Of a stretch of DNA of 64,000 nucleotides, positions 1 to 64,000 are shown one piece after another. Source of the stretch: Rhizodiscina lignyota (Eukaryota); the NCBI GenBank assembly GCA_010015805.1, contig ML978127.1, positions 434,001-498,000 of the forward strand, read 5' to 3'. The first letter of the stretch is position 1, and every line of letters starts with the position of its first letter. The position numbers and the translations under genes are program-made. The notes beneath the pieces are model-generated. The model worked only from the letters and a program-made list of their open reading frames with translations. It did no database searches and had not been told where the DNA came from.

Positions 1-928
1 GCCAGTCCAAGTGGATGTCATGTCGTGGAGCGTACACAAAGGTATCGTTTTGTCGGCGTTTCGTCACCGGGTGCGAAAGCGGCGTGGGACGCGAGATGAC
101 AACTTGTTGCAGAACTCCAGCTCGGACGATCTGGCCGGAGGATGGTGGAAGCGAGAACGAGCGCGTGTCACTGGATGTCTGCGAGTTCTCAAATACCTAG
201 CTATCGCTGAGAATTGAGTGCTGGCCGGATGAAGGCGGGCAAGTGGTGCAAATAGCTCAGGAGCTACGCGGGTATCGGCGTGTGCAATGTAGATGGTTTC
301 TAATAGTAGCAGCAGAGGGCGTCGATGACCCTGGTGTGGCTTGGGCTTGGAAGTGTATGGGGAGTCTGGCAGTTTGGTGTGATTGCTAGGCATGCCTGCC
401 AAGGGTCCGCAGACCTGCCGCATAGAGGAGCAGCAGGGCAAGCGCGACTTGAACCGCCTGAACGTGCTGACCAAAGCAAATCATCCATCCTTCCAAGCTG
501 CCGTCCCCTTGCGATGAAATTACACCTCGCCTCTGCCATTTCACGCTCCGCAACACCTCCAATCGCTGCATTCCACCAATTCGCATCCACCTAACGAGTC
601 TGCCGACTTCTCAGCGCGCTGTCTGTCCTTCTTTGAAACGCCGACAGGGGTTGACATGCCGCGCCGTTGCGAGATCATATCTTTCTGCTCCGCTGCCCCC
701 ATCTTTTGAACGCCAACCTCTCCATCCACGAGAACCCTCCGCCAACACCGCACGAAGCACCAATCTTCCACGCCGAATCCCAAGCTTGCAGCCGCTTGTA
801 GGAGTAGAGAGTAGCGACGATTCTGGTGGCCAGAAAAAGCTGACCGGCTCGCGCCGGGCACAGCTTCGCCGCGCTGGACAATTCTCCCTCGAGACTCTGG
901 ACATCGACTCCTCTCCAGCTTCCTCGAC

Positions 929-3900
929 ATGGCGGTCGAATTCCCAGAGGAGCTGCCCAGCGGCACTCAGGCCAAGGACACGTCTGTTCCGGTCAAGAGG
1001 TTACGATGGGCGACACGACGCACCCCTGGTAAGAAGGGTGACACCAAACGACAGTCCATCCTCGCGAAACTCGGCCACAAGAGAGCATCTTCGCGAGCAT
1101 CGTCAACTGGGTCGACGCTGAAAGGCAAGCTTCCCGAAGATCCAGAGGCGGGAACTGGCGGAGATAGTGACATTCAGGAGCCATCCGAGGACACGGGTGG
1201 TAGGACGGTGTACTTCAACATCCCACTACCTCCGGAGGCACGAGATGAGGATGGACATCCTACAGCGCATTATGCGCGGAACAAGATACGAACAGCGAAA
1301 TATACCCCATTGAGGTAAGTTGCCATGTCCGACTCTGAACTCCCCGTGTCTCGCACGCGACATGGGCAGTTCGCAGTACCATCCAGCCCCAATGGAGCAA
1401 CAACTGACAGTCATACTTCCTAGCTTCATACCCAAGAATTTGTACTTCCAGTTTCACAACATCGCGAACGTGTACTTCTTTTTCATCATCATTCTGAGTA
1501 TCTTCTCCATATTCGGCGCGTCGAATCCGGGTCTCAACGCCGTGCCACTTATTGTCATCTTGACTGTAACCGCCATCAAAGATGCCATCGAGGACTGGAG
1601 ACGGACGGTCCTCGATAACGAACTCAATAATGCGCCGGTACATCGGCTCGTCGACTTTGTCAACGTCAACACCGCCGAGGACAAGATCTCCTTGTGGAGG
1701 AAGTTTAAGAAGGCAAATACAAGAGCAGTACTTTGGATATGGAGGAGTATGCGAAAGAACAAGAAGGACGAGAATGGCAAGACTTCTAAGGAAAGAGCTT
1801 TGAATGAGACACGGCCTTCATTTGATCCCCGTCGAGCATCAACATTCTCCCAGGGCTCGAACTTTAGCCGACTTGGTGAAGAGGGTGCCATCCAGATGAC
1901 ACCTGTCCCATCACCACTGCCTGGACAGGGTCCACATGGAGACGATCGGCTTTCAATGGATGGTGAGCCGATGGCTCTCACTACGGACGACAAGATCCAT
2001 GGAGGTCCGGAAGTTCCTAAAGGACAGGCTGTGGAAAACGTGCAACGTTTTTATGGCAACGTGATCAACCCTCACGCGCATACCCCCGACACGGCGCGAT
2101 TCAAGAATGATTATTGGAAAAACGTTCAAGTTGGAGATTTTGTTCGTCTGTACAATGGAGAAGAAATACCCTCGGACGTTGTCATTTTGTCGACATCCGA
2201 CTCGGACGGCGCTTGCTATATCGAAACCAAGAATCTGGATGGTGAGACGAACCTGAAGGTGCGTCAGGCTCTCCACTGCAGCCGCAAGATCAAGCATGCG
2301 AGGCACTGTGAGCAAGCGGAGTTTGTCATTGAGAGCGAGGCACCTCAGCCGAATCTTTACTCCTACAGTGCTGTTGTCCGGTGGAAACAAAGAGATCCGA
2401 GGGACCCCAATTCCCCTGGAACAGACATGGCGGAACCTATCACGGTCAACAACCTACTTCTTCGTGGCAGTGCCCTGCGCAATACCGAGTGGGTTTTAGG
2501 TGTTGTCGTCTTTACCGGCCAGGAGACGAAGATCATGCTCAACTCTGGCATAACCCCCAGCAAGCGCGCCTTCATTGCTAAGGACCTCAATTGGCAGGTT
2601 CTGTACAACTTTACCATCCTCTTTTTTATGTGTCTCATCGCTGCTCTCGTCCAAGGAAGTGCCTGGGGCGAGCCCAATACCTCACACAAACTTTTCGAGT
2701 ATAAATCCTATGGTGATAACAAGCCTGCCGTGGATGGCTTGATCACATTCTGGGCTGCAATCATCTTGTTCCAGAACTTGGTGCCCATCTCACTCTACAT
2801 CACCCTCGAAATCATCCGAACGCTGCAGGCAGTCTTCATCTATAGCGACATCGGGATGTATTACGAGAAGCTGGATTACCCCTGTACACCCAAGTCGTGG
2901 AACATCTCAGATGACCTAGGCCAGATTGAATACATCTTCTCGGACAAGACGGGTACTCTCACCCAAAATGTCATGGAGTTCAAGAAGTGTACTATCAACA
3001 GCGTACCCTACGGAGAGGCGTACACAGAAGCCCAAATGGGATTGTCAAGGAGGATGGGCAATAACGTCGAGGAAGAAGCCGCCCGAGCTCGGGAGCAGAT
3101 TGCTGCAGACAAAGCGCGTATGCTTGACGGTCTCCGCAAGTTGAATGACAATGCCTATCTCCGAGATGAAGATCTCACGTTCGTTGCCCCTGACTTTGTC
3201 GATGATCTGGCCGGGAACTCTGGGGAGGAACAGCAGGCCGCCAACGAACAGTTCATGCTTGCACTTGCACTGTGCCATACCGTCATCACAGAGCGTACTC
3301 CTGGAGATCCACCTAGGATCGAGTTCAAAGCCCAGAGTCCGGATGAGGCGGCCCTTGTCGCTACCGCGAAGGATTGCGGCTTCACAGTGCTTGGCCGCCA
3401 GGACGACGATATAATCCTTGACATCCTCGGTGAAGAGCGAAGGTATACCGTCCTGAATACTCTTGAATTCAACTCTTCTAGGAAGAGGATGAGCGCTATC
3501 ATCCGCATGCCGGACGGCAAGATTATTTTGTTCTGCAAAGGAGCGGACAGCATCATCTACTCCCGTCTCACCCAAGGCCAACAGCACGAGCTGAGGAAAT
3601 CGACTGCAGAGCACCTGGAAATGTTCGCTAGGGAAGGTCTTCGGACACTGTGTATCGCACAGAGGGAGCTTGACGAAGAAGAGTATCAGATCTGGAACCA
3701 AGAGCACGATATGGCTGCCGCGTCAGTGGCAAACCGAGATGATAACATCGAGAGGGTTGCAGACGCGATTGAGCGTGAGCTCACTCTCCTTGGAGGCACT
3801 GCCATCGAAGACAGGTTGCAAGACGGTGTTCCTGATGCCATCGCGCTGCTTGGAAAGGCCGGTATTAAGCTGTGGGTGCTCACTGGCGACAAGGTCGAGA

Positions 3901-5937
3901 CTGCTATTAATATTGGCTTCTCGTGCAACTTGCTCGACAACGACATGGATCTGATCGTTTTCAAGATTGACGACGAAGATCTGGCGCAGGCGGAAGCTGA
4001 ACTTGATAAGAATCTCCAGCTGTTCGGTATGACAGGCTCTGATGAGGAGCTCAAAGCCGCGAGGAAGAACCATGAGCCACCCGCGCCGACACACGCGATC
4101 GTGATTGACGGCGATTCTCTGAAACTTGTGCTGCACGAGAACTTGAAGCAGAAGTTCCTTCTTCTCTGCAAGCAGTGCCGCGCTGTTCTCTGCTGTCGTG
4201 TCTCTCCTGCTCAGAAAGCCGCTGTCGTTGCTCTCGTGAAAGGTGGCTTGGACTGCTTGACGCTGAGCATTGGCGATGGGGCGAACGATGTTGCGATGAT
4301 CCAAGAGGCGCACGTGGGAGTTGGAATCGCTGGTGAGGAGGGTAGGGCTGCTGTCATGAGCTCTGACTATGCCATTGGACAATTCAGGTTCCTGACGCGT
4401 CTGGTGCTGGTGCACGGTCGCTGGAGCTATCGGCGTCTTGCAGAGACCATCGCCAATTTCTTCTATAAGGTATGTCGCCCGAACAGGACTAGCTCCTCCC
4501 CGATTGCTAGGAGATAATTTTGGCGCGGCTGCCTGCTAACCTTTCCCCTTCTCGAACACAGAACTTAGTTTGGACCTTCGCGCTATTCTGGTTCCAAATC
4601 TTTGACAACTTCGATTGCACGTACATTTTCGACTACTCCTACATCATCTTGTACAACCTTGCGTTCACGTCACTACCAGTGATCCTCCTTGGGGTCTTGG
4701 ACCAGGACGTGGACGACAAGGTCTCTCTCGCCGTCCCCCAGCTCTATCGACGGGGCATCGAGAGGAAGGAGTGGACCCACATCAAATTTTGGTATGTTTT
4801 TCTGCGTTTATCTTGTTGCTGCAGCATCAAACCGCAAATGTCTAGCTTTATTTGCTTTCTCTGACTTCTTTGTGTCTTAGGGGATACATGGCAGATGGTA
4901 TCTACCAATCTTTAGTTGTATGGTTCTTCGCTTACGCACTCTTCGCCCCCGGAAACTTTAACAGCGAATCTGGCCTGGATGTCGGCGACAACAAACGGAT
5001 TGGTGTTTACGTTGCAACGAACGCAGTCGTTGTCGTCAATCTCTATGTCCTCTTCAACACCTACCGATGGGACTGGCTCCAGCTCCTTATTGTCGCTATC
5101 TCTATCCTCCTCATCTGGTTCTGGACAGGAGTCTATACCGCGTTTACCGTTGGAGAGACCTTCTACAAAGCCGCTCCGCAAGTTTATGGCCAGCTTTCGT
5201 TCTGGGCTCTCCTCTTGCTCACAACGATTATCTGCCTCCTCCCGCGCTTTGCGGGCAAAAGCTTTCAAAAGCTCTACCTACCGCGAGATGTGGACATCGT
5301 TCGCGAACAAATTCGACAAGGGAAATTCGACTACCTTCAATACGAAGACAACCCCACGGCCCCCGCACAGCCAGAGGAGAAGTGGTCATCCGGGTCGTCA
5401 CGAAGCCGCCTATCAGGTGCGGGGGGGAATGTACAAGAGAATACCGTGAGCGGCGACCACAAACATTCCCACAAGCATTCACGCGACAGTACGACACCTG
5501 TTGGTAGCCGAAACTACCCCATTCCGACCCACAATGAGGCCAATGACGGCGATTCTACAAGACCCATGTATCCACCTTCCATCGCACCGACCGCACTCAC
5601 AACCACTACAACGCGCAATCAGCGCAGCACCAACGGCAGCGATGGCACGGACTACACAGGACATATAATTATCAATGACAGAGAACAAAATCAACCAAAA
5701 ACAAGTTTTGAGCGCAGCAGGCCAAGCTTCGAGCGACCAAGGCCTAGTTATGATCGCGCAAGACAAAGTATGGACAGGATTCGGCCTTCTTTTGAGCAAA
5801 GCAGTGATTTCACGAGTGCAGCGGGCCTAATGAGGATGGAGAGCGCGCAGAGCAACGACAGCAGAGGGGAGACGAGGAGCCCCACACGGTTCAAAATGGG
5901 CTGGGGCAGAAAGGACGACGTGGAGGAGGAGGAGTAG
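929..5937 (+). CDS. DNF1: P4-type ATPase phospholipid flippase, DNF1/DNF2 family (4 exons; introns 1315-1423, 4470-4561, 4792-4880)
   Basis: Motifs NKIRTAKYT, NLDGET, PISLY, DKTGTLT, KLWVLTGDK and IGDGANDV. GT-AG introns with branch points rejoin the ORFs in frame (YTPLSFIPK; FFYKNLVW; KFWGYM). Confidence 0.93.
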
Positions 5938-7112
5938 GCCTTGTGCATAGATTTCTTTCTTTCTGGACTTTCTTCTACGGTTTCTCATGATGAATGGACA
6001 AGCTTGGAGTGAAGTTTACTTCTACAACCAATAGTTGCGTGACTGTGACCGTAATGATAACTGCCATGTGCTCTCCACTGCTTAATGACTCCGTCGAGCA
6101 AATCCGTAGCTTTAAGCACACAGTGCCGCGAGATTGACGATAGGGAGCGGATACCCACCGTGCATGGATACTTCTAGATTTCTTGTCTGCTTTTTTCCTG
6201 ATGAAGCTGATGCTTCTAATGCTGAGCCTGGTTATTACAGCTATCGTTCTTTACTACAGCCTTATTTTTGAAATGAAGACTCAAGTTTCTAAAGGAACGA
6301 TTCGGCAAAGTGTAAGGGACCTCCCCCATTGCCCGAGACATGGTCAATCTACAGGTTAAGGCAATATAGAAGCCAGCTTAGTGCTGTCCCTAATACTGAA
6401 TGAATTTGTGAAAACGCATTGTATTTGTCTACTATGTTCCCGGCTTCGAATGCGGAATCTGCTCTCAACGTACCATTTATACACCCAAAAAGCCCGATTA
6501 TAGAAACTTTAGACAATTAGCAATAGACGGGTAGGCAAAGAATATTTACATCTTCCGGTTGAACGATCTCTAGCCTATTGAGTGAAGACCTGCTGCTTTT
6601 CCCAAATCGGCATATCGAAATAATCACGTGCTGGCGCGTGGACCTCCGATGGAAAACTACGCGTCTTGCGTACTGCCACTGATATTCTTTCAAACACCCC
6701 AATTAACACTGAAAAGCATTCTCCTCTGTTTACAAATACACGCTCTCGAACTTTGCTCCCTGAAAACGCTCTGAAATTGGCTTCAATCTCCGACGTGATT
6801 TCCAGTCCTGCAAAGCCTACGCCGCACGCAACCCAACGAAACTCTTTGTTTGGGCTTCCTCGCAACCTGCTCTCTTGATACACTTCAACAACACATCGAA
6901 CACCTACAGACACAGAGCCTGCGACATCTTCGGGCATAACCTAAAGCTCAAATCTCAAAACGCAAACGTCCTCTGCCGCCGCCGCTCGACCTTCGCCCAA
7001 CATTGACCTCTCTCCTCGGCCGAAACACCGCACACCTGAGATGATAATTCGAGGCCACAGCTTACGCTCAGTCAATTCGTTGGGTTAGAGGTGCGGGGAG
7101 AAGCGTTCAATC

Positions 7113-10100
7113 ATGGCGGATAACCACACGCTTGTCAGAGACCTTCAGTAAGCTGCCTACCGAACGGAATAGAAACACTTCGGCGGTTACTAACTGTTAA
7201 ATGAAGAAAGCTGCAGGCTCTTCCGGAAGACTTACATTGGTTCTGTCCCAGAGTTGGCCCAGATGACAACACGGTCTACGATGACGGCGAGGGAAATGGC
7301 GACGCCTCAGACAGCGATACAGACAAGCGTAGCGTGGCGCGACGAGTTCAGGACGGGAAGAAGAGGAGCTCTCTTGCATTCAGCTGCATGGAAATAATAG
7401 CGTTTGATGGGTCAGATGCCGAGTCACTCAAACAAAACTACCAGCACGGTTTGGATCTACAGCTTGGACGTTGCGATAGTTGTGTGAAGGCATATTACCG
7501 GACGTTACCTGGCCATATCGAAAGCCTGGAGGGGAGCTACGACTTGGAGGCTGTCGAGGCGTTTCGGGAGACAGTGAACAACATGAATAACAGAAGGATT
7601 GTGAATTCCTTAAAGGCGGTGACGAAAAAGCTTCAAGCTCTAGCTCCGGAGAAGCGCAGTATTGGAACGATCGATCAATCTGGGGCACTGGCTATCTTTG
7701 AGCCTTTGTGCTGCACCAACTTCCTCCGCAATGAAGACCTGCTTCGAGACTACTTTGATGAGCCATTCAATCTCATTCAAAGCAATAAGCGCCTCAAGAT
7801 GACATGCTACACACCTGCCATGACCTCTTTCCTCTTCAGTGGCAACGAGTACCGATATAACTGGGCGTACATCACCGTGATAAGATGGAAGGATCCAATC
7901 ACAAGAGTCGACTTCGATTGGGCTATCCGCGATTTCCTGCATGAGGCAATGGAACGCGTCAACATATCAAATCTCGACGTAGACTTCTTACCGGCATTTT
8001 GGAATGGTGTTCGAATCATCGTTGGTAAACTTGACAAAGACTTGATCACACACTCCCTCAGGGCAATGGACTCTGATATCTACCGATTGGCGCTGGATCA
8101 CTTGCAACTCGAATCCGACGGATTCCAAGATTTGCTTGGATCCCTTCAAGTGTTGTTGCTCAAGTCTCCGAGCGACTTCTGGAACGCTATGGGTACAATA
8201 TCGCCGGTCACAGTCGTAGAACAAGTTTTCAATGCGCCGGTATTTGAGCGCATACTTCGCGAAACGGGCCAAGATGGTTCATCGCAACTTGATGACCTCC
8301 AGGATACCTTGTCTTGGGTGGAACCGTTCGTGGCGTCCATTAAGGCGATTAACCAGACGCCAGCCACACGCGCCATTCTTCAACAACTGATCATTCGTCT
8401 CCAGAACGACCGTTACTCCCAGCTGGTAAAGGACTACTGTTATTCTATGGGTCTGCGAACCTTAGATTTAACTTTACGCGACTTGCTTGCGACCCAAGCA
8501 ACCAAAGCCCCAATCAGCGAAGCGACCGTTTCCGAGATCTTGACGGTAGTTGAGGAGCACATCCCTGAAATATGCTCCGATATTCGCTCCCTTAGAGCAT
8601 CAACAAGCCGTGTGGAGGAAGCGAATCTTGGTCTTCAAATCCTCCAACACGCTATAAGCCTTGACTGCCATGTTCTGGTCGTAGATTTCGAGAAGATTTG
8701 CCAGCGTCAGACCCTTCATCATCACAAGGATGTGCAGTCAACATCGTTTTGGCGAAGCGTGGTTAAGAACATTGGCAAGAGGGATTCGAAGCTCGCTGTC
8801 AATGTCCTTCTTGGCTGCCGCCCATTGACTGGTCTTGAGCCTTTCGTTCTGCCTACAGGAAAATCTCTATCTCCCGAGCAGAAACACTTCAATGAATCTT
8901 TCGACAGAATCTCTGGGTACGTGGTGGACGTTCTAGAAAAGGTGACGGATTTTTCAGAGAGCGAACTTCGAGGTCTACTGAAGGACCTCAACAATGCCAC
9001 GGCACTCTTTGCTACGCTCTTCTCGTCTAGTCGCGAGGTTCACGAAGCAGCGCTTGAAGTTCTGAAAGCTGCTTCAGGTCAAACTGGCCGCAAAGAAGCG
9101 CTTGAATTTGCCTTGGAGAACAGTTTGTCAACCACTCTATCGATGACGTCGAATTATCTTCGAGTAGTAGGAAAGCGACCGGTATTTGCCCCAATGCCGA
9201 GAGCACTAAAGATTGGCGGTGATTTGGTCGATGTCCTTTGCGATCCGCAGAATGGAATCCTACGCGCACGCACATTATCATGGGATGAATCGAAAGTCGT
9301 GGAAGAATTTTGGCGAGCAATATGGCATACCCTCTCTGTGATCTTCGATGCGACTGAAAATTGGAGTATGTCGGGCCATAACAAAGACATGCTTAAAGAC
9401 TTCTGCCGAGACACTATGCAGGTGGCTGGTCGACTATTCGATGAATATGCCATTTTTGCAACAGCCATCAGGGAAGCTGGAGCAGCGGTGGGAAAGAAGG
9501 CGTCTGCGTCGAGCACGGCAATCCATCTTCTTCAGAACCCCAAGAATGCGACAAAAGGCATAGTCAAATGGCTTCGTCTAAGAGATGAATACTTGTCAAC
9601 AAAGAGCGTCTCGCTTATTTGCAAGCTACTCGTGCGGTTCCACGATGAATCGGTTGATTTCGATCAGGATTCCCTGACGTACATTGAGGGTATCATCTAT
9701 GGCACAACGCGAGCAAAGCTATCTCGTCAACAGACCGCCGAACTAAAGAGTGCTCTTGAGACTCATACCGGCCAATCCCTCGATGACGATGACGTCGAAG
9801 AGATTCTACCTTCTAGAGCTACGTCGGCCAACCTGCGAGCCAAATCGCACCGCCAGGGAAAACTTGACTTCGACATCTGGAGATCCACTGCTGGGTCCAA
9901 GAAAGATTCTGCAAAGAGCTCCGAGAATGACTCCGCGGATGACGAGCTGAGAAAGCTTATCGCGCAAAACACCAAGGGTTCAGAAATGTACAAAGCACGA
10001 CAAGAACAAAAGAAGGCTGATATTCTCGCAAAGAAGAAAGCGGATGAGCAACGTCGTGAAGCCGCTCTAGCTGCTAAAAAGGCTGCTGCTGCTCAAGCCT

Positions 10101-13100
10101 CGACCGGCTTCCTTGAGAGGCGGAAAAGAGAGAAAGAAGCTAAAGAGAGGCGAGATGCCGCAGCTCGAGAGCAAGCCAAGAAACTCAGAATCAAGCCAGA
10201 CGAGGCTAGTGGTGCAGGCTCTGGTATCATTGGAGTGGGCGTGCGTAGGGAAGAACAATTGCCAAAGGAAAAAGGAATGTATGTGGAAGACGAAACCACC
10301 GACGAGGAAGCCGATATCGATCGGCAGCTCTTTGGCATTATCAGACCCAAGACAAAGAAGGCAGAAGAAAAGGGGCTCAAGCAGCAGCCGCAAGGTCCTG
10401 TCAAGAAGAAGAAGATTATACGTAGCGCAAACGACATGCGAGCCCGAATTGCTCCGGACTTGTCGCCGCTTCATAAGACGATACTCGGCTGGGACTATTT
10501 CGCTACTGGAGACTTTCCCCCTGGCTCACGACGGGATCTCTATAGTCATGTACCGAACAAGTTCCCATCGCCAGTGCATTACCAACAGGTATTCCAGCCG
10601 CTACTGGAACTCGAAGCCTGGCAAGGATTGGTCAAGTCCAGAGAAGAGAACACGTTCAAGACGTACGAAATCAAGATTTCGAACCGATCTTCCGTCGATG
10701 CCTTCGTGGAAGTCAGCACAACGATGACTCAAGCGGACAACAAGGAAATCCAAATTTCTGAGGGTGACTTGATACTCATGTCAAAGCATAAGGCTCCCTC
10801 AAGCGCGATCGATATGCCCCATTGTCTTGCACGAGTTTTCCGGACATTACGCAAGAAAGCCGTCCTCGAGATATCATATCGTGTTATGCCAGGAAGCAAA
10901 TTGATTAGCTCACTGATCCCCAACAGTTCTATATACGGTGTCAAAATCCAGAGTATGACTCCCTTGGAGCGAGAATATGGCGCACTGAGGAGTCTGCAAT
11001 TCTATGATCTCTGCGATGAGATCGTGTCTGCGAAGCCTTCTCCATTGCTCGACTATAACGACAGACAGCTCGAGCCATTGATCAGCAACTATAACGTGAA
11101 CAAGGCACAAGCTAAGGCGGTCAAATCAGCGGTTGATAATGACGCCTTCACGCTGATCCAAGGGTAAGACCCTTTCCCAACATGTCATATTATTTATTAA
11201 CTTTTTCGCAGTCCTCCGGGTTCCGGAAAGACGAAGACCATCGTCGCTATCGTTGGTGCACTGCTCAGCTCCACTTTAGCAATAGAGAAACTCGCACCTC
11301 TTCCTGCAGCGAGAGGTCCAGCTATACCGGTCGCAAATGTTTCACCCGCCAAGAAACTTCTCGTTTGTGCACCAAGTAACGCAGCCGTCGACGAACTCGT
11401 AATGCGTTTTAAAGAAGGCGTCAAGACCCTTTCGGGTGACCGCAAGAAAATCAACGTTGTCCGTCTCGGCCGAAGCGATGCTATCAACACACAAGTTGTC
11501 GATGTAACCCTTGACGAATTGGTTAACGCAAGGTTGAACACAATGCCTGGACAAGGAAGCGATAACAGAGCGAAAAATCAAGAAATCTTCAAGGAACATA
11601 AAATGGTTTCTGACACTCTGAACGAAGCCCGAGCGAAACTCGATAGTGGAATGGTGAAGGGTGCTGAGGCTAGCAAACTGAGGGACGAAGTTGACGCTCT
11701 GCGCCGTCGAAAAGCGCAGCTAGGCACTGCTATTGACAACGTCCGTGATCAAGAAAACGCCAATGATCGTCAAAACGAACTCAATCGCCGACGCGTCCAG
11801 CAAAGCATTCTCGATGAATCGCATATCATCTGTGCTACGCTGAGTGGCAGTGGCCACGATATGTTTCGAAGTCTGAACGTTGAGTTTGAGACTGTGGTGG
11901 TTGACGAAGCCGCGCAATGTGTGGAGATGAGCGCTCTAATCCCCTTGAAGTATGGTTGCTCGAAGTGTATTCTTGTCGGTGATCCGAAGCAGCTGCCTCC
12001 AACCGTCTTCTCCAAAGAAGCCGCCAAGTTCCAGTACGAGCAGAGCTTGTTCGTACGCATGCAAGGAAACCATCCGGAATATGTGCACTTGTTGGATACA
12101 CAGTACCGTATGCATCCCGATATCAGCGCCTTTCCGAGTCAATCATTTTATGACTCGAGGCTGCTGGATGGACCAAACATGGCAACCCTGCGAAAGCGTC
12201 CGTGGCATTCGAACACTCTTCTTGCGCCATACCGATTCTTCGATGTCCAGGGCCAGCACCAGGCGGCACCAAAAGGGCACTCGCTCATCAACATTGCTGA
12301 GATTGAAATTGCGATATCATTGTTTGAGAAGCTTACACGCGAGTACGCGGGTTACGACTTCAAAGGCAAGATCGGCATCATCACTCCCTACAAGAGCCAG
12401 CTGCGTGAACTCAAGGATCGCTTTTTGCGCAGATATGGCCAATCTGTCTTTGAAACTGTCGAGTTCAACACCACAGATGCCTACCAAGGTCGTGAGAGTG
12501 AAGTCATCATCTTCTCCTGCGTGCGAGCATCGCCAGCAGGTGGTATCGGTTTCTTGCAGGACATCCGACGTATGAACGTCGGATTGACGAGAGCAAAGAG
12601 CAGTTTGTGGGTGCTCGGCAACTCGGAGAGTCTCGTTCGAGGAGACTACTGGCGAATGCTAGTTGAGGATGCGAGGAAGAGACGGCTGTATTCGGAAGGC
12701 AATCTGAAGCATATGCTGGCGAATTCGACTGCTGCAGCGTGGAAGCCTGACACTGCATTAATCGAACAACAAGCCGTCAAGTATCAACCAGAGCCAGCGC
12801 AAGAGCCAAGTTTTAGCGATAAGATGGATATTGATCCTATACCAATACGAGAATCGGTTGCACGAGCGCAAGAGGCCGTTTCAAGCACGAGCATCCCAGC
12901 TAAACGCCGAGCCTCTACCCGCAGCGATTCTGATGAGGATATGAAAGATTATGTGGACGATGCGTCAAGTGGTGTGCCTCCAAGCGAAAAGTCTGAAACT
13001 GCTCGACCATCGGCTACACCTGCGGGACAAGCAGGTGCATCTAGGCCTCCAAAGAAGAAGAAGGCCGCCAATCCACTCCTTGCGCCTAACCGGCCACCGA

Positions 13101-13117
13101 AGCCGAGGCCGAGTTGA
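7113..13117 (+). CDS. SEN1: Sen1/senataxin Upf1-like SF1 helicase (introns 7148-7206, 11164-11211)
   Basis: Splicing restores the N-terminal HWFCPR and the Walker A IQGPPGSGKT. Also has CAPSNAAVDE, VDEAAQ, VGDPKQLPPT, QYRMHP, YQGRE and RRMNVGLTRAK, behind a long Sen1 N-terminal domain. Confidence 0.93.
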
Positions 13118-14424
13118 GGTTCTCGGCCTGAGAGGAAAGTGTCAAAACCGAGCGTTCATCGTGTTGGTTTGGGTGAGGTCTAAAACGTGTGGCTGATGTG
13201 TTTTCACTACATTTGCATTTCAAGGCGTCTGAAGTTTACTCCGTAGCGTTTTCTTCCGTTCCAGACTTCACCACATGCCTTTTGAAGGGGCAATTGGAGT
13301 CAATGGCTTAAAACAAAATCTCGCCTGCATGCGCATCGCGTGATGGTGAACGGAGCATGACCGTCACAACACGAGAGTTTCTAGTTAGAAGCGGAGAAGC
13401 AGGTAGCGAAAAGGTGTTGTTCATTGGCTAATGCAGTTCTAATGCTTTTGACTTGTGCACGAACGCGCCTCGAAGCCGACTCTCCGTTATTCTAGACCAG
13501 GGCGGATGAGGGAAGCGGCCTCTACTCCGCATGTGTATTTCGATTTGAACATGAGCTTTATAATCAAAAGCAGCAGTGATTCCCTTCGCAGCAAGGAGGT
13601 CTTGACGACTGGACCCGATAAAATGGGTTGGCGTTGAGTGGGTGTCGGATACAGTTCGGGCTGAGGCGGGAAACCTGTAACCGCACTAAAATGAGGCCTT
13701 CTCTCGCTCTGATATCACACTCTTTCAACCCTAACTTCCAAATTCATTTGACGACATTTGAGGCAAGCACTTGTATTTCAGTGGGCTATTACAATTTTGA
13801 GCAGTTTTCCTATCTGTGAGCTACCTTGAGTGAAGTTTTGCCCAGCTAATCTTCAGGACGCCCACGCTGCCTGCCTGCCTGCCGCTTCCCGCTCCTTGCA
13901 TGAGACAACCCTCCACATCTCGCTCAGCTTCCTTCAGCCCACTCCCATGGATGGCACATAAAGCAAGACAGGAGGTCATCGAAGAGCAACTGATTAACTC
14001 AAGTCCCACCTCCCTGCGCACGTAAGTCGATTCGGCCGGCTGGTTGCACGGCAGTGTATCATGGTTATGCGCAAGGCACGCTCAATGCAATTTCGAACGG
14101 TTCCCACAACGGGAGGATCAATCCTAGCTTCGTGTATAGGTCTCAATGTCAAAATTGAATGAAAGCCAACCCTATTGCTCTTCTACTACTTTCCATGAAT
14201 TTGCTCTCCGTTGGGAGCTTCCATACTTTTCTACATTCACCGCTTCGTCTTCGTTTGCCGCCCAGTTCAAACATATCCAATCCGTCGCAACGGCTCCTGC
14301 ACGCTTCCCTACCGTCGAACGTGCATAGGCAACCTCCAATCAAGGTGGATTTGCTGAACCTTCCCAAACGGTCCTGCATCTTGCTCTCCTATAGTTTTCA
14401 TTCCAAAGAAACGTCTTTCTCATC

Positions 14425-16798
14425 ATGGCCGATGAAATTAGATTCGTTCGTCTTATATCAGACAGCGGTGACGAACTCAATCCAGAGCCATCGATGTCAT
14501 CGATAGAGGAGAGAAGGTCGGACTCATCCTCATACGACTGCTTCGAGCCCTCTTTCGGCACGCATCGAAGGGGGCTCGAAATCCCAGCTGTGAAAGAATT
14601 CAAGATCCGCTCCAGCACCTCCGTTGCAAGAGAACCACAAGCTCCGTCTACCAGTACGGCAGATATAGCGTTCTTCTTGAAGCACACTGGGCCTCCTTCT
14701 GGCCACAATGCGCATGAGGCTGAGAGCGCTCCGAAAGCTGCAAAGACCAAAAGTAGTTTGGCATTATTCAAGCGCCGCAAGGGTGGCGAAAGTGGTTCAG
14801 CAAGGAGGTGAGCAACCCGGTCACGTTTATGAAGCTAGTCACTGATTTATGGAACAGCAAATCGAATTCAATTCAAAACCGAGATAGTCGTATTACATCA
14901 GGCTCCCTCAAAGTAGTCGAGAAGACGTCAACTACAGGTATGCCAAGAAGGTCTCAGCTCACTAGAAACTGCTAACGAGGTAATTACAGGCAAGAAATAT
15001 TATCAAATTATGCCAACAGATGAATATCCAGACCTTCACAGCATGTATTATGGCACGTAAGTTCATTGCGAACGGTCAGGCCTTTCAGTTGTTAATCAGC
15101 TTCAGCCATCGGCAAAATACATCTCGCCTCTCTACTCCTTTCTCCGAGCGCACAGCGACTGTCAACACCGACGCTCTCGATTCGTGGATCGCAAATCTTG
15201 GAACCTCAAGGTGGCAGAATGATACGCACCAACGGCCTAACCGCTTACGATCCATGGACACTGCGAGAGCTAGCAGTAGGCTCCTTGGAAAGGATGACAA
15301 TATCCTCTCATCCAGCGACTGGGTACTACCAGAGACTTCTTGGGCAGTCAAGGTTTTGGAGGAAGAAAAGTTAAGACAGGCTCGCGACAAGGACATACAA
15401 GGTCGCGAACTCTGTCAAGTTCAAACTTCATCCTCGGTTCCAGATGAGCGACTTTCTATTGAATTGCCGGACGAGCGACGGATGTCTTTTGTCAAGGTGA
15501 TGGATGCTGCTTTGAAGGACTTTTCGGTCGACGCCTCCTCGCATCAACGGAATAGCAATACCGCGGACCGTCTATTGCCGGTCAACGAGTATAAACCGCT
15601 TTCAGCTCACCACAAACTGACCGACTTCGCTGAGGCCCCAGAAGCTGCTTTATCTAGTGCTTCTACAACGGACACAGCATGCCAGCGTCGAGAAGAGGCG
15701 GGTCAAGGTGCCATCTTCAATACGCGGACAAGCCGAGAGGAGAAAGCACGAACTCGTAAGATTCGAGATTTGAATCAGGCCAAAAGAGATGGCAAAGATG
15801 CAAGGGTTGTCGTCGAAGTTGAGCCAAAAGTACGATTGGAGGCACTGACGCTCACAGACTGGCAGACTATGAAAGATGATCACCGTGATATGCGGTTGGC
15901 CACCTTACCATCGAACCTCCGACCCAATTCGTCACAGCATAAACCGTCTACTGTTTCACAAGAAGCTCGGACCGAAGGCACATTTACCGATGCTGAAATT
16001 GCAGGCCTTCCGCATACTCAGAGCCTTAAAGGGCCTGTTGAAAAGGGCAGACGTGCGCGAAGACCTCCCAGACTAGTGCTACCTGCTCGGATCGCTTCGC
16101 AACAGCTTGCCATTGCTGTCGGTGATGGCACAAAGACCGGAGTAGAGGCCAGAGCCTCGAAGATTCCCGAAGAAGAAGAAGCACCTGTGACCCAACTGGA
16201 TAACTCAAACAGCAACAGACCCTTCGATTCGCGCGAGTTGACAAAAGAGCCACGAGACTCTACGGACCGAGTCTCCAATGTTCCACGGAAAGGGCTGCTG
16301 GATCACTGGGAATCCGCCGCACAAGTTCCCGTACGACACGTTTCAGTGCCCACCGGTCCACCTAGCAGTTCGCAGGTTGTGGGCGAGGCTACGACAATGC
16401 GGCGAGCGCTAACTGCCCCGAACAGGACCTTGATGCGTCAGTCTGCTGAAATAGTCGATACTGCAGATTCTACACAGCTGACCTTGCGCCTTGGTCAGTT
16501 TCCCGCGCCGCCAATCCAAATGCAGCGCTCGAGTATCGGCTCCTCGCTCACCTCAGCATCCAAAGAGACACGTCTTGAGGCACGGGTGGAATCACTGGAA
16601 CGGGAAAACAAGTTACTTGAAGCGGCGCTAATGGCTGTGTTAAAGACGGGTGGGAAGCTCAATGGATGTCCTTGTAGTCTTGCAAAAGGTAAGGACGAGG
16701 AGCAGGAGCATTATAGGGGTATGGCAAGAAAAAGGAAGGGTCCACTAAGCATGTACTTGGAGACTAGATCTATACTCGACTCACCAAGCATAAAGTAG
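14425..16798 (+). CDS. Fungal hypothetical protein with C-terminal coiled coil (introns 14808-14857, 14938-14989, 15057-15105)
   Basis: Three canonical introns join the ORFs in frame. Contains FFLKHTGPP and a C-terminal heptad LEARVESLERENKLLEAALMAVL. Confidence 0.7.
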
Positions 16799-17060
16799 GG
16801 CAGGAGGAGCATCATGTTCGGCACAGATTGAAGACAAAGTGTAATGAAATCACGAGTCAACGAGAGTATTCAATTGAGTAAGACGATTGATTTGAACCTA
16901 TCCAATGTGTAGCAGAGTCCGTTCTGCTCGTCGTATCTTATAGAAACAGTTTTGAAAGTCTTCTATTGAGACTTTGTGCGTCTCTTCCTCCGCCCTTACA
17001 AGTCCGTAACGTGGGTGCAGTCGACACCCTCCGTCTCTTCGCCAGTCACGGGATCTGAGC

Positions 17061-18026
17061 TTAAGTGTAATCTCTTTGTACATCAATGCCAAGAATTTGT
17101 AGAGCCTTACCATTTCCCCTCAAGTTCAAGCCCTGCAGCTGCTCGCTGAGAGCCTCCACCTCCCACGGACGAGGCAGTGTCTCAAGGTTCGGGCGTGGGT
17201 GGAGCTGTGCGTCGGTGAAGGTTTTGCGGAGTCCCTCCATCTCGATGTACCGGTCGTTGTCCTTTAGCTGCTGCAGCACCACACGGCTGATGTGCTCGTA
17301 CTCTTCGCCGATGTAGTATTCGCGGCCTTCGATCGACTGCTCGCGGAATGTCTCGTAGAATGCCCTGAACTTCTCTTCCGTTATCTGATTGAGGAGGTGC
17401 GCCGCATCCGGGGGAAGACCGTTCTGCAGCATCTTGTCGAGACCCTCGCGCGCCTTGGTTGCAGCCTCATGATCCTCCTCGGTCTTGACCGGCTTCAACT
17501 TTGCATGGTAGTAGAGGCGCTTCAGCTCCATACCTTCCCCGCCTCTCAAGTACTTCATGAACTGGGGGTTGAGCACATGCTGGCAATAGTATGTGAGGGC
17601 CTCCGCGTGAAACGCGTCGAGTGGAGCCTCATCAACACGAGCCACGAGCACTGGACCGTGTTTGGTCATCCAGTTGTACGTAGTGTTGCCGAAGGGCGGA
17701 GTGGTCTTGTCGACGTGGTGACCGATGATCGTGTGCAAGTAGGCGGCCTCGCGGTTAGTGTGAAAGGCTTGCGGGAGGCCATACTCCAGCTCGCCGCAGT
17801 CGCGAGGCTCAACGCGAAAGGTGCGCACCGGAATGCCGAGGATATCGGTGAGAGGGCAGGTTCCGACGGCCTCGAGATCGGGGGAGGTGAAGATCGGGTG
17901 GAGAGGGTGGAGGAGGACGTTCTGGAATTTCGGGATTTTGAGCACGCTGACTTCCGTGTCGCTGTTGATGCGCACAGCTTTGATCTGGCCAAAGGCGATA
18001 GAAGACGCGCTTGCTAGAGCAGCCAT
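17061..18026 (-). CDS. Hypothetical protein (321 aa)
   Basis: Long ORF with strong coding-like GC3 bias and ATC ATG G start context. Core GPVLVARVD...HAEALTYYC resembles uncharacterised fungal proteins (recognition from memory only). Confidence 0.7.
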   Translation of the reverse strand: MAALASASSIAFGQIKAVRINSDTEVSVLKIPKFQNVLLHPLHPIFTSPDLEAVGTCPLTDILGIPVRTFRVEPRDCGELEYGLPQAFHTNREAAYLHTIIGHHVDKTTPPFGNTTYNWMTKHGPVLVARVDEAPLDAFHAEALTYYCQHVLNPQFMKYLRGGEGMELKRLYYHAKLKPVKTEEDHEAATKAREGLDKMLQNGLPPDAAHLLNQITEEKFRAFYETFREQSIEGREYYIGEEYEHISRVVLQQLKDNDRYIEMEGLRKTFTDAQLHPRPNLETLPRPWEVEALSEQLQGLNLRGNGKALQILGIDVQRDYT

Positions 18027-18393
18027 GATGAACGATGTGGAAGGTGTTGTTCGTGTGCTGAGTGGGGTGGAGAAGAAAGAAGATTTTTCAACTTAAAACT
18101 GAAGAGGGCGGGTAGTGTTTATACTTTGTGACAATTGACAGTGAAGCGCACGATGGCAAAAACTGGAGCCTAGGAGCGAGTGAAAAGCCACGAAGTAAGA
18201 ACGAGAGTTCAAAGTTTTGCAAGGTTTCAATTCACTCGCCGCCTCTGTAATTCACTGCTTGAGGCCAATTCATTTGACCATCCAAGACGAACGCCTGGCA
18301 CGTTGTCCCAGTGACAGGAAATGACGAAGCAAGAAAACGCGATATCCTTCGCTATGCATCCAACACAATGCGGAGATGCCTGGTAACGCTCTC

Positions 18394-18410
18394 AAAAAAA
18401 AAAAAAAAAA
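18394..18410. repeat. Poly(A) homopolymer (17 nt)
   Basis: Run of A between ctc and gatgacg, downstream of the Nup53-like stop codon. Confidence 0.85.
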
Positions 18411-18454
18411 GATGACGCTCCTTCTCTTCCACGACGTAAAATTAAAGTGCAAAC

Positions 18455-19973
18455 CTAATCCTCAAATCCACCCTTCAACCCACAAGTGTCCCAGCCCATC
18501 CACTGATCAACGACAAACCAGAATTTCCACCACACGCTCGCCTTGTCCTGGTCAAATGCGCCATCCTCCTTCCTTGGAATGCTCCCACCAATCAGTTCAC
18601 CTCCGCCGCTCAGGATCCAGCCAATCACGGGTATTTTTGATACTGTGCGCTGCCACAGTGAAGCAGCTGGCAGGAGAGCCTGTTCTGCAGGTAGCAGGAT
18701 AGCTCGCTTTGCGCCACGAATACGGAGCGTCGGTGGATCTGCTGCGTCAGCAGCAAAACCTGTTGACTGTGCCTGCGCCATATGTTGTTGCTGGCGAGGT
18801 GACACCGGGCCTGCAGAGGCTGGCTGAGGAACCGAGACCGACGTGGGAGCCGTAGCAGTCGCTGATGAAGCTGTGCCTGAAGGGGTCGGGGAGCCATTCG
18901 GCAAGCCATTGAGTGTGTGCGATGAGCCCTGTGAGGGGCTGGCCGTTGCGCTTTGGATGGCTTCTTGTGTTGCCGGGATTGGTACGTCCTCTCGATTGTA
19001 GAATCCTCTGTAGAGCTCGGCGTATGCTAGATAGCCCTTCAGTATGTGAGGACTGGCGAGAACAGCTCGATCGGCGGATTCTTGACTGTCAAATGTGACC
19101 TTGATCCAGTTGTCACCCCCCGCATAGCGATTCTTCTTCCGTAACGCATCGTCGGAAAGAGATCGATGTCCTGCAAATGAGCCAGCGTGGGAGAGAGTGT
19201 GGAATCGCTGAGTTGGCGCATCGCGTGCATACTCTTCGTAAAAGCAGCCACCAGAAGCGCGCTCATAGAAAGACAGCGCTGCATATTGTTGTACAGTAGG
19301 GATTCCATAGATGACGACTTCCGTGGGAGTCCCTGCTGGGACGCCCTGCGCCGGTGGTAGATTCTCAGGTGCCGTAGCTGTAGGTTCGGAAGATGGTGCC
19401 TGAGCTAAGGCTCCACCCATCGATGTGTTACGATCACGCAACGGAGTTTGCTTCAGAGTACGCTCCTTGAGGTTGCTGATAGCGGCATCCATTGCCTTGA
19501 GGTTCTCGTTGGCATCCTTGTCGGCCTGAGTGCGTGATGGAGTGGTCGTCCTGCTCCGGGAGAGGCCTCTCCGGCGCATGGACTTGCCAAAGGGACCTTT
19601 TTCCTGCGCTCGTTCGGTACGGTCGGGACTGCAAAGGACATTAGCAAATGCCTCATCTGATCAAAGAAGGGCCAAGCGAAAGCTGACGGAATGTCTGCCT
19701 GGGGAGTGTCTGGGCATATAAAACTCGGCCGCGGAGAGCATGCTGCGGTGCGCACAGATGCTGAAGGGAACGCACGGTCAATCATGGAGGCAGAGAACGG
19801 GTCGGCCATCTCGATTGCGTATTGCGTGGAGGTTCAGAGGGGGGTGCATTGCAGAAGGAGGATACTCACTCATCGTATTCAACAGCCCACGGCAGTCTGC
19901 GGCCCACTGAATCGATTGCTCTTTCCGCCTCCGGTACAGAGTGCACCTGCATTCCTTGACGAAACGAGTTCAT
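18455..19973 (-). CDS. Nup53/Nup35/Nup40-type nucleoporin with MPPN RRM domain (intron 19629-19869)
   Basis: RRM-type segment EVVIYG...GGDNWIKVTFDS and a Trp-rich amphipathic C-terminus. Exon 1 (MNSFRQGMQVHSVPEAERAIDSVGRRLPWAVEYD) splices via GTGAGT...GCTAAT...TGCAG in frame to PDRTERAQEKGPFGKS. Confidence 0.75.
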
Positions 19974-20722
19974 TGTGAAAGGCGCCTTCCACCTCTGCTC
20001 TCCACCAGATCTTGACAGCCCTTGCCGATTCTATCTGTTGCGTCGATGGCTTTACCACTTCAAGATCACTGTCTATCCAAGTGTAGGGAAGTGCTGTCCT
20101 GGACAGATGCCTTATGCCCCGCGAATGTTGTGAACTTGTATCGGTATGTTTCGAGACGTGCTGATGAGAGTAGAAAGACGTGAACAACTCTTTTGAAGAG
20201 AGTCGATCTTTGTGGTTTGCACACGGCAGGCTCGAACGGCAGGATCGAAGGTGCGGACAGGTTTCACAGGTAGCTTTAGAGGAGGAGCTTTCGCAGTTGG
20301 GTTCTGGAGTTTGAAGGAAAGGTTTCCTGAGGAACGTCGTGAGAAGAGTGCTCTTAGAACATTTCGTGTTTACTGCTGTTTGCGATGTCCAGGACTTGCG
20401 CGCGCACCCCTGAAGCAATGCGCTCGAATATGATTGGTCCGAATCCCGGCATCGGCCCGGCATATCTCCGCGCTAAGTCTTTCGTCTCCTCAGTCCAGGG
20501 AGTCTCCTTCAATGCGAACTATGGACAATTCCCCATTGTCAACTCTACGCCTTGTTACCCTTTGTTCATGCACAGCAACAATGGTGTGTTGTGAGCATAC
20601 TCATATCACATCGAAAACAAAGAGTCCGATGCATATTATGGCTGGTCCCGATTGACAGTGTGACCGTCGTTCAATTATCTCTATCAACATATGCAACCAC
20701 CCCGTTCTGCGTTCAGAAGACC

Positions 20723-21253
20723 ATGTACCAGTTCCCTTCAACATTATCCCTCTTCGGCATCTCCATAGGCTATCCCGCCATCGTGTTTGTTCTCGTCGTT
20801 TCAGCCATCGCATTGAAAGTCCATTTGCTTAGACGAGCTGCGACTAATAAGAGTGCTGCTGTTGCTGATAAAAGCCCCGTCGTTCACAACACACCTGACA
20901 ACGAAGTTCACTTGAATCTTCTGTGTGCGCAGCAGGTAACGCTACACCTACAGTCTACTTTAGGTCCTATACAGATGGCACCTGGCCCTTTCTACAATCT
21001 CCCTGCCTGCAGTCGGGCGGCAATGTTCCACGAATCAATCGAGCTTTTCCACAAGATGCGTATCGACAACGGAACACACGCTTACGAAGTGGAAGATGCA
21101 GTAATTGACCTCCTTGACGCGAAATACTCAATCGGGGAACGTGTATGGCTCACTAATAGCTTTCACAGACTCTCCGCAAAGCAAAATTCCATCGAGATTA
21201 AGAATGTCCAGGAGCTATACGATGGCTTGGTCCGTCGACATGGTGAGAGGTAA
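20723..21253 (+). CDS. Orphan protein with N-terminal hydrophobic anchor
   Basis: ACC ATG start; hydrophobic ISIGYPAIVFVLVVSAIAL followed by basic residues; 176 aa. May have a further 3' exon (GTAAGA donor at the end). Confidence 0.45.
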   Translation: MYQFPSTLSLFGISIGYPAIVFVLVVSAIALKVHLLRRAATNKSAAVADKSPVVHNTPDNEVHLNLLCAQQVTLHLQSTLGPIQMAPGPFYNLPACSRAAMFHESIELFHKMRIDNGTHAYEVEDAVIDLLDAKYSIGERVWLTNSFHRLSAKQNSIEIKNVQELYDGLVRRHGER

Positions 21254-21867
21254 GACAGACCTGCGAAAGACTGAAACTATCCTAAGTAAGTCTATTTCCA
21301 TTCACAAATCATGAAACGTTTCAATTTGCCGGCTTTACTATTTCTCATAGCTGTGCCAATGAAGTCAACAATCCTAAATCTTCAGTTCTATTAATAGCTC
21401 TCTTTGTGTCGGCAGACCCTCATCTTTCGTTGAAAGATCTTGCCCAACGGTGTTGCTAAACCCCGATGTGTCTCTTTGTTTTCAAACAAGCGCTTTCATT
21501 CCGCTGTTCAAACCATGAGTCTCACACAAAGGTACATCGCGAAGCCATCAGCCTCCACCTTTGGACCGTCTCAGATCTGCCATTGTACTTATATCGATTC
21601 GATATCCACGGCTGCGGATCGGATGCAGTCCCTATCTCACTCTATCATCGACTTTCACCTCAGGGAGTGCCGCTCATTTGGATTTTCTGTACAATCTCAA
21701 TTCGAGTTTTGTTGCATGCTTACTTTTAATGGGAGTTACGGCCTCTATTGAAGGACACACTAATTACATACCTGACACGGACCGCAACATCTCCAAAATA
21801 CCTTCGATTCCGCCCAATTCCGCCAGCGGCCGATCGTAGGACTGACTAAAACAGACTGCTTTTAAGC

Positions 21868-22245
21868 TTGAGAGGCATTCCTTCCCCTTTTCGATCTCCT
21901 TGTCCTATTCTCTGTGGAATCACAGTCGCTATGATCTCTGGACTTGTATCCGGCATCCTCGCAAAGCGTCGAGCATCCAAACCCTCCTTTCCTTCAAAGA
22001 CTTCAAAGGGCGTAGAGGCTTCACAATATGCCTACCAACGAGAAGCACACGTCCACCCACCTCCATACTCCGCAGAAAATGAAAAATCGCATGGCGTGGA
22101 GCCTCCTTCATCTGCAGCAATCTTTGATGGCCGATATCCGTACAAGCCGGATTTTCCTTTCGAACAGCTATTGCCACTCAGACAACTTCCACCCAGATCA
22201 TGGTGGCAGCCTGCATCCGCGTCTGAGGGTTGGTGGGGAATGTAG
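21868..22245 (+). CDS. Orphan small membrane protein with PPPY motif (5' end uncertain)
   Basis: Hydrophobic ILCGITVAMISGLVSGIL followed by AKRR, then HPPPYS. First ATG (21931) lies inside the hydrophobic stretch, so an upstream exon is possible. Confidence 0.35.
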   Translation: MRGIPSPFRSPCPILCGITVAMISGLVSGILAKRRASKPSFPSKTSKGVEASQYAYQREAHVHPPPYSAENEKSHGVEPPSSAAIFDGRYPYKPDFPFEQLLPLRQLPPRSWWQPASASEGWWGM

Positions 22246-22880
22246 CTCAGGATGAGGGTATACCATGTATTCCAAGAAGGGACTTGATTCCCACTAGCGC
22301 TCTCAGACTCGTACGTGCATTTATTCAAATATTGATCACAAGGCTGCTTGTGATACATTCTAATGGCATTCCAGCTCCTTATATATTCATAAACTCGCTC
22401 ACCTTTTAGTTATATCATCCGTGTTTTAACGGATCAATATACACATACTTGACATCATATTCCACAACTACAGCAGGCTTGTTCGCCAGTAATCAACACA
22501 ACGTTAAGAGGTACGAAGCTCTTTTGGCTCGCAGATACGCCCGTTTTCTCCGTGTCTACCGCTCTGGGCCTGCTATATGGTACAAAATGGGCAAAGCTGG
22601 AACAAAGCCACACAATGACGTTGTGTCCGAACGGATCACCAACTCTCTTTGACTTCACAATACACGCTACAGGAATATATATATCTGTATCTCTCTCTCT
22701 CACTCACTCACATTCGTTCTCTGGTCGTACCATCGTCGTTTCAGCAGTGTTACTGACATAGAAGTACCACACTACAACCGAGGTTCTGCAGATTCAACAT
22801 CCATCACTACGACTTGCTCGACCAACCTCACGGCTGCACCTGTCATAAGCAACTTTCAACTTCATTCCATACACAATAAT

Positions 22881-24287
22881 ATGGCCATCTCTTCTCCTAC
22901 GGTTATACCTAGTCTGGTCGTCACGACACTGGTGATAACTGTCTTTCCTTCCGATGTACCCTCGTCAACGGCGGCCCCAAGTTCAACACATTCTGCAAGG
23001 ACCTCTCCCTCCGCTCGCCCAACTACCATCTCCACGCATTATTCGAAAACCTCTATCTCTACTCGCCCAACTAGCGTTTCCACATCTAAGCATGTCGCAA
23101 CAGCTACCAGCACAGGTGTGAGCGCGTCCAAACAGGCCAGTCCAGTCGAACATTCTTATAACAGCAGCGGCGGGCCTCTTGTGACTAGCTTTCTGGTTGT
23201 TTTTGCCGTGTTCTTTGTCCTGTTTGGCACAGTAGCCATTCGCAGTGGTTACATCCTTGCGCGAGAGAATGATCCGGACTTTCCTCAGGAGAGGAAAGCC
23301 AGGGGATACAAGCCGCCGTTTCCATCACGTCCGGCGAAGAACTCTGCTCGCTATAAGAGGGAGCTCGTAAAGTTTTACATAGCCAATGTCATCGAATGGC
23401 CGGGTATCCAGTTATACCATTTTGTAAAGCTCTTGAAGAAATCCAAGGTTGGGAGCTCGTTCCACGATGGGTGGTACAAAACAAGAGCTACCGTGAGGAG
23501 CCATATCAATAGTCGGTTTCCCACATCCGCTGCACAGCGATTAGGCTCCGTAGACACACGACCAGTCTACGGTGACCGCCGGAGAGATCCTCATCGACCT
23601 GCAACGAGCCTTTCCGGTGTGACAGTGTGGCCAGGTGACCCCACAGCTTTCCGCTCTAGGCAGCGTTCGCTGCCAAACAATGGTTTCCAGAATGTCCCCC
23701 TCTATGTTTCACAGGGCGAGCAGATTCCTCTGCAAGATTTTTCGTCGTCCCGGCCACGCCCAGGAACTATCACGGATCCAGGCCGTGATTCTTTCATCGG
23801 CCAGGGAGAATTTACTCTCCCTCCAATGAGGCCAGCTTCTTCGGTGTACTTCTGGAGTGATAACGACGAGCCTGGACACCTCCCAGCGCCGGCCCGGTCC
23901 CGAGGTGAGACTCTCTCTTACTTGGAGACGATGCGGATCTCGGTAATGAACAACCCCAGGAGTCTCTCTGCTTTCGACGACAATGAACTGTGGGACCTAC
24001 AGAGGGATCTTATGCAAAAGATGGTTGATGACGCCAAGCGATCAGGCCCTTCAAGAATGACGCAGAATGATTCCAACCGTCTTGCGGAAGTCAACATGGA
24101 GCTGGACAGAAGGCAGAATGCAGAAAATGACGAGCACCAGGAACCTAGTGATGACGAGTCTATCGACGATACACTTCACCCCTCTGACTCTGTATCTGTA
24201 GCGCGTTGGCCTCCAGTTCATAATCGCGCAGTTCCTAGGCCTACCTCTCTTAGAACCGAGGAGTCGCAGTTTGTTATTGGGGAGTAG
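22881..24287 (+). CDS. Ser/Thr-rich single-pass membrane protein of unknown function (468 aa)
   Basis: Uninterrupted ORF: S/T-rich N-terminus, TM segment LVTSFLVVFAVFFVLFGTVAI, long low-complexity tail. Confidence 0.65.
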   Translation: MAISSPTVIPSLVVTTLVITVFPSDVPSSTAAPSSTHSARTSPSARPTTISTHYSKTSISTRPTSVSTSKHVATATSTGVSASKQASPVEHSYNSSGGPLVTSFLVVFAVFFVLFGTVAIRSGYILARENDPDFPQERKARGYKPPFPSRPAKNSARYKRELVKFYIANVIEWPGIQLYHFVKLLKKSKVGSSFHDGWYKTRATVRSHINSRFPTSAAQRLGSVDTRPVYGDRRRDPHRPATSLSGVTVWPGDPTAFRSRQRSLPNNGFQNVPLYVSQGEQIPLQDFSSSRPRPGTITDPGRDSFIGQGEFTLPPMRPASSVYFWSDNDEPGHLPAPARSRGETLSYLETMRISVMNNPRSLSAFDDNELWDLQRDLMQKMVDDAKRSGPSRMTQNDSNRLAEVNMELDRRQNAENDEHQEPSDDESIDDTLHPSDSVSVARWPPVHNRAVPRPTSLRTEESQFVIGE

Positions 24288-24654
24288 CCGTATTCATCGG
24301 TTTATTTCTTGGTCGTATACTGATTGCTATAATGTCCGTCCCTACGTCGCGAGCCACCCTCCGTAGCGAGCCAATCTACAGATACTTAGTCTTTTGAGTC
24401 ACCTCGATTCCGTCCAAAAACCTGTATTTGTTTAATTCTATAGAACTCTGAAATGGTACCCGGCCGTCAGGGCCAAAAATTTACAGCTACACCATTGGTG
24501 CCAAGACCCTTCACTCTCCGCTCGCTCTAGACACCTTTTTGTTTCGCATCTAATGTCAAACCACTATAAAAAAAAAAGTCCAAGACACGCGCGGGGAGCT
24601 GCATAATTAGTTAAGAGCTACCTAGTTCTTTGCATTAAACATTAACAAGTGCGC

Positions 24655-25668
24655 TCAGAGCTCTCCCACCATGTGCGACCCTTCCCAGCCTACGAAGGAA
24701 ATCCCACCAAGCTTCGTATCCAGTAGATCAGTGCTGAGAATTTCTTTCTTTCTGGCCTTCAACTCATCTACATCCCAGTTCACCCATACGAATTTGCCCC
24801 TGAGAAAGTCGGCTTCGGAACTGGCCAGCCACAAGCAGAAGTGGCCAGACAAATTGACTGCTGCGCTATCAGTTTCGTCTTCTATAATGACCCAAGCGCT
24901 TGACAGTTTCATGGAGCGAGAGAAATGGAGCGAGCAAAGCAGTAAGGAGATTTCTGATAACTTACTGTGATCCATACCACCATGGCCGCTCTTGCGACTC
25001 ATGTCGGTGTCGACGAGGCCGGGGTGAACGTTGACGACGTGTAGCTCGGGATTTTCGAACGCTATGTAGTCGAATAACTTTGTCGCGGCGGCCTTGCTTG
25101 CAGCATAAGCAGACACACCAGCTTCCAGCGGTGGTATGTGGCTAATGCAAGTTGAGATGTGCAGAATATGCGCTCCTTCGACTGCGTATCTGACGAATCC
25201 TTTAACTGTGTATAGCGCTCCCAGAATGTTGGTGTTGAATGCGGTCCACCAGTCCTGCACATCGAAACCTGGGCTGAATACAGGGCGAGGAACTGGCAAA
25301 AACGCGGAGTTACAGACCAAGACATCGATCTTGCCAAAGGTTTGGCTAATCCTGAGGAAGGCATCATCGACCTGCTGCGCGTTGGTGATGTCGGCAAGCA
25401 CGACCAGAACTTCGGTGCCTAGGAATTCCTCTTCGATAGCATGTTTAGTCGCGACAAGCTTCCTCTCAGTCCGGCTGATAATAGCTATCTTAGTGCTTCC
25501 GCCGGCTGCAAAGGCCTTTGCGATGCTAGCGCCGATGCCACTGCCACCGCCGGTGATGACAACAGCCTTGCCTTTCACTGAGAGCTCAGGACGCGACGGT
25601 GATATGGCAGGGTATGATTCGCTATGCCACAGGTTTGTAAGAGATGGAAAAATGGAAGAAGAGGCCAT
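24655..25668 (-). CDS. Short-chain dehydrogenase/reductase (probable intron 24858-24965)
   Basis: TGGGSGIG Rossmann motif, YAASK catalytic motif, VNVHPG and C-terminal GKFVWVNWDVDEL. Confidence 0.92.
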   Translation of the reverse strand: MASSSIFPSLTNLWHSESYPAISPSRPELSVKGKAVVITGGGSGIGASIAKAFAAGGSTKIAIISRTERKLVATKHAIEEEFLGTEVLVVLADITNAQQVDDAFLRISQTFGKIDVLVCNSAFLPVPRPVFSPGFDVQDWWTAFNTNILGALYTVKGFVRYAVEGAHILHISTCISHIPPLEAGVSAYAASKAAATKLFDYIAFENPELHVVNVHPGLVDTDMSRKSGHGGMDHSKLSEISLLLCSLHFSRSMKLSSAWVIIEDETDSAAVNLSGHFCLWLASSEADFLRGKFVWVNWDVDELKARKKEILSTDLLDTKLGGISFVGWEGSHMVGEL

Positions 25669-25995
25669 GTCTGCGGCGGGTTGGGAGTTTGTTGAATGTA
25701 ATCGGTGTAGCTAAACACGCACAGTACTGGTAGACGTATTCAATGACCGCTGCCTCCTTTTAACTACCTTTTCTCCTGGCTTAGCCTTGAAGCCACTCTC
25801 AATCTATAGGCACGCATGACAAATCCTGTCCACCTGCTCCGTGGGACATCTCCGAAGACATTTGCTGCAAACCCCGAAAGGCAGAATTAATATTTCTCGG
25901 AACAACCCACGCGCTATTTCCCGTTATTATTAATTGGATCCCCATCTTACATATGTTGGTTAGCGCGTATCGCAATTATAATACAACTTGCTTCT

Positions 25996-27728
25996 CTAAA
26001 TGATCATATTTGCCACTAACGTAACCAGGAGGCCAAACGAATCAGCGTAAGCATACCACCTGTCGTGTTGTTTTCCGGCTGCTTCCTTCAACTCAACAAG
26101 GTCACCGTTTTTGAGCATGCCATGCACGGCATTCTTATGTAGGTATTCTGCATAGTCGACTGCCCAGTCCATCTCGTTCTCGGCATTCCACAACGTCATA
26201 GGGGACGGTGCAGGCGAGCAGGAATACTCGGGCATGGCTGGAGACGGTGCTGTAATTGGTGCGTCCATAATGCTGTTTATAATGAGCACGGTAGTTGCAG
26301 TTCTTATGAAACGTGTCAGTGAGGTCCGCCTAACTTCGGGGATATTCGTCTCGCATTGCACTTACCGACGACGCGATTCGAAAAATACCCAGTCCTTCCA
26401 CAGGATCATTTGACCCGTAAGTTCCTCAGAGCTGATGAGATCACCGAATTTTGTGGTGATATGCCTGCATACTGTCTTCACCTCTCTCTTCGTGAGTACG
26501 ATGGGCTTTCTGAGAGGGTTGCATCACGTTTACTCACCTTAATTGAATCCATAAGTTGGGTACCAAAGGCGGTATAGTTATGGTGTCCCTCGATAATCCT
26601 CAGAAGAATGTAGACAACGAGAGATTGTAGCGCCTCTAGAATCTCCCATTTGCTAAAGCTGGGGTGCTATTTGCGATAGCTCTGGTCAGTAATCAGGTCG
26701 TCACTGGATACTAGTATGGATTGAGGTTTTTGGTACGTACCTCGTTCAGCAGTCGCTCCTGTTCGACCCGAATCAGGCCCCAGATCAAGCTTTTATTCGT
26801 TCGTCGGCCATGCAGCAGCATCTTGGCCAGGTTTAGGGCAGCATCGAGAGGACTCAGACGAGTCGTGTCACTTTCAGACAGATACTGATATTTCGGGTGG
26901 ATGAAAGGAGGAACACAACCCCGGTTGGCTACCATGTATGGGTAGGAGCGTAGGATGTGCAGGGCAAGGTCGCTCGTAAGCTCAAGCTCTGGCTCTGAGA
27001 ACTTGCGCCGTTCAAACAATGAGGAAGGATCTCGATAGGCCAGCGATACTGGAATCGAAGATGATGCTTGAAATGATTGCTCCGAGGGAGTTATAATATT
27101 GGACGCAGACTGTAACTCGCCGCTAATACTAGAGGCGTTGACATGAGATCCGAGAGAATAGCCTCCACCCAAGTCAGTCGTTAGGTCAGACATATATAAC
27201 CACTCAGGGCTCAATATGTCATTTTCCCAAGTAAAATTCGTGAGGGAAAGATTTCTGTTTCTGGATGTTTCTTCAGCCTCAGCAGAAGAACTGTCGACGC
27301 CGGGCCTAACATCGTTCGAAGAATGGGCCGGAGCGTCCATAGGAGATAGGCCGGTGAGCTGCAATGAGGCCGTTAGCATAAGGACTACCACTATCTGCTT
27401 CAAAGACTAGGCTGGCTACATTTTGGCTATTCAGGGTGCCATGGTAAGTACATGAGACGCCTTTTGAAGCGCATCGAGAGCAGCCTCCAGTATCTGAGCT
27501 GCAGCGGACCTTGGACCGCACGCATTCATCACACGCCTTCCTTCTAGGCACAGGTCCTGATTGATGTTTCTTCCGGCAATATGAGACGTGTCTGCTCTTG
27601 GCTCGTGCTATATAGCGTTAGTCCGGGTCAAGTGGCCTCGGTAGTCTCTTACCGTTGGTACTGTTAATGTAGAGCTTCTTACACACAGGACAGTGCAGTG
27701 CGTTCCGCCGGCTCACCGGCTCCTCCAT
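25996..27728 (-). CDS. Zn(II)2Cys6 transcription factor with N-terminal C2HC-type finger (multi-exon)
   Basis: Spliced N-terminus MEEPVSRRNALHCPVCKKLY...RHVSYC followed by RKACDECVRSKVRC...CSRC...CTY. C-terminal exons give WKDWVFFESRRR. Confidence 0.82.
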
Positions 27729-27954
27729 TTAGGCGAGGCAAGACTGCAGTGCTTTCGCTCACAGTGTAATGATGGAGGAAAAAAATCTTGTCGTCTTCCG
27801 ACTCGGTATGTGTATCGGAGAAGCGAGGGGATTGCCTCCACCTGACAACGGAATTCCGTTGTACAGACTCTACCAAAGCTAAGATAAAGAAGCCCTTTCC
27901 TAATAGAGTTAGAACCCCCGAGCTCCGCGGTCTCTTCCAGACTAGTTTTTGGAC

Positions 27955-29848
27955 TCAATCTTTAACAACAGCATCAATGATGGCACCTGTACCGTTCTGC
28001 ACCGCTACAACCGCTTCTTGCAACGCAGCTTTGAGATCTTCCCACCTGTTTATCTTCCATGTCCTCAAGTGTCCATTGCTGCCAGCTTTGGCGATTCCAC
28101 AATAGTCGGGGCCTTCCATCTTCAAATCAATCGCAAGCTGCTCATCGCTCATGCCTGCAGCAAGGCCACCTGGATGAACATCATTGACGCAGGATCGTGT
28201 TGCCTTCCACCCCCCGTTGTTAAGTACGATAGTCAGAAATGGTGTCTTGTGACGATATGCGGCCCAGAATACGGCACTCGGTGACGAAAACATGAAAGCT
28301 CCATCACCGATGATATTAACGACGAACTTTGACGGCCCTTCGCTCTCTCTGCGGTTACTCGAAGGCGGACTGCCCAAGTCGTACCACTTCAACGCAAGGG
28401 ATATGCCAATGGCAGCTCCACATGCCCATCCCAGACCACTTCCACCCTTGGAGAAGTTAGATCCAGGACGGGATAGCTGCAACTGCTCAGTTAAAGCAAT
28501 TTGATTGGTGATCGCATCGTGCACGAACACGCTATCTTCTGGCACAGTCTCCCGAATGGTGCGGAACAAGAAGTCCTTGGTAAGGAAACCATCAGAAGCA
28601 GGTGCTGCACGCTGTGAGAGGGCCTTGAGACCAGATTCGTAAGTTTGCCTACGATCCGAGACCCCATCCGTCACACTAGACGGTTGGTGTTTAAGAGTGT
28701 AGGTGTGCAACTGTCGTAGTATAGTGTTCGAATCACCATGGAAGGTAGCGTCTGCATATATGTCGAACAGATTCATCATCTCTTTCCTTGGATCAAGGTC
28801 GACGTGAAAAATCGTCGCTTCTGGACTTGGCTTCACTTTAGTCGGTATCCACGGGACATCCGCATCTATTACTAAGATGACATCGGCCGTCTTGATGGCC
28901 TGTCCAGCGCCTGCTGCTCGGGAAAGCCATGCCTCATGTGTGCTTGGGAAACTCATTTCTCGTTGTTCGAAGTCGAAGACCCCCAAGGAATCAACGACAT
29001 CAGCAAGCTGAATCAACGCATTGACCGCTTCGTGATTTCGACCAAGATACCCAGTCACGACGAGAGGTCTTTTAGCTTGAATGATAGCATCGCCAATCAT
29101 CGCAATAGCATGGTCCGGCAGTCCACCAATAGCGCACGAAGGCATCTTCACCTTTCTGGGACGCTCCGTCCTGGACGCCAGAACTTCTCTTGTGGCAGTC
29201 AGATATACTGGTCCAGGTGACCCTGTCGTAGACATCAACAGTGCACGATTCACCATCATTTGCACATGTTCGCCGGCCTTGATCTCATTGGAGTATCTCG
29301 AGAACGGCGCCACCATCATGTGCTGATTCGGGACATCTTGATACCACTGGACATGCTCACTTCGTGAGCCAGGCAGCTCCCCATACAATGTATACGGTGC
29401 CTGGCCCGCGAATATGAGGACTGGCGCTTTTCCGCTCGAGGCATTGTGCAGTCCTTGTCCAAGAGCATTGGTTCCGACATCGACATGAACCAGCACACAT
29501 TGAGGCTTTCCAGTCAGTCGTGCGTAGCCATCAGCGGCTGACATTGCCACGAACTGCGCCGTATCAACATGCTGATGTTGGCCAACTTTGAAGCCCACCG
29601 AGCTTTACCTCGTGCAAAAACAATAGCAACTTTGGCCATTGCTGATCTGGAGAGCTTTGTCGGCGAACGTATGCTTCTATAATACTTGGATGATCGGAGC
29701 CAAGGACTGCAAAAATATAATCTATTCCAGCCTAATATGTATCATCTGTTATTAGTAAAGAGAAATCGGCGCAGAAGGTGCTTTAACTGACCAATGCAAG
29801 GCTCTCCAAGAACGCATCAGCAACTGTATATGATTCACTTTCGCCCAT
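27955..29848 (-). CDS. Thiamine diphosphate-dependent enzyme (acetolactate synthase-like/decarboxylase family; two 5' introns)
   Basis: Spliced N-terminus MGESESYTVADAFLESL...LGSDHPS...LHEFVAMSAADGYAR; VHVDVGT; ThDP motif GDGAFMFS...LNNGGW. Confidence 0.9.
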
Positions 29849-30477
29849 TTTTTACTCAGTGAGATATCTTATTAATCTCACGTCTGTTCATCAACTACGA
29901 TAAATCCAGCGGAGTAGCGACGTGCAAAGTTGCACTGAGAGCGAACGAGGTCTCTTGCTTGCACATGCCGCGAATCACACCATCACCCCAAGCATTTCCC
30001 GGGCCAAAGGGCTATCTCTTAATGAAGTCAAGGAGCACCGGGAAACATTCACCCTGAAAATACCGAATAGTTGCACTGTGGCAAATTTGGCAATCAATCC
30101 GAAAGTGGATCTTCATATCCAGCGAAGATCGTCAGTGGGGCTAGGTACAAGCTGGCGAGTGCTCCAATCAAAGGATCTAATACAGAGGCCGACGTGTCAC
30201 GGACGGCTGAAGACACAAAATACATGGGGCATGTAGTATAGCTGTAACGCGGCCGGGGCTCTATGCCAGATAATGCTTGATTGAACGATGCACTCGTGCG
30301 GGCCTGGTAAGATGGGCCTGTTATTTCCCCGCTATACTCGTGATGGTGGTTACACCAGCTTAGATGCTGCTATGAATAAGATGCCAAAGTCGCATTACAG
30401 TGTCATTTCTGCATTTTCTCTTGCCTATATTTTCCGCTGAAATCGGACTTGCGTGGGGTCGTTTCAACTTTGAGCTC

Positions 30478-32042
30478 ATGGCGCAAAGTGAGCGAGAGCA
30501 CCAAATAGATGAGCCAGAAAAGGTCGGGCATGAGGTGGGAGTAGAAGAGTCGGCGCAAGAATGGGATCCCGCGATTGAAAGGAAGATTCTCCGCAAGTTG
30601 GACTTTGGCATCCTTCCCGTCCTCTGGTTCCTCTTCCTTGTCTCCTTTGTCGACAGAGGCAATATCGGAAATGCAAAAATTGCTGGAATGACGAAGGACC
30701 TCCACCTAGTCGGTAACCGATACAACGTAGCAGTTCAAGTCTTCACCGCCGCTTATGTTGCGTTCGGCCTTCCTGCGAACATTCTCTTCAAGAAGATTGG
30801 ACCGAGGTCGTTGCCGGCGATGATGTTCCTCTGGGGATTGACGGTCATCGGTCAGGGTGTAACAGCATCGTATCAAGGGTTGGCAGCGTGCCGATTCCTA
30901 GAGGGAATGTGTGAGGCCGGTTTCGTACCAGGCGCAGCGTATTTGATCGGTAGCTACTACAAGAGGGATGAATTTCTGAAGAGATATACATTTTTCTTTG
31001 GAGCCGCTATCGTAGCAGGAGCATTCAACGGTGTAAGTCCTGTAACGCATAATCTATGTAGAGAAGACTGAGAACGCGTAGCTGCTGTCTTATGCCATTG
31101 CGAAAATGGCTGGAGTCGGAGGATATAATGGTTGGCGATGGTAATGGGCCCACTGAAAAACTACCAAGCGTTCGCTGTACTGATGGACCTAGGATTTTCA
31201 TTCTCGAAGGGTGTACAACAGTGCTCGTTGCATCTATCAGCTTCTTTCTGATCGTTCCCTTTCCACAACAAAGCAAGTTCCTCGATCCGAAAGAGAAGAA
31301 AATTCTGCTTGCCAGGCTGGAAGCAGACGGGGCAAATGTGAAGCACGACCAGCTCCGTCTCCTGGATGCTCTTAAAGACTGGAAAATATGGGCTGCAACA
31401 ATGGTCTACATTGGAGCAGAAGAGAACGCAAGCTCGGTCGTGGCGTTCCAGCCGACGGTGTTGAGTGGTCTGGGATATACGTCTTCAGCTGCTCAGGTCC
31501 ACACGATCCCTGTGTATGCCGTGGCGTGGGTCTTGTCGATGACCTGTGCCTTCTTCGCTGATCGACTCCGGCAACGATACATCTTTGCAATGGTCGGTAT
31601 GATCCTGACAACGGTGGGCTTAGCTATAGAAATCGCTCAACCGAAAGCTGCGGGCGCTCGATACGCTGGCATGTTCTTCCTCACTTCTGGCCCGTATATC
31701 GTCATGCCGGTGACTGTCGTATGGCTCGCCATCAATCTCGGAAAGGGATACAAACGCACAGTTGGATTGGGTGTGCTCATTGCCGTTGGGAACTGTGGCG
31801 CGTTAGTCTCAGCCAACGTCTTTTTGACAAGCGAGACTCCGAAATTCCACACAGGTTTCAGCGTCGGAATGGGCATGAACATGCTGTGTGCCATCGGCCT
31901 GACCTGGCTTTACATTGGGCTGAGAATGGAAAATAGAAGGCGAGACAAAACTGAACGGGTTTGGAATGGCACAACGGAAGAAGATCTAGCGCGGCTCCAG
32001 GATCTGGGAGATCAGCATCCGGACTTTCGATACTCTTTATAG
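30478..32042 (+). CDS. MFS transporter, anion:cation symporter (Dal5/Tna1-like) family (introns 31033-31081, 31141-31192)
   Basis: ERKILRKLD, SFVDRGNIGNAK, RFLEGMCEAG, spliced GWRWIFILEG and C-terminal GDQHPDFRYSL. Confidence 0.9.
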
Positions 32043-32350
32043 TCATGCCTCCACGTAGCAGGACAGGGTATATCTAAAATGAAGAATTTCCACGAACTAT
32101 CACTCCTATATGAGATGGATTTAGGGGTTGAAGGTAGACCATAGCAAGTGCCTCTCTCCTATTTCCCGTCTTACCATGCCTATGCCAAATACACTTAGGG
32201 ATACCTATGGGAGTAACTATAGTGTCGAGAGAATTGCGAAACAGACGAAGCATCGCCCAATCGCGAAGGCATTCACACGGCACGATGCTTTAGCAGCAAT
32301 CTCAACGAGCATTAGAGCCAATTGAGCCTCAAGATCGGATATGGAGACAG

Positions 32351-32503
32351 CACTTCTTGAACATAGACACTTCTTGGACACAGAAACACTAACACTTCTT
32401 GAACACTAACACTTCTTGAACACTAACACTTCTTGAACACTAACACTTCTTGAACACTAACACTTCTTGAACACTAACACTTCTTGAACACTAACACTTC
32501 TTA
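32351..32503. repeat. 17-bp minisatellite (AACACTAACACTTCTTG)n
   Basis: Six perfect units at 32385-32486, one near-perfect unit to 32503, and two degenerate units at 32351-32384. Confidence 0.95.
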
Positions 32504-32862
32504 AGCGCTCTTCAATTTGACTTCGATGCTTAAGACCCTAATAATTGCCCGATTTCACAATGTCTCGAACTCCTGAGGAATCTGAAGGAAATCTGCCGTC
32601 TAGGCGTTCTTTCCGACTCGCTTAATACGCCGACAAATGTAAAGAGTTGGTTAGTAACAGCCCTGCACCAGCTTACATGTAGAGCTCCGACTTAACAGCC
32701 GACAAGAGCATCCGACTGTCTTCCTGCACCACTTTCCCTAGGTGAGAAAAAAGTAGTGCAGCAAGATAGATCTCTTGCAATTCTGAGTAAATGCAGAGTG
32801 TTATCGGATTAAAATAAGCGGTTACCAATCTGGATCTTCCACATGTATCCGATCTTCCGTGA

Positions 32863-32898
32863 AGCTCTCGGAGAGATATAAGCTCGCGGAGAGATATA
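32863..32898. repeat. 18-bp tandem duplication AGCTC[T/G]CGGAGAGATATA upstream of the FMO
   Basis: Two adjacent copies with one mismatch, each containing a CGG triplet, about 90 bp before the ATG. Confidence 0.8.
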
Positions 32899-32985
32899 AC
32901 TTAAGACGACGACCTGATTACAAGAAGATACCACGCTCTGATGAGTGAAGGTGTCTAATTCTGAGGAAGAGGACAGCCTTCCGCT

Positions 32986-34820
32986 ATGGAAACTGTCGAT
33001 CTATTGATAGTTGGCGCGGGTTAATCCACACTCTCCCCATGTCACACGCTTATCGCTAACTGATCAGCTCAGGATGGCATGGCCTCGCGATGGCGAAGAC
33101 CTTTCTGGAGGTCTGTCCAAATGAGAATGTTCTTATCGTCGACTCTGCTGCCTCAATTGGCGGTGTCTGGGCTCACGAGCGTGTCTACCCTGGACTCAAG
33201 ACCAACAACCTCATCGGTTCATACGAATTCAGTGACTTCCCTATGACTCCTGAGAAATATGGCTGCAAGCAGAAGAGCCACATTCCTGGAGCTACGGTTC
33301 ACAAATACCTTTGCGATGCGGCGCAGCATTTTGACATTACTCGGAGGGTGCGGCTCAAAACGAAAGTCCAAACTGCGCGGCTAGTAGAGGACTCGTCCTG
33401 GATAGTTGATACTGTGGCTCTCTCGGACTCGGAGTCTCCTGGGAATGGAGACAACCTTCAAACAATACTTGCAAGGAGGCTCGTCATTGCAACGGGAACG
33501 ACATCGGAGCCATTCAGGCCGACCTTTGTAAACGAGTCTACATTTGCCGGTCCAATTGTCCACTCGAAAGAGCTCCGTGAACAGTCCCAGGTCCTGGGAG
33601 CTGCTTCAAGTATTGTAGTTGTCGGTGGAAACAAGTCCGCCTTCGATGTTGCCTACACCGCAGCTCAGAATGATACCGAAGTCCACATGGTCATGCGCCC
33701 AAGTGGCGGAGGTCCAAGTTGGGTTTGGCCATCGCGCTTCTCCTTCTTTGGGATCAGCACATCGATCGCAAGGCTCTCCTTCACGAGATTCGTATCGTGG
33801 TTTGATCCCTGTATATGGGCGAGAGACAGCTGGATACGCTGGCTACTGCACAGAACCTGGGTTGGTCGGAAGCTAACAGCGCTATTCTGGACACTATTAC
33901 GGCGGAAGGTTGAGCGGCTCAACGGATATGACAAGCACGAGGCATTACGATTGTTGAAACCGTGGACAAGCCCATATTGGATGGGAAATTCGCTGAGCGC
34001 AAACAACTACGAGGAACCGTGGTTTGCTCTGGCGCGAAGGGGCAAGATCAAAATCCATATTGGAAACGTGGAGTCTCTAGACGAACGCGCTGTGCATTTC
34101 ACGGATGGAACAGTTGTGGATGCAGACGTACTAGTCTGTTGTACGGGCTGGAAAGCCGCACCTCCCATTAGATTCATTCCAGATGACATCCACGCCAGAC
34201 TAGGCCTTCCTGGGTCCATTTACGAGCCGGATCAGGAAACATTACAAGCTGATCGGCACATTTTCTCTCTGTTTCCTGATCTCCACGAAGGGCCTATCAA
34301 ACAGATACCGAGTCCGAGAGGTCGAAGCATCCAAAAGAGGCCAGAGCATCAGCATGAAGGCCAAGCTACTACAGCCTATCGTTTGTACCGCTTCTCCGTT
34401 CCGACAGACCCGCAATTTCTTCGCTATCGAACCATCGCCTTCGCAGGGGCACATCTTTCCGTTCATGCCATTGCGATTGCACAAGTACAGGCGCTATGGA
34501 TCACGGCCTTCTTCCTAGACAGAATTGGAACACTCTCCATCGATCAGCTCACTTCCTCAACGCTGGGTAAGGTCCGCAGTGAGACTGTACTTTATGCGGA
34601 ATTTGAGAGACTGCGACGGCCGCCAGAAGCTGGTGGCTCGGGGCACCGCTACCCAGAAATGGTGTTTGACAGCATGCCGTACGTTGACATGCTGTTGCAG
34701 GAATTGGGGATTCAGATCTATCGGAAAGGGAGTTGGTGGAGAGAGCTGTTCACATCCTACGGAGTCCGCGATTACAAGGGCCTAGTTCAGGAGTGGATGA
34801 AGAGCAATAAGCTGAAATAA
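32986..34820 (+). CDS. Flavin-containing monooxygenase (FMO-like, class B; intron 33020-33072)
   Basis: Splicing gives METVDLLIVGAGWHG. Also IGGVW, ATG, FAGPIVHSKEL (FxGxxxHS-type) and second Rossmann VVGGNKSAFD. Confidence 0.9.
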
Positions 34821-34849
34821 AAGACGTTTATATCGCATAATGTTAGCCT

Positions 34850-36436
34850 TTAGATGAATATTCCAGATTTTTCTCTTCTAATGTTAACAACCCAGAGCAC
34901 GCAGATCAATCCCGCCCCGGCAAGCAAGGTACATCCAGACCACAGCTGAGGATGCAGAAAACCTGTCCGTGCCAGCTGCGCTGTGCCGCCTTGGCTCTGC
35001 AGCAAAGCCCCGGCAATTGGTGATCCAGTGAGTGAAGCAAACGATGACATCCCCCAGGACATTCCCATGCGAGTCCCAAGACGTCTGAGATCTGGACAGA
35101 GCCGCGGAAACACTGCTGCGGGAAGGGTGACAAGGCCTCCCGAGCAAAAGCCCCAGAATACGCTGAAGGTAATGAGGCCGCGCTGTGTAGACACTGCTAT
35201 CCAACTCAGGGACAAAATGCCGGAGATCAGTGCGCAGCACAGCCAAGTGAAGATAGGTCCAAGATGATGCGCGATGATGCCGACAGCCAATCGGCCAAAA
35301 AAGGATGCTGCGACGCCCATGATCAATATGTATAGTGCAAAGCTTGCTGAAATGCCGAGTGCGTCTTGAGCGAAGCTCGGGATATAAAAATACGGTACGA
35401 TGTATCCGACTGTAAATTACGTAGAGCAATCAGCGGAAGTCTGGGTCTAATATTTGCACCAAAGGATAACGTACGGAATGTCATAAAGGTGCAGCAGCTG
35501 AACAACAGGAATATCGGGTCTCTTAACGCTGTTGGATCGAACAACTTTCTCGCCGTGCGGGCTTTCGCTAGAGATCCTGTTCCGTAAAGGAGAGAGGGAA
35601 AGGCAATCAAAGCGATACCAAGCGCGATGAAACCCATGGTTCGTACCGCCCAACCAAAGTCAATTGATGAGGAGATGCGGTCAAATGCGATAATATAAGC
35701 CACGCCACCTGCAACGAGTGTTAGCTCATTAAGAATACGATATAAGGCATCGTGCAAGAGCCTCACCAACAGCAATGCCAGAAGTAGTAATGCCCTGAGC
35801 TAGAGCCCTCTTCCTTGAAAACGAAAGCCCGATTAATGCCAGACTCGGAACGTAGAGCAAACCAGCTCCCAAACCCATGCACACTCCTTGCGACAGGAAC
35901 ACTTGCCAGTAGTTATTGGCCAAGCTAAGCATGAAGATGCCAAACACGACCAGAAAATTCCCGAGAATGAGCATTGGACGGTACCAGCCCAGATCGAACA
36001 GCGGGCCGCTTAGAACGCCGATGATGATGAGAAGCCATGACTGTATAGTACCGATCCAACTGATCGCCGAGGGCGAGGAACTGCTCAGGAAGGTGTGTTG
36101 GTAATATGTTTGAAATGCTCCAAATGTCAAAGTAAATCCCCTGTGATGTAAATATCAGAATGCATCTACACAGATAGTCCAGAGCGTTCGTTACCAGATA
36201 TTCGAATAGATCAGAAAGCACCCAAATACCTTCAGCCACGCGTTAAGCCCACCATCGGGCGGCTGAGTGGACGGGTCAATGTCAGACCTTTTCGACGAAG
36301 ACTGGACCTTCTCAAGCGGTGCAGATACTAGCTCGTCTGATCCGGTATTCTCAACATCTTGCAGTTGTGCTGTAATTTCTTCGCTCTTGGAAGGGACTTT
36401 CTCTATTGGTGACTCAGTAGTGGCGGAGTAAGTCAT
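34850..36436 (-). CDS. MFS monocarboxylate-porter (MCH-like) transporter, multi-exon
   Basis: PPDGGLNAW, FGAFQTYY, SAISWIGTIQ, LSGPLFDLG, GTRMGM and GSPIAGALL across four ORFs separated by intron-like gaps. Confidence 0.88.
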
Positions 36437-37925
36437 GGATCAGGAATCCAGACTGTAAGCTATCCTCCAATGGATTAAGTATAGACGAGTCTTTTCTGAT
36501 GAAACTGACATAAACCAAGAGCCTTTTGACTTGATGAACAACAGTTGACAATGTAAAAGAGAAGGTAGCTAGCTCCATGGCAAAAAATGAAAATCCGATG
36601 AAATGACAAACCATGGCTAGAAGACCAATGCACGATCGCTTCAGTCGGCATCTCCATCCGTACAACGGGTTTGTCCCCAGAAATTGTGCGTGGAGACGGC
36701 ACGCTGTCGTTCGTATTGGTTAAGCACGACAATAATCCCCGCACATTCGCCAAAAAAGTGCCGCGGCTCAATTCCGCATCCTGGGAGCCCCAGACGGAGC
36801 TACACTAAGTTCTAGACTTAACCGAGATGGACACTGCTATTGGGATGCTGGTTATCGTCAAATCATAGCGATCGTGACTTATGTTGATGAGGTGAAGGGG
36901 ATAGATGATGAATGCTTTGATGGTTCGTGTAGGTGCACTGCTGACCTCATAAGATCGGCAATTGAGTTCTCCCGAAGGCTCTCATCTAATCGGGGGTTCC
37001 AATTGGCTGCATGACAAATGCACAACGTTTAAGTTATCACTATGCCGTCAATCCGGAGGGTAGATTGCTCTCCCAAGGTCCCCTTACACCCACCATGTAT
37101 ATGTGAGTCCCGGATAGGGTTTTGGGGGGGTTTAGGATGGCGAGGATAGCCTGTTATATCGAGTGCCGGGCATTCAGGAGATACACAATGGCCGAGCGAA
37201 AGGCGCTTCGAGGCTGCAAGTCATTGTATCCCGAATCGACTCGAACAAAGAGTCTGCATCGAAGCTACAAAGAATATATCACCGGTGAAAGAAGTAGCTT
37301 TCAGGCGCCTAAAGTACAAAGCTCATTGTAAGCCGAACATTATGCAGCAGAGTCGAAGAGTTAAGAAGCATGCAAAGCGCACATAAAAATTTGCTACTTG
37401 CAACATACCCAAAAATTTGACCTTACGCGACATGAAAATGCAAAACTTACTCTCTAGCTCGCAGCTGCTCCGAGGAATTCCTGGACTGGCCGACAGAATC
37501 AAGAACCTGTTTAAGAAAAGGAAACTTAGGAGAGCAAGCAACGCGGATAGGAGGGAACTTCTGCGTATCGATGTCAGTTCCATCAGCAGTTCCATCAGTA
37601 GCCCAAAAATTTCCCCTCAGGAAGTCCACGACAATGTTCCGGTCTCGCCTATTAACCTGGGACCTTGACGCTTAGTACTACCCAAATAAACATTTGCAGC
37701 ATAGTAATTGATTCTAAATTGGTCGGATGGATTCACAGTTGATGTCTGGCACACCTATGCTGTTGTAGGCTACAAATTGTGCGGATGAAAAGGGTCCGCG
37801 GCTTGTCACACTCCCTTAAAATTTACTTGTTAGTCAACCCAGAGCGGGCCTACATTCAATAATAGCAGGTTCGGCATCTGCTTTATGTATTTCTGTCTCA
37901 TAGGTAATGAGCTAATATATATCGT

Positions 37926-39464
37926 CTACTCACACTTGTACGAATCAGCCCTCGCCGGATTGCCACCCTTATATACAGATATTTTGGGATACTGGCAAAG
38001 ATACCTCTTCCACTCCGTCTCTTCCACCGTATGATTCGCTGGAATCGTGTCTGGTGCATGTCCTGTCTCTACCCAGCTCACCAATTGTTCCAACGGGTTC
38101 GTGGGTGCTGCACCAGCACCACCGCCGCAGTGGGCAACCCCTGGTGCCATGAAGAATCGGTAGAAATCTCTCGCATGCGGATCAAGCCGAAGCACACGCT
38201 GGAAGTAGTCTACTGTCCCGTTGAACATGATGGTCGGATCGGCCATACCGTGCCAGGTTATCATCTTGCCCCCACCGGCTTTGAACCGAGACAAGTCGGG
38301 ATCGGAGGTCCCGATAATCGAGTCGTACTCCTGAATTGCTTTGTGGTATACTGTATCGAACTCCGCTTGTGACATCTTCGTCGGGTCGAAATTGGCGTCC
38401 TTTTGAACGAACAGGCGGATCCAATCCTCAGCAATTGCGAAAGGTACGCCGACGCATTTTCCGTTGGAAGAACAAGTCGTGTTGGCAGTGCTGTCGACAG
38501 CAGAGTCATGTGCGTAGCCGAACCATTCGAAAGCACCGGTTGCACTACGTGCACCTTGCCAGAATTTCATTGCCACTGTTGCACCTGCTCTTGAAATGCG
38601 CCCGGATTTTCCATCTGCGCCTCCATCGCAAGTATAGCGCTTCCCAACGACCGAAAAGGGATTGAATTTGCATAGCCCTGGCGCGCCAATCACTCCATCT
38701 TTCAATCCATCCAGCTCATCACAAGCTTCGATTGACGCATTCCTCAGTGCATTGAGCTCACAAGGACTCGGGACGTAGCCCACATCTCTCATTGCTTGAT
38801 ATGGCCAAAACTGGCCCATTGTGAAGGGGTTCCAATTGATGGCTGGGCTCTGCGCTAGAATCCCGTCATAAGCATCTGGGTACCTCTGCGCCAGCATCAA
38901 TCCTTGCCTGCCTCCTGTTGAGCATCCATTCCAATAGCTCTTCTTGATCTTCTTTCCATAAAAGTTCTCGGTCACCTGCTTTCCTAGCACCGTCATATCA
39001 TTTAGCGCAACACTGGCGAAATCCTGCAGCAGGTATAAGTTCACGTTGCCAGGGCTGAGCAGTGCCCATGTATCTGTGGGCAAGCTGCCGTTGTGACCTC
39101 CATCCGTTCCGCCAGCCGCATAGCCTGCATTTACGGCGGCACCCATGCTGCTTGGAGTCAAGCCGGTCGTCCAACCACCGCCCCCGACGCCTTGGAAGCG
39201 TGAGTTCCATCCAAGCTTGGTGGGAAGCCAAACTTGCACATTGATGTTGTCGCCTTCGCCAGGATGGGTATAGGTAAGTGACACGTTACAGAATGACACC
39301 GACGTGCCGCCACCGAGATCGAAGTCATTCACCTGCGTAGCCTTTAGAGACGTGATACGCCCATTGAAAAGCGTCGGTTTGGAGATGGAGCCCGATGAAC
39401 ATGTTTGTGCCGCTGTCGTGAATGAGGCAGCAAACGCCAGGTAGAGAGCGCTGAGTTTATACAT
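37926..39464 (-). CDS. Secreted tannase/feruloyl esterase family hydrolase
   Basis: Signal peptide MYKLSALYLAFAASFTTAA; WNSRFQGVGGGG; YWNGCSTGGRQG nucleophile motif; HGMAD; PGVAHC. An alternative upstream ATG exists at 39530. Confidence 0.93.
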   Translation of the reverse strand: MYKLSALYLAFAASFTTAAQTCSSGSISKPTLFNGRITSLKATQVNDFDLGGGTSVSFCNVSLTYTHPGEGDNINVQVWLPTKLGWNSRFQGVGGGGWTTGLTPSSMGAAVNAGYAAGGTDGGHNGSLPTDTWALLSPGNVNLYLLQDFASVALNDMTVLGKQVTENFYGKKIKKSYWNGCSTGGRQGLMLAQRYPDAYDGILAQSPAINWNPFTMGQFWPYQAMRDVGYVPSPCELNALRNASIEACDELDGLKDGVIGAPGLCKFNPFSVVGKRYTCDGGADGKSGRISRAGATVAMKFWQGARSATGAFEWFGYAHDSAVDSTANTTCSSNGKCVGVPFAIAEDWIRLFVQKDANFDPTKMSQAEFDTVYHKAIQEYDSIIGTSDPDLSRFKAGGGKMITWHGMADPTIMFNGTVDYFQRVLRLDPHARDFYRFFMAPGVAHCGGGAGAAPTNPLEQLVSWVETGHAPDTIPANHTVEETEWKRYLCQYPKISVYKGGNPARADSYKCE

Positions 39465-40120
39465 CGTTGAAGCGACCCAGCTTCCGAACCCAATCAACCA
39501 GAAAGTGGCAAAGCTCGTAAATTCAACCATCTTCGAGCCATCGCGGGAAGTCTATATAAATGACATCAATGCCTGTGACAAATTTTCCTGCTCTTCTCCG
39601 CTTCGTGGCTTCATGATTCTCCTTAGCCGGTTGGATGTGACCAAGTTTTCATCCGGATCTTGGAGATAATTCCCCGGCACTCCTGATATTGCTGCACTGC
39701 GCTACGATCGTACCTTAGCGAGCCCCTCTCGTTGTTTGTGAGATATCTCGTTTCTGTAGCTCCGCAAGATAAAATTCCTTTCCCCGCACCGGTTGGTTGT
39801 CCGACGAGTCATGCTAGGCCAAATTAGGCAAATTTGGATACTTTGTGTCGACGTCTTGTCTACGTCGAGGAGTTTCCTGTGAAATTCCCGGGAGTAGACG
39901 TTCCGCATGAGTTGGATGTTCATCGTCAATAGTTTTCGAAGGCAATCAGTGTAATGTGCAGCAACTTATTTAAGGAGTATCGTCTTGGAGAGTCGAAGAC
40001 CGCAAGTCTTATTGAAATCATACCCTCAGATGGAAGAAAACAACAGCGCCCACTACTTCTACTGATGACAAACTCTGGTGGAGAATGAATATCAGTGACG
40101 TGTCTACCGAGGCAACCCTC

Positions 40121-41377
40121 TCACGATTCCTTAGCCCACTGTTTACCGCTCCAGAGATTTTCCGTCGTCCACAACCAGTAATCTCTTCCTTTTATCAGCC
40201 ATACCAGAAAACTAGGCAATGAGTACCCCATAGCAGCTCCAACGCCCTTGTTCCTCCCAATCGGAACCAATTGTGTCTCGCGCTTGTCTTCTTTGAAAAC
40301 CCGGTCTTCCCCAATGGCATTCTTGTCCTTGCCAGAGTCCAGCAGTAAATCACGGTTTATGTTTGTGCAGAGCACGGGGATAGCTTCGAGGATGAGGTGA
40401 ACGGCAGGCCGTGCGGACGATGCTACATCGCCGATAGCGTAGACGCGTAGCCCGGCTTTGTCGACTCGCAATGTTGAGGCGTTTGTGTCTATGCGGCCGT
40501 CTGCACTCAAGAGAGCCTTGGCTACGAACTCAGTATTTGGCGTGGTGCCCATGGCGGGAATGTATATGTCGGCTTCAAGGACCTGTCCATTTTCCAATGT
40601 TACTGCTGCCTTGCTGGTGAGGCTGTCTGACCCAGCATCCAGGGGCTCCACCATCTTGACACGCGCATTCTTTACAACAGTCACTCCAACTTTGGCAAGA
40701 AATTTCTCTGCTTTCTTCGCGATGGCAGGCCGAAGAACAGGCAAAATCTTTGAGCCGGCTGTAACAAGAGTGATAGACGCCTTGGGGTTCTTTAAGCTGG
40801 AGCTGAACCAACCCGCGTGGCCGTTGAGAAACTCGCCGAGCTCTCCAGCTGTTTCGACGCCAGCTGGCCCTCCGCCAGCAATAACAATGCTCTTCGCAGT
40901 CGGCAATGCTTTTCGAAAAGTAGCCCAGCTCGTTCGGAGGAATTCTTCGTCCCGGTTCAACCCAAGCAATGGCGAGGAAGTAGAGGCACCGGTGGCGATA
41001 ACGAGAGCATGGAAAGCGATCATCTCTGTACCACCATCAGCTATACTGACGGACACAGTTCGATTGATGTGGTCCAGCTCAGTTGCTCTGCCATGGACGA
41101 AGCGAAAGCTATCTTTGGGATACTGTTTAAACTGTTCCGGGATGCTGACGAATAACTTCTCTTGTGGGAACATCTCATCTGATATCAGCGCTCGAGGGCA
41201 TGCAGGTCGGTCCATGGCCTGTGATGCGGCGCTGACGATAATGATACGGTACAACTCTGTGTCCGGCAACTTGGGAACAGCATGCTTGAGGAGGTAGTGA
41301 GCAGTAGAGATGCCGCCATATGAACCACCAAGAATGACAATGTTCTTCAGAGGCCCTTGAGGAATATTTTGAGCCAT
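40121..41377 (-). CDS. AIF/AMID-like FAD/NAD(P)H oxidoreductase
   Basis: GGSYGG, LVIATG, GGGPAGVETAGEL, VYAIGD and C-terminal VWLIKGRDY. Confidence 0.9.
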   Translation of the reverse strand: MAQNIPQGPLKNIVILGGSYGGISTAHYLLKHAVPKLPDTELYRIIIVSAASQAMDRPACPRALISDEMFPQEKLFVSIPEQFKQYPKDSFRFVHGRATELDHINRTVSVSIADGGTEMIAFHALVIATGASTSSPLLGLNRDEEFLRTSWATFRKALPTAKSIVIAGGGPAGVETAGELGEFLNGHAGWFSSSLKNPKASITLVTAGSKILPVLRPAIAKKAEKFLAKVGVTVVKNARVKMVEPLDAGSDSLTSKAAVTLENGQVLEADIYIPAMGTTPNTEFVAKALLSADGRIDTNASTLRVDKAGLRVYAIGDVASSARPAVHLILEAIPVLCTNINRDLLLDSGKDKNAIGEDRVFKEDKRETQLVPIGRNKGVGAAMGYSLPSFLVWLIKGRDYWLWTTENLWSGKQWAKES

Positions 41378-42288
41378 CCTCTCAACATCACTGACTTGAT
41401 GTCCAATCGATTCTTAAACGAAGTGCTTTGGGATGTCAAGAAAGGCAAGTTGATTCGAGAGTGAGGCAGAACTTCAACAAAAATGCTCACGACGTTCGCC
41501 CGCTGAATAACACGAATTGGTCTATTGTTGTTACAATTTGAGCGGTGACTCCGTATATGTAGAAGAACGAGCTCTGGTGCAAGGGGTGGGCGGGTTGTGC
41601 ATCCGTAGACACGGAATCTCGGACAGATATTTGACAGTAGTCCCGGTCTTGCATTGAGAGTATATGAGAACTGGAGGCAGAGCACGTCCGCAACATTCTT
41701 TGCTGTTCATACTTCGTATGTAGAAGGTGGAAAAGGAAGGGGAAAACGGTCGAACTAATAAGGGGAAGACCAGAATGGGTTAGCGTTATATATCGGGCCG
41801 ACGGGTGAATTCGTTTTCCGCTTCCGGCAACCCAAAACTTTCAACCCTCTCATGGCAATTGCGAAATCGCGAAGGATTAGCGACATCTTACCCACTTTGC
41901 GCTGTCACGAAAGTTCCATGTGCAGCTTTTGCTGTCTATGACAAGTACTTCATCGTTCGACGTCCATTGACTGAGACTCAGATATTCGTGCGGCGATATC
42001 ATAGCGCAACCCTGGCTGTCGCTTTCCAGTCACGCAAACCAGTGCTGGAAGCCAGATCTGCTTTGAGTATCAAACAGCAAACAGAAAATTAATGCGCTGA
42101 CACTATCTGTTTGCACAGTAAGGCTGCAATAATAGGGCTTTGTATAAACGGTCATGCTCTAGACCCCACGTTCAGAGCTCTAGGTATAAAAGAGCACGTA
42201 TGAATTAGGATCGTCAAGCTCACGCATCTATTCTACTTTACCCAGAGGGATCACACAGCAGATATTTCGTCAAACAACTCCGTTAACC

Positions 42289-42456
42289 ATGAACCCTACA
42301 AGAAAGCAAAAAGCCGTGATACTCTTCATTGGAGCACTTATTATATTTAGCCTTGGAATGTGGTATTCTTGGTCGCCTTTGGTAGTCGTGGGTGTAAATA
42401 TCGCCTTTCATATAGCGTTCTTAGCATTTATGGAGCGTTATGATAATTTGGTTTGA
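42289..42456 (+). CDS. Candidate 55-aa two-helix membrane microprotein
   Basis: ACC ATG start; MNPTRKQKAVILFIGALIIFSLGMWYSWSPLVVVGVNIAFHIAFLAFMERYDNLV; TATAAAAG about 100 bp upstream. Confidence 0.35.
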   Translation: MNPTRKQKAVILFIGALIIFSLGMWYSWSPLVVVGVNIAFHIAFLAFMERYDNLV

Positions 42457-43142
42457 GGATTGGTTGGTTTCAAGTACGTAACTAATAATTTCTGGCACAT
42501 AGTGCGCGACAGTCGCCCTTGTACAATGTAGAGAGTCGTCGCATATGCTTCTGTAAGGACGTGGGTTGCGTAAGAGGATCTTGTTTTGGCATCACACTGT
42601 TTGATTTTTTTGATTGCGATTGCGTACTCTGTATTTGATCTTCATTGAAGCCCCAAATGTGGACAAACTCGCCGCCCTGATGCAAGTTTGTCTTGTGCCG
42701 ATTCTTCAATAATGGGCCAAACTACTAAACTCCGAATACTTTGCCAGCGATTCGGCGTATGTTGGCGCTCCGGCTCTTATGTTGTTGTACGCTTCTTTCG
42801 ACGTACTATATTTCTTACTGGATGTCTGTTGTCGATCTATATCCTTCGTCACTGTGAGTCTGCTCTGGCACCTCAGAACTGCATTACTATTTCCCATTCA
42901 ACGAGGCGTTGCGAGAACCCCCATACATATCTTCATGTCGCCTTAATTGTACCTTGTCGACTGAGGGGTTTGCTCTGTTGCAGCTTGGGGTGATGCATAA
43001 AGCACTCGATTCGTGCTTCTCGATAACGCCGGCTCACGAGGCCACAGAACTTGTGCGTTTAGTGTGGAGCATCGTAGTTCTAACGGGTAAGTCATTACCG
43101 CTCGAACTTTTGCCCTTGGATCGATTCCGGATCGTAAACAGC

Positions 43143-43835
43143 TCAGAGTCTTCCTTTCCACTGGGCCTTTGGCTCAAGGAACATCCCTTCTGCCCTTGCG
43201 AACACCCCGCCCGCACCATCTTCCACCGTTGACACAATCCACGTCTTCCGCCCTTCCACGCGTTCAAACCAACATCGTCCCATGATGGGCCCAGGCGTGG
43301 GCACCGGCCGCTTAAACGTGACATTCAGATACGCCGTGAAAGCGCTGATTTGCTTGGCTTCTCCGATGATACGCTCTTTCAATTGCAAGTTGACCGTGAT
43401 GAGAATTCCCATAATCTCGTCAAGGATCGTCGAGACGAAGCCGCCGTGGCAGATGTCCGCGTAGCCATTGACACCGGATCCGAGATTGAGTAGGAGGGTG
43501 ACTTCTTGGATCGGATAGTTATTATCTGTTCCCTTGAGATACGGATCAGAGCTAGCAGTCGTATGTGATGTTGGAACTCCAGGCCGGCGAAATAGTGTCA
43601 GGCAATTTCTGATTGTCTGAGAAGTCTGCAGGGTCTCGGCAAAGAACGTGTCTTCTTTGTTACTCTTCGCTTGACGGGATGGCGTAGTAGTAGCAATCCA
43701 GTTTGGATCGTTTATGATGTCTCGACACCATGGAATGGAGAGGAAATGTTGGTTCCCAGCAAGTACGGCTGGAGCTTCCCTTTCCGCCGCTTGTATTTGG
43801 GCAATCCATTCCCGAACGCCACCTATTGATGGCAT
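43143..43835 (-). CDS. PaaI/hot-dog fold thioesterase
   Basis: HFLSIPWC, GSGVNGYADICHGGFVSTILDEIMG and TAYLNVTFKRPVPTPG. Start taken at MPSIGG. Confidence 0.88.
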   Translation of the reverse strand: MPSIGGVREWIAQIQAAEREAPAVLAGNQHFLSIPWCRDIINDPNWIATTTPSRQAKSNKEDTFFAETLQTSQTIRNCLTLFRRPGVPTSHTTASSDPYLKGTDNNYPIQEVTLLLNLGSGVNGYADICHGGFVSTILDEIMGILITVNLQLKERIIGEAKQISAFTAYLNVTFKRPVPTPGPIMGRCWFERVEGRKTWIVSTVEDGAGGVFARAEGMFLEPKAQWKGRL

Positions 43836-44245
43836 CTGGTCTGAGGGAAGTGAGTCTGGCTGAGCTGAGCAAGCAATACTCTTTGCCTGTCCTGCTGTTG
43901 AATTGAGTTTGTACTCCACGATTTCAAGATGGCTACAGTAGAACCGCTGCGGATAAGTATCTGCATCCGAGGTACCGGCCACCGGGCTTCGGGTGGAGGC
44001 GTACCTAAACCTAGGTACAAGAGTCTTTGACCGGCTGATCTCCGGGTACGTTCGCGCACGTGTTGCGCTCTGCACCAGTTCGTGCCCGCCGTTCGCGCCT
44101 GCAGGAGGACCCACTGTTCTTCTAAAAGAAACATCCAACTCATATAACGATGACGATGCAGTGAACCAGTCCACAAAGCAGTCTTCAGGAAGACACAAAC
44201 CCGGATTCGTCCGAGAGGTAAAGCAGCGCATCCAATTGAAGAACT

Positions 44246-45263
44246 ATGGACCGGAAGATGGAGCTGGACGAGCTTCGAGAGATCCATGATTTCTTAATCA
44301 CACTTGCAAAGAGGGCTGGGGAGACGATAACTTCGGCGAAACCTTCAACTGGCGCGGCTGGATCAAAGAAGAACTGTAAGAATGGCCAGATGCGATATGT
44401 TGATCTTTTATGCAAATGTCACTTGTATCATGATTCGATATTTCAATATTCAAAATCAACTCCAATTCCTAAGCTATCCTAAGGGAAGTTCATTTTGCTT
44501 ACATCTAGTAGCTGTGGACCTCGTGACCGAAACCGACCAAGCAGTTGAAAAGGCCATTTCTACTTCTCTGAAAGAGAAATACCCATCGTTCAGCTTTATG
44601 GGCGAAGAAACGTACGAACCAGGGACGCGCCTTCCACCTTCGCCAACATTCATAGTCGATCCTATCGACGGCACCACCAATTTTGTGCATGGCTACCCAT
44701 ATGTCAGCATATCCCTTGGTCTTGCTGTCAACTTGCAGCCAGTTGTCGGTGTTGTGTACAACCCGTTCACGAGGACGTTGTACAGCGCCATCGCCGGACA
44801 AGGAGCCTTCATGAACCAAAGTGAGCGACTCCCACTGAGGGAGCCAGAGCCGATGCATGACCTTGGCGAATTGCAGGTGTGCGTAGAGTGGGGCAGCGAC
44901 AGAAGCGGCAACGACTTCCACGTCAAGGCTCACACGTTCCGGAGGCTGGCCGGGAGCAAAGAAGAGGGCGGCGCGATGGTCCATTCTCTTCGTAGTTTCG
45001 GATCTGCAGCACTGAATCTGTGTGGCGTTGCGAGTGGAAATTTAGATGTATATTGGGAGGCAGGTTGCTGGGCATGGGACGTCTGTGCGGGAATGGCGAT
45101 TCTTAAGGAGGCGGGTGGCATTATGGTAGACGCTAATCCAGGGAACTGGGATCCAAGTCTTGAGGGGAGGAGATACCTCGCGGTCAGGAATGGAGAGGGC
45201 CAGAAGGAGATCGTTGAGCAATTCTGGAGCCACATTCAAGGCCGCTTTGAGGTCGGTGTCTGA
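44246..45263 (+). CDS. Inositol monophosphatase (intron 44376-44511)
   Basis: KKNSVDLVTETD, MGEE, VDPIDGTTNFVHG, GSAALNLC and WAWDVCAG. Confidence 0.93.
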
Positions 45264-45392
45264 GGTGAGACAAAGGCAGAAATGGTAGGATACCATTAAA
45301 AGGCGGGCTGAAGGGTGGATGGCGTCTAGAGGTGCCATGCTATAGACAAGGTAGACGGAAGCTCACAAGAATTACACTCCTTTAAGAAATTT

Positions 45393-47490
45393 CTATTCAA
45401 CCAAGTTTAGGAGCGTATTGCGGGTGTCCGTAAGCCGTGTCCTCTTCCCCTCGTCAATGTCTACGCGCTGCGGAGAGTTAGCATAGTCCAATACCACAAA
45501 GGGGCGCATCCAAACCTTGCTCTTCAAAACATGTTGTATCAAAAACAATACATTTTCTCGATCCTTATTTGGTGGCGGTTGGCTCGGACCCTGAGCAGGA
45601 TGAGCTTGGGCTGGGAGAACTTGGCTGGGGACTGGCTGGCGTTCCTCTGTAACTTCGGGTAGTAGAAGTAGTTCATTCGTGCTTCCGGTGCCTCCTCCCG
45701 TGTCGCTAACAGCCGGTGTAGAGAATTTTTCGATTGCCTCTATGAGCTGATTTGCCGCGAACGCCTGTGACATTACCTCGCCGCTCTTTTCGCACGATGC
45801 TATGAGCGCCAGGCCAAACCAGCAATCGGACTTGATGAAGGGGATCTCGCTGTATCTCGCGGAGCCTATCACCGTGTTTAGAAGGTGGCCGGTTTCAAAG
45901 AACTGCTGCACGTCGCTGGCGTCTTCGCAAGGCCCTGGTTTTACTATGCAACGAGCGACCGCGACGACAAGTCGAGCACACTCCGCGACCGCATTCGTTG
46001 CAAACGGGCTTTCAACATCAAATCGAGAGCAGCGCTCCGTCACAGTTGCCAAATTAACCCAGTCAATGGTTGATGAAGGAGCAAGGAGTCGTTGACAAGT
46101 GGGTAGATGATTCTGCGCCATTTGTCGCATAACGCGCAATCCCGCAAAGGCCACTTGCAAATCGTCGTCATCTATGAGGCGCTGGCAGTCGGTAATTATG
46201 CCACTCGCGAGTAAGAGATCCCTGTTCTCAGCTGGTCGTGCGAGATGTCTCAGAAGGCCAGCTGCGGCATGCCTAGTTTCTCGGTCGTAACTTTTGTTCC
46301 GTATTATTTCCCGAGCACCCTTTAAAGCGGTCGTCTTTTGAGCCATGTGAATCGTCACTTCGTCTGCTAGAGCGGTATTCCCGAGGAGAAAGCAGCCGCA
46401 ACGTTTTAAGGCCTCCTTTTTCGAGTTGAGAAAGTCGGTTACCAGCATCCCTCGGATACGCTCGTCCTGTTCCGCAATTTTCGAAAACTGATCTGTAGTG
46501 GAAAATCGGATCAAGCTGATGATCAATTTCTCACATGATTCCCGGATTGAATCTCGCAGCTCCTGTTCCGATTCATAGTCCACCTCACGCCCGTCTGCTG
46601 GACCTTCGTCATCCGCACAATCGTACGCATTGAGAAGGGCGGTCATAAGAGAGATGATAAGCTCTGGGTTCCATTCTTGATTTCTAAGAGCCTTGGAACC
46701 CAGGTAGATTGTGGCAGCAGTGAGTAGGTCACTGGTGAATAGCTTGTCTCCGAACCTGTCCATCGACATGACACTAATCATGCCATCGCGGGCCTTCCGA
46801 GAGTCGAGCGCAGAGATATCTGCTTCGACTGCTTTTTCAAGGAGGTTGCGCAAGAGCTCAATTGCCTCGCAGTCAATGTCCTTCGATATCTTCTTCTCGG
46901 CAAGTAAACTAATAAGCCTCTCATGAAGTCGTAGCGATGCAGCCGCATACGCGAGATTGTCTACAAATGTTAGCCATGTCTCGGCGGAAATAAAGCGTGG
47001 AAATACCATTGTCAAAAACGATATTGTACAGGGCACCAATAGTGATATCGACCAGTGCGGATTGCTCGAGAGCCTCGATGACGGATCTTAGAACTAGCTT
47101 CACAAGTTCACGATTTTCATCTAAGATTCGTTAGGTTTAACCGTTAATTCATACAATATTCTAATAGTCACCATTGTCGATGCAGCAATTTCCAATCAAT
47201 CTCAATGCTTGTGCCGAGATATCTGGATTGTCCTTCTGCGGATCCAGGGCATGGAGTTCTTGGAGAAATATGCCATGTTCACTAAACGGGTCACGCCAGA
47301 GTTCCTCTCGACTTGCGTCCGCTATCTGTTTGAGAGCATGGAGATAAGCGCCTTGATTCTCCTGTCGAAGTTGTTTGAGTGCCGCGCACGCGCCTATCAA
47401 ACCATCTTCATCGTCCACCCCGGCGATTCGGAAATAGTCGTTGAGGATAATTAGACCGTCGACTCTCGCTTCTTCGTCGCACCCACTCAT
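45393..47490 (-). CDS. ARM-repeat protein, Bem4/SmgGDS-like GTPase-binding (multi-exon)
   Basis: QALRLIGNCCIDN, GCFLLGNTA and HAAAGLLRHLARPAENR ARM segments; ORFs separated by short introns. Confidence 0.7.
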
Positions 47491-47670
47491 GAGCTTTGGG
47501 TTGTGAAAAGGTCTCTTTGGCTGTTATATGTTGAGAGGAAGATGAACGACATCACAACACTGCGAAGAGTAAATAGAGTATGTATGTCTAACGGAATTTG
47601 CCGTTAACGATTGTGCACGACATCCCACACGCTGCGCACAGCGGAGTACTAGCGTACTTCACTGTCCAGG

Positions 47671-47902
47671 CACGGGGTGACAAAATAGTTGAGTCCTGTA
47701 AAGTTTAATCGTATTCAGCGAAAGCGAGGTTTCCTCTTCAACGCTAGCGAGAGTATCTCTGAAGGGTCGATAAGTTATATACTGGAGTTCGTTTATCTAA
47801 AACACGCAGCTTCAGCGTGTATCTTATATTAACTATCGAGGATATACAACCTCGCAGTTCTATATATTGCAGTCACGACTCAACTATTTTGTCACCCACT
47901 TG
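47671..47902. mobile_element. MITE-like non-autonomous DNA transposon
   Basis: Perfect 21-bp inverted repeats GGGTGACAAAATAGTTGAGTC (47675-47695) and its complement (47877-47897); AT-rich non-coding interior; CCAGG on both flanks. Confidence 0.72.
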
Positions 47903-48369
47903 CCAGGGTGAGCTAGAACTAAACCTGTAAAGAAGCTTCTCCAACCTTAGGTGCATAGTACACGAGCAGTGATTGAAATCGAAACGAAGCCTTTCCGTGC
48001 TCTTAGTTCACGCTGTGCGAGCCTCTATTGACCCTGAGCAGTACACTTACTCATGGCCAGATACATGGTATACGAGCGTCTGTTGAAATTGAGCACGAGT
48101 GTCTTCTGCTCTTATGGGTCTGTTCATGTGGGTTGCATGATATGTTGGAGAAGGCTCTCCGCTCTCATAACTCTGCATTCAGTATTTGTGAGCTTCAGCT
48201 TGTCGGTAAAGCGATCGATGCACATGCTCGAGAAGTGTCTTCAAGACTTCAAGTCATAATGTAAAGAGATGAATTCAAACCACTGGCAAAGCTAAGGATC
48301 TATAGTAAAAACACAACCCCAAGAAACTCCTAAGAAAAATCCCCAGAAAAGCATGCCCAATACTCCTAT

Positions 48370-49917
48370 CTACCAGTTACAAGAGGAAGTGTCCTCCAAC
48401 CCATCAGTGCTGGCTGCTTCAGAGCAAAGCAAGCGGCCCCCGGGACCCTTCCCTGGTGGTGATCTCTCCACTTCAGTCACCATGCTGTATACTAAGATAT
48501 ACGGCATTGTTTGCCCTCCCATGGGAATGTCGCCCAATTTTACATCCGGCGTAACCATTTGGTCGTTGAGTTCGTGGACTCCAGAGTGTGCAGTGTATGT
48601 TCCAAAGTAATGGCCGGAGTTTGGTGTCTTACCAGTGTGGTAGATGACGTGCAACAGCTTGTACTTGAGCGAGAACGCCGCCCTCTGCGCTACCGGCTGC
48701 AGACTTGTCAGGTTGAGCCGGTTGCTTAAGATCACTGGGGAGATGATCTTATTGAGGTTGGCATCAAAGCACCGCAGAGCAACGACTAGGACGTCGGGGG
48801 CGGCAAGCAGTACTTTCTGCCGTTTCGTATCCAGGTTCTTGCTGTTGCAACGGTCGCAAGAGAGCCCCGACAGATCTTCTGCGGCGTACTCATGCTCGAT
48901 GTACTGTTGTACCGAAAGGCCGTGCTTCGGAGCTCTGATCTGGACGATCTGCCCAAATTCATTCTCCGGTTCGGTCTCATGAATCTCGCCGCAGCCTGGG
49001 CATGTCCATGCAGATCGTGAGGTGACGCTGAACAGACCATGGTAGAGGTCCGCATGCAATGGCCGGTTATCCTGGCGCAAATAATCGGCGACGAACAGCA
49101 AGAATTCGTGCGCGTCTTGCTGCCCATAGCGCAACCTACGCTTGTCGGCATCATCCGCAGAAGGGCCCAGTGCTGCAGGCCAGCTGATGTTCACAAATTG
49201 CTGGTCAAACCTGGCCACCGCGCTATCGAGCTGCGGGCGGGCTCCTTTGAAGTACTCGGTCATGACCTGCTTCAAAAGACAGGCCGCGCAAGGACCGCTT
49301 GACGAGCACTCGGGGGAATTGGTGAGGGCCTTGGGGTTGTGTGATGTGATGAACCGCAGGATTTGCGGCGTGTTGATGAGCGCCTGCAGGACAGCTCTAC
49401 GATAGCAATAATTTCGAGGGTTGTGAAGTCCCATCGGCTGTTTATTGCGTGCGAAGGCGGGGACCTTCTTCCAGACGCGGGAGTTTGCTTCACGGACACT
49501 CCTCTCGTGTCGCTCCTGGTGCCTGAACTTGTCCCATCTCTGTTTATGGCCGCGAGTGATCGGTGCCATTTTTTCCCCCTCTGTCTCGAATGTGGCGTCT
49601 GTGGCTTTCGCCCAATTGATCTGGTCCGAAAGGAGAAAATGTAGGGTAAACCGCGATGGAAATGAGTGCGTAGAAAGTAAACCTGAACCAGTCAGGTTAT
49701 TTGCTCTTGAAAGGAAAGCAGATGGGGACGAATGACGGAGAGATGAAAGAGCATGGAGTTGACGGCGCGAAGGGAAGTGCTTCTTCGAAATTATACGCCA
49801 TCTTTTCCTCTTCTTATTGTTACTGGAAGTTATTGTGACCATGGTTGGAGATTCAAAAGTGGCCTTTTGTCGGAGGGACAAAGGTTTCGAAACGGGACTA
49901 TTGTCCGGCCACTTCAT
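48370..49917 (-). CDS. Ubiquitin-specific protease (USP/peptidase C19); true start uncertain (possibly 49569)
   Basis: Cys box GLHNPRNYCYRRAVLQAL, QQDAHEFL, two CxxC pairs, His box HTGKTPNSGHY and LNDQMV. Confidence 0.85.
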   Translation of the reverse strand: MKWPDNSPVSKPLSLRQKATFESPTMVTITSSNNKKRKRWRIISKKHFPSRRQLHALSSLRHSSPSAFLSRANNLTGSGLLSTHSFPSRFTLHFLLSDQINWAKATDATFETEGEKMAPITRGHKQRWDKFRHQERHERSVREANSRVWKKVPAFARNKQPMGLHNPRNYCYRRAVLQALINTPQILRFITSHNPKALTNSPECSSSGPCAACLLKQVMTEYFKGARPQLDSAVARFDQQFVNISWPAALGPSADDADKRRLRYGQQDAHEFLLFVADYLRQDNRPLHADLYHGLFSVTSRSAWTCPGCGEIHETEPENEFGQIVQIRAPKHGLSVQQYIEHEYAAEDLSGLSCDRCNSKNLDTKRQKVLLAAPDVLVVALRCFDANLNKIISPVILSNRLNLTSLQPVAQRAAFSLKYKLLHVIYHTGKTPNSGHYFGTYTAHSGVHELNDQMVTPDVKLGDIPMGGQTMPYILVYSMVTEVERSPPGKGPGGRLLCSEAASTDGLEDTSSCNW

Positions 49918-50512
49918 TTTTTAATAGGGTTCTTTGTAGATGAATGGGTTGGTAGTCTATTGTCGCGAAGACTGAGACAATGGGACAATAGGTGAACGGT
50001 GGGCACCACGGAATAGTTTCGTTCGAGGTTGTATCAATGGCAAGCGCGATGGATGCACTCTTGCACCGCTATTATCGATGATCGTAGACAAGGATGAATA
50101 GTGTATTCGTACGTCGAGAACAAGCAGACAGAGTTGGTAAGGAGCGCGGCGACGTCATGGAGCAAATTTCGGATTCGCAGGATGAAAAAGCGATGCTAGA
50201 TGCAAAGTCGCATATATGAGCCATCAAGTGCTCTCCTATTAGCAAGGGAGCGAAGTTGGATATCCAATTGCCGTTGTGTTATGAGGAAGTGAGGCGCTGA
50301 AATGTTTGTTTTTTTCACAGCAAAACGCCGACCAGGGTTGGAAAGATTAGATCTCCACTTGGCCCAAGCTTCAATCCCGCAGAGCCGCAAGTCGGCGACA
50401 GGGGTGCCACGTGGCGAAGGACTAAGGGACTCTGAGACTCTACCATTCTGTGAGGTCGAAATAGGTAGTGTTGACGACATGACCAAATGCATGGTTATGG
50501 TTAATAGACTGA

Positions 50513-51305
50513 ATGGACGATACTGAGAAGTATGGCCAAGCGTACGAAGCTAAGCATGTCCACGAGGTGTATGAAGAGATTGCCGACCACTTCTCAGGCA
50601 CGCGGTACAAGGTATTGCTCCTCGTCGCTTCTGTCCACCATCAACTGAGCGCTGATAATGAACTAGCCATGGCCGATAGTCGAAAGGTTCCTCCAGTCAC
50701 TGCCAGATGGATCAGTCGGTCTCGACATTGGCTGTGGTAATGGGAAATACCTTCTCGTGAACCGCGATGTCTTCATTATCGCTTCGGACCGCTCGAGCAA
50801 CCTCGTTCGTATCGCGGCAAAACATGCGCCGCATGCTGCTCTTGTCGCGGACACATTGTCACTCCCTCATCGTGCAGGGACGTTTGACTTTGCCATTTCT
50901 ATCGCGATGATCCATCATTTGAGCACGACAGAGCGGCGCGTCGAGGCGATCGCCGGAATACTGGAGCTCCTAATGGCCCAGAACGGCAAAGCGTTGATAT
51001 ATGTTTGGGCGTTGGAGCAGAGGGACAGCAGACGTGGATGGGATAAGGGCGAGGCACAGGATGTGCTGGTGCCGTGGGTATTGAAGGACCAGAAGGGGAA
51101 GCAGTCCAAGGGTAAAGATCGAAAGGAAAACAACAATGATGTAAATGAAAATGACTTGGAGGAAAAGGTTTATCAGAGATACTATCACCTGTTCCGAGAA
51201 GGTGAACTGGAAGATAATATTGTCGCTGCCGGAGGGACTGTCTTGGAGTCAGGGTACGAGAAGGACAATTGGTGGGCTATCGCCGCTCCGGCCAATCACG
51301 ACTGA
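50513..51305 (+). CDS. TRM9: tRNA wobble uridine carboxymethyl methyltransferase (intron 50612-50666)
   Basis: [22 protein letters not shown] after splicing; GLDIGCGNGKY; AISIAMIHHLST; YVWALEQ; YQRYYHLF; YEKDNWW. Confidence 0.92.
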
Positions 51306-51675
51306 AAAGAGTTAATTGAGGAAGAAAGCTCACGGCGGGAGGTGCAGAATATATACACAGTGGCAAGGGGCGCTAAGCATAGCGAACAGCCTCCGACAGC
51401 TCCAGCTGGAAGAGGACATCTGGGAGTGCGTGCGCGTCTCTAATATATTCATCATTGCAAAAAGTCGTTATCACCAAATGAGATACGATATGTTCTTGGA
51501 CGAATCTTTCGTTTTATTGCTGGCGCCACGCTATGCGCTACGAGCTGCTCGTATCCGAGCAGATATGCTGAAAACACGCCATCGCTATGCAAAACTCCAT
51601 TTGAAGAGCCATAGGTATCTGTCTTCGAATATCGTAAACCACCATCGAAGATCTTTGTGAAGAGAAGGCTCCCGT

Positions 51676-53433
51676 CTATATCCGACGTGGGACTTGTGGC
51701 ATCATGGGAATCTCCCAATCTTCGTCATCCGACCCAAGCTCATCCGAATCCCAGTCATCCTCCTCGTCGTTCATCGCTAACTCCACGAAGCGCCGAATTC
51801 CAGGTGCATTGGCATCTGGCGGTCCCACGGGCCGACGATGTGCTCGCTGCACTGCAGCTGGTGCAGGAGGCCGATCCTGGATGCCAGCATTGTTCATGGC
51901 CTGTTGCAGCGCTCCAACCTCTTCATTCTCTTGAGGAGCATTTGCATCCGCCTCCTCAGCGGCAGCAATCGCGGCTTCCCAGCCTCTAGCGCCGTTAAAT
52001 CGCCCATTGCCCACGCCTTCGTCCCCTTCCTCAAGCTCCCATAGGCGCATGTAGCATCCAATCTCCTTCTTATTGAAATGCTGATATGGATTCGATGGGT
52101 CCAGCCAGGAGCTGCACAGGTAGCAGAAGTGCGTGTGGCACTGAAAGCAGTTCATGTGATTGCAACCATGCGTCTTCTGGCAAGGCGACGAGCACGTTGG
52201 GCACGGCGATGTATGCAAGCGAATGTAGTCGAAGCTCGCTTTCTCGTCCGCTGAGATTTCGGCTTCTGACCGTGGCCAGCAGCGCACGTAGTCACCATGC
52301 CAGCTGGCTAGGCACACGCGGCAGAAGGCGAAATTGCAATCTTCACAGATTGCAAGGCGCTCGATGTTGGCAGGATTAGGCTTTGTGTCGTTGGTATTCG
52401 GTGGAACAGGTGCGGACTCGTCTTCAGAATCACTCTCGAAAGCTTCCATGCTGAAAGGGTCCGTAACTTTGGGGTATTTCTTTGATCGAGCTGGTCCCTG
52501 ACACCATTTCCGCGGGCAGTAAATGGTCGACTTATCCGACTCGAGCTTCTTCTTCCGCTTCAGCTCGACATAGCGCTTGACCACCTCTTTGTCCAGTGGG
52601 ATCTGCAGCAGTTCGCTTGGATTAAGTGTGCCCGACTTCTTCCGCCGTCGCCCATTCTCCTTTCCACAGTCTGGGTCAATGCACCTGACACTCGCCACAT
52701 CGCCTTCGCTGATGCAGTTATTGTAGAAATCCTGCAAGCACGGCACACAGAAGACGTGGCCGCACTTCATTAATCGATAGCAGACGGAGCCCTTCTTTGG
52801 TTCCAGGCACACACCGCAGTCGAATGTCTCTGCCTCGAACTTCTTCCTCTTCATCTTAATGTCAAAGTCTAAAAGTTCTATCTTCATCTCTTGCGGGATC
52901 TCTAGCTCTTCGTTCTGTGGTGTGATGAGTTCGAAGCTCGCCTCTGCTTCATTCTGGAGAAAGTCAATGTAAGCGAAAACGACTTGGCCACGTCCATATT
53001 CTTCCCAAAGGTTGTGACCTTCTTTTATGAGCCTTTCTAGCGTCTCTGCTGGGAGCCAGGAGGGGGTCGTCTTGATTTCGAGGTGTGGCGGGCACTCGCT
53101 AGGGTACCCATTTGGGAGTATTATGTGCAGCTGAAGTGGTGGAAGGTGCTCTAGTCGATGGGTGTCAAGTGGAATTTGAGTTAGTGTATCTGATCCACCG
53201 GTAGACTTCGGATTAGAAGCTGGCGGTGTTGGTGGCGCATTCGTTAGATCCGAAGGCGGAGGTGCACCACCGATCGCTGGTGGGAAGAGCACTGCGAGCG
53301 GCGTGGAGGGAGCGACAGGAATGTCGATGGAGGCGGAAAATGGATTCGAAGGGTCGACGACTAGCTCGGGATATATGGCGGTGATGGATGATAGCTCTTC
53401 TTCACGCTCGTCGTCGCCATTTAGATCTGCCAT
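51676..53433 (-). CDS. ITT1: RWD-RING-IBR-RING (RBR) E3 ubiquitin ligase, Itt1/RNF14 type
   Basis: RWD start DEREEELSSITAIYPEL, RING1 CGVC...CGHVFCVPC, IBR, and RING2 CPTC...KTHGCNHMNC. Confidence 0.85.
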   Translation of the reverse strand: MADLNGDDEREEELSSITAIYPELVVDPSNPFSASIDIPVAPSTPLAVLFPPAIGGAPPPSDLTNAPPTPPASNPKSTGGSDTLTQIPLDTHRLEHLPPLQLHIILPNGYPSECPPHLEIKTTPSWLPAETLERLIKEGHNLWEEYGRGQVVFAYIDFLQNEAEASFELITPQNEELEIPQEMKIELLDFDIKMKRKKFEAETFDCGVCLEPKKGSVCYRLMKCGHVFCVPCLQDFYNNCISEGDVASVRCIDPDCGKENGRRRKKSGTLNPSELLQIPLDKEVVKRYVELKRKKKLESDKSTIYCPRKWCQGPARSKKYPKVTDPFSMEAFESDSEDESAPVPPNTNDTKPNPANIERLAICEDCNFAFCRVCLASWHGDYVRCWPRSEAEISADEKASFDYIRLHTSPCPTCSSPCQKTHGCNHMNCFQCHTHFCYLCSSWLDPSNPYQHFNKKEIGCYMRLWELEEGDEGVGNGRFNGARGWEAAIAAAEEADANAPQENEEVGALQQAMNNAGIQDRPPAPAAVQRAHRRPVGPPDANAPGIRRFVELAMNDEEDDWDSDELGSDDEDWEIPMMPQVPRRI

Positions 53434-53732
53434 GAGCATGTGGCGGGGGTTATGATATGTGAAGGTTCCGCTGTTGCTGCCTAAAGCTTGGCTATGGAAG
53501 GAAATAGACAAGGTCGGGTGTCGGAGGCAATACACGGAGGTGTTAAAATGTATAAAAAAGACGCGAAACAGTCATGTTCTGAAGCGTGGACAAGTGAAGT
53601 GACTGGTAGGTGTTGCGGCGGGGAGTCCGTGCGCGTCCCCAAACTTTTTGGACATGGACGTTCCTCGCGGGCGGTGACCTCATTTAGGAGCGCGTCGAGA
53701 GCACATGCAACCGTTCTTCCCACCTTCACGCC

Positions 53733-54523
53733 ATGGACGACCCGCCTCTTGCTTCCCTTTCACTGACTCACGTTCACTATGTGAGTACATATATGGCAAT
53801 TTGGTTACACTTTACTGACTCCGCCTCAGAATCCTGCGGACCGAATAAGTTACCTCTGCGCGTGGCTTGCACTTGTCCCCCAAGCCCTCTGCGTCGTCTA
53901 CGTGACGCTGATATGGAGTACGCGGGAGGCTGAAGTGATTCTTATGTTCGCGGGCCAGATGGCCTGCGAGGCGTTCAATTGGTGCTTAAAGCGGTACATT
54001 AAGGAGGAGCGTCCACGACGTACGGCGCCTTTCTTGGATTTTTTGTTTGCATTGCTGACCTAGCTCCGTAGAGATGAACGGCAAAGGCTATGGCATGCCA
54101 TCCTCGCACGCGCAATTCGTCACCTTCTTCTCCGTCTCGCTTACACTCTTCCTCCTCATACGGCACCAGCCGCAAGCCTCCGCAACTCACACTCCCACGA
54201 CGTTCCTGCAACGCCTTCTCCTGTCGGTCTTGGCCTTGATCTCAGCAGCTGCCGTAGCGCAGAGCAGAATTTACCTCAACTACCACACGCCTAAGCAAGT
54301 GCTTGTGGGCTGTACCGCCGGAGGCATATGTGCTGTTGTTTGGTTCATCATCGTTGCATACTTGCGATATTCTGGATGGGTAAGATGGGGTCTCGACACA
54401 GACTTTGCTCGATATTTTCGCTTCAGGGATCTAGTGCTCACAGAAGACCTTACAGACGCTGGATGGGCGAGGTGGGAGGAGAGACGACGAAGACGTGACA
54501 TTGATGGGAAAAAGCGAACGTGA
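53733..54523 (+). CDS. CAX4: Dolichyl pyrophosphate phosphatase, PAP2 family (introns 53781-53829, 54020-54071)
   Basis: SLSLTHVHYNP after splicing; KRYIKEERP; GYGMPSSH; SRIYLNYHTPKQV. Confidence 0.9.
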
Positions 54524-54875
54524 GGTGAGCCATAGAGACAATAGATCAGTCACGTATGAACTATTAAAACATGCTTTTCATATCGAGTGTCTAACTGTGC
54601 CCACTTCTAAACCCACAGTCGCAGCGTTACGTCGAGAATTATGGTACATGGCCAAAACCCAAACGGGGAGGAATACGCCGACAGACTACAAGATTTGTTG
54701 TCCGTCATAAAGAAAGGAGAAGCTGAGAGAATGACCGCACCATGTCCCACAAATGCCCGATGCCCAGTTTCATTCCGCACGACATCAGACGTACGCTCGA
54801 TCAAACCACGTCCGCAAAAAGAGAAAGATTCCGCCTTCAAATCTCTTCGCCAGAATGTGTAAAATTTTGTGACGC

Positions 54876-57355
54876 TTAATCTGACATCCTCCAAGTGCTG
54901 AACCACTTCAGGTACTTGTACTGCTGGTTCGAGCCCGTCATACCGAAGCAGATGGGGCTGAACAGGATGTAAAGCCCAATCACTATGGCATAGAGGACGG
55001 AGTAGAGTCCCCAAGTGACAGTTGCATTTAGCTTCCTCGTGGAGAAGTCCAAGCAGAAAGCAGCAGTGAGGATCGCGAAGTAGAGCGCCGGATAGTAGTG
55101 ATGGACGTACGTTACACGGGCCATGGCAATGAAGGGATAGTAGTGAAGGAGCCAGCCAATCACTGGGTAGATACCGGCGTAATGGAATTGGTCGATCTCG
55201 TGCTGCTTGAGGTCGGCGAAGCCTCGCTGCCAGCGGACAAGGTACCATGCCACCATGAGAACGATGACACCGAGGGACGCTGTAGAGCCCCAATACACTA
55301 TTGGGTTCCCAAGGAGGAAGTATTTTACGACTTTCAATCTGTTAGCAGAGGAACTCGCAAGCAGTTTTGTTGAATTACTACTTACTGTTGTCATCCCAAC
55401 TGCACATACGGAGACCGACGTGCAGGATTGGCCACTGCCAGAAGTGGGAAGCCAGATCGTCCTGCTTGTCCGGATCTGGAACGAGGGCATTGTTGGAAGT
55501 CATCATAGCGACGTTCAGGTGAATGAAATCACGCAAGAAAGGTGACTTGTACGAGCCTGGATCACCAGCCGGGACTAAATGTAAATCGTTAGCTTGATAT
55601 ATTCTTCAAAAGCGACCTTTTTTTTATGACAATACGTACGCTTCTCGTTCCAGTGGCTCTCGACGTTCCAGTGAGTGAACACATCTCGCGGTTTATTCTC
55701 TTTGGCACAACTGACTTCGATCTGCTTGAAGCCCCATTGTGGTAGGTTCACATTTCCAGCGCGCAAGTAGCAGCCGAGATCCACATGCTTGAGACGGAAG
55801 GCCGAAGTCAAAGTTCGCAGCTTGGAATAATCTCTGGATGCCGCGTCATTGACAACCTCGATTACCCAATGGTCCTTAGTATCGCCAATAGTGGTGTTGC
55901 CGTAGCAAGAGACTTCGTTATCACCCTTAGTTACAGGGGCAGCAATCTGGTGAGAATGCAAGTTGCGTCCAGTCTGAGCGTGGATGAGACGGATAACATC
56001 ACCGTTGCCAACAAATTGAGGCTCGGCAGCTGGATCGTAGTCAGGTTGCTGGCGGTTAGGATAAAAGAACCAATCATTGTTGGCATCCTTGTGATGATAG
56101 CAAGTGATCTGTTGCTGCTGCGAACCTTCTGGATACGTTTGGACGTGAGAATGAAGGAGACCACCACCATACCCCATATTCTTGATCGTCGCGCGGGATC
56201 CTAGAGCGATTTCCAACGGACTGTCTTTGCCGACCTCAGTTCCGCGCAAGTTGGCCTGGAATAAGGAGCTCATCTGTGCATCTCCAGGACCGCTGTTCTC
56301 CAGTACCAGGAAGTGGATATAGAAGGAGAACATGTAGACCATTGTTGGGATCATGATGAGACCAAAGACACGGAATCCTAGATGTGCGGCCAATTCAACC
56401 TTTGGCATCTTGATATCCCCAAACTTGTTCCAGAGATCCTCAGCAGTGTAGAGACCAACGAGAGCCGTGCAGAACAGTCCGACCCATTTAACGCTGCAAA
56501 CGCATCCGATTGATACGCCAGTCAGCATTAACCAGAGGCCCCACTCAGGCGAGAACGGATCGTGCTGCAGCTTGTGGAACTTGGCCCAGCAGAGCATAGT
56601 GGTGAATGTAAAAAACAACAGCATCGAGTCAAGGAGAATGAACCGGCTAATGGTTGTGTAGGAGTTCTCACAGAGGACCGCAAGAGTCACAAGCCACACT
56701 GTTTGTCTCCTGAAGTTCATTTCTTTCGCGGTCCAGTAAGCCAGCGGAACGCACAGCGCACCAAAAGCCGCGTTGAAAACCCGCATAAAGGTATAGTTCA
56801 GCTCGTCCGGGTAGGTTTCGCCAGACTTGAATTCAAACGAGCCATTGTATCCTGCCAGGTATCCCGAGAGTCCAACGAGCATCTTGCCGAGCGGAGGGTG
56901 CACATCGAAATAGAATTCACGCTTCAGGTAGTGCGAACCGAACTTGCCAAAGCTGCAGAGAGAATACGCATTAGTTCGGGATTCAAAGAGGCTTAATGGA
57001 CGAGGGTAACTTACTGAGCTTCGTCCCATGTAACGATGGGAGAAAGACCAATCTTCCACATGCGAGTAAAGAAGGCTAGGAAGGTAAATATTAACGGCGC
57101 AATGATCCATTCGTACTCGTCCAGTATATCAAGCACGGTCTGGGGCTTCTGTACTACCTCGTTAGCCTTCTATTTCCTGGAGTCGCAAATATCTTCCAGC
57201 AAGTCTGAGGCACCACTTCCTACCTTTGTCTTCGGTTTGTCTTCGCCCTCCTGATTGACTCCATTGATATTGACGTCCTGCCGTCCAGGCACATTTCTTT
57301 TCCGCAGTTCATCGCTCTGGTGGTCGGCGCCTGACGCAAATGTTTGTTGCGCCAT
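54876..57355 (-). CDS. PMT2: Dolichyl-phosphate-mannose:protein O-mannosyltransferase, PMT2 subfamily (introns 57149-57223, 56953-57014, 55575-55639, 55331-55385)
   Basis: [14 protein letters not shown] after splicing; [34 protein letters not shown] domains; [14 protein letters not shown]. Confidence 0.93.
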
Positions 57356-58099
57356 GATTGCGGTGCAATCGGTATGTCGAAATGGATTAGATGTGAAGGT
57401 ATAGGTTCTTCGACGCGACGGCTTTCGTTATAGACTTCGCAAAATTGGCCAGTACTTAAGGTGTGTAGTTCGTCAAGTATCGGAACAATCCAAGGTGCTC
57501 CCAGGAGGCTCTGCTCAAAAAGATTCGTGAGAAGGCTCAAAGAGATGATATTAGACTTCCTCAAGGGGACATCTGAAGGGAAGAGGCGAAGCACTCTTGC
57601 TTCGGCAGGTAGTAAGAGGGATGAAAGAGGGTGCGAAGGGAGTCGAAAACGCTCTTGCGAATTGTGAATCCAGCTGTCCTCAAAGATTCGCGAGGACAGG
57701 GCTGGCGCCGCGCGCGCAAGGGGAATCGATACGCGCTAAGCCCTTTGGGGAATTTATTGCCTTTTTTAGAACGTCGCGCAGGCGTGTTAACGTGTCAGGA
57801 GGCAAATCACATGTCGAGCTCGAACAAGTAAGATACATATATGGTATTTCCAGAAGAGGAGCCATTGCCCGCATTTATGCTATATTATTCGCGCTCGTCC
57901 AAGTAGAGCGTGCCCAGAGGCAACAAGCGCGAACCAATCCAGCGGTCTGCTGGTCTCTATCCCTAAAAGCGCCCAAGTAGAAGAACAAGTGGTCGAGAAA
58001 AAAATTGCCCATTGAAGAAGCAAACCGTCCCTGCCCACGGCCGTGTCATAATAAAGGTCGGGGTTGATGCATTGCAAAAGTGTACAATCAAGTGTTGCT

Positions 58100-60555
58100 T
58101 CAGTCCTCGTCGTCCTGCTCTAACCGCCTGTACTTCCCGCTCCCACTTGCAGCGTCGCTTGAATCACCCTTCCCTCTCTTGACCATATTGCTGATCCAAC
58201 CCCCAAGACCTTCGCTTCGATCTCCACTGGCCTGCCTGGTGTATTTCGGCCGTCCCTCTTCGATCTCGACATGCGGTGGATCTATGTCCAGACCCGGGAT
58301 GGCAGCGTCAGCCGCATGAGTCTGTCCTGCGTGAAGATCGAGACTTGTCGGCGAACGGTTGCCGCTGAAAAGAGATTCAACCTCAGCCTGGGTTTGCGGT
58401 GTTGGTGCCACAGACGTTGCGTCACCAAATATGGAATTCATGTCTTCCAGCCGAACATTCGCTGTTTCAGGATAGATGAACCAAACTGAAAGTTATTAGC
58501 GGGAATCGTAGCAGTGCAATCCAACACTCAATACTCACCGACAACAAAACTGACAGCGCAGAAGAACGCATGAAGGAGGTAGAGGCGCCACTGGATGACT
58601 TCCTGGAGGATAGGCGTCAATTCACCTACGAGCCAGTTAAATGCCCAGTTCGACGCGGTACTCAGACTTGCACCTTTGGCTCGAATACTGAGTGGAAGGA
58701 TTTCTGGAGGATAGAGCCATGGTATAGGTCCCCACGATGCACCGAAGGCGGCGTTGTAAATCATGACAAAAATGACAACGAGTGTAGGCGTGAGTCGAAT
58801 CTCGATGTAGACGAAATATGATATGGCGGAGAGGGATATGATCATAGCAACAGCTCCGGAAAGTAGGATGACACGTCGCCCCCATAGATCGACGAGATAC
58901 CAAGGCGGAACCGTGGAGAGAAGATATGTGATGCCATTAATGCCGGTCATGAGGATGGCATCTCGACCCACCCATCCAGCCTGCTCGAACACGAGCGGGG
59001 CATAGTAAGAGATGACATTGATACCGTTCAACTGCGCAAGGGCTTGTGCAGACATGGCGATGAAAACGCGCTTATAGTAGCGTCTGAACATGTCTACATA
59101 TGAGCGCTCTCCCTCTTGCCTCTGGAGGAGAACATTCATCTTGATCTCTCGGTACTCGTCGCGGGCTTTCGGGTTGTGGATGTCGCCTTTGCCATAGAGA
59201 TTAGCAATGACTACAATGCCTTCCTCATCGTGGTCATTGTCAAGGAGCCATCTGAGCAAAGTTAGCGAAAACTTTCGAGAAAAGCTGCCTAACCTACCTT
59301 GGCGATTCACAGATGAGCAGACTGCCCAAGGCCAAAAACGAACCCATGACACATTGCATAAGTAAGGGGACTCTCCACGCCCAGTCACCGTGGATGTAAC
59401 TGCAGAAATAGTCGACCCACACGCTTGCGGCGTATCCAGAGATATTGCCTGTGAATTCGATACATGCCAACTTGCCGCGGTTATGAGGAGGTGAAATTTC
59501 GGATTGGTAGACGGGAACGATAGTCGACAAAGCACCCACTCCCAAACCAGCTATTATACGACCAAGCATCATCATCGGCATTCCGTTAGCGAATGTCTGA
59601 AGTGCTCCACCGACGACAAAGATCATTGATCCGTAAAGGATTGTTTTCCGTCGACCAATTAGATCTCCGATTCTTCCGACGAGCAATGAGGCGATTAAGG
59701 CACCGATTTCGAGAATGGCTACCATTGTACCGATTTCGGCTCGTGAAGGTTGGTTGAAGTAGTCTTTGAAGTACGAACCCCTACACACGTCTGGTAAGCT
59801 TTGCGCTGGAATAATGCCACTGAAAGATCTTACGTTATGATGCCCGACATCACGCCCTGATCATACCCAAATAGAAAGACGCCTAATGATACAAACACGC
59901 TGGTAAAATAACTATGCGTTTTATTAGTTATGGCATCCATATCATCTGTGGTGCTTGACCTACAGCAACTTCTTCCCATGCAGGCCGTGCATACGATTCG
60001 GTCCATCTCGAGGAGCCATTATGAACGCAAGTATCCTCTCGACGCGAGGGATGTGTCTTGGCGGGGGATTTGGGATAGGAATGTCCTCTTTCCTCTTGGG
60101 AACTCCAGGTTGACTCTCTTTCTCGTCTCTGAGATCCTCAGGCCTATATCTGACCTTCTTGGCCTGCTTGTTCCGGCCTTTGGGCTGTCTGGGCCTGAGA
60201 GGATGAGCTGCCTCGTCAAGAGATGGCCGGAGCCTGATACTCAGAGGGTCTTCGGCGTCAGCAAGCTGGTCGACTAAATCTCCAGTCTCTGACCAGATGC
60301 TGAAATCGTCCGAGTCCCGGGAGTCTCTATCAGAGCCGCTCTCAAACCTACGGCACGGCAGCAAATTAGCACATCTGGACCAGATCCATGACAGAGGAGG
60401 AGGACGTACGAAGAGCGACGGGCGTGCCGCTTTTCGCTTGGAGACTCTATCAGCGAGGCACTATCGGAGTCGTTTTGTCTGCCTGAGCTCAGCGAGTGTA
60501 GGGGGATATTGGCGGAGATGCGCGAGGAATTCGGTTTCGAGGGTTGTTGAATAAT
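58100..60555 (-). CDS. Sugar porter family MFS transporter, multi-exon; first in-frame AUG at 60019, proposed non-AUG start near 60555
   Basis: FLFGYDQGVMSG, GDLIGRR, VPVYQSEISP, ESPR, AQLNGINVISYYAP, WGPIPWLYPPEI and YPET. The upstream frame stays open across intron 60348-60409. Confidence 0.85.
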
Positions 60556-63522
60556 GATTGCGGTCTGAGGCTGCTGAGAAGAGGCAGCCTCGACTCTATT
60601 GAAGCGCGTGGCCGGTCTTTGTGGAGGATGGGGTAAGGTGAGGTCCTCGTGCCAGCCAGCAGAGTTCAGGTGCCAGGAAAGCGGAAAGGGAGGGTCCTGC
60701 GCCAGGTGACGTGCCTCCGGCTGCCGGGATTCGACGATAGCGTGTAAAGATTTGAGCGTCGAGCTATGTAATCGTGCATGCGGAGTGGATCTTTGTTGAG
60801 GAGCTTTCTTGTGAGCGAAGTCTGCAGATTGCGATCGATTTTGCCGTGTGTTCAGGAATAGCGGGTGTTGTTTGGCAGTCCGAAGGGGGCGCTCTCTCTA
60901 CATAAAAACGCGCCCAGGCCTGACGGGTAGGGGGCTCTCACGCCCTGGCTGACAGCCCATATGAGCCAAGACGAGATCAGCATATGGCTGTGCACTCCTT
61001 TAAGGCTATGGCCACCTCCACGTTGTCTTCATACTCTAGCTACTGCAATCTTTTCTATGTGTGCGCGAGGATACAGGTGACGCTTATGTGGCCTTTGTCC
61101 GTCGTGCTGATCATAGAATACGTCTCGATTCTTCATCGTCCGCGCGAAAAATCACAATCTTCCAACTCGGGACGACCCACTTAATTTTCATTTCCTTCTT
61201 TGAGCGCATGAACGGGTCCCAGATAACGAAACAGTTTAACAGTTCACCGCCCTTCCACAAAAGCGAAGGTGCGATATGTATGAGCAGAAAATATCGCTAT
61301 ACGATTAGTCGGTCACCACCATCAGATCAGTTAAGAAAGATGCTATAACCTGAAACGCCCAGTAAACAGCAAGCGGTTTGATGATACTCAATCTGTTGGC
61401 CATATTGATATTTATGGTTGTTTCTACCTCGGGGGCTCTGCCGTCCATGAGCATCCTCCTCGTTGAGAAGGCAGACCGATCCTGGCGACTAATAGGATCT
61501 CCTGTGCTCGCCCACCTTCACGGAACTTTCAAGTTTTTACAACTTCCAAGGTTAGGACAGCAGAGCGAATAAAGCCCGCACCGCATCCAGAATGACCTCC
61601 AGGAACTTGTGAATCTTTCTGATCTTATCCGGAGCCTCGACTCAAAAACAGTCTTACTACCGCGTCATGAAAGGCCACGAGGATTTCGAGTTCAGCTTAT
61701 GCTGCTTCATTGTTGTTTCTTAAGGCTGCCTGCATACCTTCCAGGTCGCACATAAACTTCACCATTGTACTCTAATGTCAGATGAGCATTCAATTTATCA
61801 TGTGTTCTCCTATAAAGCGTCCAGTTCTGAGTCATTCGACTTGGACACGGGGCTTTAGAGCGTAAACCGCAAACTACTCTAAAGGGAAAGCCACTTCCCG
61901 CCGATTTCTCTAAAGCCTCGAATGTAAGTGGTAGATTTATCATTGGATGCGGCCATCGACTGCTGCAGACTCAGGCCTGACCAGATTTTCACCTCAGACA
62001 GGAGAGCGGAGAAGGACGATCATCATAGATGGATTCACGGCGAACATTTCCACGTCAAGAGGGAGCTCGAAGAGCACTCCGAATACGACATCCGTTAGTG
62101 AGCTTCGCTTCCAGATCAGACGGGAAAGACATCGCTTCGTGCGTTAAGAACGGATTGCTTCGATAAGGGCGTCGTCTTACCAGAATGGATCTGCTCTGCG
62201 ACATGGGACGTAAACTATCCGTACAATACACTTTCGCTCTCAGGAGGCAGCTATCATAAACAGCCTACCAAAATTACACACTGCTCACTTGTTAGGAGAT
62301 CCTGGGATAGGCTCAACGAGAAATTAACTCAGTGGCCGTCTTTACGTTTCCTGGCTCCGAGGTCATCCGCTACAAGTCAGCTCAATCTTCCAGCGTTAGT
62401 CACCTACCTGTCGAACGATTCAAAGAACGCTCCGAATCAATCTTTCCACTCACCTCTGACAATGGCGAAGTTCGATGTACTGTATATCAACGTGATGAAA
62501 ACTCGTTCAGGTACAGAAGAGAAGCCTTGCTACCAACTATCGATGCTCTTACACACGCCTTCAACCAACCAAGGACGAGGGAATGTAAACCAAAGACAGC
62601 TTTGGTTGGACATCACTCGAGTGCCAAAAGGAGTCATCGCCAATCTGACTCAACACTCAGACACCTGTTCCGCCAAGTCCTCAATCATCCAATCCTGAAT
62701 CAATGAGTTTACGTTCGCAGGGTCTGTGACGAACGGTGGAGCATGCAAGTATCAATCGTCTGGCTTGCCTCTACCAGTGAGCATGGATGCTCCGGGTTAT
62801 GCCAACATGTGCTTTTGCACATAATATGCAAGTCAAGAGAAAGCAGCATGCGCTATGTATATTGAACTCCACTGCATGTTCTGCGTATCGCGTAAGTAAC
62901 ACTCTCGTGGCTGAGAACAACTGGTCACCATCAGTAGTCATACGTACATAAAACCACTGCACATCGTGATCCTATGTTTCGACTTCAATGCGCGACAGAT
63001 GGGCTACCGCCAACCCTAAGTAATACAGGGCGCTTATTGTTGCGTCGCTCGAAATTTGCACGACAATATCTCGTTCCGACATATGCTTTTGTACGTGTCG
63101 CAGCGCAAATGGACGCTTCCGCGCGAATCAAGTCTGTTGCTCAACACCAGTTTGACAAGCAGTTGTGGAACGGCACAGCGGCTCCCAGCCCCCCTCCACA
63201 CTTACCTCCAGCACAAGTCGAGCACACGAAGTTGCCCATCGAATCAAGTGCCGGACACTAGTTTAAGCAGTGCGGGACTGTCGACATTTCGCTCGACTCA
63301 GCCAAATGAAATCGTGAACCATATGTGAGTGGGTCAATCTGTTTAATATTTCCCCATCTCAGCCAGCCACCCTAACGGCCGCTCCTGAGAATCAAGTTGA
63401 ACTATTCTACAGATACGAGTCCAGCTCCTCCCAGTTTTCCCTAATCCCTAAAGGTCCCCAACACCATTTGCATGCAATGCTGTTGAAACGTAGAAATGCC
63501 AAGAGAGAAAGGGAGGGCTGGA

Positions 63523-64000
63523 CTACAAGTGAAGATCCGATCTCCACACCCACTCAAAATCGCCACCAAAGCCACGACCGAACTCGTGGAAGTGCCTTGC
63601 ATGAGAAGAATGCTGCCTGTTTTGTGTCGGCGAGTGCTGGCGCCAGTCTTTGCTGAGGTTCCACTCCTTGTCGCCGTCGCTGTCTTTCGAAGCACTAGAC
63701 AAATTTCCTTCCTTGCGCCCGCTGTCCCAAATATCACTCCCATTTCCATGTTGCACCCACGCATCCTTGCGTCTGCCTCTCCAGCTCCCAACACGTGTCT
63801 GACTCCGCTTGCGTGGGGTCACTACCTGCCCTGCTTCTCGCTTCGTTGCGGTGGATTGCTTCGGTGTTGCACTTCCTGAAGTAGTCGCAGACTTTGATTC
63901 TGGATCAGCTCGTCTACGAGCACCCAATTTTGCCCATTTGTCGAGGAAGTCGGATTTGCGCGGCTTCGTTGGCGTTGCCAATGGGGAGCTGTGTTCCTCG
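63523..64000 (-). CDS. 3' end of a gene entering from beyond the window (product not identifiable)
   Basis: The frame of ORF 63523-63981 remains open to the window edge; low-complexity, C-terminal-looking sequence. Confidence 0.45.
   Translation of the reverse strand, partial: EEHSSPLATPTKPRKSDFLDKWAKLGARRRADPESKSATTSGSATPKQSTATKREAGQVVTPRKRSQTRVGSWRGRRKDAWVQHGNGSDIWDSGRKEGNLSSASKDSDGDKEWNLSKDWRQHSPTQNRQHSSHARHFHEFGRGFGGDFEWVWRSDLHL

Follow-up and report, generated by a model that had tools for sequence, protein, structure and literature searches.

Organization of the sugar porter locus

The window, a stretch of 64,000 nucleotides from the Rhizodiscina lignyota contig ML978127.1, carries on its minus strand a gene whose core product, read from the first in-frame ATG at 60019, has the full 12-helix organization with the helix-1 Asp and the helix-7 Q-x-x-G-x-N motif (Table 1). 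It scores 348 bits over the whole domain of the PF00083 profile (curated cut-off 22.3) and 313.9 with TIGR00879 (curated cut-off 237.8). By these matches the gene is assigned to the sugar porter (SP) family of the MFS; the names given in the sources vary, with 'high affinity glucose transporter' at one end and 'STL1' at the other.

After removal of the predicted intron 60409-60348 (62 nt, GTACGT...GCTAAT...TAG) the porter frame stays open up to the TAG at 60900, which adjoins an in-frame ATG at 60903 (an ATG-TAG pair). This open frame, and a spliced leader (60776-60020) devoid of ATG, had been described in a first-pass annotation of the same DNA; re-reading found both again. ATGs 60389 and 60374 lie within the intron, while the closest upstream ATG (60779) is not in the porter frame and opens an ORF that may sit 5' of the main transcription start. 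Removal of the intron is required to join two conserved motifs, and its retention in the mRNA would close the AUU frame after 92 codons. The same motifs run on without interruption in 72 of 75 other loci, the remaining three being truncated or carrying a 1-nt indel; the intron is therefore lineage-specific. The extension is single-copy in its own genome. Run X1 is near-identical to the window, of which it may be the source; its contig agrees with the window letter for letter over 59800-61300, which argues against an assembly slip and nothing more. A scan of the window for bacterial promoters and terminators, of a type not applicable to this locus, found nothing.

Table 1. Features of the sugar porter gene and its leader, in window coordinates.
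Feature	Coordinates	Strand	Basis
Upstream ORF, 37 codons, out of frame, poor context, no conservation	60666..60779	-	
Putative pseudoknot stem S1, 5' arm, AGAG (GGAG in most relatives)	60594..60597	-	
S2 5' arm, GAGGCUGC	60584..60591	-	
S2 loop, opening with CUCU (60583-60580), the putative 3' arm of S1	60575..60583	-	
S2 3' arm, GCAGCCUC; contains the CAG used as splice acceptor in a public gene model	60567..60574	-	
Spacer, 14 nt unpaired, initiation context C-4/A-3; in-frame AUC 60558 and AUU 60555 inside	60553..60566	-	
AUU predicted to initiate the 728-aa long form	60550..60552	-	Orthologue comparison
Coding exon 1 of the extension, with ANIPLH (60513-60496) and acidic dileucine-like DSASLI (60465-60448)	60410..60552	-	
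Lineage-specific intron, 62 nt	60348..60409	-	Inferred from homology
Exon 2: SIWSETGDLVDQLADAEDPL (60301-60242), KEDIPIP (60091-60071), helix RVERILAFI (60046-60020), then AUG	59964..60347	-	
Conserved downstream AUG (A-3, G+4), short-form start (571 aa)	60017..60019	-	
Sugar porter core (Sugar_tr, TIGR00879), stop at 58102-58100	58100..60019	-	Profile matches
Introns of the sugar porter core	59963-59912, 59833-59781, 59297-59252, 58538-58486	-	

A coding extension upstream of AUG 60019

Orthologues were compared in 47 clusters, the window counted among them, and 80 of 98 confirmed metagenome stretches were taken in as loci. The anchor is missing in five of the 80 loci: three are cut short at their 5' side and the others, L036 and L048, were checked separately and both fit the extension model. 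L035 and L080 lack the full extension. Stops and frameshifts in close relatives, named in the first-pass annotation as evidence that would count against its proposal, were not the pattern seen, the extension being stop-free and in frame in 73 of 76 loci. Selection on the encoded protein, expected to appear as a dN/dS below 1, is seen in a median of 0.18 (38 unsaturated pairs) and in pN<pS for 990/990 extension pairs. Of 422 candidate proteins, 127 are matched at E<=0.001 by the exon-2 part of the extension, more than chance would give. A Pfam search of the tail matched no family and AlphaFold leaves most of it without a fold; the N-tail of 157 residues is proposed to be cytosolic and mostly disordered, with short conserved motifs.

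The probable AUU initiation codon

The run ACC GCA ATC ATT ATT CAA is present at 60564-60547 with A at -3 of each ATT, as originally claimed. Initiation had been placed at ATT 60555, which indeed gives 158 added codons; the homologous start, as located by the orthologues and by an RNA model built without the window, is one codon further 3', at ATT 60552, with 157 added codons. Over the 47 clusters this near-cognate ATT is conserved as nucleotides, in initiation context and at the edge of conservation. It begins the extension in 45/47 clusters, preceded by C at -4 (45/47), a silent position unused in picking the start, and followed by C at +5 (44/47). The next Ile codon, taken as control, reads ATT in just 6/47, and the same picking rule applied to control windows succeeds in 0-3 of 46-47. 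The comparison strongly supports a non-AUG reading of the extension and makes initiation of the long form at the AUU very likely; the in-frame AUC and AUU within the spacer are possible minor starts.

The leader is also visible in transcripts of relatives. Their spliced contigs extend 121-490 nt 5' of the ATT and leave the leader unspliced, and five of them are colinear with their genomic twin over this region. An in-frame stop precedes any upstream ATG in 45/45 informative clusters, at a median of 27 codons before the ATT and at 5-7 codons in four clusters. The two arrangements that the first-pass annotation had set against its own proposal, a transcription start downstream of 60347 and an upstream exon supplying an in-frame ATG, are thus not those found in relatives. 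A conserved peptide encoded by an upstream ORF was considered and rejected, the peptides from the nearest ATG differing among lineages.

The public model P0004 (768 aa) starts at ATG 61136 and splices from 61034 to about 60572. An upstream AUG exon joined in this way to the extension would render a non-AUG start unneeded: the P0004 protein matches the window from the Ile on, its intron has a GTATGA donor and a CAG acceptor, and the transcripts with unspliced leader come from relatives rather than from the species of the window. Those transcripts nevertheless speak against it, as do the absence of a branch-site match in 92 nt around the acceptor, the intron length of ~460 nt compared to 46-62 nt for the other five introns of the gene, and the lack of any YAG within the last 30 nt in 5/47 clusters. 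Moreover, the residues annotated before the Ile vary from 11 to 428 among 183 proteins and have no shared sequence in the proteins compared. A spliced AUG exon is scarcely credible on this evidence. A conserved 3' splice site within the stem described below was rejected on the same two grounds of leader retention and missing YAG. Public models of this gene family conflict at the N-terminus, and gene-finding programs seem either to take an AUG from unrelated sequence or, as happened with the reference protein of N. crassa, to leave the tail out; the AUU start would correct them.

The downstream AUG and the short form

Out-of-frame ATGs are strongly depleted from the extensions, with three seen against 107 expected by codon shuffle or 75 by synonymous resampling. 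The purge runs over the whole extension (3 ATG in 19,344 nt), and ATG density is low also between -110 and the AUU. Conservation extends to the downstream AUG, which has a purine at -3 in 41/45 and G at +4 in 39/45 clusters. The few ATGs together with this conserved AUG therefore indicate that the short form also matters, which lends indirect backing to the two isoforms proposed in the first-pass annotation. Production of both long and short forms is likely from these features. The short form might instead come from transcripts that begin within the extension, with the long form still made from the AUU. Such a start would likewise disfavour ATGs over part of the extension, and start sites are not visible from contigs; the purge, however, spans the entire extension and reaches upstream of the AUU, and AUU starts are generally leaky (PMC3542737). 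An internal transcription start is unlikely, and leaky scanning past the AUU is preferred.

A structured RNA element upstream of the AUU

A conserved stem of 6-8 bp (S2; 60591-60567 in the window) lies 5' of the AUU and ends 11-15 nt before it. In a 39-row alignment, composed of the 47 clusters minus the window and seven divergent clusters, S2 is 90.6% paired, shows double changes at 4/6 pairs and has a covariation equalled by 0/500 shuffles; when every one of the 47 rows is included, the number of doubly changed pairs gives a weak signal (43/500 shuffles). The held-out loci L036 and L048 have a U-A to A-U swap. On these alignments S2 is a stem backed by compensatory change, the default RNAalifold result being negative (no consensus structure on either alignment); with RIBOSUM scoring the stem was recovered on both. 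The S2 pair probability reaches at least 0.5 in just 26/39 rows, strict S2 is missing in 10/47 clusters, and the median structure z of the region upstream of the AUU is -1.24.

The inverted repeat could also be read as a site in the DNA, close to the transcription start, at which a dimeric transcription factor binds. Its commonest form, GGCTG-N7-8-CAGCC, is conserved, and a CRE-like hexamer is close by in many loci. Compensatory double changes placed on the tree show, in contrast, separate lineages that alter the sequence yet keep the pairing (L009, L047, L061, L059, L036/L048 and L081), G-U exceeds A-C (11 vs 3), and the element is included in the spliced contigs. A DNA site is very improbable.

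The S1 arm is complementary to the S2 loop in 31 of the 37 clusters having S2 (controls 3/37 and 0/37). A pseudoknot score, an ad hoc measure made for this analysis, is >=22 in 40/47 clusters, while controls gave 2/44, 5/47 and 13/141. Covariation of S1 is not significant (1454/5000 permutations) and this pairing is missing or weak in L036, L081, L035 and L040. Overall, S1 and the S2 loop probably pair into an H-type pseudoknot. The spacer measures 11-15 nt in 35/40 clusters and its phases (12/15/13) use all three frames; with the stops found 5-7 codons before the ATT, this led to rejection of a programmed frameshift or readthrough into the main frame.

The structured element (60597-60567) is absent from the first-pass annotation. 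Rfam 15 gave five matches with E of 0.8-7, all far under gathering and none at its strand and place. It did not turn up in the main texts of two screens for fungal RNAs (PMC5640933, PMC8216456), whose supplements may list the motif. The RNA model run on the 64-kb window found this site alone below E 0.1. A consensus pattern had 0 matches across the genome that carries the gene; so narrow that it misses the variant of the window itself, it says little on further copies.

Proposed mechanism

Coding constraint, the start codon with its context, the ATG purge, and S2 with its spacing all emerge from comparison of sequences. In the mechanism proposed, a conserved sugar porter of the Pezizomycotina would be made in two forms from one mRNA. 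Ribosomes scanning the leader would melt the compact stem or H-type pseudoknot, and some would begin at AUU 60552, in near-optimal context, to give the 728-aa form with its 157-residue N-tail. Others would pass ~470 AUG-free nt to AUG 60019 and make the 571-aa form. With the AUU in the P site, the structure 11-15 nt upstream could refold just beyond the 40S exit channel. There it would serve as a back-stop or a docking element, raising or tuning the use of the AUU. As a whole, a long form from the AUU and a short form from the AUG with an upstream structure tuning AUU use is the best explanation, and a probable one; that the structure promotes AUU use has, taken by itself, slightly less than an even chance.

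Stable leader structures as a rule inhibit scanning. The stem or pseudoknot may accordingly be a general scanning brake, dependent on helicase or stress, or a protein or metabolite switch, which lowers both forms without favouring the AUU. In the window the stem has a folding energy of -19 kcal/mol (z -2.5), and L081, L032 and L038 have only a plain hairpin of differing sequence, as a brake would allow; a brake would, however, need no set distance from the AUU, and the spacer is held within narrow limits. This role is considered possible but on balance unlikely, and promotion of AUU use is retained as the working model.

It is also conceivable, if doubtful, that the ~30-nt pseudoknot, Pezizomycotina-wide and on a cellular mRNA, holds the ribosome on the downstream AUU from the 40S exit side, and that a protein, an ion or a sugar metabolite may influence its folding and thereby switch the transporter form. 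If true, an exit-side pseudoknot would add a new class of cis-acting enhancers of non-AUG initiation, and its folding would decide whether the transporter is short and at the plasma membrane or long and differently sorted or signalling. The structure may set the amounts of long and short transporter, and the locus offers a natural case in which to ask if the choice of start codon can be controlled by RNA structure lying behind the ribosome. Since the element is ~30 nt long, is seemingly found in Neurospora and has natural compensatory variants, it lends itself to direct reporter and cell-free tests.

Relation to known systems

The HCV-type IRES pseudoknot is a compact structure that ends shortly before a start codon. 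Viral reinitiation structures are described as ending 12-23 nt ahead of the start codon, with a lower limit attributed to the footprint of the ribosome (PMC11921876). The porter element resembles these TURBS in being a compact structure that ends ~12 nt or more before the start, outside the exit channel, and its usual spacing compares well with theirs. It could be the cellular equivalent of such viral elements, or a minimal IRES, that tethers the 40S, for example after an AUG-stop, and delivers it to the AUU; AUG-stop elements occur at -119 to -229 in 14/38 clusters compared to 3/24 in a control stretch. Identity with TURBS was nonetheless rejected, the defining rRNA-pairing motif UGGGA being present in 1/47 clusters. 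No ORF consistently runs through the element or ends beside the AUU, nor does the stop of a long upstream ORF adjoin it, and the strong scanning-type context and the ATG purge suit cap-dependent scanning. The porter element differs further from the viral ones in its ~30 nt length, its near-cognate codon and its cellular mRNA. Tethering of this kind is quite improbable, and scanning to the AUU remains the preferred route.

RNA structure at a set distance has been proposed to promote non-AUG starts (START or Kozak-type); there it sits downstream, ahead of the codon, at +23 to +26 for CUG (PMC11165317). Such a downstream hairpin enhancer was rejected for the sugar porter, where no stable structure at roughly 15-25 nt 3' of the codon was seen (median z -0.13 over +11..+60) and the structure is behind the codon. 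As far as compared, helper structures described for non-AUG starts are downstream, while the porter element is upstream, at exit-channel distance.

The Pezizomycotina cpc-1 gene has a deeply conserved AUG-free extension whose near-cognate codons, an AUU among them, are conserved and in good context, and like the sugar porter its start is left unsettled by annotations (PMC5487733). It differs in encoding a transcription factor and in having several near-cognate codons and two uORFs; 'secondary structure', 'stem-loop' and 'transporter' never occur in the main text of that paper.

The N. crassa orthologue XP_956491.3, a 'high affinity glucose transporter', is annotated from the downstream AUG (565 aa). 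Its long form has the K-I-P start pattern and the motifs of the window, to which it is 62% identical over 755 columns, and the RNA element appears to be present in Neurospora, as deduced from translation. Wei, Zhang, Ivanov and Sachs reportedly described in 2013 (J Biol Chem 288:9549) N. crassa genes with conserved near-cognate N-terminal extensions, said to include the glucose transporter NCU01813, which, to judge by the matching name, is probably XP_956491. The Neurospora case mentioned as a possibility in the first-pass annotation fits, the orthologue having the same extension, and the Neurospora extension has probably already been published. NCU01813 bears the product name 'high affinity glucose transporter' (PMC4015282).

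If the two forms sort differently, start-codon stringency would be linked to the site of action of a fungal sugar porter. GLUT8 is a porter sorted through an N-terminal dileucine; the acidic dileucine-like motif of the porter tail is comparable, differing in being patchy and confined to the non-AUG form. Targeting of the long form to the vacuole or endosome by this signal is a tentative and rather unlikely prospect. The full acidic dileucine motif occurs in 20/45 clusters and in 1/119 Sordariomycete-side segments.

Gene structure and position of the probable start

Rereading of the sequence bore out the gene structure proposed in the first-pass annotation: the first in-frame ATG of the sugar porter lies where it had been placed, removal of the proposed intron leaves its frame open up to a TAG, and ATG is absent from the leader after splicing (60776-60020). 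The gene was assembled with four further introns of 46-53 nt each and its product is a sugar porter by profile (PF00083 and TIGR00879), of 571 aa from the AUG and 728 aa from the ATT listed in the table. A genome search found the extension in single copy. The claim of a non-AUG start is well supported by comparison with relatives, while the codon originally favoured, ATT 60555, is replaced by the next one. Relatives that carry ATT-ATT-C match the window at the second ATT, where the long form most likely starts; an RNA model derived from sequences other than the window also aligned the start to this codon (E 0.008, rough).

Features of the sugar porter locus and its neighbour (window coordinates)
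Feature	Position	Strand	Description
AUG-stop element	60903-60898		ATG-TAG, -351 from ATT
Upstream stop of the open frame	60900	minus	TAG
Nearest upstream ATG	60779		out of frame; ORF closes at 60666
GTGACGT	near 60712
RNA element	60597-60567	minus	S1 AGAG/CUCU and 8-bp S2
Most likely start of long form	60552	minus	ATT
Intron in the extension	60409-60348	minus	62 nt
ATGs inside this intron	60389, 60374		out of frame
First in-frame ATG	60019	minus	start of short form
O-mannosyltransferase gene	55575-57128	minus	upstream exon near 57170-57427

For Rhizodiscina lignyota the intron in the extension and an unspliced leader are inferred. Conservation of this intron, named earlier as a check, does not hold: other loci have no intron there, 72/75 being continuous. 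Retention of the lineage-specific intron would close the AUU frame after 92 codons and add AUGs ahead of the short-form start, which might serve as an off-switch.

Conservation of the probable start codon

Of 98 loci confirmed in a metagenome scan, 80 were retrieved, 75 of them with the anchor; these 75 and the window form 47 clusters at 90% identity. As the start we took a near-cognate codon, in frame, lying 4-20 codons 5' of NIPLH and having a purine at -3, ATT being preferred. It is ATT in 45 clusters, ATA in 1 and GTG in 1. Constraint is also found outside the picking rule (C-4 in 45, C+4 in 41 and C+5 in 44 clusters) and the purine at -3 is A in 47/47. By comparison, ATT is used for the Ile of NIPLH in 6/47 and accounts for 50/302 other Ile codons of the extension, and the rule applied to control windows succeeds 0, 3, 2 and 0 times of 46-47. 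When the frame is followed 5' of the start, 45 clusters reach a stop before anything else (median distance 27 codons), 2 reach the contig end and 0 an ATG. The clade of loci L018, L020, L024 and L040 has ATA or possibly GTG for ATT and the weakest structure; start codon and RNA element may have decayed together there.

An unseen upstream exon supplying an in-frame ATG was not found in relatives, whose spliced contigs keep the leader. Contigs L041 and L056 are spliced, as they lack four GT-AG introns present in their genomic twins, with which their leaders are colinear over 212 and 189 nt; L021, L023 and L063 are likewise colinear (leaders of 121-490 nt). Leader ATGs in spliced contigs are out of frame or stopped, and YAG is absent from the last 30 nt in 5/47 clusters. 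The public model of this gene instead joins an upstream exon to the extension by an intron of ~460 nt whose acceptor is a CAG inside the RNA stem, but there is no branch-site match near this acceptor.

The extension as a conserved protein

The exon-2 part of the extension matches 127 proteins of 422 candidates, mostly from Dothideomycetes, including an identical 768-aa model under Rhizodiscina lignyota. Profile and follow-up searches extend to Sordariomycetes, Leotiomycetes and other classes (257/8000, 190 and 670/3790; all these protein sets are redundant). In the proteins inspected, conservation begins abruptly at [K/T/N/I]-I-P, ~8-18 residues before NIPL[HR]. In 232/255 proteins this Ile follows K, T, I or N, whose codons all start with A, and in 183 proteins 11-428 residues are annotated 5' of it. 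Purifying selection, named earlier as a check, is evident among 45 full extensions (pN<pS in 990/990 pairs; for the 38 pairs having dS<1, dN/dS has a median of 0.18 and peaks at 0.61). Judged by these comparisons, the extension is a real protein.

Models of several orthologous proteins (P0019, P0080, P0124, P0109-P0122, P0131, P0153, P0054) fuse the porter with domains of unrelated kind on its 5' side (PF00443, PF03641, PF08610, PF12271); the most probable reason is that gene prediction required an AUG. Many orthologues (P0035, P0043, P0062, P0125, P0131, P0139, P0314, P0331 and others) carry the NCBI name 'Ribulose bisphosphate carboxylase large chain' though they are sugar porters, apparently a propagated error.

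AlphaFold (115 sequences) gave pLDDT <50 over most of the tail and 71-80 in its last 30 residues; this part, KEDIPIP plus a helix that runs up to the second Met, may pack on the transporter. An acidic dileucine-like motif, DSASLI in the window, occurs in 56/268 segments vs 4.8 expected and in 20/45 clusters; Sordariomycete-side proteins for the most part have LL (97/119) and lack the acidic residue. Acidic dileucine-like motifs route porters to the lysosome or vacuole. By analogy, and as a hypothesis only, the tail would give differential targeting of the long form.

The RNA element before the AUU

In most loci the ATT is preceded by GGAG, 1-8 nt, GGGCUG, CUCC, 2-5 nt and CAGCCC, the order of an H-type pseudoknot with S1 GGAG/CUCC and S2 GGGCUG/CAGCCC. 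An ad hoc pseudoknot score is at least 22 in 40/47 clusters (controls: upstream 2/44, downstream 5/47, shuffled 13/141). In 35/40 a spacer of 11-15 nt precedes the start, and spacers fall in all three frames. S2 is 84% paired over all 47 rows (1/500 shuffles; covariation 7/500, double-change pairs 43/500). Over 39 better-aligned rows, from which 7 divergent clusters and the window were excluded, it is 90.6% paired (slid controls 26-51%), with double changes in 4/6 pairs and covariation at 0/500 shuffles; these shuffle statistics ignore relatedness. Pair-keeping variants lie on separate branches (loci L009, L047, L061, L059, L081), and held-out loci L036 and L048 have an additional U-A to A-U swap. 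G-U exceeds A-C (11 vs 3), which favours an RNA on the sense strand; a DNA site, like a TURBS- or IRES-like element, falls far behind the other readings. Default RNAalifold gave zero consensus structure on either alignment and RIBOSUM scoring a 7-bp stem on both. Strict S2 was not found in 10/47 clusters, and some lineages retain a hairpin alone. S1 complementarity is present in 31/37 clusters (controls 3 and 0), its covariation being not significant (1454/5000 permutations). On this comparative evidence a conserved RNA stem, absent from the first-pass annotation, lies just before the ATT, and it probably forms a small pseudoknot.

In Sordariomycete models reading through the leader, the peptides to be expected of a translated element are in place in 37/56 vs 1/56 further up, Neurospora included; this protein-level evidence is indirect. 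A plain hairpin of different sequence replaces the consensus element at L081:2322-2391, L032:564-633 and L038:2259-2328. The distance from its end to the ATT is 17 nt in L081 and similar in L038; in L032 it ends further 5'. Among 7-mers shared on the 5' side of the stem, the CRE-like GTGACGT is the most frequent (17/47 clusters). In many loci it is found ~-67 to -96 relative to the ATT, and it lies within some spliced contigs.

A probable short form and a possible mechanism

Over 19,344 nt of extension there are 3 ATGs out of frame, compared with 107 expected from codon-order shuffles (lowest 86, n=500) and 75 from synonymous resampling (lowest 54, n=300); ATG density is 7.2 per kb in the core vs 0.16 in the extension. 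Internal Met occurs in 1/45 clusters and 0/299 protein segments, Met directly precedes the GLxG motif in 432/435 proteins, and the downstream AUG has a purine at -3 in 41/45 and G+4 in 39/45. Selection against ATGs between two starts is a prediction of leaky scanning (background in PMC7049704 and PMC3542737) to a needed second start, and the comparisons support a role for the short form as well. The rival explanation of the ATG depletion is an internal transcription start. Further 5', ATG density drops from 19 per kb between -700 and -260 to 7, 1 and 0 closer to the AUU, a hint of cap sites around -110 to -150.

AUG-stop elements, mostly AUG-UGA inside ATGTGAC, occur at -119 to -229 from the ATT (loci L004, L007, L013, L025, L026, L039, L041-L043, L049, L054, L068 and others), in 14/38 clusters vs 3/24 in a control stretch. 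Minimal uORFs and a DNA motif are both possible interpretations.

Scanning 43S complexes would traverse the element, a fraction initiating at the AUU and the remainder at the AUG; with the AUU in the P site, the element would be able to refold directly outside the exit channel. Elements of viral reinitiation stop 12-23 nt short of their start codon, the lower limit being ascribed to the ribosome footprint (PMC11921876). Our tentative preference is that the element acts as a back-stop or docking site raising AUU use; a plain brake ranks below this and is rather unlikely. A bolder reading, in which an exit-side pseudoknot acts as enhancer or switch for a non-AUG start, is doubtful.

Relation to known systems and neighbouring gene

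The extension is probably already known in Neurospora, and Wei 2013 is said to list NCU01813. 'High affinity glucose transporter' is the name given to the N. crassa orthologue and, in PMC4015282, to NCU01813 (ids matched by name only), which reaches 16-39 RPKM on three sugars there. Conserved near-cognate extensions are established in Pezizomycotina for cpc-1 (PMC5487733). 'Transporter' occurs 0 times in the main text of PMC5640933 and PMC8216456. PMC10608142 merely lists the accession. The RNA element has no family in Rfam, and literature searches, which covered few subscription papers, gave no description of it. Known helper structures for non-AUG starts (PMC11165317) are downstream of the codon, whereas the element here is upstream.

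The neighbouring gene codes for a protein O-mannosyltransferase (Pfam PMT and MIR); its motif was not seen in flanks of the related loci. It starts ~700 bases past the porter stop on the same strand.
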